Part shown: one piece after another, positions 1 through 64,000 of the stretch
How the letters are laid out: the number at the start of each line of letters is the position of its first letter
Position numbering within the stretch: position 1 is the first letter of the stretch
Assembly (NCBI GenBank): GCA_024679065.1
Contig: JAGIQG010000012.1
Location: 44,206,001 to 44,270,000 of the forward strand
Length of the DNA: 64,000 bases
Source: Sphyrna mokarran
Lineage: Eukaryota
Direction of reading: 5' to 3'
Notes under the pieces: generated by a model
Seen by the model: the letters and a program-made list of their open reading frames with translations, nothing else
What the model was told of the DNA's origin: nothing
Databases searched by the model: none
Translations under genes and position numbers: made by a program

Positions 1-312
1 TAGCCAGTAATATTTAGGAGCTTGACACCATACATTTTATAAACAAGCAAAATGATAATTATTTAACCTGATTCTTTGTGCTTGAAATGCAACAATGGGC
101 TGATAGGGAGTAAGGTGGAAGGAGATTTGAATGGGATATAACACTGGCATGTAACTGTTAGGCAAAATGACCTGTTTCGGTGTTGTAAAATTCTATGTAA
201 TTTTATGCTCTGCAGGGACTATTTTGGTGAAAACTCAACATTACCCCATTTGTGTGTGAAAATAAGGTTTCTTTGCTTCCTGAGTGAAATATTACCAACT
301 AAGCAGCAGATA

Positions 313-900
313 AAACAAAGAACAATACAGCACGGGAAACAGGCCCTTTGGCCCAATGAGCCCGCACCGCCATTTTAACATTATGAGTGTTCTTCTTTAC
401 CTATGACCCTTGTCTACACCTATCGGGGAAGATTGAGGGAAGTCTAATTTAGGGACAATTTGTTACACCAATCAGCCTAACAGCACGTTTTTGGGATGTG
501 GGAGAAAACCAGAGCACCCGGAGAAAACCCATGCAATTACGGGGACAATGTGCAAACTCCCACAGACGCTGGCCCAAATCCATGTATTTGCACAGCAAAC
601 AGTGATAGTCACTGAGCTGTCATGTTGCCCGTCAGATGGTTTAAGCACACACTAACGACGTGAAGCACTAGGCAACTCTCGAAGCAACATTAAAGAACAG
701 CCCTCGCATGATCCACCATGTGTAAGCCCCTTGTTGGTCAACAAGGCGGACCGAATCACCTGTGAAGTAAAAGAAAAGACATCAATAGACATGCAAAAAC
801 TTAGACATTTACGGAATCCCCAGAAGCGCAGAAAGTTAACCATGAAATATGTTGGAAGGTCCACAGGAATCAAATGATTCCCAGGGATATCCCAAGGCTC
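313..900 (-). mobile_element. Composite retroposon copy (unique segment + degenerate V-SINE + CR1-type tail)
   Basis: The reverse complement aligns by eye along its length with 7306-7902 and ends in a tgttctttgtt tail. Confidence 0.85.
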
Positions 901-1566
901 GTAATCTTTATTTAGAATAGAATTATTTAGATCTGAGGATTTTTTTCAGTTTGTGTGTTTTAATGATATGGACTTCAGAATGTAAATACCAAAGTGACAA
1001 AAACCAATGAAGCATCCTGGGTTACCAACAACATTTGCACAAAAGATATTTTAACTCCTTCAGTGTCAAGTTCTTAAAGCCAATATCACAGAAGAATCAT
1101 AAATAAACACCAGAAAGTAATTAGCTGAGGATTTAATATTACTCTCCGAAAGGATATTTGGCATGACATCTCCTCATTAAGTATTTATATATATTTTCTA
1201 AAAATCACCTATCTTTCCTCTAATCTTATCTCAACAATGGGAAAATTCTATTATTATGAATATTGTCTGATCTATTTTGGGCATACTACCTTTAAAATAT
1301 TTTTTGTTAGGTATGTTACACTTTATTTGATTCGACACCAATTATTCTAGTCACATTGTGCCTGTTTCTTCCATTATTTTGTCTACAGCTTTAAATTTTC
1401 CTTATTTTGCATTTGGGCAATACCTCTCAATTGTGGATACTCTTACAGCAGCAGTCTCAGAATTCTGAACAAGGATATTATGCTGGATATATCTTTGCTT
1501 TTTCTAAAAGAAGACCTAATAAATAAGAGAGGGAATTATGTTATAAAATCCATCTAACTCATATAT

Positions 1567-1861
1567 CATAGAATCACTACAATGCAGAAAGAGGCTGTTC
1601 AGCTGATCGAGTCTGCACTGATCAGAATCCCTTCCAAGCCCTATTCCCATAACCCCATAAATGTGTCTTGCTAATCCCCCGATACTAGGGTCAACTTAAC
1701 CCACACATCTTTGGAATGTGGGAGGAAACCAGAGTTCCTGAGGAAACCCATACAGATACGGGGAGAATTGCAAACTCCATACAATGATCCAAAACTGGAA
1801 TGGAACCCGGGTCCCTGGCATTGTGAGGCAGCAATACTAACCACTGTGTTACTGTGCTGCC
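1567..1861 (-). mobile_element. tRNA-derived V-SINE (HE1-like), CR1-type tail
   Basis: tRNA-like head with A/B boxes, V-domain (...ggtttcctcccaca...), gattctatg tail. Confidence 0.85.
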
Positions 1862-1976
1862 TCAAATATCTAAGTCTGTCATTCTGCACCTATTTTAGTC
1901 CATTACATATATATATATACATAACAAGGTGTACCAATCTTTACATGTTGGAAGAGATTTGCCTGCACCAGCTACT

Positions 1977-2110
1977 GTAAGAAGTCTCACAACACCAGGT
2001 TAAAGTCCAACAAGTTTATTTGATAATAAACCACAAGCTTTCAGAATGCTGTTCCTTCATCAGGTGAGTGGAAAGTTCCGATTAGAAACAGGACGTATAA
2101 AGGTACACAC
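1977..2110 (-). mobile_element. Penelope-like element terminal fragment
   Basis: The motif gtaagaagtctcacaacaccaggttaaagtccaac sits next to a minimal hammerhead core, an arrangement typical of Penelope-like element repeats. Confidence 0.65.
2031..2067 (-). ncRNA. Minimal type I hammerhead ribozyme (slightly decayed)
   Basis: Minus strand reads ucac CUGAUGA a GGAA cagca UUCU GAAA gc UU gugg: catalytic core, stem II, and stem I (ucac/gugg). Confidence 0.65.
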
Positions 2111-2255
2111 AGTTTACCGAATACTGAATATCACATCATGCACCAGCCATTTACAGGAGTCTATCTCAGACTCCAGCTCCAATGAATTCTCTGATATAGA
2201 GATCGAAGAGACACCAAAGCTTTCATCCACACTTTGGAACACTGCTGACACACAC

Positions 2256-2557
2256 TTATTTATTTATTAATCACAAGTAGGCTTACATTAACACTGCAAT
2301 GAAGTTACAGTGAAAATCTCCTAGTTGCCACACTCCAGGGCCTGTTTGGGTACGCTGAGGGAGAATTTAGCATTACCAATGCAGATAACCAGCACTTTTC
2401 TTGGATTGTGGGAGGAAATTGGAGCACCCTGAGAAAACCCATGCAGACACAGCGAGAATATGCAAACTCCACAGACAGTGACCCAAGCAGGGAATTGAAC
2501 CCGGGTCCCTGGTGCTGTGAAGCCGCAGTGCTAACCATTGTCCCGCCATGTCGTCCC
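2256..2557 (-). mobile_element. V-SINE with second tail type (AATAAA-ended)
   Basis: Same head and V-domain as the other SINEs; tail gattttcactgtaacttcattgcagtgttaatgtaagcctacttgtga...aataaa. Confidence 0.85.
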
Positions 2558-2896
2558 ATCCGAGTGACACTTAGTATTAAAGAGGTATCAGGATCACAGT
2601 CTGCTGAGGACCTCACACTGTCAGATCCACAGACGCAGCAAATTAACCTGCTCAGGCCTCAGGTGGTAAGAAAGGAGCACGTCCCTCAGTATCCCTTTCC
2701 CTAATGAAGCTCCCTAATATCTGCCAACACTCTGGATGTCCCCTATCCCTCTAACCTTTGCAACTTGGTCCCCATTCCTTGCCACCCTCACCTCACATGA
2801 ACCTCTCCCACCCAAGCACTTTATGTTGTAATGGGTGTGAGACAACTGCATCCATGAAAGGCTGGGTGCTCACCCCAGAACCTCCTCCATCTGCTT

Positions 2897-3737
2897 ATGG
2901 AGTATAATGTTAGCAAGTGTGAGGTTATCTACTTTGGTAGGAATAACGGTAGGAAGGATTACTATTTAAATGGCGAAAATCTGCAGCATGCGACGATGCA
3001 GAGGGACCTAGGGTTCCTTGTGCAAAAATCGCAAAAACACAGTATGCAGGTGCAGCAGGTGATTAAGAAGGTGAATGCAATGTTGGCCTTTATAACAAGG
3101 GGAATAGAATATAAAAGTAGGGAGGTACTTTTGCAGCTGTATAGGGTACTGGTGAGGCCGCAGTTGGAGTACTGTGTGCAGTTTTGGTTGCCGCATTTGA
3201 GGAAGGATATATTGGCCTTAGAGGGGATGCAGAGAAGGTTCACTAGGCTGATACCAGAGATGAGGGCGTTGGATTATGAGGAGAGACTAAATAGGCTAGG
3301 TTTGTACTCGGAGTTTAGAAGGCTAAGAGGGGATCTTATAGAGATGTATAAGGTATTGAAGGGGATGGATAGGGTAGAGATTGAGAGACTCTTCCTGCTT
3401 AATAAATATATCAGGACTAGAGGGCACAGCCTCAAGACTGGGGGGGTGCAGTTTAGATCAGAGTTGAGGAGGAATTTCTTCATGCAAAGTGTGGTGAATC
3501 TTTGGAATTCTCTGCCTGTTGAAGTGGTGGAGGCTTCCTTGCTGAATATATTTAAGTCAAGAGTGGATAGGTTTTTGATTGACAAGGGAATAAAGGGTTT
3601 TGGGGAAAAAGCGGGAAAGTGGAACTGAATCACTGCAGATCAACCATGATCTTATTGAATGGCGGGGCAGGCTCGAGGGGCTGGATGGCCTACTCCTACT
3701 CCTATTTCTTATGTTCTTATGTTCTTATGTTCTTATG
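2897..3737 (+). mobile_element. 5'-truncated CR1 LINE (ORF2 C-terminus, 3' UTR, (TTCTTATG)n tail)
   Basis: Open 243-aa frame with CR1 motifs (RDLG, LYRVLVRPQLEYCVQFW, RTRGHSLK, WNSLP); 8-mer tandem tail at about 3706-3737. Confidence 0.93.
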
Positions 3738-3899
3738 CTTCAGCAAGGCTGCTAGTCATCGATTAGTATATTCTGAAAATACTTAAAGAGGATCCTGTTT
3801 ATTCCTATGAAATTGATACGTCAGACACTGAAATCTGAACTTGTTCATGTTCTGACATGAGCTAGTGAACAACAAGTCAATTGTTAATTGTTTTAATTC

Positions 3900-4555
3900 A
3901 TCCCTTACTAATCTACATGGGCATTCCTCACCTTTCTATCAATTTCTATCATTGTATTTTGATTTCACATATTTGTGCCACCTTTTCCATATCCCATTAT
4001 TTGCTTATAAGAAGGGATCAGAGCACAGACTCATTTTGCCTGAAAATATGTTCCTTTTTATTTGTAGTATACTGACATTTTTGACTGAACTGTTTATGTT
4101 CAACTTTAACAGTCAAATTTGGTAGAACTAAACTCCAAAACATCATTCTCTTCATCGAAAGTTCAGCAGGTGTATAGCTTGTAGTTGTGTGGAGTTGTTC
4201 TCTACTTTAAACTAGCCAGCCACTGCTTCATACTGAAATTCGAACACATATGCAACACTTGTTATTTGAATGGGTCTTTACTGAATCCTGATAGCAAGGA
4301 GGGATAAGGAATAAATGATATCATTTTGCTTCATGGAATTTTAGAATGGAGTAATGAAGGCCATTATCTGATTCAATCATCTCAGGTAATCCATGACAAA
4401 TAAAAAGACATCGTAATTCATTAGCAGTTTAACATCACAGTTTTAATCCATATGCTTTACTTTGGTCCACTCTGAGTGACTATCTGTGACCACCACAAAA
4501 TTATCCTTCTTTTCACAAAGTTTACATGAACTCTTTGAAGTAGCATAGTTGCAAT
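3900..4555 (-). mobile_element. Fossil Gypsy LTR-retrotransposon integrase
   Basis: Frameshifted pieces: LQRVHVNF, FVVVTDSHSEW, HGLPEMIESDNG, RTTPH..TPAEL, RNAHVD. Confidence 0.8.
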
Positions 4556-4559
4556 CACA

Positions 4560-4903
4560 TGGGCGGCACGGTAGCACAGTGGTTAGCACTGCTGCTTCAC
4601 AGTTCCAAGGACCTGGGCTTGATTCCTGGTTTGGGTCACTGCCTGTGTGGAATTTCACATTCTCCTTGTGCCTGTGTGGGTTTCCTCTGGGTGCTCCAGT
4701 TTCCTCCCACAGTCCAAAGATGTGCAGGTTATGTTGATTGGTTATACTAAAATTGCCCCTTAAGTGTCCTGAGAAGTGTAGGTTAGAGGGATTGGTGGTT
4801 AAATATATAGGGATCTGGGGTGGGGCCTGGGTGAGAGTGTGGTTGGTGCAGACTTGACGGGCCAAATGGCCTCTTTGTGTACTGTATGGCTTCAGTGATT
4901 CTA
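4560..4903 (+). mobile_element. Full-length V-SINE (HE1-like)
   Basis: gggcggcacggtagcacagtggttagcactgctgc head, V-domain, gggccaaatggcct...gattcta tail. Confidence 0.9.
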
Positions 4904-4904
4904 C

Positions 4905-4989
4905 ATTGCTCATCATTCGTTGCATCATTGGCTGTGACATTGTAGTCCTCTGCACAATCTCACGGTTTTACCCAACTTGGGCATGAAAT
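4905..4989 (-). mobile_element. Fossil Gypsy reverse-transcriptase fragment
   Basis: PKLGKTVRLC / DYNVTAN..EQ resembles the PKxDGxVRLCGDYKVTVN motif. Confidence 0.65.
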
Positions 4990-5192
4990 TCACAGTTCCA
5001 AGGACCTGGGCTTGATTCCTGGTTTGGGTCACTGTCTGTGTGGAATTTGCACATTCTCCTTGTGCCTGTGTGGGTTTCCTCTGGGTGCTCCAGTTTCCTC
5101 CCACAGTCCAAAGATGTGCAGGTTATGTTGATTGGTCATGCTAAAATTGCCCCTTAGTGTCCTGAGAAGTGTAGGTTAGAGAGATTGGTGGT
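4990..5192 (+). repeat. Near-identical partial duplicate of the V-SINE at 4597-4799
   Basis: Direct sequence match over ~200 bp with only a few differences. Confidence 0.9.
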
Positions 5193-5400
5193 CCAATCCA
5201 ACTTCAGCTTGCAAAGTCAATCTCCTCGCACTGATGTTTCTTTGTTGATGTATCTCATTACAACGTTGAGTGACTTAAGGGACTTGGCCTGATAATGGAC
5301 ATTGCACATCACTTGTCCACACATTTTTAGCACATCAGAGTAGGTTTTCAATTGAACCGTGCTTTTAATTAGAGATACATCATTGAATTTGCTCTTGTAT
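5193..5400 (-). mobile_element. Fossil Gypsy protease region
   Basis: LIKSTVQLKTYSDVLKMCGQVMCNVHY...LNVV...RGD*LCKLKLDW, compared with LKTY...LLGRDWL..LKLDW. Confidence 0.75.
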
Positions 5401-5692
5401 GTGTTTCCACGGTTATGTTCCAGTATATTCTGAACTTTAAACTAATTTTTGCATTTATAAATTAACCACAAAAAGCTTGCAAAATGATAGTCACCTGAGA
5501 ATGACCTGATCTTTTTTGTTGATTAAAACTTTCATCTGTCTCTACATGAATCAAAAGGAACTGTTCAGGCTGATGTTGACTGAGTGTATTTTCCTGGAAC
5601 TAGTTCAAAAGAATAATTTCAAACTAAATGGGTCATTTAACTACAAATAGTCTGTTTCAATCTTCCTATTCCTAGGAACTATGCCTAGAGTC

Positions 5693-7300
5693 CAAGGGAA
5701 TGGGGAGATCCTGAATGAATACTTTGCATCAGAGGAGAGGGATTTGTTGTTAGGTACTGTCTTAGAGAGAGTTGTAGACCCGTTAGAGGAAATATCTATT
5801 ATGAGGGAGAAGGTGTTAGGGTTTTAGGTAGTATTAAAACTGATAAATCTCCAGGGCCTGATGGCATTTATCCTAGGCTACTTAGGGAGACGAGGGATGA
5901 AATTGCTGGGCCTCTGATGCAAATCTTTGTCTCTTTTTTGGACACAGGTGAGGTTCCAGAGGACTAGAGGATAGCAAATGTGATACAGTTGTTTAAAAAG
6001 GGTAGTAGGGATAACCCGGGTAATTATAGGCTGGTGAGTTTGACGTCAGTGGTAGGGAAGTTATTGGAAAGGATTCTTAGGGATAGGATGTATAAACATT
6101 TAGAATGTGGCAATTTGATTAGTGATAGGCAGCATGGCTTTGTAAAGAGAAGGTTGTGTCTTACAAATCTGGTAGAATTTTTTGAGGAGGTGACAAAAAC
6201 GGTCGACAAAGGATGAGCCGTCGATGTCATCTACATGGATTTCAGTAAGGCGTTTGACAAAGTCCCTCAGGTAGCTTGGTGGAAAAGGTTAAGGCTCATG
6301 GGATACAAGGACAGGTGTCTAAATGGATTGAGAACTGGCTTGGTAACAGGAGACAGAGAGTAGTAGAGGAAGAGTCCTTTTCTAGCTGGAGGTCTGCAAC
6401 TAGTGGTGTGCCGCAGGGCTCAGTACTGGGACCTTTGTTATTTGTAATATACATAAATAACTTGGAAGGAGGAATAAGTGGTGTGATCAGCAAGTTTGCA
6501 GATGATACAAAGATGGCTGGACTTGCTGATAGTGAGGAGCAGTGTCAGGCAATACAGCAGGATATAGATAGGCTGATATATTGGGCAGAGAAATGGCAGA
6601 TGGAATTTAATCCAGATAAATGCAAGGCGATGCATTTTGTAAGAAATAATATGGGGGGAGTTACACGATAAATGGTAGGCCTATTAAGAGTATAGAAATG
6701 CAGAGGGACCTGGGGGTGCAAGTACACAAGTCCTTGAAGATGGCAGTACAGGTGGAGAAGGTGACTAAGAAGGCCTATGGTTTGCTTGCCTTTATAGGGA
6801 GGAGTATAGAGTATAAAAGCTGGCGTCTAATATTGCAGTTGTACAGAACGTTGGTTCATCTGCATTTGGAATACTGCATCCAGTTCTGGTCGCCTTACTA
6901 CTGGAAGGATGTGGAGACCCTGGAGAGAGTGCAGATGTTGCCTGATATGGAAGGACTGAGCTTTGAGGAAAGATTGGGCAAATTGGGGCTGTTCTCCTTA
7001 CAAAGGCAGAGAATGAGGGGACATCTAATAGAGGTGTAGAAGATTATGAAGAGTGTAGATAGGGTGAACAGTGATAAGCTTTTTCCTAGGTTGGATACAA
7101 TAATTACGAGGGGCCACAGGCTTAGGGTTAAGGGGGCAAGATATAATTTGGATGTTAGAGGGAGGTTTTTCACACAGAGAATGGTGGGGGCCTGGAATGC
7201 ATTGCTAAATAGGGTGGTGGAGGCAGGCACGCTAGGGTTGTTTAAGGCTTACTTAGATAGGCACATCAGCGGACTAGAGATGGAGAGATACAGGAGACTT
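5693..7300 (+). mobile_element. CR1 LINE ORF2 (reverse transcriptase), frameshifted and 5'-truncated
   Basis: PGNYRLVSLTS, QHGF, YMDFSKAFD, SGVPQGSVLGP and KFADDTK motifs spread across frames. Confidence 0.93.
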
Positions 7301-7305
7301 TTCAA

Positions 7306-7902
7306 GAGCCTTGAGACATCCCTTAGAATCAATTGATTCCTATGGACTTTCCAACATATTTTATGGCTCACTTGCTTTATTTCTGCACTTCTAGGGATTC
7401 TGTAAATGTCTGTCTAAGTTTTGCATGTTTATTGATGTCTTTTATTTTACTTAGGTGATTCGGTCCACCTTGTTGACCAACAAGCGGCATACACACGGTG
7501 GGTCATTCAAGAGCTGCTCTTGGGTGTTGCTTTGAGAGTTGCCTAGTGCTTCGTCATTAGTGTACACTTAAACTGGACCACCTGATGGGCAACGTGGCAG
7601 CTCAGTGACTATCACTGTTTGCTGTGCAAATACATGGATTTGGGCTGGTGCGTGTGGGAGTTTACACATTCTTCCCGTGATTGCGTGAGTTTTCTCCAGA
7701 AGCTCCGGTTTCCTTCCACACCCAAAAACGTGCTCTTAGGCTGATTGGTGTAACAAGTTGTCCCTAAATTAGTCTTCCCTCAATCTTCCCCAATAAGTGT
7801 AGACAAAGGTCATAGGTAGCGGAGGGCACTCATAATGTTAAAATGGCGGCGTGAGCTTTTTGGGCTGAAGTGCCTGTTTCCCATGCTGTATTGTTCTTTG
7901 TT
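7306..7902 (+). mobile_element. Composite 3' module abutting the CR1 ORF2 end (unique ~280 bp + degenerate V-SINE + tail)
   Basis: Inverted copy of 313-900; SINE head begins at about 7587. Confidence 0.85.
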
Positions 7903-8774
7903 CCAAAACATGAAAACACAATGCAGAATGTATAATTGACCTAACTACTGGAATGATGAGGCAGTCATTATTTTTGTCCAATTTCAAAATATCCAGAATC
8001 TGTTACAGACCAAGTTCCATTAGAAAGCCATTGAACCAGCTGCAAGTCATATAAGCTGCCAAGGCAATAAATAGCAATACATAGAAAGTAGGAGAAGGAC
8101 GCCCCCAATCTGTTCCAATTTTGAGTTCACCTCAGAACAAACCTCCTGGAATTTGAACTACAAGAATCCTTGTATTGAATCTTCTACTTTATAAGACCTT
8201 CACTACAATTAAAGCATCAACTCTTCTAAGAAATTACAGACTGGGGATGAAAGACTCTGAGACATTCATAAATTGTGGTAGTAACGTTTTACCTTCAAGT
8301 ATATCTGATCTTTGTGTGTGCAATAGTTTGAGAGTTGAGTAAGCGGGATGTCATGTTTTAAGTGTCCGGAGAACATGTGGGATAATAAATAGTCTTCCTT
8401 ATTTAAAAACTCACATAGAGCTTGCTGCTGGATTATTTAATTTGGGACAACCACTCTGAGGGTAAGAAAATGCACAGCTTTTACACACAAACATATTGAT
8501 TCATGGGCACTAAAAAAGAACAAATAAATTCTATCCATGGCACCACTCATAATGGTCCTGCAGTCTTCAATGTGCATGATGATGTATTATTAGTCTACCA
8601 ACGCCTTTGATTGTGAGTCTTCGTAATTTGAGTGTTTGCTAGTGGTACAGTGGTTGTGCAGTCTGATCTTCTCTTCACTGAAATGCTCTGGATTCACCTC
8701 AAGATTGTGAACTCCATACATTAGGCATCATTATTTTCTATTACCACTGAAATGAGTTTACTTTTCTGCTATGT

Positions 8775-9745
8775 CTTCGCTTAGGAAGCAGTCCCAATAT
8801 GGCCTGGATTTTGGCATTTAAAGTATTTGGTATTTCCATTTTCGGACTGTGAAATTGTGGCTGTCATTACAGCAATTACAAGTCAGTAAACTATTACCAT
8901 TTGCATTCTTCTGGCCAAGTGTCTCTATTTTGGGTTTGGCAGAAGCCTTCTGACTGGGCAGAACTGTACTAGTCACTTGCATGGGACAAAATTCCTGAGC
9001 ATCTTGCATGACAGATCGGATATAATATTTTTTGTTAAAGTTTATTTATGAGTCACAAGTAGGCTTACATTAACACTACAATGAAGTTACTGTGAAAATC
9101 CTCTAGTTGCACACTCCAGTGTCTGTTTGGGTACACTGAGGGAGAATTTAGCATGGCCAATGCACCTAACCAGCTCATATTTGAACTGTGGGAGGAAACT
9201 GGAGCACCTGGAGGTACAGGGAGAACGTGCAAACTCCAAACAGATAGTGACCCAAGTCAGGATTGGACTTGGGTCCTTGACATTGTGAGGCAGCAATGGT
9301 TCCTTTAGTAGCTTTAGTTGGATTTTTTTATCCATAAATCCAAACACAAATCTGTTTCATAATAGAAGATCTAAGAATGAGTCTGTCTTGCAATATAATA
9401 ATCAATTCCCCAGTGTCATAATACATTCAGCAAATGTTTGCAACATTTCTGGTTTCTGATTTTCTGTTCTTTGAATTCAAGTGCTCCTTTAATCTGACAA
9501 TTTTTGCCTTGTTAAGAGCAACAACCTTTATTTCCATGCCATTCACTTCTGGACCAAAGCTCCATTAGCAAAATTGTTTTTTCTCGTTCAAGAATTACGA
9601 AATTCTGAGTCTGAACCTCTTTAGCTTTACTTTTTGGTTGCTAAAATGTTCTTAGTTCTGAAAAATACATCAATTATTTCAATATTAACTGAAAAATTCT
9701 TGAGCTCTCTCATATGTTCCTACCATTCCAATATATGCCATGGGT
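8775..9745 (-). mobile_element. Fossil Gypsy gag, interrupted by a SINE
   Basis: MAYIGMVG..., IDVFFRTKNI..KKV, LQDRLI, and zinc-knuckle remnants CNCCNDSH and KCQNPGHIG. Confidence 0.65.
9035..9300 (-). mobile_element. V-SINE, AATAAA-tail type
   Basis: Aligns with 2256-2557. Confidence 0.85.
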
Positions 9746-11429
9746 GCAACCATGTTCTCCCATTTTAGATTCAGCATTGTTGCAGTAATTTCACAATGAT
9801 TGTAACAATGATATAGTTTAACTATGATTGTCTGTAACAGTGATATAGAATTCAAGTCAATCTGGATAGAACAAACTCATCCAACACTAGATGGACACTA
9901 AGACCCTGCAGCAGCCTATGCAACTGAACGTGCTATGGATGTCAGGCACAGTGAGACTTAGTAGAACCCAGCTGAAATGTCCACCATCTGTGCAAGTACA
10001 TCATTTGCATACCAGCTGATTTTGTTCATTACAGATGCCAATTGCTGCCAATAATTTTGTACTTTGATCCCCTTGTCCTCATTGTCAAAGGTTGTTAAAT
10101 ACTGGGAGACATTTACAAAAGAAGAAAGGCATGAAATGGCCGGTTCATATGTTTAATTGTGTCATTGTGCACTGTGATTCACATAACATACAAATTACTT
10201 CTTTGGAGATAGGGTTTACTAAATACTTGCAAAGATCTCTTGCATGCATCCACAGAGTGGATGTGTGAAATTGCACTTAGTGAATAATAGCTGTCTGCAA
10301 ACATAAATTGCATGTAGCTGTAATGGCGCTGACACACATGACCCTAATAGAGCCGCATTTGACAGCAGGCCCACATATCCAATGAATGCAAATTCTGGTC
10401 AGCGGCACCCAGCTATAAGTTATTCGCTGCTGGGCATGCCCTCGACACAAAAGGGGTGAAGTCAAGGGCACCGGGAACTTGCAAGAGGCATTAGGATACC
10501 AAAACACTGGCTTCTTTTTCTCTCCCAACTTTATGAAAGCAACCCTCAGGTACAAATGGCAGCACAAATTTCTTTTTGTTTTCTTTTGAGGTAATGTTTG
10601 TGCTATCATTTGTAGAGTTGTATTTATATTTTACTGCTTGTGTTCTATTTGAATCTTGCTTTTAAGCATTAGCCTGTAGTCATTCTGAACTTTTCAAAAC
10701 AATTTTATTATGGTGAACCATTTTAATGTTACAACAGTTTACAACGTAGAAATAATTATTTAACATAAATTGTGTTAAAAGTCTTGCATGGTATGCCTCA
10801 AGTTTATATTGTTTAGCAATAACCAAGTAAAATATTTGCAATGAGGATTTGTTGCTAAAATTAAATGTAACTTGTTTCATTTTGCTGCAAAAAGACAGGG
10901 ATTTTTCCATCCTAGTCTTTTAGAAAGAAAAGCTGCTTTTTTTGAAATTATTCAGTGCAATATTATGTAAACTGGATTTTAAAGCATCATGTGCATTTTT
11001 CAAGTCAGACCAAGTTGATTAAGTATGCATTTAAAAATCATTTCAATCTTGTTAAATGTCAGATAAATAAACCCCATTTAAGATTAGTCATGATAAAAAG
11101 TTACATTTAACAAATAAAACTCAATATTTAACATGCTGCTTTTAGGCCCTTCTTAGAATAGTGGATCTGATCCTGAGAATGCTTGACATTTGCTAATATG
11201 AGCTCTGAAAAAATCCATTGAAATGTGGTGATGTTTTTAGTCAATCATTCAAATTTTTCAGTATGTGCCTGGCACTTGAAGGTTGTCAGGACTATCAGTG
11301 CAGACTCTAGCAGTATGGGCCATGCACTGCAACTTGTGATTTTTTGGCAAAAGTCTGCACACCAGATTGGCCAGATTTAGTGATCCCAATAATGGCAATG
11401 AGTCCTTTGCACCAGTGTTTACTAAGAGG

Positions 11430-13710
11430 ATACTGACAACATATTGATAGAAGTGGAGATGGTAGGTGGAATGAAAATTGATTAGTAGGATGTGTGTTAT
11501 ACTTAGGAGTGGATAAGCTGACTGTCCTGGATGGCTTGCATCTCAGGTTGCTTGGAAAGTTGAGGTGGGGATAGCAGAACAGCTTGCTTTAATCTTCTAA
11601 CCTTTTCTAATTAAGTGGAGAGGAGCCAAAATATTAGAAAATGGTAAATGTGATACCCTTGTTCAAGAAAGAGTGTACGGACACTCTATAACTACAGATG
11701 GGTCAGTTTAGCATCAGTGTGAGGTTTTAGAAATAACGGGGGAGGGGGAGGGTGCGGGGGGAGGTGAGGGAAGTAATATGCACTTGGAGAAGTTTGAGTT
11801 ACTTAAGGAGAACCAGCATGGATTTGTATGGATAAGATGATGTTTGTAACAAAGAAGAAGATTCAGTGGATACCATGGCCTGAATTACAACATGCAGCTC
11901 CTGCGTATCAATCTGGGGCATATTCTGATCTCCCTGCAGGTGTTGCCCTTCTGATAAACGGGCACCTGATGCCAAAAGGGGTTGGTTGGGATGGGAACCT
12001 TCTCCTGGGCCTGGCAAGACATGCCATCAATAGGTCTAGGCAGGGGAAAATGACAGGGTCATCCATCCTAACCTCACGGGTAGAGTTGACATTTTCCCCA
12101 CCTGCTGGGCACCACAGGGACTGAGGTGTATTATTGACCCCAACAATCACCTCCTGATTTCATGTTTAAGTTTCCTTTGTACTTGTTTTCTTGTTTGGAC
12201 TGTTCCTCCTCCCTTTGTTTTTATGTTAATGAGTTAGTTTATTTGATTCACATTAAAAGAAATACTGATAACATATTATTAGAAGTGGAGATAGTAGCTG
12301 GAATGAAAATGATTAGTAGGATGTGGGTTATACTCAAGAGTAGACAAGTTGAATGTCCTGGATGGCTTGCATCTCAGGTTGCTCGGGAAGTTGAGGTGGG
12401 GATAACAGAAGGGTTTGCTTTAATTTTCTAACCTTTCCTGTTTAAATGGAGAGGAGCCAAAATATTAGGGAGTGGCAAATGTGATACTCTCCTTCAAGAG
12501 TGTACAGACATTTTATAATTAGAAATTGGTCAGTTTAGGATCAGTGTTGAGGTTTTAGAAACAACAGGGGAGGGGGGAGGGGGAAAGAGATGTAGTATGC
12601 ACTTGAAGTTTGAGTTAATTAAGGAAAACCAGCATGGATTTGTAGAAATAAGATGGTGCTTGTAACAAAGAAGAATGACGAAGAAGATTCAGTGAATGTC
12701 TTTTATATGGATTTTTAAAAGTACTATATCAATGACTAGTTAACACAATTACAGTTCATTGGTCATTGTCAGTTTGGATTTTTAAAAAATGGCTTAAGCA
12801 GAAAATGAGTCATGGAAAGTGGTTGTTTCTCAGTCTGCAGGATAGCAGACAGTAAAGCTCTCTTAGAGTCAGTGCTTGACTTGGGAAAGTGTAAAATTTC
12901 AAAATGCATATAGAATACTGAAATTGAGGTGTGGCAAACAATGAGGAAGATATCATTTGACTGCAAGAGTACATAGATCAGCTAGCAGATGGAATTTAAT
13001 ACAGAGAAGTGAGAGGCAGATAAGTCAGTAAGGATTGGGAGAGGCATTGTTTGCTGAATGACACAGTTCTAAAGTGTACAGGGGCAGAAGGATCACAATG
13101 GGTATTTGTATAGATCTTTGAAGATGGCAAGGCATTTTGAAAGTAGTTTGCAAAGCACACAGGATCTTAGGGTTTCAAAAATTGAAGTATTGACTATAAA
13201 AGCAGGAAGTTATGCTGAATTTTTATAAAGACCTGGTAAAACCCCAACTGGATTATTATAAACAGTGCTGGTCACCACACTTTCGTAAGGACGTGAAGAT
13301 CCTCAAGAAGTTGTAGAGATTTTCCAGAATGATTCCAGGTTTCAGATATTTGAGCTATAAGGTTAGGTTGGAGAATTCTCCTTGGAGCAAAAGAAATGTG
13401 GGGTCTAATAGAGGTGTACAAAATGACAAGCTTAAATAAGATAAAAATATTCCCATAAGCTGATGCCACAGGATACAGGCTTAAGATTTAGGGCAAAACT
13501 TACAGGGGAATATGAGGAAGAACATTTTTATGCAGTGAATGGAAATGACTCTGAATTAGTTGGCCCAAGGATAGTGAAGCAGAGATAATCAATGATTTCA
13601 AAAAGAAATTGGATATGCACCAGAAAAATGAACTTGCATGACTACATGTGTAGAGAAGCAGAATAGGAATGATTATGTTGCTTGATGGGCTGAATGGCCT
13701 ACCGTACCAT
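11430..13710 (+). mobile_element. Old degenerate CR1 LINE with an internal duplication and insertion
   Basis: Decayed RT motifs (ccagcatggattt, tatatggatttt, gaatttaatacag) and a gatgggctgaatggcct 3' motif. Confidence 0.75.
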
Positions 13711-15639
13711 AATAAATCCAGCCCACAAAGGGTAGGCATGGAAAGTGGTATAATAATGTTGGTAAGTTTGCATTTAACTAATGTAGAAATAGATGGGAGT
13801 CAGTAAAATAGCATTGTGTCATTTTAAGGGATTTCTGAAGCAGTGAGCCCCCACATCCCATGGGCAAACTGCCAGCTTCATGGAAGCAGCCATTCTACAA
13901 GAGTCCAAGAGCCAGCATTACCTTAGTCTCCAGATCCACAGAGAATGCCAAGGCAGAGCCCTCGGTCCCAAAAATCCTTTGAGGAGCATACCCCCCAGTT
14001 GACAGGACCTCTTCCTCAGCCATCCTAAATTTTAATTTATACTTATCCCTACAAGATCTTCAAACTGCCTCAATTTAGAAACAATGGAGGGTGGAAGTAA
14101 TATGCGCTTCTCCCAGTTCCGCTGCTGGGCTTCAGAGCTGTAACAACATAAGGGACCAACCTACTGCAGGCCTGTGGGTGATCTTTTAGTAGCCTGTTCA
14201 CAGTAAAAATCATTGAATCAAACCTACTGCCAGCAAGTGGAGGTTTAGGATCTAATGTCAGGGTTCCAAAGCATGCAGCAAAATTCAGCCTTATGACTTA
14301 ATCCCTTAATATCCTTACTTCTAATTCATCTCCCAGTGTTTCACCAGTGTCTGTTTTTATGGCCATCTCAGACAGTCGATTCTATATCTTCAGAGCCATT
14401 TTTGTGAAGACATTTTTTATATTTGGTGTCAACCTGTAAGTGTTTGGACTTTAAAGACACATTCCCTTCTTCTGGATTCTCTTAAGAACAATTTTCCTAC
14501 CTACTTTCCCATTACTCGTGTGTTTCAAACACTTTAATCACATCACCCCTAGCATCTCTAGCTTTGGAGAATAAGAAACAAGTTTAGAGTGTTTCAATTC
14601 ACTGTTAATTTCAGAGAATGTTAATTCAAATCCCACTATGGCAGTTTGACCATTTGAGTTCTGTTCATAATCTGGAAATAAAAAGTTGCAGTGATTATGA
14701 AACAGATGTTATGAAATAAAGACAGTTCATTTATATACTTATGAAAGAAAATCTTGTTGGTTCTCAGTCTTGTTTTTGTGAGTCCTGTCCTATAGCAACA
14801 CAGCAAACTCAACTGTTGCCTGAAATGACCTAGTATGTCATTTCTTTGTATCAAACAAGTAAAAGGCTGATCGTCATCTTTCTAGTTCAACTAGGGAAGG
14901 GCAATAAATACCAGTAACATTCACATCCCCCCCCCAAAAAAAAATTGTGGAAAATCTTGAGAAATTGAGGAGTCTGTCAAAATTTGCCTTTCATGACGTA
15001 CAGAATATCTTGTGGGGCTGTGTATCCTCATCATGCACTCGAGTTCCCAACATGCAAGGTGGTATGTAGTCTATTCTTGTATCTCTAAGTGTTTTATTCC
15101 TTCCTTCTTGTAGTGGAATTGGAAAGGCAGTGATCATTTATAAGTTCTGCTCGATGGTATCTTTGCATATTCGAAGGGATTGAAGTCCTTTGTGACTGTA
15201 GAAGTCTTCTCTGAGATCCAATATTTAATGGGAGCATAAAACCTAATATCACCTCTTGCTGCTTCACTCAGAAGTTAAAAAAAATGTTCCTCCCATTAGG
15301 GTGAGATGTTTCATCCAACAATGGGAATGATGCTTTTGGAGCAGAACAAGAGATCTTTTCCTATTCTTTTGGTTATCTGACCAGACAGTGCTTGAAACTG
15401 CTACATTTTTTAAAAAAAATGCAGCTTTGATACAAGTTGTGAAAAATGGCTATTAAATGTTACATGTTGTAGAATATGGATTCTAGGTTGAATACTGAAT
15501 TGGGTTACATTATAGATAAGAGGTGGTTATTAATCCTATCAGCTCTGCTTGGAACTACTTTGTAATCCCACAAGCATCCACTGCTCTTCACAATTCTTAA
15601 TGATCAACACAACCGCATTGGCAAGAGCATCAACAAGTT

Positions 15640-16000
15640 TGCTTGTGACATGCAGTTAGGGAACTATACTAATTAATTAGATACTGAGCAGAAAAACCTA
15701 GAAGTTTGGAGACGCATTAACAGTGGCAATATGCTGTTACAAAAATATATAAACTGGTTTCATCTCAAGAGTATAGCTCTCAACTTGTACAAGGTTTTGG
15801 CCTGGTTTAGTTTAGAATACTGTCTCCAGTTGTGGTTCCTTCACAAAGTGGGGTATAGAGGTTCTGAAAATTATTCAAAGGAGGCTCACTTTTTTGATAA
15901 TTAGTTTTTAAGAGTCCTCAGCTTAGAGAAGTTGACTTTTTTTACTCAAGTACAGATTTTGAGGCAATATGATTGAGGTCTTTAAAATAACATTGGGATT
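15640..16000 (+). mobile_element. Very old CR1/L2 fragment
   Basis: aagtttgc..gtgac and ttgtacaaggttttg...ttagaatactgt remnants. Confidence 0.55.
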
Positions 16001-16454
16001 ATATTCTATCCAAGTGGTCAACTCTCAACATTCCTTAAAATACAAGTTTTATGACAAGATTTATAAGATAAGATTTTTCTAGCCAGTAGCATTTGCAACT
16101 GACAGAGTTAGGCAGGACATTAACAGCTAGCTGACAAAAGTGGCCATATAATGTTCAGGTCTAATCAGTATCAACATTTTAAAGCTCTGTAATGTGGCAA
16201 TCATTGGCCACCCTCGAATGCAACAAGGATTACTGGTACGGGAAATTAAAATATCAATGCACATAATTTATGTCACTTTAGATTAATATATATTATTGTT
16301 AAACATTTCAATCTTGTATCAAATCTACTGAAGTTGAATTCCTGAAAAATCAGCAAGGGTCTTTCTATGGGTGATAAATTTACTAATTATAAAGCAGTTA
16401 GAAAGCAAATATGACGTATTGAGGCAAAAGTTCCTATAATGTACACAAACTGCA

Positions 16455-17566
16455 TTTAGCTCTAAAACAGAAGGTTTATTGAAACTTATACAAGAATACC
16501 CATGGCACAATAAGTTTTAAAAGCATTTAATGACATCGCACATTTTAACAGATAGGGTAAAGTCTACAGGTGCAGTCCCATACAACTGAAAGCCTGTTGT
16601 ACTACATGACTACCGGCCCAGTCTTTGCAAGGATTCATTCCTATTATGTATCCTGATTGTGCAGTAAGATGACATTTTCATTACAATAGTTACAATGACA
16701 AATACACACTATGTATCAAATAGTAAGGTAATGTAGCAAAATTATGACACGCAGTGCTTTAGCCAACAAGCAAATAACCATTTGAGTAACATTACTTTTC
16801 CAGATAATGAATCCCCACTTCAACACTTAACATCAATGCTTGAAAGGTTTTAATATACATCTAAAGTTTTATACTTTGTACTAGAATTATTTGAAACATA
16901 CAGTATAATGCAATTGAGCAACAAAAAAAGTTAAAATTACAGATTATTTAAAAGTGAATCAGTATACTAATTCATTCTTATATACCAACATTCTTTATTC
17001 TCGCTTGCTGCACAAAGACCCAGCAGTTTCTGTGAATATCTGCTGCCAGGCTAACATGACTTTTTTTAATTAAAATGCAAATTAATGCACATTTGCCTTT
17101 TGTTATAGCAAAGATGATACAATATATTTTTTAAATAAATGGAAATTTCTACTAGCCAAGACTGAGGATAGCAACTTTAATAAATTGAATTGGACAAGTA
17201 TTTTGGATCTTTTTAATACAATTTCCATGTGCACAATAAGAGTTTTCAAAAGCACCGCTGCCTTGCATTCCAGTAGCACATGGATGTAGGTTGTTTTATT
17301 TCCAAGACAGCCTCACAAAATTGAGGAGAAATTTAGATATTTGGACCCTAAACTACATACAAATCATCAACAACTGGTCCTTTCATTTTTAAATGAAAAT
17401 TGCCCAATGCACCTCATTTTCTACAGATTAGCAACACACTGATGCTTTCTGTGAATTAAAATTAACTGGCTTGAGGGACATTAGGCACAGTGTGTAATGT
17501 ACTGGTTCTAAACGCTCATGCTAGAGTTTTGTTGGTAATGTAAGAAGTGCAGGCTGCTGAGTTGCT
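16455..17566 (-). other. SPTBN1: Probable 3' UTR of the long isoform
   Basis: Repeat-free AU-rich tract after the stop. Minus-strand AATAAA at 17295-17300, 16994-16999 and 16475-16480; the end position is inferred. Confidence 0.6.
16475..16480 (-). terminator. Candidate polyadenylation signal AATAAA
   Basis: tttatt on the plus strand, followed on the minus strand by U/GU-rich sequence (gtttgtgtac). Confidence 0.55.
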
Positions 17567-17782
17567 CTACTTCTTTTTGCTAAACAGACTGAATCGTTTC
17601 TCTTTGTCTTTCTCTTTATCTTTTTCTCGTCTACCAGGACTGGATTCACCAGCCAAAACGACACTAGCTGGCAGGGTCTGTGCACGGCTAGCTGCCGGGG
17701 TACTCTGGCTGCTTGGAATTGCCTCGCTCTTATCTGTAGACACAGCTGAAGTAATAGCTTGAATCCAACTGTTCATTTCCTC
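17567..17782 (-). CDS. SPTBN1: SPTBN1 terminal coding exon (EEMNSWIQAI...RFSLFSKKK*)
   Basis: 216 nt ending in TAG. Confidence 0.95.
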   Translation of the reverse strand, partial: EEMNSWIQAITSAVSTDKSEAIPSSQSTPAASRAQTLPASVVLAGESSPGRREKDKEKDKEKRFSLFSKKK

Positions 17783-18086
17783 CTATTTAAACAAAATAAG
17801 TAGTCACCAAGTTAAAAGATATTTTCATAGCACTGATATCAATACTCTGTCCTATTAATCAGTAAATAAATGTTGTGCGACTATGCGCAAAGTGCATTAC
17901 ACTGGAAGGGCTTTATACAGTTGGGAAAAATTCAAGTTAAGAAAAAAAGGTTTGTATACACAGAAACAAATGCTGAAAAACTAAGATTCAGGAAGATGTT
18001 AATGAACAATAAACTATCCAGTTTATTAAAATGTAAAAGAAGAAAATAAATGCCTTATTTTGTTTATGGCAGATTTAGAAACTTAC

Positions 18087-18129
18087 ATCATCTTTGGCTT
18101 GGAAGAGATATTCATTGCCATCGCTCAGC
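18087..18129 (-). CDS. SPTBN1: SPTBN1 PH-domain exon (LSDGNEYLFQAKDD)
   Basis: 43 nt, phase 2-0, donor gtaagt. Confidence 0.94.
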
Positions 18130-19695
18130 CTGTTTTGAACAAAAAGACACGCAGTATCTGTATTTGTTGTCGTTGCAAACTTAAACTAGCAGCAGCAAAG
18201 TTCCAGATTTGACTTACCAATTTTCAGTTGTGGTAGCCCCAAGCTAAGGTAGATAATAGTTTGTATGTATGTTTTGACAAGAGAGAGAGAGAGCAAGGAT
18301 GCTCTGACAATCAGCTAGCATGCTGATGATAAATACTTTCTACACAAAGAATGATATAAACGCACAAAATACTAAAGGACAACTACTATTCATAGAACTC
18401 CATCAATATCTTCTGGAGGTGAGGACTGAATGGAAAATAGATTGCTACACATCTGTGTATACTTGGTAGCACATGCTTGGATATTTGGAAAATACTAACA
18501 TCTATAAGAAATGTTTTCATTTTTGCATTCATTTAAAATTCTTGGTTAAACAGAAATGAGAATCATACATTAAATGCTAACTCCTAATCATTTTTTTTAA
18601 ATGCTGTTTTTCTCCATGTTATCAATTATTGGTAAGCCTGACCACATACCTTCATTACAAAGAATCCTATGAACTAAAAAGATTCAAGATTCAGTCATAA
18701 AGCTGAAATGAATTTACTGATCTCAGCAAGTGTAGAAATTTATACAATTTGCCTTAATGCCTCGGGGTTACAGAAGTATCAGGGTGCATGAATCACTATC
18801 CAGTTATCCCTACTAGTGCATGTGGTTGGATATTGGATAAAATGATTAGCTGCCCTTTTTGGTTTGACTACCTTGTTGATTGCCAGTCATTGTTGCAGCT
18901 GTCTCAGAATGGCGGCTATTGGTGTGGGGTACTAAAGGACATTAAGCATCAATGGAACTATCGCGAGGCAAGGAAAGGCAGTGCCTCTTGTAAAGGAGGA
19001 ATGATTACAATTTAGGAACCTTCAACTGCTTCCTACTGTTGCACAAAGCATTGCCTTAACTTCCTAGGCCACTCCAAAGTCATGAATGAAGATAAAGTGA
19101 AGCGTATTGAGACTACAGGTAAATGTGTTTGACTAATCAGCAGTTAGGTTGCCCTGTGTGAACCATATACATAAAAGGTACAGATGCAGTGAGTTCCTAG
19201 TATATTTAAAAAAAGAAATCCTTAAATTTATGAGAATCTAATATTTTAAACAACCATGTTTGTAGATCTATGTGAACAAACATAGCCATTCCTCAGCATA
19301 ACAATTTCTAAGAGGGGTCTGATTTTGCTGCATTTAATTTGGAATGATTACCCATTGTTTATTGAGAAAACAAAGATCAAAATTGTTAGAAATTTGCAAA
19401 GTTCACTTAGCCACTTCTTAACATCATTTTGGTACTATTTCATCTATGTTTGAATGACTTTTCACTTCAGTACTAAATATGTTAACCTATTATCACCTTC
19501 AGGTATTGACAGACCTGCTGCAAATTTCCTATTTTTATTTCAGATTTTCAGTATTCCTGTTTAAATTTTCCTCTCTGCTACATTTCATCTTTATTTAATA
19601 AAGGCTCATGCATCTTAAAAATACAGTGAGTTTAATCGATTTGGATCTCACATGACGTATCCAGCACAAAAAAACATGGAATAATAAAGCACTTA

Positions 19696-19911
<216 letters not shown>

Positions 19912-20424
19912 TTACCTTGTAATACATCAACTTTTATTGAATCAAATTTGCAATGATGAGACACTGCAAAGTTATTGGGTGGGATCTCTGATCTCGTCCA
20001 CACCTGCTCACTGCCAACAAGAATGGAGAATCTGGCACTCTGCCAAACTTCTATTTGCTCGGCTGCACCAAAAAATCTGAGCCAAGCTCGGCAGTTTTGG
20101 TGTTAATGTTGATTTTAAATGTTTACATTTCTCTCAAAGATCCAGGACTCATTCATACAGTTTCATGAGTACAATGAGCCTTCCATTAGTTTGCTCAAGT
20201 AGTCAATTATTCATGTGAATAGGCTGCTGACATTAACTATCATACAATAGTCAAATCTGATTCTGCCTTTATGCAACATCCCATAAATGCTTTTTTGTAT
20301 AGGTCACAGGATTCCTGGCTGGCTGACTGTCCCCTTTTTAGTTTCAACTGTAGGATCCAAATTTTAAACCTGACACACATCAACTGGCTCAGAACATACT
20401 GAGAATTGATTCAAGTACTTCGAT

Positions 20425-21535
20425 GTTGGATATTTTAATTTTCAAAAGGCATGTAATAAGGTGCCATACAAAATACCTGTGCAAGATTGGAGTTCATGAT
20501 GTTGGAGCTAATATTGTGCCATGGATAGAGAATTGACTAACAGGGAGCAAAGAATAGCAATAATGGGGTCTTTCTCAGGTTGAAGAGCAGTAACCAGTGA
20601 CATGAGGATCAGTGCTAGGACCGCGACTCTTTGTAGCATAAATTAATGATTTGGAGAATGGAACAGAGTGCACTGTGGCCAAATTGCAGAAGATACAAAG
20701 GTGTGAGGAGACAGATTGTAAGAGGGATACAAATGGTTTACAGAGATAGGTGACGGATTAGATGAGTGGCAGAAGATTGGCAAATGGAATCCAATGTGCA
20801 AAAATGTGAGATTTTTCATTTCAGAAAGAAGATGAGAAGGCAGGTTATTATTTAAATGGAGAAAGACTGCAGAAAATTGTAGCACAAAGGGAATTGTGAG
20901 TCCTTGTTCATGAAACCCAGAAAGTGTGCATATAGGTGCAGAAAATAAAAGGAACGCAAATGGAATCCTGGTTTTTATTTCAAGGGGGCTGGAATATATA
21001 AGCAAAGAGGTGTTGCTGCAACTGTACAAGGGCACTAGTGGGGCCTCATTTAGAATATTGTTTTGGTTTCCTTGTCTAAGGAAAGCTATGTTATCATTGG
21101 AGGCAGTACACAGGTTTGCTAGGATGACCCCAGGTATGCAGGGACTGACATACGAGGAAAGACTAAACAGGTTGGGCCTGCATTCCTTGTAGTTGGGCAA
21201 AATGAAAGGTGATATGATCGAAACATAACATTCTTAGGGGGTTAGACAGGGTAAATGTTGAGAGGATGTTTCCACTCATGGGAGTATGTTGGATCAGAAG
21301 TAGAGTCACAGAATAAGGAAGTGCTCCTTTAAGACTGGTTTGAGGAATAATTTCTTCTCTGGTAAATCTTTGGAATTTTTTACCCTAGGAAACTGTGGAG
21401 GCTGAGTCCTTGAACATTTTCAAGCCCGGGATATATTTTTAATCAATACAGGGATTAAGAGTTTTGGAGAGAAGGCAGAAAAATGAACTTAGATCAACTA
21501 AGATCTAATTAGATGGCAAGCAAGCTCAAGGGCTG
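20425..21535 (+). mobile_element. Degenerate CR1 LINE (intronic, antisense to SPTBN1)
   Basis: The ORF-track peptide ISRGLEYISKEVLLQLYK...YEERLNRLGL, plus decayed RT motifs. Confidence 0.85.
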
Positions 21536-21542
21536 AACTTAT

Positions 21543-21798
21543 TTTAAAGTTTATTTATTTGTGTCATAAGTAACACTGTAATGAAGTTACTGTGGAATTC
21601 CCCTAGCTGCCACTCTCTGGCGCCTATTCAGCTATACAGGGAGAATTTAGCATGGCCAACACACCTAACCAGCATGTCTTCTGGACTGTGGGAGGGAACC
21701 CACACAGACACAGGGAGGACATGCAAACTCTGCACAGACAATGAACTGAACCTGGCACTGTGAGGCAGCACTGCTAGCCGCTGTGCTGCCATGCGCCC
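21543..21798 (-). mobile_element. V-SINE, AATAAA-tail type
   Basis: Aligns with 2256-2557 and 9035-9300. Confidence 0.8.
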
Positions 21799-22279
21799 CC
21801 TGTCGTTTCTGTTTCTTATGGTCTGAAGTCATGAGCATAACAATTAGAATTATATTAATAGAAGCCCTTTATATGTATATTAGATGACTATACCATTACT
21901 TAATTTGTCTGTTGTGTAAGCTGTAGAACAGTATGTTTGAGCAACAGTGCTTGACAATATCATAAAGCACCTGCTGACAACTACAGAACAATATTGCCTT
22001 AAGCTGAATTATTACATTCTGCAAGTCCCCGCGCATGCCACATATAAGCCATTCTCTAAATTACAAAATAATTTCAAGGCCTGTGCATTATATAAACAGA
22101 TGAGAGAGTACATTACTACAGAGATATAAACAGAGACAAGGACAGAAGATTGGTGGGTGGAACTGAAAAAGCCTAGCAGCAAATTCCCCATCCTCTTGAC
22201 TACTTGAGGTGCAGGTCAGGGGAAGAAGAATTTCTACATCCTAAACAAAAAAAAAATTACATTAGAAAGCCCAAATTCA

Positions 22280-22564
<285 letters not shown>

Positions 22565-25079
22565 TCAACAGATAATAAACGAATCACTGTTTTAAATGTA
22601 GTCCAAAATATACTGAAACCAAATACACAAGGACACTGTATTTGCCATGCACTGAAAATGTAATTATTGGTTTTGTAAGACCTGATGAGTATTCAATGGA
22701 TTTGAGTCACAGTACAGCACAACATTCATTATTGAAGAATTTCTGTAACTGATGACCACTCCCTAAAGATTATGTGGGCAAATGCAGTGTTGCATTGAAT
22801 CATGTGAATAACTAGCATCCTAACTTAGATTATTATAGTGAGAATAGTACTGAAGAGATAACAGGACTTCTTTAACAAGTAGGGGAAAAATTAACCAGGA
22901 TCTGAACACCAGATCTGTGCTTGAATTGCATCTATATGGATATTGGATGAGAAGAGGAGCAAACACAATGTCATCATAGTGAAAATAGTTTGTGCCAACA
23001 TTTTTTTTTAGTTTATATATGAGGCAACTTTAGTGAGCTGCCAGCTACCAGACATGTGTATTTCAACATGATTTGTTGCCTGAGGAATTTTTCAAAACTC
23101 GTGAGTAGGGGTGTGCACTAAATTCCAGGCATGACTAATTTAAATGAAGAAAAGTGTTCCTTGTGAAAAATTTTATTTCTAAAATTGGGTAAATTTCTGT
23201 GTGAACTACCAAGAAGCTCATGTAACCATTGAGGTGGATATGATTGACATATAGAAGCAGTTTCTAACTGTGAAACAAATTTAAAGCATACTTGCACAAC
23301 AATATTCTTTTTCACCTTATGAGACTAAGCACACAGCAACTTTAACAGTTTACCTTGTCCAGGTCACTGTTATGAATATGGAATGAGTATAAACAAAGTC
23401 TCTAATGATATGTGATTTTCTTTTTCTAAAGTTAAAGCATTTAACAAACCATTTTAAAAAGCATTATTCTTCCTCTTTTTCTATTTTTCTGAAGTGGACT
23501 AAAATTAACACTTTACCACTTCACTTGTTCCTTGTACATCTTAAGGCAATCTAGAGGTGACGTTGCTGAGAGAATGCAGCTCTACACTGGCCTTCAAATA
23601 ATTAACAAACCACTCCAGTAAAATCAGAATAAAAACTGCTGTAACTGTACTTTTAAAGTGGACAGGAAAACTTATGAAAAGATTTGCATTTATTTTCAAA
23701 AATCAGCAAATAAATATATTATTCCCAAATAACCAGAGGCATTCATTTATCAAAAACTAATTCTAGATAAGTCTTCATACAAATACTCATGAGAAGGTGA
23801 GAAAAATTTTGACAGTGGTCTAAGGACAATATAAAATAAAAGATAAATGGTGAAAAATTTTAAAAACCTTGTACTATCCTCCCATTCTAATAACCTCCCC
23901 TTTGATGTAAGTTGAGTTATCCTTTAACTGAGACTTTGCTTATACTTATTCATTCTTTTCATTTAAGATATTGTTTAGGCATGCAGAATTTTCAATCTTT
24001 ATAGATCAATCATGCAGACCAACACCACCACCTAGGTTTAGTTGCTTTGTAGTTTGATCATAAACAGGAAGGAGCACAGTTCTCAATGCAAACAGCATTT
24101 TAAGCAGAGTAATTATCAATTTTTAATAACTATTATAGATTTGAAATTCAAGCCAAGAAAGTCACTCAAAACCAATACAGTTATTTACCCCCAAAACAGA
24201 CAGACCCAAGGTCTTGTCCATCACTTGCTTTGTTGTTCATGTTGCTTGCTGCAGTGTGATCCTGACAACCTAGAGAGCAGCCAAGCTTCCAGCAGCTCTG
24301 CAGTTTCTATCTGGACAGGGTATCTTCAGAAATCCAGTCATCCAAATTATTTTGAATTGTAATTCCACTAGATTTAGCCACAGAAATTCAGATCACTTGA
24401 TTCTTGTGCTATCAATACTTTTCTCTCGCTTTTCTGAATCGTATTTGTAAGGTGGATACAGCAGTTGGTGAGTCACACTGTGACCAGCATGTAATTAGCA
24501 AATTTACTACAACTAAGTACTTACACTTGTTTAATTAAAAATGGATCAAACACTGTGCAAAGAGATTTGCATACTCATGCCAGTACAACAGATTAAGACA
24601 ACATTTTGATTGCTTTATAATTCAGAAATATGTGCTGTATCTGAATTTACAATTCGAGTGGACTACAGCAATACTTCACTAATCTGATTGGTATCTCCAC
24701 AACTTTCTAACTTTTTCATTTAGCTCACAATCAATATAATCTTTTTAGACAATCAAATATGACTTTCCAACTTCAAACATGCAACTCATTTTTACAAAAG
24801 GGAAAACAAAAATTAGCTGCGTTATTCCAGTAGTATTTCATTCAAAAGTCTTCATGTTTTGCATCTATTACCTGTTTTAAACTGTTTTATAGTTTTAACT
24901 GGAAACTAGAAACAGCCACTCTCTAAATGTTCACATGAAAAATATGCCTTAATACCTCATTAAAATACTCTTTACAAAATGCCATACCAAAAGTTGATGC
25001 TAATACAATAAACAATTGCTAAATTCAGTGATTAATAACCCAATCACTTCTTTAAAATCATATTTTCTTACGATCAATC

Positions 25080-25171
25080 TTCCTTTGTCAATCCCTTTAA
25101 CTTGATTTTTCAGTGAATAATAACTCATTAATCACTGAAAAATCAAGTTGAGGGATTGACATACAAAGGAA
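25080..25171. repeat. Long inverted repeat / hairpin
   Basis: tgtcaatccct-tt-aacttgatttttcagtga [15 nt] tcactgaaaaatcaagtt-g-agggattgaca. Confidence 0.9.
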
Positions 25172-27984
25172 ATTGTTGTCACAAAATAATTCATCTGTCA
25201 TGTTAATTTGGGTTAGAAATTTTCTATCAAAGTAATTTCTGTTTACACTGCAATTATTTTAAATTGTCTTCCCTGGCACATATCTGATACATTCTAGCAG
25301 TCTCATTTGGTGACATCTTACACTCAATTCATCTCTCAATGCTTTTCTATAAAATTTGGTATAATAAAAGGCTGTCAACATGCATGAATTTTGCATGGTG
25401 AAAACCTACAGTTCTGGAAAGAACTAGTTGTACAGAACATTTTAGTTCAACGCATAGGAGCCCTCTACTGCAAAAAAGTGGTAGTTAAAATGTCAGACAT
25501 TACAAAGCAGCTGATGAAATGATAGGACTAAGAAATTGAAACTGTGAATTCAATGAGAGAACACAAAAAAAATTTAAGTTCAACAACATCAATTGTTGAT
25601 AAAATCTTGAACTTTGACCTGTTAATCTACACTTTCCAATGTTACAGTTTCTAAAAATTTAGAGCACTGAATGAAAGGAATTTAAGGTTTCAAAACAATG
25701 TTCATTTGAACTATTGTCATCTCTGGTCTTTTAGGCTTAAATTTAATCTGTAATGCTTAAAATGTACAGTTCCGAGCGAGAGAAAAATATCTACAAAATT
25801 AAAATTATGACAATGTTCTTTTGAAAACACAAACACAAAGTTAAGAAAACATGAAATATAAGGTGAAGTTTAATAATTAAGGCTTAGACATGCTAAACAC
25901 ATGCAAAAACAAATATTGTTAAAAACAAAAATGACAAGTTTGTTAATCAAGTGATAGTTACAACAGAACCAAAACAAATATTATAAGTGTTTCATTTGAA
26001 TATTAGTAGTAATGCTTACTGCTCACTTAAGTGATGGCCAACATTGTAACAATTGAATCAAAATAAACAAACATGCAGCAAGAACAATCTGACTAAAGGT
26101 GAAAACAAAATGCATCAACAACCTTCACGTGCACAGAACAATTAAGATATTTCAACAACAGATTACATTTGACAAAATTATCTGAAAAAAACAAAGACAA
26201 AAAGTCTAAATTGAGCTAAATTAAACATTAAAGGGGAATGTATTGCAAATCTTGCAAACATTTCATCCAGCAAGTTACCCAAGATCAAACCAGACTTACT
26301 AACCACTTTGAATGTTCGAGAACTGGCTGATTTTTATATATAAAAATTTGGATTAAGTTAAAACCACTGCTCTTGAAGTTTATTATTTAGGAACTCAGTT
26401 AATTTAAAATGGCATATTTTGTGTCTTATAGACAAAATTCAAGATACTGTTACAGATAAACTTAGGTTTGTTACCAGAATTTTTAGGGCTCAACACAACT
26501 CATTAAATGAAATGATCAATACATGGGGTGTTTGTCATCATATAGTGCTTTGTGAACCATTCACCAAAGCAGAGTTCCTGTATTGGTATGCATAGTCCAT
26601 CGCAATCAATGCAGAAAAAAAATAAAACATTAATACTGCAACAATAATCAGTGCCAAGTACAGACTAGAAGGTGGTATAAGAAATGCAGAGGAGTAAAGA
26701 ATGCTTAGAATTGAATCAGTATATAGGAAAGTGTTAAAAAAAATCATTTGTAATTTAGTTACACTGGAGAATGAAAATAACAATAAATATTTTATCTACA
26801 AAAGCACTGCATGCATCAATGTCATAACTGTACATTTAACAGCAAAAGTTTTCATCTAGTTCTGTCACTAGTATTTGGTTAGGAAAAAATGTATTAATAG
26901 CTCTGGGTTCTGTTTAGTGATGTCCATGGGCTCTCTGTGAATTTTGTTATTTATAAGTTAAGGTCTTGACAACCACAGCTTGAATTATTAGCTTCTAAAT
27001 ATGCTAGAAATTTGTTAATAAATCCTTCTCTCCTTATCTGCTGACAAGATTTCAAAGTTTTCAGTATCTTGGTTTTGGAATAAACTGCTTGAGACATATA
27101 TTCCTGCAGTAAGGAAAGAAATTGGTGCATTTAGAACAAAGGATACCACTTTTCACTGCCATTAAATTCCCTGATATAGAATAGATATCCTATGTTGAAT
27201 ATGTTTTTTTTTAAATGAAAACTCATTAACATTTTAAATTTTCAAATAAAAGCCAAGTTAAAAATTACAATTAATGTTCAAGAGCCCTTTGACTCTTTGG
27301 AATACCTTAAAAAAAAATTTCAGAAATAATTTATGAAAAAGTAGCATATGCTGAGCCGTTTTCCTGATAGCAGTAAGTCAGAAATCATATGTATTCTTTT
27401 GATATTTACTACCTCAAGTCTTCTGGGGATGATAAAATAATCTGCTAGAATTTGGAGTAATATTAATTTATTTGAAGTAATGTTAATCCTGACTCTGAAC
27501 AGTTGCACACCAGTTCAGTAAATGAGAACTGTCACCATCACATCAAAGACAGCTACTGAACTATTAGTAAGGATCATTTCTCAACTTGACGATAATAAAA
27601 ATTCAATATTCATTTCAGAAACTCCAGTTCAGAAATTGAAGTTTACAAATACCAATGTGTTGTTTTTTTCTTATTGTGAATAGATATAGAAATGTGCTTG
27701 GAGTAATTTATCCACCTAACATCTCCTTGTATGTAATATTCAATCTCTCTAATCCAACATTTAATGCTATAACGAATGAAGCAATTTTCAAAAGAAGAAA
27801 TTAATGCTAAGTGAAATTCATAAACATATTTCATGAAAATTATATCTAAATTGACACCTAGTACAATTCATTGGTGTTCATGTCAGGTTTGCTTTTTTTT
27901 CCTTTATGGATTTTATTTGGAATGGGCATTAAGGAAGCTTCATGACCACAGGAACTCTCAAAGGCTAACACTTATTATAAGATT

Positions 27985-28545
27985 TGAGTACAGGAGTAAA
28001 AAAATCTCCTAGAATTGTACAGAGCCTTGCTGACGCTGGCCTTGGCAATAAAGCCTTAGCAATACTGGAATATTTTGTAAGTTTTGGATTTACTTATGCA
28101 AGTAAGGATGCATTTACTATAGAGGGAGTGCTATGAAGATTCACCAGACCGATTTCTGAGATGGTTGGACTGTCCTTGAGGACAATCATTGAGATTGACA
28201 TTGAGGAGACTGGGCCTATATTCTCTAGAATTTAGAAGCTTGAGAGGTGATCTCATTGAAGCAAACAAAGTTCTTACAGGGCTCAACAGGGTAGATTCAG
28301 GAAGGATTTTTTTCCTCCTGGCTGGTGTTGTTTAGAGCCAGGCAACAGTGTGTGTCAGTATAAGAGGTAGTTCTTTTAGAGTCTATACGTGTATATTCAA
28401 AACAGAAATAGGACAGATTTCTGTACATTAAATATATCAAGAATATGGGGATAGCATGAGAAAATAGCTTTGAAGTAGAAGATCAGTGTTATAGTCAAAT
28501 GCTGAAGCAACCTCGAGAGGCCAAATGGCCAATTCCTATCTTTAT
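27985..28545 (+). mobile_element. Degenerate CR1 3' fragment
   Basis: tttgagtacaggagtaaa, tctctagaatttagaag..gaggtgatctcattgaa and ggccaaatggcc remnants. Confidence 0.8.
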
Positions 28546-30593
28546 GGATACAATAGATTAACAACTATGAACCACATTTGGGAGTTGCATTTACTTTTTG
28601 TAAAATCTTGGCTCTCTCAGTAACTCAGTAATGTAAACTTGCTATTCAAATATCTTGAATAGATTTTTTTTCATGGTTCAGATGGTAGAAGAAAAAACAG
28701 ATCAGGAAACCCAGACCATTCTGTGAAAAGTGACACAGCCAATTGCCACCAGGGATAACTACCTCAACCTTTCCATGGATAAGGTTTTATCACCTGTACC
28801 AAAATGTTTAACATAATAATGGCATTACCAGCAGTTGTAAAAATCATTACAGTTCTCAATTGATATATCCATGGCTTATTCTGGGACAGTATAAGGTAGT
28901 GTCTGGATTAAAAATATAATCGATCCTTTGGTCAGTAAGACTAGGTTTTTTGTTTTAATTTTCTTTCCCACTGAATACAATAATATGCATACACAATACT
29001 TTTGATAAAGTGCAAGAAGTTATTGATAGTAACCACATGTCTAACCTGAAGACCATATAAAATGGCAGTGTGGCTACACTTTCAGTTGTATATGCCATCT
29101 TGGCTATCTGTTCTGTTGCAACATGTAAAAGATGCTAATGATAGAACTATAACATTTTGTGAGATTTTGATAGGCCAGCAGTAAACGTGGAATGGACACA
29201 AACTGTGGTAGAGTGTAATTTAACCTGGCTCATGGTAATGTTGATTACAAATATTACATGGTAAGACTAAAATGTGCTGTACTTTCATGCATTGGTTTCC
29301 AGATTGTTCAGGCACTGTGGATTGTGTTTACTTTAGTTACCACCTCCTGACTAGTATGGCACACTGCCATCCTCTGATGAGGATGAGCTGCAGTGCAAAA
29401 CAGAACACTTCTTGCAGCAGAACATCCATTTTGCAGCCAATCAATTCTGGATGTCAGGGTTGTGCCACTCTTCTATTTTGTCAGATGCTGTTTTATACCA
29501 CTATAATTATGTGGCTTGACCATTTAACCTCACCAATCATTTCCCCCTCACTCCACAATAATGGCATGTGCAAAGACTGAAAACTGCAATGATAATTTCA
29601 AAACCTTAACTAAGTGTCAACATTTTAATTAAATTGTGTTTGCTTTGCTTTATTTTTACTGGACGATTATTTAAGGGCTATTTGCTCTGAACTAATTTCA
29701 CACACCACATACCCCAATCCCACTGCTGCTCTCACAAATTACTTCATTTGGTGCCATGTGCAAAGGCATCAGTTTTGCAAGGAACACCTGTAAAGTTATA
29801 AAACTAGCTGACATTGTTAAATCTGACAAAGTTAGCTACCCAATCTGTGTTAGTGCAAGTGTGCTCATATTTCCTCAGAAACTCAGAATTGACCTTTACA
29901 AGCCTTAATTAGGAGCTATGTTTTTGCTGTGATAGGTGAAGAATGTCCCAGGTTCCCAAACAATTTCAAGTTCGTGACTTAGTACCTTTCTATAACTCAA
30001 TTAATACCAGAAACTCAATTACATAACATAAAACATGGAACAAAAACTTATTCCTTCCGTAGAGCAGGTGCAGTTTGCCTGTTTTGGACTACATCCTAGT
30101 TATTTAATCTTCTCAATGAAAGTTATGGCAAAATCCTTCCTTAATTGTCCATTGTAACAAAGCATCAGAATATTTGTCCTTTCCCACATCTCTACTCCCA
30201 CATCTCAAGTGTGAGTGACCCAATAAACAAAATTTTCACCAGTTCCAGTAGTACAAGAGCCACTGTGTCTCATGAATTATTTCTACTTATCTATATAATT
30301 GTAATATAACATCTACTTGCATCAGGGATGAATTATTTGGCTAATCTATCACACAGCATGTCTCCTTAAAGCTTTACCTTTGTATTTTGGTTTTTGTTGC
30401 TCTTATCATTATGTTAGAGAACTAACAGCTGTACGATTGCTTGAAATCAATGGACACTTTTCAACTGAATTATTAATTAAATAAACTGTGATGTGGATAA
30501 ATAAAAGCATGTGGAAAAGTCAGCAGTTAAATGGGAATGAATTCATAGGTTAGTCTAAGAAGTACATATGTTTCATTTTGATTGATTTGGATT

Positions 30594-30680
30594 TCACAAT
30601 CCAGCTCGGGCCCATTCATTGCCAGCTCGTCTGTTCTGAAAGTTTTTGTAGATTTGGTAGTTTTGAGAGCGGTAACTAAC
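30594..30680 (-). CDS. SPTBN1: Alternative short C-terminus (betaII-Sigma2-like), VSYRSQNYQIYKNFQNRRAGNEWARAGL*
   Basis: In-frame read-through of the donor gives 28 aa plus TGA. Length and sequence match the mammalian short tail as recalled (VSYRSQTYQNYKNFNSRRTASDQPWSGL). Confidence 0.9.
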   Translation of the reverse strand, partial: VSYRSQNYQIYKNFQNRRAGNEWARAGL

Positions 30681-30744
30681 CCGTGGGGACTCCTGGTCTG
30701 ATGGTAATCCATTCTGAGAAATGTGTTCTTCTCTAGCTCCGTCC
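30681..30744 (-). CDS. SPTBN1: SPTBN1 exon (DGAREEHISQNGLPSDQESPR), shared by long and short isoforms
   Basis: 64 nt, phase 2-0, donor CGG|gttagt. Confidence 0.92.
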
Positions 30745-31278
30745 CTGGAAAGAAAAAAAAATTCTCTCATGTGTTGCACATTACTGAACAGTCATGGACA
30801 ATCAATATTTTCTGACTGTGAATTGGATTTCTCTTCCCTTAATCTTTTATATTTAAATCAATTCCATGGAAATATGGCAGAAGTATGAATTCCAAAGACA
30901 AGGACCAGAGTTAGAGTGAGAGCAGAGGTGCTTGGAGGTCCTGCCTCTGTCTTCAGCCATTTTCAGAAGGGCAGGGGTGGGTGCTGGGCATTAGAACTTG
31001 TCTGTTCCCATTAGGATGAAACTGACAGTGCTGTGGACTGACTGAGAGCTTGGCCTGGATATTTTTCTTTACTTTTCATGGAGATAGCTGGACTTTAGCA
31101 ACTTTAAGTTACACCAGTTGCATTCAAGCGAGAACCATGGATGGGAGATAGAACAAGTTTAAAGACAAATAGAATGGTTTAAATTCTTTTATAATTGTTT
31201 ATTAAATGATGTAGTATATATTGTATCAATGTTTAGAAGTGATAAGAGAGTTCTCTGATGGGAAGACAATTAAACAAT

Positions 31279-32014
31279 GGGGGAAATCTTACCTTCTAGT
31301 CCCGCCGGTTGATGGGTGGGGCGATCTGGTGAGATTGAGATAGGTGAAAAATTGGGTTCATGTCCATTTCTCACCTATTGTGATTTTATCAGACTTAGAT
31401 ATCTGGCGTGAAGCTGATTATAATATTTAAATCTATTTTATATGTGATTTAAATATTATTTAGCAGGCCTGGGGTGGTATCGTCCAGACTCACTTGCCTT
31501 CGCGGCCTCACCAATGAAGGTTCTCACTGGCGACAATCACGAGTGGTCCCCATCAATGAGGACCTGTTATGATAGCCTCGCCGGTAGAACTGAAAGGTCT
31601 TTTAGGCTCTGCTGGAGGTTGGGTACAGGGAATATGCCCCTGGCAGTGCCATGTTGGCATCCTGGCTGTTCCAACCAAGGACCAGGCATTGCCAAGATGG
31701 TGGTATCTGAGAAGAGGCAAGTGAGGGGAATGCTGCGCACACTGCAACCAGCAATTAACTAGAGGGTTCACGCTTGTGTGTGTGTGTGTACTTTATTCTG
31801 TACAACAGAATAGAGAGATCTGCACAGGTGTGATTACAGCTTTCTGGTGAGCCTTGGCCTCGCCTACTCCCCCTGCTGGCAGGAAACAGATTTAGCAACC
31901 TTCTTGCAGAGCAGCATAAGATTGGACTTGTGGCCTCACTGAAAAAAACAGATCTGAATCTCTCCTGTTTTCACACTTGTTCAGGACTTCAAATTTTTTT
32001 CGTAAGATCACTCC
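31279..32014. mobile_element. GC-rich non-autonomous DNA transposon (MITE-like)
   Basis: GC-rich island bounded by imperfect inverted ends, gggggaaatcttac and gtaagatcactcc. Confidence 0.6.
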
Positions 32015-32317
32015 AAAGTGTTTTCCAGACTGTTACTTAAGCTAACAGACAAGCTATCACATAAAAGATCAACATTGCAATGTGGAAAATCTTCAAATGA
32101 ATTGAAAAATCACATCTAATGGATCAAGGTAAAGTATATTTTACTCTACTGAAAGAATAAAATAGTAAAACAATGTAAATGTTTCATTTGTTTTCATTGA
32201 TTTTTTATATCTACTGAAACAGCAGTTCTGAAGTATATTTGGGTATATTTGGAAAAGGGGTAACTTTTTTCTATTTTAATAACTACAGTAAATTCTCAAT
32301 TAACGTCCTGTTTTGAG

Positions 32318-32495
32318 TCATAGAATCCCGAAAGTGCAGAAGGATACCATCAAGCCTGCACTGACAACAATCTCACCCAGCCCTCATCACTGTAGCCCCC
32401 CATATTTATCCTGCTAATCCTCCTAACCTACAGATCTTGGGACATTAAGGGGCAATTTAACATGACCAATCAACCTGACACGCACATCTTTGGAC
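32318..32495 (-). mobile_element. 5'-truncated V-SINE (tail half)
   Basis: Matches the tail of 1567-1861. Confidence 0.75.
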
Positions 32496-33363
32496 CATGT
32501 TAAGCAAGGAATTACTGTAGTCTTTTTGATTTAAATGTTATATTTCGACTTAACATTAAATTTTAAATACAGCCTATATTTTCGTTTAGCTTTGTGGATT
32601 CACATTATGTTGTTTTGTGCCAGCTACGATGCAAGATTGTGTGACTTCATCAGTGCCTCTGGATCAGCCTCTCCTGCTACCTGATCCTCTTGCTCACTTC
32701 TTCTATGGTTTGTGGCTAATTTCTGTAAACCTGCAATCTGAAGTTGTACTCACTCCATAGATTGCTTCCTACCTCTTGTTACTCATCTCCCTAGCCCTCA
32801 ATCATAGCGGCAGTTCAGGAGAGAGAAGTCTGGGCCAGCTGGTCAGTTGAAAGGCTGGTGGCAAAAGCATGATTAGCAGAACTTGGCGAATTCAGGATCG
32901 GAAGTAATAGCAGGTAGAAAAAGTTAGAGCGTTTCAAGTTATTATTTATGAATACTGAAAACATAATTTAGCAATACACAGTATTTAAACTTAATGGGTA
33001 GAACTTAGTTTTAAGTTGTTTCCTGAGAGGAAAGGTGCTACAGAATTTAACTAAATCTTACACTGCTTGTAATAATTCACTTAACATTACTTAAAATTGC
33101 ACATCTCAGAAGTGCAACTACAATGTTAAGCAACAGATTCCTGTGGTCAGCTTGAGGACAAGAAATATAATTTTTTTTGGATAAAATTACTTAAAACGTC
33201 ATCCCTTCCCCACATCAGTGTTTACAAACTCTTAACTTAAGCAATGTTCAGAATCTCAGAATGTTAAGAATGGTGACTTGTCAATATGTTAGCATGACAA
33301 TTATTTTCCACGGAACAGAAGCTTTTTAAGGGATTTTATTTCAAATTTTCTACAATGTCTTAC

Positions 33364-33467
33364 TGTAGTGGTGATTCAGACTCATCAGAAGGCTGATTTG
33401 GCTGTGGCGATGGTTGTCTCTTCCTCTCCTCTTCTTCCTGCCTCCTACGTACTTCGAGCAACTCCAG
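33364..33467 (-). CDS. SPTBN1: SPTBN1 exon (LELLEVRRRQEEEERKRQPSPQPNQPSDESESPL)
   Basis: 104 nt, tag|CTG to CA|gtaaga, phase 0-2. Confidence 0.92.
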
Positions 33468-34795
33468 CTATAAGGATACAGAATGTAAGTGGTATATTTG
33501 TAAAATTTCAAATCATGAAGCCTATTTTTTGTAATTTTTTTCATTTGTTTTGATTATGTGCAATTCAGAATGTGTTTTCTTTAATGCTAAAAGTATGGAC
33601 TGATTACAAGATTGTCAAGGTATAAATTATTTGCTTTATCAAATTAAAATTTCAGAACTTGTGAAATAAAATTGTTTGTTGTTTCGGGAGTCTACCTTAT
33701 CCCTACTGCACCCACTACTCTAACCAACACTTGTACCATGCTGAGGTTGACTTCCTGTAATAACCTTCTTGCTTCTACAAGCAACTTATTTAGAGCATTA
33801 TTACCCTCTTTATTTGCACAAGGTCCTATAATTTCATGCCAGCCTTGTCAAGCTATACTGCACCCCAGAAAATTGACTTCAATGTCCTTAACCTCATCTC
33901 CAAATCCTTCCTAAATATCATCATTCTCAACACAAGGACCTTCACCTGCCATATTTCCCTCTTATGCATGCTTCATTCCTCTGGCATTAGTTTACTTTTC
34001 ATTTTCTTAACGCTCCTATTCTCAAAGCTTCCACAACAGCCAATCCTTCCACCTTGCTAACTTGCTCTCTGAATTCAAAAATCCAAATGCTGTTCTCTTA
34101 CAAAGTGTTAGTATACCAACAATCTTTCAGTTTCTCTTTTCCCCTCTATCTGGATGCTCACTTTTTGTCATAATAAAGTTATTTTGCATGTTCACCTTTT
34201 AGTTAATTACTTCATGAAAATGCATTTCAAGAAATAGTTGCAAGTTACGTTAAAATATAAAAAGTGCATTCAAATTACTAACACACAAAACCAATTTTAT
34301 GACCATCTTGTGTAAATTGCATTTGAGATACTTTGAGCTTTATAAGATCATAAAAGATACATGTCATTGAAATCTCTTAAAATGCTTTACACAATTTTTT
34401 TTTGGAATAGACTTACTGTTAAGTGGCCAATTACAATAGGGTCATATTGGCCATGATCCATAAAAAAAAAAACAAGGTGAATGATGAATTAATCAGAGGT
34501 GATTTTTTTTTTATATTATTGTTTAGGGGATGAATATTGGCTAGGTCTCAGAAAACATCCTGCTAGAGATTTCAAATAAATGCCAAAGGAGTTTTGTATC
34601 CATTCAAAGAAAGGTACCTCAGTAGAGGACTGGTGAATCAATTTAAAGCATTTGACTCAAACATAATCTTCGAATCCAGAAACCACAATAAATCCAACTC
34701 AGCCAAGCTGACAAGTAATTTCAATTCCTAAAAAAGTGTCCCAGTTCCTCAATTGTTCCATAATTCAAAAGGGATTGTTTATTAAATATACTTAC

Positions 34796-34992
34796 TGTCG
34801 TCAGTCTCTCTAATGCTGAAAACCTTTCATCCCATGTAGCTGCCGATTTCTCAAATGCCTCATGTCTCTTAATCAGTTTCTCCACCTCGTCCACACTCTG
34901 ACCCAATTCTCGACTTGACAAGTATGGCTCTTGGCCTAAAAGCCAGGCTTCTGCTACACCTGCATCTCTGGCAAACTGATGTACTTCCAATA
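34796..34992 (-). CDS. SPTBN1: SPTBN1 exon ([10 protein letters not shown]...LERLTT), partial repeat 17 / tetramerisation site
   Basis: 197 nt, phase 1-0. Confidence 0.95.
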
Positions 34993-35295
34993 CTAAGCAA
35001 AGAAATTAAATTCAGGAGGAGAGTTCACAAAATAAAGATAAAATGCAATGGCAAAACAATAATATTCGTTCATTTCCAATTAACATCAGATGCAAACTCT
35101 CAGACAAAATATTCAAAGAACTACTTGAGACATGAAAACTCATGTATAGTTTTCATGTCTATGAAATGACATGTATAGTCAGAAAGATTGAAAGAAGTTC
35201 TTACAATTCAACTGATTATAGGATAACGTGCTTACATGTTGATGTGCTTTGTTAAATATGAATCTGTGAAAAAGGAATAATAGTGAATTATTTAC

Positions 35296-35380
35296 CTAGT
35301 CTGAGCCACTCCCATCTGTCCTCCCACTTGTCAATCATTTCTTTTCTCTTATCTGTTAGCTGCAACAACTTCTCCTTAAT
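35296..35380 (-). CDS. SPTBN1: SPTBN1 exon (IKEKLLQLTDKRKEMIDKWEDRWEWLRL)
   Basis: 85 nt, phase 0-1; translated by hand. Confidence 0.95.
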
Positions 35381-35942
35381 CTGTATGCGATCAAAGAATC
35401 AGTTAGAGAATAGGATAATTCTTACTGTTATTATTGTACACTTAACAGCGTATTCATTCTCTTATGTTACAACTAAGTAAAATCATGAAACATTCATGTA
35501 GAAATTGAGGTAAACATCTATGCAGATATTGAGTTTCATAAAAGTTGTCATTGTCTCCTGAAATATCAATATGCATTGTGAGTCATTTCTGCAAACTTTC
35601 ATTTCCTAAATTTCTAATATTCTTCTACTCTCCATCTGACAGTATCTTATGCAAGTGCTTGGCACACACATTCAGTGCCCAAAATAGACTGCATTCCAAT
35701 CTCCAACACTGATCTTTCTTACATTTTCATAAATTCAATTATTCACTCAAACATTAACGAGAATATAACTGGAATTCTCATGTGTTCCAATAATTCAATA
35801 AAACAAGCAATGTTTTTACAGCTGATATTTACAATGACCAAACAATTCAGTCGTGAGGGTTGACAAAATACAGTAATACAAAATGTGGCCAATGGTCTTG
35901 ACGTCAAAGCTGAGCACAATATCTTGATAAAGGGAGTGCTAC

Positions 35943-36081
35943 CTCTTCAGATGCATAGTGCTTTCTTGCCAGGAGAGATTTTCCAAGTTCAATACACGTT
36001 GTGAAACTGTCATTACGAGCATCAATTTCAGCTTTGATGCCTTGGTGATTGTTCATTAGCAATTCCACTGATGAAACATCT
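35943..36081 (-). CDS. SPTBN1: SPTBN1 exon ([12 protein letters not shown]...HYASEE)
   Basis: 139 nt, phase 2-0. Confidence 0.95.
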
Positions 36082-36265
36082 CTGAAACAAGATAAAATAT
36101 ATTTATGGTTGATCATGAACAAGTTGAGTTATATAAAACACCTCATAGTAATTCAGAGATGCATAATCAGCCAAATTTGACAGACAAGGTCAGAGAACAA
36201 AATACTAAATAATTATTATTAATAAATATCCCTCTATTCTTTTCACCCTTAATTCAGCATTTTAC

Positions 36266-36510
36266 CTTGGTTTCTCCTGGGTCTCAATTTGTCTAATAAC
36301 ATCTTCCATCCAAAGCATCAGGTCACGAACCATGCTAAAGAAGCGGAACTTATCACCAGTATCAAAAAGCTTTGCCCTCCGAGCCTCACATGCATCAAGA
36401 AGTGTTTTCCATGCCTCTAATACTTCTGCTTCACGTTTCTGAATGTCATCAGCCTTGTCACCAGCATAAGCAGCCTGAAGACGAGCAGCATCCTCCTGCA
36501 GCTGTCTTAC
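36266..36510 (-). CDS. SPTBN1: SPTBN1 exon ([20 protein letters not shown]...QEKPR)
   Basis: 245 nt, phase 0-2. Confidence 0.95.
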
Positions 36511-37951
36511 CTGTAACGTAACAATATGTTGGAAATGCACCAGAATCATTTATTCTTACTCCCATTATCTTCATAATTGCCATAATGCCCCTCACCCAAA
36601 ACCTATGGTAAAGCCAACAATTACAAATGAATCCATTAGCTTTGAGAGATAGCTAGGGACCATGAAATATGGTCCCTAGAATCTAATCACAGTATTTATA
36701 TTTATGATAATCTTCATGCTAAAAGCACGATCCTCATCGTAAATTTCAATTATACTAATTTATGTAAATACCATAGCTTGATTATATCATGTTAAATTGC
36801 ATATTTTCCTTTTAAAGAAACCAAAAGGTTTAAACATCTCCAAGGCTGACATTCGCTCTATTTTCTAGTATCACCTACAAGTGTTTTCAAAAGTTCCATT
36901 CTATTAAAGTGAGAAAACAGCGATGATAAAATTAATACCATAATTCCATTTAATGTAAATTACCCAGTCATCTATATGGCTGTTACTGTAACCATTCTCT
37001 CCTCCTCAGTATATGTTGTAACCTTCAGATTTATATTCAGGATCCATTAAAACCATTTCACGTGTCTTTTAAGCTTCAACTATACTTGTTTTTTTTGGGT
37101 AAAAAATTAAAGGATCGTAAATTAAAAGGTTTGCAACAATTTACAATTACTGGGAGAGTACTTTTAGACAAGAGCAGTAATTATTCTTTGAGAATATGTA
37201 ATCAATTTCCTGGCATAGTTATTAAAACAGTTTGCTTTCAATTTAATGCAAGACAGCTTGATCTTCACTGTATGTGTGACTGCATAATGTTTGATGATAA
37301 AGTGAATTAAAATGTCATGATCCACAGGGTATCGAGTGGTAGTTTGCAAGTTTCTACGTTCACAGTGAGGCATCATATAGCAATGACGAGATGCTAACAG
37401 GAGACCTGCTGATTCCTCACAGAAGACAGAGAAATATCAAAGGTCTAACAATCATGTACAGGTCTTGGCTTTCAATTTCAAAGTGATGTTGTGAGAATGC
37501 TAAAGCAGGTTACCTACTCAGTACTTTGCCTGGAGATGCAGGCCAATAGAAGGAACAGAAATATTTTTCATCCTCAGTTATCAAAAAAACATTGGTGAAA
37601 ATCTGGAAGCAGATCTTTCAAAAGTCACCCAGGTTTACCTTTTTAAGCTACTTAGGAGATTGCAATGGAAGAAAATAAACTAAATATATACTTGTAATAA
37701 GTGTGCATGTTCTGAGAAGTGAAATAGTAGATGGAATGACCATCTAGTAACGGTCTGTACACTGAAAACTGTGATGGATCAGGTTCAAGTGATCTTCAAA
37801 AGCAACAATACCACCTGGATTCCGAAGCACCAGTTATAGAAAAATAAATATGCAACTACATTTTGGCTATTGAATATTCAATTAAAAAGGTTAACAAGAC
37901 TAAACTCTGTCTTATTAGTGTTAATTACATTGAGTAGATTTGATATTTTAC

Positions 37952-38326
37952 CTGAGTGCCAAGAGCTTGAATGTCATGTTCAAATGTTGTATGCATTCTC
38001 TGCAATGCTTCCACAGTATTCTGATCTCGTCCTAGTTCCTCTGGCAGCTTCTTGTGCTTGTCTTGAATTCTTCCAAGGATCTCCTTAGCATCGTGATAAA
38101 ATTTGTGCAATTCATAAGAAGCTGCCAGAATCTGTGTTCTGGTATCAATAAGCTCAAGGAGATCTGCCCAAGCCTCATTGAGTCCATCTTTCCATTCAGC
38201 AATTGTGGCAGCATCAGAATGTCCAGAATTGATCAGCTCATCAGCCATACGGTTCACACTGTCGACTCGTTCCTGACCAATATTACCAGTATCACGGGCA
38301 AATTCACGGAACCTCTCTTGTAGCAT
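37952..38326 (-). CDS. SPTBN1: SPTBN1 exon ([12 protein letters not shown]...IQALGTQ), ankyrin-binding repeat 14-15 region
   Basis: 375 nt, phase 0-0; the acceptor is ttttgag. Confidence 0.94.
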
Positions 38327-38849
38327 CTCAAAAGAAATATAAATTATTAAAGCTTTTTAAAATTTAGTCGCTTAGCTTTTAGGTAAAACTAGGTTGTAAG
38401 GCTGACTTTGACCTGGTCTAATCATCAATTTAAAATTCATCGGGGTTAACATGGGTGGGAATTGTGACGAGAGATTAAGCCACTGAATGTTTTTGAAGCA
38501 GGCAACAAGCTATCTTATTGCTGCCTATCCAGTTTTGGAGAAATAAGCTTGTAGAAGTAAGCAACCAGTGTGATGGAGGAGGTCTGGTCCACATTTTACT
38601 ATGTTACTGCTGGGTCAGAAGTTTCTGCCCGCAGTAAAATAGAATAACAAATTTGTCAAAGGTCTGGTTCAGTCTGAGAGAGGGTCTGGGGGAAGGCGAG
38701 AGGAGATCAATGTTCACTTTAAGCGGTGTGCATGAGATAGACATGTAGCAACCTAGAAAACATTACTCAGTCGATTACAAGCTCTCTCTTTTAAGATACT
38801 GTTGTATAAATAAACAGCAAACAGAACACCCAAGGTACTGGAGGAAACA

Positions 38850-39190
38850 AAGGATAAGGACAAGAGGAGGAGTGTAGGAAGGGGAAAAATGGGAGGGGGC
38901 GGTGGGCAAAGAGGAGGAAGAGTGAAGGAATAGAAAGAGAGGAAGAAGAAAAGAAGATCAATGGTGGAATAGATGAGGGTGGGAGAGAATGAAGCAGGAG
39001 GGTGGGGGAAAGTGAAGCAAGACGGTAAAGCAAGAGGCTGTGAGAAGGTGAACTGAGAGAAGGAGGTCTAGGAGGATGTGGGAAGGTGAAGGAGGAGGAT
39101 GTGGTGGAGAAGATGGTGCAAGAGTAGCAGCAGCAGAATTAGGGAGGAGAGGAACACACAGAAAATGAATGCAAATGGAGCGGAAGGAGT
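38850..39190 (+). repeat. Purine-rich low-complexity tract
   Basis: About 340 bp of mostly G/A. Confidence 0.85.
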
Positions 39191-39459
39191 TTGTGGGAGG
39201 CCACATGTCCCAGTGACGGGGTTCCAGGTTCAAAGATTGCATTAAAGCCCAAACAAATCCTCTGGTTTGGTTTTTGTTCAGAGGGATGTTATTGCTTTAG
39301 CCTCATCAGTTTTATGCATGGTTCCGAAGATGTGTCCATTTTGTGGGACCCATGGACTTAGCAACACTCAACTTTCCCAACCAGAACTCCTGGCCTTCTA
39401 AATATCAAATTTAATAGTCTTCAATGGTAAATGTTAACTGGGGATTCATCTGTGTTCAT

Positions 39460-39803
39460 ATCATAGAATCACAGAATTCCTGCAGTGCAGAAGGAGTTCA
39501 ATCAGCCCATTTAGTCTGCACTGATTCTCCAACAGTGCAAGTTGCCTATCCTCATAACCCCATGTTATTTACCCACTAATCTCCCTAACCTACACATCTG
39601 GGGACAATTAGGGGCAATTCAGCATTGTCAATTAACCCAACCTATACGTCTTTGGATTGTGGAAGGAAACTGGAGAATCTGGAGGAAACCCATGCAGCTA
39701 CAAGGAGAACATTCAAACTCCACACAGACAGATACCTAAGGCTTGAATTGATCACAGGTCCCTGACTCTTAAGGCAGCAATGCTAACCACTGTGCCACCA
39801 TGT
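39460..39803 (-). mobile_element. V-SINE (HE1-like)
   Basis: Head, V-domain and gattctatg tail. Confidence 0.85.
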
Positions 39804-39807
39804 GGTA

Positions 39808-39838
39808 CTATATATATATATATATATATATACACACA
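39808..39838. repeat. (TA)n(CA)n microsatellite
   Basis: Read directly from the sequence. Confidence 0.9.
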
Positions 39839-40208
39839 GGTAATGGTCGAAATTGTGGGTTGATAGATCTTGAAGTACACAATATTTAATGTGTGTATAA
39901 AAAAAAAGTTTGCATGTGAATTAGGTATAGGATCCAGTTCTATTCTTCACTGTTTGGTTTTCTGAAGTATAACATCTACCTGGATCAATTTAGGTATTGT
40001 TTCAATTAGAATACAGTGGCCAGCATCAACAATCAGGTATGTCATAAATGGAATATAGGCACTATATTCACAAATCAAGCAATAATGATCAACACAATAA
40101 CATGTAATATAAACAAACCTAATAAGAGTAACATTAATAGCCTAATCTTGATTATTCATTCAAATTAAACTGCAGAATTTATAAAATATTTTTGAGACAG
40201 ATGTTTAC

Positions 40209-40413
40209 CGTAACATGCTCATAGTCCTGCCCAAGTTCGTGCGATCCAGCGACCACTTCACGTTCAGCTATCCATTGCTCCAGATCATCCACCTCCCTGT
40301 TTAATTGGAAAAGGCGGTACCTCTCATCCAGTTTCCCTCTTCTCTCCTCAGCCAAATCTTTCAGGCCAGCATAAAGCTTGTCTACCTGGGACTGGCGCAT
40401 GCTGATACGTTCA
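40209..40413 (-). CDS. SPTBN1: SPTBN1 exon ([12 protein letters not shown]...QDYEHVT)
   Basis: 205 nt, phase 2-0. Confidence 0.95.
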
Positions 40414-40744
40414 CTGAAAAAGCAAAATGTGTCAAAAATTAATAAATAATAAGGCTTTTTATTTAAAAAACGTCAACCATTTCTACATGAAAAAACTAAG
40501 AACAAAAACTAAGACTGTAGAGAAATGTGAGTTTTCTGCAATCACAGAGAGATGTGGGTATAAGACATTTAAATCTGGTAACACAAGCGTTACCTAACCT
40601 GCAATATGAAGGTTCTACTTGACATTCACCTACTTTCACTCAGTTCTATGGTTATTCCTCAATATCACAAATAAATGTGATGTCAGCAATTATTTACATC
40701 TTAATTTGATCCTTCCACAAGTTCACACATTTCATGCTGTGAGA

Positions 40745-41078
40745 GGAATAGTTAGGGTGGACTCTCAGAGACTATTTCCCAGGGCTGAAATGGTCGCGAC
40801 AAGGGCACAGATTTAAGGTGCAGGGAAGCAAGTACAGAGGGGATGCTAGGGGAAAGTTTTTCATTCAGAGGGTGGTGAGTGAATGGAATCGGCTGCCGTC
40901 GGTGGTGGTCGAGGCGAACTCGCTGGGGTCTTTTAAAAGACTTCTGGATGAGCATATGGGATCCAATGGGATTGGGGGTTATAGATAGGTCTATGGCTGG
41001 GTAGGTTTTGATGTGTTCGGCACAACTTGTGGGCCAAAGGACCTGTTTGTGCTGTAGTGTTCTATGTTCTGTGTTCTA
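40745..41078 (+). mobile_element. CR1 3' fragment, CpG-retaining (relatively young)
   Basis: LFPRAEMVATR-GHRFK remnant, WNRLP, tctatgttct tail. Confidence 0.88.
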
Positions 41079-41444
41079 TATAATTCTTGATATGTACCTT
41101 ATTCGTTAGATGAGTACTCATGTCAATAATGCAATTAAATTCACGACCCACTGATGATCACAAAGCCAAAGATGTAGATGTCAGAAAGTGAAATTTCAAC
41201 AGAATAATGAAACATGGGCAATATTAGATAAGTGTACCTGAGGGATAACTAAATTGAAGAAAAAAGGACTTCCTACCAATTTGTGCTCTTGGCATGCAGC
41301 TTCACCTGTAGGGACTACATAGGAATTTGGGCATGGAGATCAAATAGGAAGATCTATTTATTAATTTAATAAATGGAAAATCCTGTAAGTTACATCTAAA
41401 AACTGTAGTTCCAGATGTTCAGAGGCTGACAGGTGATTTTTAAT

Positions 41445-41590
41445 TGAGGATCACCACACCTCACGAGAGAAACAAAATTGTGGAGGCAAGACTTCATGAA
41501 TAATCTCAGTTGGTACAGGAACTGAACCCACACTGTTGGCATCACTTTATATTACAAACTAGCCATCCAGCCAACTGAGCTAACTGACTC
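41445..41590 (-). mobile_element. tRNA-derived SINE of another family
   Basis: Minus-strand head gttagctcagttggctggatgg...gtgggttcagttcc. Confidence 0.65.
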
Positions 41591-42555
41591 TACAAAGTCA
41601 CATCTACTTCTCTATCAAATATTAGATGTGTTCCTAGCAAGTGAAGCACTGGATTGGGAGTGTGAATTTGTAATATTCATAATATTGAATGTGCAACATG
41701 AAGTCGAATATATGTAAACTAAGTGAGCAAACCCAGCAATAAATAGGCCAATTGAAATAGGGAAAAACACACAAAGTCTACTTAGTAAAAAAAAGAATAA
41801 GAACAACAGGGATATACATACTACTGAAAGACATTATAGATACAAAAAATATGTTAGGATATCAAAAAGCAAAATAAGTTAAGAATGCATTTAAACCATT
41901 ATTCAATACTGCAATATAGCAAAACAGCAGTACAAGTTGTTTAGATTTAAAAAAAATAATTATGCATCCAACTGGTTATCATTGTGTAACACTATTGGAC
42001 ACTGTTGTGTTTCCACAGTACTGGAAACAGGTTAATGTGATACTTGTATGAAAAAAGGGTGATAGAGCTGTTCCAGCAACTGAGGCAATTTAGTCCAAGA
42101 TCATTATTAAGAGAAAGCTAATTCAAAGCAATTTTAATTAAAGTTATAAATAATTAGACATTCTGTCAGAGAGCAACAAATGAATAGCGGCCAAGGTTTG
42201 GGCAAGGATGAAGAATCACATTGAGGAAGCAATGTGCCCATATGCAGGTGCAATTATTACAACAAAATAGTAAAAAACTGGAAGTAAAAACATGAACTTA
42301 ATAGGTAATAATGCACTTACCTTGAGGATAATGTTTAGAAAATCATTAAAAATCCTCCAAGCAGCTGCCTTCCATAGAATATTTTCTTGTTTTTCAGGAA
42401 TTGATTGCAGCACAAGCAGAAGTAGCAGCAACAGACTAGACCTAAGTAGCGTCATTCAATACCCCTCTGGATAAAGTATCAGCCAAAACTTACTTAGTAC
42501 AGGACTTTCCAGAAAAGGTGGTGCGGGATGGGGGTTGGGAGTGGTGTTGGTGGCA

Positions 42556-42752
42556 TGGTTAGTTCAGTTGGCTAGATAGCAGGTGTGAGGTTCAGAATAA
42601 CCCCAACACTTTGATTTGATTTGTGGATTTGATTCCCGTTGTAGCTCAGGTGGACTTGGGGATCTGCCTCCTCATCATACCCTTGACAGCAGAAGGTAAT
42701 GGCAAACCACTGCTGACAAAATCTGCAAGAGAATGGCTCAGGATGAAGCATC
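42556..42752 (+). mobile_element. tRNA-derived SINE, same family as 41445-41590
   Basis: ggttagttcagttggctag head; ggtaatggcaaaccactg 3' motif. Confidence 0.65.
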
Positions 42753-44237
42753 AGGTACGTGCCAAGGACTTTGCCTTTGGGCACAACACACTTTCTCGAA
42801 GAGGGTGCCAGATGCAATGAGAGGCTTTTCTCAGCACCAAAGACTTTTGAAATGCTAGAGCTTATGCAAGTCACAGAGGATCCAAAAAATATCACTGTTT
42901 CCACAATTCTGAACAGAACATGACCTGCAGTTTCTTCTTGGACAACATTGCCCAGGACACAGATTGTATTTTTTGTTTACTCGTTCTTGTAATTTGAATG
43001 TAGATTGCACTTTGAAAATCAAACATCCCTATCTTTTCTTATAGGGTCACTTTCCAGCACACAATTGGAGAATTTGAAACATTTCATAAACTGCAAGATG
43101 CACATTTTATGAAGGTAACCACTGCTGGCAGATACCTTGCTTGGACTTTCAGTGGCAGCACATGCCACTGAGGAGTACAGCAGACATAACTTAAAGGAAT
43201 TTGGCTAGACCAGTAACAATTAAAAGGTACTCATCACAACTAGGACAAACATGGCAACGAAGGATAATGATGTAATGAAAATTTAGAATGAGACTGTGCC
43301 CAGCAGAGCCAATGGAAATTACAATATAAGCTGCTTATTGATTGTGTAATTTCAACCTCAACATTTGTGGCAGTTTTCAGGCAGATTTTAATGAAAGTGT
43401 GTGGTTTTTGTCCAGTTTTCTGACAATAGTTAATTAGCACACATGGCACAGAGTATCTCTTGATCAGCCTGCCTGATATCCATCACATTACTGACTTCCT
43501 TTATTGTCCAACCACCAACAGAAATGTTCCCACCAATACTGAGGCTATAAAATGATTTACAGCAATTAACACGCCAGAAGGTGAAAAGATAGCAGGAAAA
43601 ATAGAAAATGACTGAAGTCCACTTACTTTAACTTTGCTGTGCCCTTGCAGTAAGCTTTAGCATGTGACCACTAACCCTGATTTCCGCCTGATAACTTGCA
43701 CCCAGGTTATTTCGGGCCCCATCTTATACTAAATGAAGCACCTCGTTGTTAGAGCATGGTCTGTCACCACTGAGCTCTATGCCTTTAAGTTACACTGCAG
43801 CCAAGTTCAGGTGAAATTAAATTCCTGCCCATTTTCTACTAGCAACCATCTAGTATGCAATAGATTGACAGGAAAAAAAAATTGGCCTTGTTTTGCAAAA
43901 GCCACAAAGTAAAACCTGACTAAAAAAACTCAATTTTCCATGTTTAGATGACAGCTATACACTGATGTAAGAAAATACATAAAAAAAGGAATGATTAAAT
44001 ATTTAGGAATTGAAACTGATCTTCGGTGGTCATGCTGGATGGGTAATGAGTTTGCAGAGTTTCGCAGCTGATCAATGGAAAATGAATCAAGTGGGATGTA
44101 AAGTAAGCTGCCACTTTCCCACCATTCATATTATACTATTGCTGAAGGACCATTTCTGTGAAGATCAATTTCATTCTTTTTGTACTTCTCAATACTATTG
44201 AACTTGGACATAATATGAATGCCAAGATTAAACCAAC

Positions 44238-44368
44238 CTCTCTGGGTGTCCATCTGCCACCAGAGCTCTGCTCGTTTTTGAGAGCTGATGCACAGTCTCA
44301 GCATAATCTTCCACTGCCAACTCCAAAATCTGATGTTTCTTCAACATCATCACTGCACTCTGCTCATC
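44238..44368 (-). CDS. SPTBN1: SPTBN1 exon (DEQSAVMMLKKHQ...ADGHPE)
   Basis: 131 nt, phase 0-2; translated by hand. Confidence 0.94.
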
Positions 44369-44851
44369 CTGCAAACAAAGTGATACGTCCATAAACTGTT
44401 AAAATTCCCCCAAAATTTTCTAAATTTTTGTTTAAAAATATAAAATGAAAAGGGATTCAAATACTTTAAGTAACTTAGATACAGACTTCTTAAAAATGTT
44501 CATAAATGCAGATTGAAAAAAAAGGAAGTAACAGTAAAGAGGTATTTTGCTCCAAGAGATTGCCCAACATGTTCAGCACTTTTACTGGGATTGGATGCAG
44601 TGACTATTAGAGACAACTATCTTTTTTTGAACTACTGCAAAACCTTGGAAATCAAAGAGAAAGTTAATGGGGTATCATTCATTAGAAGTTTGGGAAAGAT
44701 GTGTTGAATGTTTTTAATCAAGTCGTCCATTAGCTATCATAAATGATATTATTTTACTAGCTTTGTTCTTTACCCCCAATTTAACACATTTTCATCTAGT
44801 ACATTTTTAATCAGCTGCACTATCAAAGTAGTAAAATATGCAATATTCAAC

Positions 44852-45130
44852 CTTTGCTTTCTCTTCTGACATCATGTACAATTCTTGTTCACTCATCCAG
44901 GCTTCAGCCTCTGCAGCATCAAAGTAGTACTGTTGGGCTTTGTGAGACTCCACCAGACGATTGTGCCGTTTTTCTGTTTCTTCAGATAATAACTTCCAAA
45001 GTTCTCGTAGATCTGATAATCTCTGCTGAATAGCCTTCGCACTTGGGGAATCAGCAGTTATCATACTTTGACTTCTCTCAAATATATCATCAATACGTGG
45101 TTTATGACCTTGAATTTCTTTTTGAAGAGT
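44852..45130 (-). CDS. SPTBN1: SPTBN1 exon (TLQKEIQGHKP...MSEEKAK)
   Basis: 279 nt, phase 0-0. Confidence 0.95.
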
Positions 45131-46239
45131 CTAGACAAGACAAAAAACATGAAGCCTTATTTCCATCACACAAAAGAAATAGTTGGCGTATCCATATTGC
45201 CTGCCACTGACTACAGTATAGTATGGGTATGTTAATTTCAACTGCAACAAATTCTTTACTTATGAAAGACCTCTGGTCTGATGGTTATTTTGTCAAATTC
45301 AGTTTTTCTTTTAATTCATTCATTAAATGAGTTTGCAATGTGGTCTACTCATTCGGCCAATTCTAAGGCCACATAAATGTTACTATTTTCATTATAATTT
45401 TTTTGTTTACATGGGTGTTTGGCATAAAAAGGCAGGCAATATGAAATATTACAACTGCTGGATTACTGCCATGATGGCCCCATAATATGCTGCATAGTAA
45501 TTTAACTTTCTTATATTTTGGTTGGTTTTCTAATCAATCTCCATCCCAAGCAGACTTTGAGACTCTCTCCTTCCATCTGACCACGGTTGTTGCTACAGAC
45601 CATCCTATGAAGGGGTTTCCCCTTCCACAATGCTGCTCAGCTGCTTTGGCAACTTCTTAAGTTTATAAATGTTAAAGTTGCTGAGAGGGGTTTCAAGATG
45701 GATGTGTCCTCTTCTTCCTTAAACTGGAAAGATAGACTGTAGCTCCTCCTGTGCTGGGGGACTGCCTAACAGCCCTTCAGTTTCACGTGAATGACAAACA
45801 CATAATCCAACCACTAACTAGCCAATTCAGAGAAAATCACTACAGGGACATTCTTCTGCAAGCGGTCAAATTCAGAATCCTCATCTGACCCTAACCTCAG
45901 GGTACTCACTAAATATCCTGCACTGGATTATCCAATTTATGCATTTGTGATTTTGCTGTTAAGTCTACTAGCAACAGCACACCCTTGGAGAAGCAAGGTA
46001 TTTCCAACTTTTGGGTTCTGCGTTTAGCTGAGTGCGTGAATACCATAAGCTACTGTCAGATTTCCCTTCTAATTATGAGTAGCACTACTAGCCTATTATT
46101 TTTCCACAAAATTTGGGCCTATGTTTCTCACTGAACACAGCTGTCACAGACTAAAGGAAGTGAAGTCTGCCTCAATAATCCTCTGAGTTCAATCTGTGCA
46201 CTTCATCAAGGTAGTATATACTTGTGTTTGTTCTTGCAG

Positions 46240-47083
46240 TGCAACAGGGATAATCTCCCCAACAAAAATCTGCCTAGTGACAGCAGTAGCCAGCATTTAA
46301 AGGGGATGATGAAATGCAACTCTTCTCACTAACGAGAGGAATCTAGACAGAATCAGGCATAAAAAGCCCTATCAGTGCCTGAGATCCCTGGAGATTATAT
46401 AGATGCTAATTTTGAGAATCATGGAATATAAGGAGTGTAGCCAGCCTAAATACACAAGAGGGGAAAAGCAAAGAGGAACCAAGGTGTAATTTCCTGCACC
46501 TGCAGAAGCAGATAGGCTAGTTTAACATCTAATAGCTAAAGGACAGCTGAGAGGTATTGTAACACCTAAGAACTGACAGGCCAATTTAACATTTCATAAC
46601 TGAGAGGCCATTTTAACATCCGAGAAATCTTAAGAGTCAAGGTAGTGCAGAAACCTGAAGCTGTTTAAATATCTTTGCTGGACCAGGAATAGACATTTTT
46701 CAGCCTTGATCATCTACCTTGCATGTATGGTAATTATAAGCCAGATTTGATTTATAGATTTATTTAACTTGGATGTTTGGGAATGGTCTTAAGGAGTTCA
46801 GAAATCGTAGATACATATTTTGGAACAAGAGCTAATTTCTATATAAACCATGTATGCATTTATTAATTCATATATTTAACTGTCAGAGTATTATAGTCTG
46901 ATTTGTTTTCTTTTTCTTTAATAAATAGCATTTAGTAATTGTCACACAACAACTGGGCTAGTTACTCTCATTGGGGGTTTCACATGACTCCTCCCACCAT
47001 TCCAAAAATAAAACTATATACGATAACAAACCAGTGTTTCAAATTGAGACACTGTTACAGATAACATCAGCACGGTTCATTAC
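46240..47083 (+). mobile_element. Possible solo LTR
   Basis: TG...CA ends and an internal AATAAA near 46920; no coding remnants. Confidence 0.35.
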
Positions 47084-47312
47084 AGTTTAATAACTCATTC
47101 AAATGACAGCATGTCTGACAAAGCAGCATTTCCATCTCCTTCTCAGTACTGCAGTCTTGATGTAGATTATATTTTCAAATCCAGACAGGAAACCCACAAC
47201 CCTCTAATCTGAGGCAACAGACTGAGTCAAGCAAACATATTTGCAGTATTAGCAGTGAACAATCATGCTATGCTTTCAAAATATTTCTATCCATATATTT
47301 TTCACCAGTCAC

Positions 47313-47402
47313 CTGGTTTTTCTTGATCAGCATTTGTACAGTCTGGAGGTTGTGGCCATGGTCAGTGGATGTTGCAAGAGGCATGCGTTCTTCAGCCCAT
47401 AA
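47313..47402 (-). CDS. SPTBN1: SPTBN1 exon ([30 protein letters not shown])
   Basis: 90 nt, phase 0-0; translated by hand. Confidence 0.94.
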
Positions 47403-48033
47403 CTGCAAATTAAAAATGTGTTTTTTTAATTATGTCAGTACTTTTAATGACGTATAATAAATTATTTTTGTAAGCAGTTTTCACTGGAGATTGCACTTCA
47501 GTTCTCCATTCAATTGTACATTTTAAAAGTGTATTTTTAAACAGAAGAACATAAACTTTCAAGCATTTTCTTGTTTATGTGCATGTCACGTAAGCAACTT
47601 AATTACATTGTTCAATTTTATAGAATAATAAGAACAAATGTGATTTTGTAAAATAAATTAACTTATTGGACTCCTGATTTTCCCTTTTACTGTTTCTCCA
47701 CCTCTTCTAATTAGGAAGGAGAATAGGAGGGAACAAACTAAATAAGCAGATATCATATAAACCATTATGTTTTGGTGTTGGCAGTTTTACCTGCAATTAG
47801 ATGATTTTTCAAACATAGTTAAAAGTATAACTAAGTTTATTTACAAGGCTACTTTCAATTTTGTAACACCATCAGCTTTGTAGTAAGGCAATATAACCTT
47901 TGAGCAAACAATGAGAAATAATGAAGAGATCAACAGAAGTATTATCTAATCTAATTTCTGCATGGATTTTAATCAAACCAAAACAGTATTCACATGCTCT
48001 GTTTAAAGTATGTATATTGTTGTTCATACTTAC

Positions 48034-48258
48034 AATCTCATCCTCCAGATCTCTGTTGAATTGATGTATTTCTTTAGATGCCAACAAGTAGTTTTTCCTC
48101 TGCTGTAGTGGTTCTAGTAGCTGCAAGAATCTTTTTTCAACTATCACACGCTTGCTATCCACCTCATCAATATCTTTGCCTTCTTGGCTCAAAACCTTGG
48201 CCTGACCCTTCAATTCCTCCACCTCCTTCTTTCGCACTTCAATCTGATTTTCTAACAT
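48034..48258 (-). CDS. SPTBN1: SPTBN1 exon (MLENQIEVRKK...DEVDS...DLEDEI)
   Basis: 225 nt, phase 0-0, donor gtaagt. Confidence 0.95.
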
Positions 48259-48445
48259 CTAATGAAAGAGGGGGTGTAAAAAAGCAGTTTATAATCAGTA
48301 TCAAATAACTGCACTGAGATGGAGTTACTCCGTGTGGTCTTCAAAGATATTTGGGAGCAGAAAACAATTTTATGCAAAACCTTAAGATTGCTAACTGGAT
48401 AATACAAATTAATTCAGCATACTGAACTTATCTCAATTTTAAAAT

Positions 48446-48614
48446 TATAGAATGCTGCAGTGCAGAAGGCGGCCAGTCAGCCCATCGTGTCTGCACCAAC
48501 CACAAGGCCACCCAGGCCCTATTTCCATAATCCAATTCATTACCCTGGCTAGTCTCTCTGATGCTAAGGGGCAATTTAGCACGGCCAATCAATCTAACCT
48601 GCAGATCTTTGGAC
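48446..48614 (-). mobile_element. 5'-truncated V-SINE (tail half)
   Basis: Matches the tail of 4560-4903 in reverse. Confidence 0.8.
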
Positions 48615-49575
48615 AAAATTCTTATCCTTGTTTTCAAATGCCTCACCCTTCCCCATCTCCATAATTTCTTCTAGCCACACAACCTTCCAAGCAATTATTG
48701 TTCTGCTAATTCTGGCCTCTTGCACACTCTCAATTTTAAGTGTTCCACCATTGGCAACTATACTTCATCTGCCAAGGCTCTAGGCTCTAGAACTCCCTCC
48801 CAACCTTTCTGTCTCTCTATTTCTCTTTGCTCTTCTAAGATGTAAACCTATTTTTTTCCCTAATGTGGCATGGTGTCAAATTTGATCACAGTCCTGTATC
48901 TTAAAATACCTTGGAAGGTTTTATTATTTTAAGGGTGTTACATAAATTAAAGTTATTGCTCCTATGGATTTATAGCATAAAACACAAAATTGGCAATGTG
49001 ACTCAAAGAACTATTCCGTCTAAAATTCATATTTTCCAGTCACTACAGTTTATTCCATATTATCTTCATATCTTACTCCACTGAAAAGCAAATAGGCTAC
49101 ATAACACCTGTTAATATTAACTCTTGATGACAATTTCAGAAAAATACTTTGTTTAAGCAAAAAAAAACTCATGAAACATAATGCAAAGGGTAACCAAAAA
49201 GATTTTAAAATTCTTAATGTAGTAAGCCTTCTATTATTTCATAACATCTTGAAAGAGATGAACTGTAGTCAGATTCTATATAGTAATGCAATTAATTTTT
49301 CAAAGATACTATCACAGTTTTCATTCTGCATTAATGTTTGATATTTACATATTGCTATTTGTGGATGAAAATATAATTTGCCTTAATGAATTCTGCTACC
49401 AAAACAAACAGAATCACCATTCAGCTCTGAACATATATGTAGCACCAAATGCCCAACAAAGCTGTGTTGGATCATGAAATTTAGAATTGATTATTAGAGG
49501 AATATGAAAAAAGAACATTTGAAGATTCAGCTGGTTAATGTTCCCATGTCTAAACTATCATTATTGGTTATATAC

Positions 49576-49839
49576 CTGCTGTTTCTTGAGTAGAATAGAG
49601 ACACTAGTAAGGTCTTTGCCATAATCATCAGACTGGAGCTGACCTTCCAGGTTATGCAACCATTTGTCTAAATCAGCACAGCTCTGGGTGAAAAGCTCTG
49701 CTTTGTTGGCATCAAACAGACGCTGAGCTTTGGCCTGTGTAGTAGATTCCAGTTCTTCCCACAAATGGTGGAGGGCTGTCAGCTTTTCCTTCACAACCAC
49801 TTCAGTCTCTGGCTTCTCTGCAGTTAACTGCATGCCATC
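49576..49839 (-). CDS. SPTBN1: SPTBN1 exon (DGMQLTAEKPE...ILLKKQQ)
   Basis: 264 nt, phase 0-0. Confidence 0.95.
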
Positions 49840-51288
49840 CTACAAGACAAATTGAAATCACATTCAGCATTCTATTAGTTCTCACAGCAACTATCCTGGT
49901 AATTGTGGAAACTCAAGCAAGCAACCTTGGAAAGCTTGAGTTATTAAACTCAATTTATTACTTTCCAGACAATAAATCATTTGCATTTGTTTATAAATAG
50001 GAAGTACTAAATATGTGTAGATCCTGGTGTACTGTATGATTTAAAGGATAGTGTATGTAACAGTAAATAATGTCTACAGTAGAATCTCAAGCTTTAACCA
50101 ATAAAGAAAATCTGGATTGTGAGTATGGCAGAATACTGAGTCACAGTAGAATTCCTGATGAGATGAGATCTCAATTTCAGGGTGCTGCATGGCAGGAAGT
50201 GCCAATTAGAGAAGTGGCATTTAACCACAAAAGGACAAACTAATCTAGATTGCTTTTATGCATCCTTCAGTAGCCCATAGGTGGCACTAGCCTTTTATGC
50301 ATTTTGAATGAAATTACTAATTGTGTACATAAGGCCACCATCCAAATCAATAACACAAGTCCCAAACATCAGCTTTATCCAAAAACGCAATATTTTATCC
50401 AAGAAGCAATACTAAGTGCTAAATATATTCTGACTATTGAACTGATGGTACATACAACATCAGAATTTAACCTGAGGCAAATTTAACACTGAGTAGCACT
50501 GCTACAGCTAAGTTTTATCACATCACTGCTGTTTTATCACAGGAAATGCCATGCTGCATTGAGAAAAAGTACAATTTTAACAAATATAAGTAAATTCAAT
50601 AAAAAGGAATAGAAATCTAGGGAAATGGAATAAAAGCAATAATTACAAAAACTATACCCCTCAAATTCCACTGCTTTTTTGTAGTGTTTAGCTGGAACGT
50701 AGACTTCTGGAGTAATAGCACTGATCAATGTGGCAGGGGGGTGGGGAGAAAAGGACGGTAGGGTCAGGGTGGGGGGAACTCAGTGCAATTTTCAGGTATT
50801 TATACTTAAAACTCAGTATAAATAAGCCAGTTACATGTAAAACTGAACATATTATTCCAAATACTAGTTAAACTCAAAACTTGTGGATTTACATAAAGAT
50901 AGAAGATGGTTCAAGCTTCTGGTAATGTAAATACACAGGTTAAAACTACAAAGATAATTTGAAAAAATAAGTAGGCCAAGAAGGGGAGAGCACAAGTTTT
51001 AAAAATAAAACAACATAGCAAATCACTCAAGCAATGATATGAATTTTATTTAATAAATTTTTACAAGGTATCACTCTGCTTCCAGAAAAAACAAGTACCA
51101 ATATTTGAACCCTGAATGGTTCAAAATTTTATGCATCAGGCAAGCTGGGATCATTAATGTGTTGTCATTCAGAAGTAATAAGTGAAGTGAAAGGGTTAGT
51201 TCTCAAACTTGTAAACTTAAAAAAAATCTCAAGTTGATACATATTTATTACAAAAACAGAATTCTGAATATTCAAGATTCTATCATAC

Positions 51289-51435
51289 CTTATCAATTTT
51301 ATCCAGCCATTCTTTATTTGATGCAAGCTCTGCCATAAAAGCCTGATGTTTCTGCCATTTGCTGTGTAAATTTCTGGCTTCATCATAGGACATGTCCTGA
51401 GCAGTGAGCATTTTCTCGCTGATCCAAAGTGATAA
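51289..51435 (-). CDS. SPTBN1: SPTBN1 exon ([10 protein letters not shown]...EWLDKIDK)
   Basis: 147 nt, phase 0-0; follows a 106-nt intron. Confidence 0.94.
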
Positions 51436-51541
51436 CTGTAAAACAAAAGCATTAACATGTATTCAAGGAATATCACATTTATAATCCACAATACACATAA
51501 CACAAGTATTTCGTTAAAAGTAAGTTGTATAGCAAGTTTAC

Positions 51542-51632
51542 TTCCTGGCAGTCTTGCAGAAACTTCTGTAGGTCTCTATTATCCTTAAGGCGCATAAGTA
51601 GTTCACTGGCAGCCTCACGGTTCTTCTTATGT
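51542..51632 (-). CDS. SPTBN1: SPTBN1 exon (HKKNREAASE...FLQDCQE)
   Basis: 91 nt, phase 2-0. Confidence 0.94.
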
Positions 51633-53235
51633 CTATAGGTTAGATTTGATAGTAACATTTTAAGAAGTTGTTTAGAATAAGGTTTTTTTTTAAAAAAAAA
51701 CAGTACCTCAGTCTTTAGAGTCACCTTTGCATTAACTTTTCAATATATAGCTTCCCTCTTATGTATTTGATGCAGTTCTTGAATGTGCCAAAGAGAAGGG
51801 AATTAATTTGTCTACTTTATGCAAAAAATAGAAAAACTACATCTTGAAAACTACATTGCAGTACAAAGCTGTAACACAAGTTAATGCTTCAATTTAAGTT
51901 AAATGCAAGTACAAATCTTCTGACAGCCAGATAGTGAAAGAATCATGTCAATTTTTTACTTAATACTAAATTTATTTACAGAATTCAATGTTGCAAATGT
52001 CTACCTTCTCTCTAAACAACTGTCTCCCAGAAGTCTTTCTTTATATCTACTCAATGTACTCAACGCCCTCCACTTGTATATCCTTAACAATACAATTAAT
52101 TAACATTGTAATCACAAGCTTTGAAAACAATAATGGATAATGTTACCAATATTTTGGGCCTTCCACCACTTATTGATGCACACCATTGGGATAGTAGATT
52201 ACCAAGATTATGACTTTGAAAAATGTCAGACCTTCATGCTTGCCGCTTATAACATGATAATCAATAATGATCTGGACAATGCAATGTGAAATCTCTGAAT
52301 GTCAAGAAATCAAATTCAAATCAGTTTTGTAGGATTGAGTGGAAGTTAGTATCAGACATTGCTGGTCTCTTTTGTTTGGACCTTTTGGAGGAATGTGTTA
52401 GTGGGAAAGGCATTAAGAATTTCATGCAGAAGAAAAATCCTTGAACGTGATATTTAACCTGTGATCTTTGTATTAGGTATAGTTCTATATGGATCTCCAA
52501 ACTGACCAGGAATAACTTTAAACAGTATTTTAAGCCAACTCTCAAAGTAATTAGTAAAATATGGGGCAAAAGAATGAGCATGGGCAATAATTACATGTTG
52601 AAAGATCCTGAAAAACCTAGGTATTTTTTCTTTTTGAATTTAAAATGCTGCAAATGTTTTAGCCTCAAAATATTTACCACTCTGTTGTGACTGCTTTTTT
52701 TCCTGGGAGAGCTGGAGTGGTGAGTATGACAGGGAAATGGGATTTAAATACTTAACAGTTCTTTTGTAAATGCTGATTAGTTTCCAACAGTCACCATTCA
52801 ACTGGTCTTTAGGTAGCCCACATTGTAAAGTGAAAAATGGAAATTGTTAATTTTAATGTTAAAATCATTTTTCAGAAATGCATATTTTGCAGAATTACTG
52901 AGCTACATGTGATGGTAGTAAGTATAGGACAACAAATTATTTGAATAATTTTTTCATAACAATGCATAATTACATTTCTACCATGTCAGCTTAAAGAATC
53001 CTGCTGCTTTAATAAAGGCCAAAATTTGAGATTGTAAAAGGGCAATCAAAATTCCTCAAGAGTGACTTCTCTAGCAAATCAAGACTCCAACATCAGATAA
53101 CGAAGCAACAATAGTAACAAGTCACTCCTAGTAAAGTAGGACATAATTATCTGCAGAAAGTGTAGAATGGTCAGAGTTATTAAACCTCAGGGTTTACAAA
53201 AAGAACAGAACCTCATTTTGTTGATTTTGTCTTAC

Positions 53236-53438
53236 CTTTCATCAATTGAGTCAACTTTTTCCTGGATTTTTTCAGAATAAATATTGCCATCGCTGACTAG
53301 TCTCCTGCCTGTCTCCACCACTCCATTGATCTTATCTTCATTTGCATCCATGGTAGTCATAAAGTCTTCCTGCTTTTTAATGGCAGCTTCAGCAGCCTCC
53401 AATGTGGTGGGCATTTCAGTGTGTGCCAACACATATTC
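53236..53438 (-). CDS. SPTBN1: SPTBN1 exon (EYVLAHTEMP...VDSIDER)
   Basis: 203 nt, phase 0-2. Confidence 0.95.
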
Positions 53439-53884
53439 CTATATTTCAACAAATCAATGAATTGTTAGTCAGCTTTGTACAGCCATTTGTAATCAGGGAA
53501 CAAAAACACTGATTGCATACAAAATGACTAATTCCACCTTCAACTTAATTCATGCTCAGAACAAGATTTTTTGAGAGACGGTTTGGATTGAGTCCAGTAT
53601 TTCCCAAGCTCTCTCTTTATATAACTCTATTTTGCTTCCCTAATTTTGATTTTCATTTATCACTAACAGCATTACGAGTGAATCAACACAGCTCGACTGC
53701 TGCAGTTCAAGAAGACAGCTTATCACCACCCTCTCAAAGGCAATTAGGGATGGGCAACAAATATTGGCCTTGCCAGCAACATTCACATTCCATGAAAGAA
53801 CAAAAAAAGTTGACCTATCTCACTGTTTATATCTCCTCAACTAAGACTTTTTTTTGTTTCAAAAAGTGGGCCAACAGAATCATA

Positions 53885-54845
53885 GGTCATGATTCTCCCA
53901 AAAGTGCTGATTTGGTGGGAAATCGTTCTAGATCTCGACTGTTTTGTCAATTCAGCTTCTGACCCAAATCTCCCCACCCTGTGCTCTGCAGAGATCCTAG
54001 TCATGAAATCATTAAAAACTTGAGGGTGTGTTATTTGCACCAGAGTCTGACAGTTCTGGAACTCTGTTAAGCACAGTGGCTCCAATCTGTCAGACTCCCC
54101 ATTTGCTAACCAGCTTGATCACTGGCCAGCCTGGGACCCCCATAGTGCTGCCCTTCCAGCCCCCCCTACCCCACCACCAATGGCCTGATCATGGCCCCCA
54201 CAACAATTTTCGTGCCAGCCCTGAACCACACCTCCCTCCCCACTCCGGAGTGCCCAATGTACAGTGTCCGCACCCCCGCCCCTCCCCCCAGTTGCAGCCT
54301 TCCCTCCATCCAAACTGATCCTGTCAATAGTGACAGTGGGACCCCTCCACTCCCACTGATTGCCCCTAAGCCCCACCTATAATAGGCACTGCCCTATGCC
54401 TGGTGAGCAGTGCGAAGATGCTCTGTGGGCACTTGCCCTTTGGGTAGTGCCAGGACATAGGCTGGCACTGCCAAGTGCCCACATCCAGGGTTCATCATTC
54501 CTGCCTCCTGACTCCAAGGGCCCCCAAGTGCCCCTCCCTCATTCTGGTAGAGTCTCCTTCTAGTTCCCTGAGCATTGAATGAAGTACTCCTGACATGGTG
54601 GAAGATTCAATTGGGACCAGTAAATTCTTGATAATTTGATTTAAGTGACATTTCCAACTTGGTAAAAGAAATTCAAATTACTTAGCTGCCTTCCCACCAG
54701 TTTACAACGTGGTCTGTCCTGGGATTGCTCTCCAGCTCTGGGAGATGCATGTATATTCCTGGCGTATGCGCAAATCCCGGAACAAGGCTGGTGGCGCGCA
54801 TCTCCCACCCCCACGATGGGGGCTCACAACCATCGTTTCCATCAG
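53885..54845. mobile_element. GC-rich MITE-like / non-autonomous element remnant
   Basis: C-rich island similar in style to 31279-32014; its ORFs are low-complexity. Confidence 0.5.
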
Positions 54846-54993
54846 ATTTAAATAAAATAATGAACTGAAATAAAATCTTATAAAAATGGTGGAAGCAACA
54901 TGCTAGGTTAGTACTCAAAAATTCCCAAAGGTTCCAGATTATAAGATCCCACTGAAAGTCAAAATTAAATACAAGACTCCGTGCTTAGCTTAC

Positions 54994-55750
54994 CTGGTTG
55001 TTAAGGAATCCTTCTGCCTGTTTTGTATCTCTTAAGAAAAGTTGATATGAATGAGATTGGGATAGGTGATTCTGTCTATTCTCCCACATTTTGTGCAGCT
55101 CATTCCATCCAGTATCCAAAGCCTGCAGACGCTGACGAAGGAACATATATTGTGCATCCGTTTGTCCCTGTGTTACCATTTCACCCATGTCACGCATTTT
55201 CTGATAGTCTTCTTCATAATTATTAATTTCGTTTTTGATGTTTTCATGCTGGGTAAGCAGCTTCTCTCCTTCTGCCAGAGTATTGGGCATATCTTCAGAA
55301 GCAATAGCAGTTTGGGTTTTTGAAAGCCAGGACTGGAAGTCATCCAAATCACGCAGGAATTGCTGAAGCTTGTTTGCTTCACCAAGTGATTCCTCACGGT
55401 TCTTCAAAGTAGACTTCATTTCTTCCCAGACATCATTTATTTCTGCAAGACGGCTCATAATAGCATGTGCCTGGTCAGGATGTTCAGCAGCAAGTCTTTC
55501 AGCTTCTTTCTGCAGGTCATCTAGTTTAGCTTCAATAGCTGTCAAATCACGTTCCATTCCAGTTAATTTCCTTTGGAGGGCCATGACACCAGCAAGATCA
55601 TTGCCTAGATCTTGCGTGGATTCAATGACTTTGGTCTTTTCCCTAATCCAAGATTTTGTTTCATTGCATTCAAGGTGATAGTTCTGAATACTGAGTGCAG
55701 AATTGAGTGCATCTTTCTTTTGGTCCACTAGTTGACGGAATTGACTCCAT
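54994..55750 (-). CDS. SPTBN1: SPTBN1 exon (WSQFRQLVDQKK...EGFLNNQ)
   Basis: 757 nt, phase 2-0, within ORF 54985-55818. Confidence 0.96.
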
Positions 55751-56810
55751 CTGGAATTAAAGTAACAAATGGAATCATAGGTAAAGATAACATTGTGACA
55801 TTCTGCTCTGAGAGGCAAACCATAAGTATTATTTTAAATGCCTTCCCCATCATCCAGATTCCTGTCAGGCAGGGGCAGTTAAAACTAAGAGGCAGCATGT
55901 CTGTGTGCCTTAGCCTCTCTATAAATGATGCACTCCGCTATAAACTAAAAACATCACTTGAATGAGGAACAAAGTGTACATTTGGCTTCACAGTTTTAAA
56001 TCCGATCTTGAATGTAGAAAACAAGTACAGGTCACATTATCTGGCACAGTGTAAGCAGCAATCAGTGAATACAGATGTAGTGGCAAGTTAACAAACACAA
56101 AGAATATTTAGCCTTTGATTTGCTGAAATTATTCCAGAGTCGAAGTACTGACAAACAGGTTCATGCCATCATGTAAAGTAGGACAAAATTCAATAGATCT
56201 GCACTGGCACTTTTTGACCACTATTAGAATGATATCTTGGTATAGAAATGTGCTCTAACTCTGACTGAGAACTGCAAGAAATGTAAAATATCAATGCAGT
56301 TTAGTCTTAAACAAACTTTGCAATGTAATCAAACGAGATGGAAATCTAAATGCACTTCTATATTAGCAAAATTAAAATGAGTTCACATTGCTATAAAAAG
56401 TGCTCAAGTGGTGAAAAAGGTTTTTTTTTTAACCAATGTATGATCCAGTGAGCAATCTAGCAAACTTAACCAGCAGTAGCTTGAAATTATCTGGCAGCAA
56501 ATAAATTCAATGTGGTGAGTACCCAATACTAAATGTAGTTAGGAAGTCAGGATCCAATGGATGGTACAATCTGATGACAACCTCCCAGCTGAATGGTAGT
56601 CAAAAAAGGCAGGTTTTCTTTTAATGTGCTCAAGTAGCAAGGATGCTATTACAGGAGTTAGGTACCAAGATTCGTAAAACATCGTAATCATGCATAAAAA
56701 TTAGACATTGATTTGATGCTCAATACAAAAACACAGTCTTTTCCACAAGATCTCTCAATCAAATTCTATTTTATTGGCCAGGATATTTTTCCTTTCTGTG
56801 ACAGATGTAC

Positions 56811-56948
56811 CTTGTATTTAGCTTATCTTGCTGTGCTTTGATCTCCTTTTCACTAGGATGCCCGCTGTGGATCAACTGACGAGCTATCTGGTTCACCACT
56901 GCAATACGAGAAGCCTGGTTGTTCATTTCTGGCTCCAGACTTTCAAAC
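56811..56948 (-). CDS. SPTBN1: SPTBN1 exon (FESLEPEMNNQ...QDKLNTR)
   Basis: 138 nt, phase 2-2. Confidence 0.95.
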
Positions 56949-57509
56949 CTGGCGAGAAAATACAAAATTTAAATGCAGATAAATCAAAGAGCTGGATTCC
57001 TGGATTGATTCCCTAACTCTTCAAAAACGGAAACATTAAACAGTATCATGGAGATGACTACTGCGAACATTTACAAAACCTAATATTTGGTTACTTTTGT
57101 ATTTTCTAATGTCTTCTACTTCTAACTTTCTTTTTCAATTTATGTTACAGTAAGATGTTATTGATACTTTCAGCTATTTTACACAGTGGACATTCAATAC
57201 ATGTGAGTCGGAACATTAAGCACTAGTAAACTCTTGTGGAGGTATCACTATCTCAGTCTTCAGTCCACACCAAACATGTCATGAAGGCATGCTTCAGCAT
57301 ACATCAGTGAGTATTCATTAGGAGCAGAAATTCTGGCTGATTTTTTTAATTCTCAAGCCCAAGGATAGGTAGACAAATTATAGTTTTCACCGAAGATCAC
57401 ATAGTGATCAGATAACTCAGTCCAGGCAAAGGATCCACACGTATTTGATAGTTCAGAAACACAAAACAACTGCTGTGCTTTTAACTTCTGAGCTATTGAG
57501 GATGATTAT

Positions 57510-57630
57510 TCTGATAAAAGGTCAACCACCTGAAATGGTAATTATTTCTCTCTCCACTGATGCTGCCACTCAATGTTTCCCAGCATTTCCTGTTTTTATT
57601 TCATATTTCCAACATCCATGATGTTTTTTA
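57510..57630 (+). mobile_element. Degenerate Penelope-derived repeat with a dead hammerhead core
   Basis: ctgataaaaggtcaaccacctgaaa followed by tctctctccac..gatgctgcc...tttttatttca. Confidence 0.55.
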
Positions 57631-59086
57631 TTTCTAAGCTATCAACCTTGCTCTAATTTAGTCATAATTTCTGACATAACTCAAGATTCTTGACAAAGTT
57701 ATACCATTGTAGACAATGCAGAACTAGTTGTCCATTACAGTTGTATGACACAAGCACTGGAAATAGTGCTATTTAAACATTCAAAGATTCTCATTTAAAA
57801 ACAAAATAAATCTCAATACATATTTATCATGAAAACAAACAATTTTAGTTGCAACACTGAAATCATCAATAAATGCATTTACTCAAAAAAAAGTCTCACA
57901 TTACGTACCTAGGACAGCAATCTATTCTGGAATTGCAAGAGATTTATTAAGACTCTTGCTGCTCCTGAACTTCATTAAATAAACCTATTTTGATGGCAAT
58001 TAAATGACTGGTTTCTTATTTTAAAACATTCATTCATACTTACCTGGATTTTCAGAGTCCAGTGGTGCCATTTAAAAACGGCAGCAGGATCCGATTCCAG
58101 GATTTCGATCCCCACTCATGGAACCCTCAATATCTGTGAGATAATTTCTGTGTTATAATGAATGCTGGCTGGCTCCCATTACAGAGGCATTGGCATCTCC
58201 TAGCCTCTCACAATTTAAGTGGACTTGAGCCAGACTCCCCATAATTTGTGGCTCAAGGATCTCAGAGGAGTTGTGAATTGTAGTTTGGATTCAGAAATGT
58301 TTTGAAAAGCAAGTTCAAAAGGTCTGGCCTATGCTCACTTTTCATGCCATCTGTGTCAAAACCAGTCCCCCATCAGCCTCAGATACCTTCCGTGCCAAGT
58401 CACCATTTTGTTCCCCTCAAGAAACGTGAATAAGTTCTTTTCACATATCATTGTTACTATAGGATTCATCAGTTCTATTCAGATTGCATGGACATGGAAA
58501 GTCCATGAGTTGACATGGGATTATAAGGGGTAATGAGTGAGGGGAGACTAGTTGGCATGGAGACTAGATGGGGAATGATAGTGTAGGAGGTAGGATGGTC
58601 TAAAATGTAAGCAAACAACTAGACTGAAACAGGCCTATAATCAATTCACCCTAGACACCTCCCATCTGTTCCTGGGGAAAAACTGGCCCAACAATGTTCT
58701 GCACTTGCTCCCCTGCAGTGACGGTCATGCTATAAACAGCACATTCTACTGAGTCTGGTGTGGTGAAATGGAAATTGCCTGATTCAAGCTACCCACTTCA
58801 GTAGTGAAAATCATACTTATGAGAAAGTATTGTTCCATTAATCACTCGCTTGTAAAAACCTTTAAAATCTTCTTGAATTGTGTTCCTGTCTTGTTTTACA
58901 CACTAATAGTTGCATAATCAGCATTACAGCTCTTAAGATACTGAATTTTTGACCAAATTTTAAATTCTTATTAAGATTACTAATCTCTGACCTAGAATGT
59001 TTGGTCTCCATTCTGTCTTTTTCAATCACAGCTTGTATAATGCAGGCCTTTTTTATATTTTATAATCGTAACATCTTATTCCTTAC

Positions 59087-59957
59087 CTATGTTGGATAAC
59101 CTCTAGATCTTCTAATTTTTCCGGGATCTCCATGTTGTTCAGCCATTGCTCCTTTTCATCAATCCATAATTCACAAGCATCTGCCTCACTGAACATCTTG
59201 TACTGCGACAGTGCATCCTGGAGAGCTTGTTTACGAAGCCGTGCCAGTTCTGTTAACTCCTTGTAACGTTCCTCAATATCAGTCAATCGACCTTCTATTT
59301 CTGGTGACTTATAATATTCATCAGGCAAACTTTGTCCCTGTTCATGTAGTGCATCAATGATTTGTCTGTAGCTAGCAATTTCCTCACCAACATCTTTGTG
59401 TTTCTTCACTAAGGCTTGAGTGGAGTATTCATCGTGGCCAACGTCATTACTGGAGACAATCCTCAGAATATCTAGCATCCACACATCAATATCATCACCA
59501 TCAGCCTTAAACTGATGAACGTTAGCAGCTTCCTCCAGTCGCTTTTTCTGAACTGCAGACAACTGCTCAAGGTGGGCCCACTGCTCCTGAATGTCCTTAA
59601 TTCTCTCCTTAATCTTCTCTGATCCAAAGTGCTCCTCGGCTACCATTGCTTCACCTTCTTTTATGGTTTGTTGAAGAGGCCCACGTCGTCCACTCATTTC
59701 ATCCTCAAATGCCTTGTGTTTACTGAGAAGACGAATCACGCTAGTCAGATCCTTGCCATAGTCAGCTGATGAAAGTATCTGTTCTTTCTCTCGGATCCAG
59801 CCTTCTTCCTCTGCCATCTCCCAGAAAAACTTCCAGAGGCGCCGTGACTCTTCCAAACGAGCCCTTCGTTCAGCTGCCAGCTGGCAAAGCTCTTGGTAAC
59901 AGAATTCCAAGTGAGTCACACGATCACGAATAACTTGTGGGTCACATGGTTTATAAC
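59087..59957 (-). CDS. SPTBN1: SPTBN1 exon (GYKPCDPQ...LEVIQHR)
   Basis: 871 nt, phase 1-2, within ORF 59083-60021; spectrin repeats. Confidence 0.96.
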
Positions 59958-60552
59958 CTGAAGAGGGAGAAGAGGAGAATGCTTCTTTCAACATGCTTAT
60001 AAGCTTAAAAACAAAATCCAATTCAGTTTAGGTGCAAGCAGTAATACAGAGTCCATATGACAGCAGGAACTTCCACCATTCCTTATGGGTGATATGGTAA
60101 ATAATTGTCCCAGTGCTATCTTGCTGTGTTTTCTTTCAAGAGCTATACATCAAGAACAGATTGAAAATGACAACTGACCTATTCACAGGTTTACATCAAT
60201 TTAATTCTTGACTGGGCAAAAAATGACACACGAAAGTAGCCTGGGATGATTCTCCTTTCCTCCAACTTTCTATTATGTGCAAGTGAGTTGTGCTGCTATG
60301 CTCCCAAATTATACTTTTTTGACATTTTACACTTTTCCCTCACTGCCATCTTGGCTGCAGGCAGTTAAGGCAAATTAGGGATTAACCCCTCTTCTGTGAT
60401 GGATGTCAGTGGCACACCACATATGCCTTTTCCATCAAGAACTAAAATGCCATATCGTTTTTCATCTCCCAGTCTTCCTCCGGGGAACTTCGGCACGTAA
60501 CGCTACCCAAACTGAGATTAGTTAACTCTCAGTTTGGGTTAAACTGAGAGTT

Positions 60553-60576
60553 TAACCTTACCTTAAGGTAAGGTTA
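60553..60576. repeat. Perfect 24-bp palindrome
   Basis: taaccttaccttaaggtaaggtta equals its own reverse complement. Confidence 0.95.
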
Positions 60577-60707
60577 GCTGCTGATAATTTCCTGGTCTAT
60601 ACTGATCATTTAGTCTCAACGTATAGTGTACTTACCCAATAAGCCATAGCACGAGCATCCAAAATAATAGTTCAAGTGCTAAGGGAGAAAAGAAACTTAA
60701 AACTTAC

Positions 60708-60861
60708 CATCGTCTTCAGAAGCAAATTTCTGAGCAGAAGCATTAACAACTTTCACTCTGTCAGCCTGAATAGCAATGTCAGCTTCAACCAATGCATGTT
60801 TCTGTAGGAGATCTTCAACACCAAGTAAATGCTTCCCATAGTCTTGTGATAGCAGTAGAAC
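60708..60861 (-). CDS. SPTBN1: SPTBN1 exon ([22 protein letters not shown]...FASEDD)
   Basis: 154 nt, phase 0-1, donor gtaagt. Confidence 0.95.
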
Positions 60862-61089
60862 CTGTAAGAATTTCAAAAACTTTCATTAAATATTAGAATA
60901 AATGCAACATGAGGAAGCTATTACACCTTGAAGAAGTTAGTAGGAAATAAATATTAAACCATCTATTCTGGTATAAGTGCCATCAAAAATTATTATAAGT
61001 TTTATGGTTTTTAACATATTAGTTACATCCTAAACAAACAGAAGAAATTCCACAGTACATTTATATAACAGAAAAGTTGGTTTCTCTAC

Positions 61090-61392
61090 CTTCATTTCAT
61101 CCATCCAGTCCATAATATATAGCATTTCCTGGAAAATCTTTTGTAAGTTGAGATTCATTTCTAAACGATGACGACGAGCTCGCAGTAATTCCAGTAAATA
61201 TTCCCACAGCCTGTAGACATTCTCTTTCCTTGCTGTGATACGCTTGATGTCATGGTAGTTCTCTGCTTCTAGTTCCTTGGCCACAGCCACCACTGCCTGT
61301 ACACGCTCTTCATATGCAGCAATATCTGTCTCAATAGCTTCATGCTTCTTAGTAGCAGCTTCCACAGCTGGGAGATCAAAACCAAAATTGTC
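61090..61392 (-). CDS. SPTBN1: SPTBN1 exon ([10 protein letters not shown]...MDWMDEMK)
   Basis: 303 nt, AG/GT bounded, within ORF 61030-61401. Confidence 0.95.
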
Positions 61393-62570
61393 CTGTAGCA
61401 CAAGAGTTAGAAGTCATATCAGATGATAGGATTTTCTAAACAATTCAGAAAGACTGGTATTCTAGAGGTGGGGAGGTAATACAGGCGCTGCAAACAAAAT
61501 ACACATTTATTTTCAGAATCCTACTGCTAAAGGATACTAAAAAGACGTAGAAACTTGAGCTTTCAATACTTTAAGTAGCTATACGAACATCACACTACAG
61601 TACTTAAAACTCAATTTTCAATTTGCTGCTTCAGGAAAGGGTGTGGTTGAACACAAGATGTCCTCAATCTTCCCTGGATAACAGAGATCTTCGGTAATTT
61701 AGGGATGAGGGATAAAGGTTGAACACAACATTTCTTCAAACTTCCTCCTCCCCCACGAAAGTGTGAATTTCCTTGCCACAACTCACCAATCAATAGTCAA
61801 GATAATAAGCAGTTGCCTTGTCAGAGCATCTACCAATGACAGTATGTAATTCAGTAATAGGGCAGTCTAACTCAACACCATGGCCTGGGCAGATTTAACC
61901 AGAAACTTTGTACCATAGTAAGGCAGCTCATTTCTGGGATCAGGAATTCACCACGATGATGTATGTGTATTTTTATATTAGCATGGAAGTTCTGGAAGAG
62001 GGGCATTGAACATTAAATCCACAACCTCAGCTCCTCTCACTTTAGTGTACTAACATATTGCTGATGCCTGTTTGAGGGTAAATATTGACAATTTTAATAT
62101 TTTGCACTAAATTTGGTGGCTGAAAGATCTTGAAGTGCTGGAAGCATCTGACGCTGCCTCCTTTACAACTGCCATTGCAGCACTGGCTGTGTATTTGTTC
62201 CAAGTGCAATATCAATGTTAAAGTCTGCACTCTGTCTGTTTTCATACTTGTACTCATACGTAACTGTCTCCAGTTGCACTGAAGTTTTGTTAAACATAAC
62301 TAATGATTATTTCAATATAAGCAAATCAGTAAGCTCTTCATACTTTCAAAAATTATACTGTGTACGAGCAGCTGTATGAAATCATTATATGAATTGGAAA
62401 GACAATATCAGCCTTGCAGAGTTCACCTTCATCCTTTTTTGCATTACTGTAGTCTTGAATTCTCAGGAATATGAAAAGTACATGATATCTCGATAATTTC
62501 ACATAGAAAATCAGTTGATATAAAACTAAAATATTTTTCCTAGTCATTGAAAAATTAGCTGAAGCTTTAC

Positions 62571-62729
62571 CTGAGAAACAAGCCGCTGGTTCTCACTTAG
62601 CCAGGTTTCTCTCATAGCAGCTTTACGGTCAAATCGACGTGCAAGTTGTTCCAGCTTCTCTTGTCTGATCAGCTCAGTTCTTAATGCCAGTTCTCGCTCA
62701 TGTTCAGCCTTTTCCAGTCGTTCCCAGGC
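62571..62729 (-). CDS. SPTBN1: SPTBN1 exon ([10 protein letters not shown]...ENQRLVSQ), repeat 1/2
   Basis: 159 nt, cag|GCC to CAG|gtaaag, phase 0-0; absent from the ORF track and translated by hand. Confidence 0.95.
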
Positions 62730-63145
62730 CTGTGAAATTGGTATTCAGTAATTTGGTTACATGTTCATGAATTAATTGCTCACTGAAGTGTATTAAAATC
62801 AAAAATTAATTATATCTATGTTTTTCCATTAAAATTTAGATTGCCTATAATAAGTAAGAGATTGAAAGTGGAAAATAGTTGAAGCTTTTGTTAATTTTTA
62901 ACCCAGCCATGTGGGGGCAGATTCTGAACATCAACAAACTGCAGTTGCAAGAAGCTATAGAAACAAATGTCAAAAGGAGAGTCAGAAGTGTGTCCAAATC
63001 GTCATCAATACTGAAATTCTACAAGATATACAAATACTGCTAGGACTCTGTATAACAGGATCTGTTTAGGGAAAAGGACGAAAATTTCATGTCTCTGTAG
63101 GAAAATTATTGGGGTGGAGTTAATCAGTAAAATGTGAAAGGGAAA

Positions 63146-63373
63146 GCATGATGCTTAGGGGAAGTGATTCTGGGCAAGTTTTCTTTCAGTCTCCTGTGGC
63201 TGCTCAGTGAGTCATATTTTATTAAAGAAGCAAAATTAAAAATCACTTTTTCACCCAAGGTAGCGCATGGTGCTTAGAGGAAGTGGTTCTATGCAAATCT
63301 TCTTTCGGTCTCCTGTGGCTAGTCAGTGAGTCACATTTTATTAAAGAAGCCAAATTAAAAATCACTTTTTCAC
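63146..63373 (+). repeat. Tandem duplication, period 119 bp
   Basis: 63146-63254 versus 63265-63373. Confidence 0.9.
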
Positions 63374-64000
63374 TCGGGTAGTGCATATATACAACATTCT
63401 CTCCAAAAAAGACTTAGTGCTGGGTCAACTGAAATTTTTAAGGCTGAGACTGAGAAATGCATTAGGTTTCAAGAGGAACATGGATCAAAGGTGGGTCTGC
63501 TATGATTTAACTGAATAACAAAACATGTTCAAGGCTCCAGTGGCTTACACCTTGATTGAATTGGTAAAAGTTATTGCTAATTTTCGATGCTTTAACTGTA
63601 TTTTTAAGTAAGTCTTGTTTGATAAAAGCTCCCTGGTGGGTCATTTGAATCATACATGGAGTGAAACATCTTATAGTTACTCTCGCCAAAATTCAAAGTG
63701 TAAAACTTATAGTCCAGACTATCTTCATAAAACGTTTGACCTGGGTTATAACTTCCTAGATGTTAAACTAAGTAGCATTAGAGGCAATTACTGTGATTTT
63801 ACCACCTCGCCCGCCTGAGGCTCATAAGATCCTGCCCGAGTTCAACGGAGAATGCTGTTCTGCGAGCCTCGCCACCCGATTGAAAATTACTTTATTTAAT
63901 TACTGGGTTGAAACCACTGGTTGAGTTTTAAAAGACCAAACAACAGCATTTCAGTAACTTAAAACAGCAGTTTCTATGATGGTAGAACATTACTATAGCT

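Follow-up and report, generated by a model that had tools for sequence, protein, structure and literature searches.

A 364-base intronic element (24189-24552) in the SPTBN1 (beta-II spectrin) gene of Sphyrna mokarran, strongly conserved in a relative, likely contributes RNA that is spliced from a donor after position 24189 to the exon beginning at 22558, as judged from where contigs start and end and how many loose letters they carry there rather than from those letters themselves. The best account is a minor alternative first exon arising from an intronic promoter or enhancer, for which we regard the chances as about even. Under this account the element would likely act as an internal promoter or enhancer, and its RNA would be joined from donor 24189 straight onto 22558, skipping two small exons (B and C) that an initial annotation had placed in between. 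The spliced RNA would encode a 234-residue PH-domain protein from an ATG at 24221, with upstream ATGs, including an overlapping one at 24240, damping its translation. We infer that transcription starts at the element rather than upstream of it, and likewise any translation; the candidate first-exon RNA is minor and the encoded protein is a prediction.

The window, which is the whole 64,000-nucleotide stretch analysed, carries the 3' part of SPTBN1 on its minus strand, with 25 introns located and an assembled reading frame of 1912 codons up to the normal stop. The gene is recognizable by its order of spectrin-repeat exons followed by a PH domain, and by a protein resembling vertebrate SPTBN1 orthologues. 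The candidate element, together with the A-B-C series of exons of the initial annotation, lies inside the 8.1-kb intron that separates the exon whose 3' end is at 30681 from the one starting at 22558. The relevant parts of the gene are the following.

30681 to 30744, minus strand: normal upstream exon, joined to 22558 in the long form or extended into the intron to give the short Sigma2-type tail
22320 to 22558, minus strand: SPTBN1 exon receiving the candidate splice, encoding the linker and the first PH-domain residues
19697 to 19870, minus strand: SPTBN1 PH-domain exon (Pfam PH_9, 33 bits against a cut-off of 28)
18087 to 18129, minus strand: SPTBN1 PH-domain exon of 43 nt (gene model)
17567 to 17782, minus strand: last SPTBN1 exon, coding part to the normal stop (gene model)

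For this same intron, a long isoform with the PH domain and a short isoform without it are described (PMC7757025), and the short isoform is attributed to read-through and a poly(A) site within intron 32 of the human gene (PMC12041481). The first residue of the exon at 22558 is Ala here and Met in the mammal, python and frog entries; owing to that Met, a non-coding first exon would be enough to yield a PH-only protein in those animals. The intron (22559-30680) also holds nine TGCATG motifs, with 3.6 expected from the rate of the window; these, which we take to be Rbfox-type matches, may bear on the choice between the long and short isoforms.

RNA evidence was drawn from four of 16 matching sequencing runs (X1, X2, X3 and X11), whose contigs were aligned to 19600-30500. 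None of the runs is recorded as RNA, and X1, X2 and X3 were taken as such from the spliced joint 19870/22320 alone, which they carry at depths of 629, 373 and 89, respectively. The joint is absent from X11, a run of DNA size that behaves as DNA. X1 is near-identical to the window (0-1 letter differences per listed piece), and X2, X3 and X11 come from relatives, with differences of about 4-7% across most of their intron pieces. The aligned region leaves out the upstream exon at 30681, so joins from that exon appear as loose letters. Contig starts and ends served as the evidence, the tables of joints and of loose ends being crowded by SINE-like repeats at 21.5-21.8 kb; contigs omit rare forms and show neither transcription start nor strand. 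High-copy repeats, presumably LINE- and SINE-like, occupy 20600-21790 and about 28000-28300 and attract thousands of contigs in all four runs. In X3, the depth bins are fully accounted for by the listed pieces (4.62 predicted, 4.62 seen). X2 has no contig cover from about 25850 to 30500, which might suit an internal start and was not counted as evidence.

The element, and the three exons that had been proposed to lie in series from it, are placed as follows.

24189 to 24552, minus strand: conserved intronic element and candidate alternative first exon, its 3' end being the donor after 24189 (X3 conservation, donor score)
24189 to 24240, minus strand: exon A of the initial annotation, 52 nt from ATG 24240; if spliced directly to 22558, a 19-codon out-of-frame ORF overlapping ATG 24221
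23517 to 23565 or 23517 to 23550, minus strand: exon B, 49 or 34 nt, with weak acceptors, likely due to chance
23354 to 23366, minus strand: micro-exon C, 13 nt, with a strong donor and no sign of use

Two features of the contigs point to the donor at 24189. X3 record 28 spans 24188-24551 and bears 27 loose letters at its 24188 end, one base beyond the donor of exon A, and the contig of the exon at 22558 begins at 22559 from its letter 2 (X3 record 24, X1 record 1). X1 shows the second of these signatures only, and X2 neither, its corresponding contig (record 20) aligning from letter 29. When contigs with k=31 were simulated for ten and then six isoform sets, the main form alone gave letter 29, as in X2, and only sets in which 24189 is joined to 22558 gave both an end at 24188 bearing 27 loose letters and a start at letter 2, a combination that follows from the final two bases of A being identical to those of the normal upstream exon. 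Every model containing B or C, as well as the unspliced intron, yielded letter 1, the A piece then ending at 24189; joining 24189 to any of three later exons yielded 29 loose letters, and none of the other acceptor AGs tested from 24100 to 22600 reproduced the signature. In X1, three further candidate donors that end in the same way (29840, 29713 and 26279) lie inside unbroken contigs, which leaves 24189 as the donor by exclusion. In X2, a 1756-nt contig passes unspliced through A, B and C, including donor 24189; in record 21 of this run, exon B is crossed unspliced. The depth of the A piece in X3 is 7.4, or 8% of the 88.6 of the main exon, and does not exceed that of upstream intron pieces (6-10). 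The donor is thus likely used straight to 22558 in the X3 relative, the single run with the full signature, and probably also in the window species or a very close one, as the partial signature of X1 indicates.

Among the claims of the initial annotation, its choice of donor for exon A is borne out by this geometry, and its idea of an intronic exon feeding a repeat-less PH transcript gains support, with a direct route from A to 22558 in place of the one through B and C; the junctions that it drew through those two exons correspond to no simulated model that fits the contigs of X1, X2 or X3. It had further suggested that exon C, spliced alone after the upstream exon, would be a poison exon. The immediate stop after the upstream exon is there, but the letter-1 start that inclusion of exon C predicts occurs in none of the three RNA runs, so that in these runs exon C shows no sign of inclusion as a neural-type micro-exon.

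Several other sites in the intron have notable sequence. At 27103-26951 on the minus strand, a strong acceptor (rank 3 of 476) is followed in phase 0 by an open stretch of 50 codons; the start of X1 record 4 coincides with this acceptor and bears 19 loose letters, X1 being without cover over 27105-27277. The DNA run X11 also breaks there (27103/27077) and X3 runs through unspliced. This stretch is possibly a third C-terminal exon, and the break is possibly a DNA variant. The best-scoring unused acceptor of the intron (26181, score 12.0) is crossed by unbroken X1 and X3 contigs, and two further in-frame ATG-to-donor candidates of 10 and 13 codons at 29370-29332 lie where X1 and X3 contigs are unspliced.

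The element also stands out by its conservation. X3 has four substitutions in the 364 bases of 24188-24551 (1.1%), plus two gap letters, against 356 in 6053 (5.9%) in four other intron pieces of the same run (Fisher p 1e-5); two coding exons, with 12 substitutions in 415, are not significantly different from it (p 0.13). The X2 and X11 pieces that span the element carry fewer changes than predicted from their other pieces (84 vs 111 and 157 vs 179, respectively), a deficit that fits constraint without locating it. The element has one match in its own genome. Its upstream half and flank contain a group of pattern matches.

24469 to 24619, minus strand: promoter/enhancer-like motifs (TATA-like at 24619, octamer at 24572, AP-1-like at 24475, TAATTA at 24537 and 24497; pattern matches)

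These matches resemble promoter or enhancer motifs, and for none of them does the intron clearly exceed the rate of the window. Further upstream, 25061-25188 is a 128-base imperfect self-complementary stretch (80% in self-BLAST). With a conservation that equals or surpasses that of the coding exons on either side, and located in the intron at which the long and short forms part, the element would be a candidate regulator even if non-coding.

The coding potential of the directly spliced RNA resides in a short stretch before the donor.

24189 to 24221, minus strand: ATG 24221 and 11 codons, MDKTLGLSVLG, ending in phase 0 and in frame with the exon at 22558 (predicted translation)

The context of this ATG is strong (G at -3, G at +4), and the frame that it opens on the direct splice comprises 234 codons up to the normal stop, predicted to yield a linker, the PH domain and the tail with no spectrin repeats; the next in-frame ATG, inside the exon at 22558, would give 214 residues. 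The initial annotation had instead derived a protein of about 260 aa from ATG 24240, which on the direct splice reads only 19 codons. Upstream of the start there are four ATGs from 24490 down, including 24490, 24341 and the overlapping 24240, and more above 24552. As they would damp translation, the RNA may be for the most part a by-product of enhancer type that yields little protein. That the element is an internal SPTBN1 promoter kept in sharks, from which a 234-residue mini-spectrin consisting only of the PH domain and the tail is translated, is put forward as an unlikely candidate reading.

Comparison with known proteins covered 23 matches (140-2000 aa), 41, 22 and the best 120 of 870, the named ones among these last being all birds. 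Neither the 11-residue start peptide nor the A, B and C peptides occur among the proteins listed, which include no cartilaginous-fish SPTBN1. The two normal exons are joined without an insert in 106 of the 119 listed new proteins and in two close variants, 11 being without the pattern; as there is no shark orthologue among the listed proteins, this insert-free joining is weak evidence. One entry, P0068 (313 aa), was considered as a longer isoform and set aside, its extension following a W at the normal stop, which we read as a coding-table artefact.

How RNA enters the element depends on its 5' boundary, at which a possible acceptor is found.

24553 to 24554, minus strand: possible acceptor AG, giving an exon start at 24552 and, in phase 0, a stop after five codons (acceptor score 2.3, rank 85 of 476)

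Use of this AG would make the element an internal or terminal exon entered from the upstream exon, adding five codons and a stop; it would be a poison exon if also spliced to 22558, and a third short C-terminus if not. Poison exons typically show very high non-coding conservation, a pattern that the element fits, and a premature stop follows from acceptors at both 24552 and 24269. The simulated model of such an exon yields the same donor signature as the direct splice from an internal start. The X2 and X3 contigs both break at 24551-24555, where the DNA run X11 continues, which is a weak hint of a transcript boundary, and the start of X2 record 21, with 17 loose letters, falls precisely on 24553, a position that fits use of the acceptor. 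In the simulation, however, acceptor use from the upstream exon (a cassette) gives a start at 24553 with 29 loose letters, against the 17 of X2 and none at the 24551 end of X3 record 28, and the acceptor itself is mediocre. The X3 end without loose letters favours a free 5' end, and the X2 start favours acceptor use or else a local sequence difference in the species of X2. Overall, an exon entered from upstream is possible though doubtful. The alternative acceptor at 24269, which would define an 81-nt exon, was rejected; a stop lies in frame inside that exon and the X3 piece is unbroken across the site.

A different view holds the element to be a DNA enhancer whose donor is used incidentally by read-through RNA, either a Sigma2-type 3' extension or pre-mRNA, with no new start and no new protein. 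The X3 intron contigs from 29940 to 24554, at a depth of 6-10, resemble the A piece in this respect, donor 24189 is an ordinary good site, and intron read-through is a known route to the short isoform (PMC12041481). Against this, the X3 contigs are discontinuous over 24551-24554, the spliced path alone is kept at the donor in X3, which suggests efficient use, and the X1 contigs point to this junction in another species as well. Incidental splicing of read-through RNA accordingly seems rather improbable.

A further account is the serial splicing of A, B and C, which would produce a protein of 256-261 aa from ATG 24240. The coordinates, lengths, phases and GT and AG ends given for the three exons are all correct, the frame is open into the exon at 22558 with both variants of B, and ATG 24240 is preceded, at a distance of 69 nt, by a TAG in the same frame. 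Splice sites were scored with matrices built on the 25 real introns of the window and ranked among 463 GTs and 476 AGs. On this scale, the donors of A, B and C reach 7.0 (rank 10), 6.1 (rank 15) and 10.0 (rank 2), respectively, but the two acceptors of B, at 23565 (B1) and 23550 (B2), obtain only -4.4 (rank 293) and 0.8 (rank 130), and that of C 3.4 (rank 58), the leave-one-out median of the real acceptors of the window being 6.5. Chains of this kind are also common. The real intron contains 253 open three-exon chains at the B1 thresholds, 19 of them within 900 nt, and 11 at the B2 thresholds, of which one, A-B-C itself, is compact; at least one chain at the B2 thresholds was found in 49 of 60 dinucleotide shuffles, and a compact one in two of 60, the thresholds and the compact span being derived from the A-B-C chain itself. 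Whether the chain beats chance is not decided by sequence alone. Since no B or C model matches the contigs, the chain as a whole is unsupported, and exons B and C likely reflect chance, without being disproved, given that contigs drop rare forms, so that use in other tissues is possible; production of the long protein from the full series appears very improbable. One-exon candidates running in frame from an ATG to a donor are likewise common by chance (43 of 60 shuffles), and it is the RNA geometry and the conservation that set the 24189 candidate apart. Finally, the possibility that the contig ends reflect coincidence or DNA differences in the relatives, with no splice from 24189, draws on the unseen loose letters at the 24188 end and on breaks that occur in DNA too (X11 at 27103/27077), and it is highly unlikely in view of two independent X3 numbers and one X1 number that match one prediction exactly.

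The reading of the element as a minor alternative first exon can be set beside several known systems, intronic first exons being common. Beta-IV spectrin, encoded by another gene, has an N-terminally shortened Sigma6 form, and its truncated isoforms keep their spectrin repeats. Closer to the predicted product are PH-only SPTBN1 database entries of 220-224 aa (EAX00146.1 and XP_031790063.1, grouped as P0061, and KAF6321777.1, P0063), which begin at the equivalent of the exon at 22558 and contain the PH domain. These entries are mammalian and start at the exon's own Met, whereas the present species has no Met at the exon start, and they may be fragments or automatic models. If the mini-spectrin reading were true, the 224-residue mammalian entries would be its counterpart. 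No PH-only beta-II spectrin isoform is described in the titles and abstract openings retrieved from the literature, from which subscription papers are largely missing. A 2002 paper on the mouse elf gene reportedly may describe a C-terminal isoform.

Such a mini-spectrin, if real, would compete with full-length beta-II spectrin for membrane phosphoinositide sites and so tune how the spectrin skeleton is assembled. Were SPTBN1 to have a natural PH-only product, the long isoform would face a competitor from its own gene, and the product would mirror the known short isoform, which lacks the PH domain. In the fly midgut, removal of the PH domain of beta spectrin blocked polarized assembly and was usually lethal (PMC2064573), which indicates that this domain is responsible for the placement of beta spectrin on some membranes. 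Beta-IV spectrin provides a precedent for short isoforms of a beta spectrin gene, to go by the title of Tse 2001, cited in PMC3249148.

The Sigma1 and Sigma2 isoforms of SPTBN1 involve the same gene and the same intron as the candidate element (PMC7757025, PMC12041481). Both keep the actin-binding domain and repeats, and the inferred form would be their complement, with the PH domain and tail only. Intragenic enhancers can act as alternative promoters that give rise to spliced RNAs, termed meRNAs, whose transcription begins within the host gene and which rely on the splice and poly(A) signals of that gene, much as proposed for the candidate element (PMC4054604). That source describes meRNAs as non-coding in mouse, whereas the SPTBN1 element has an in-frame ATG. 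On the sequence and contigs by which it is known here, the element would most closely resemble, in its mode of action, an enhancer or promoter inside a gene that lends its splice signals to the resulting RNA.
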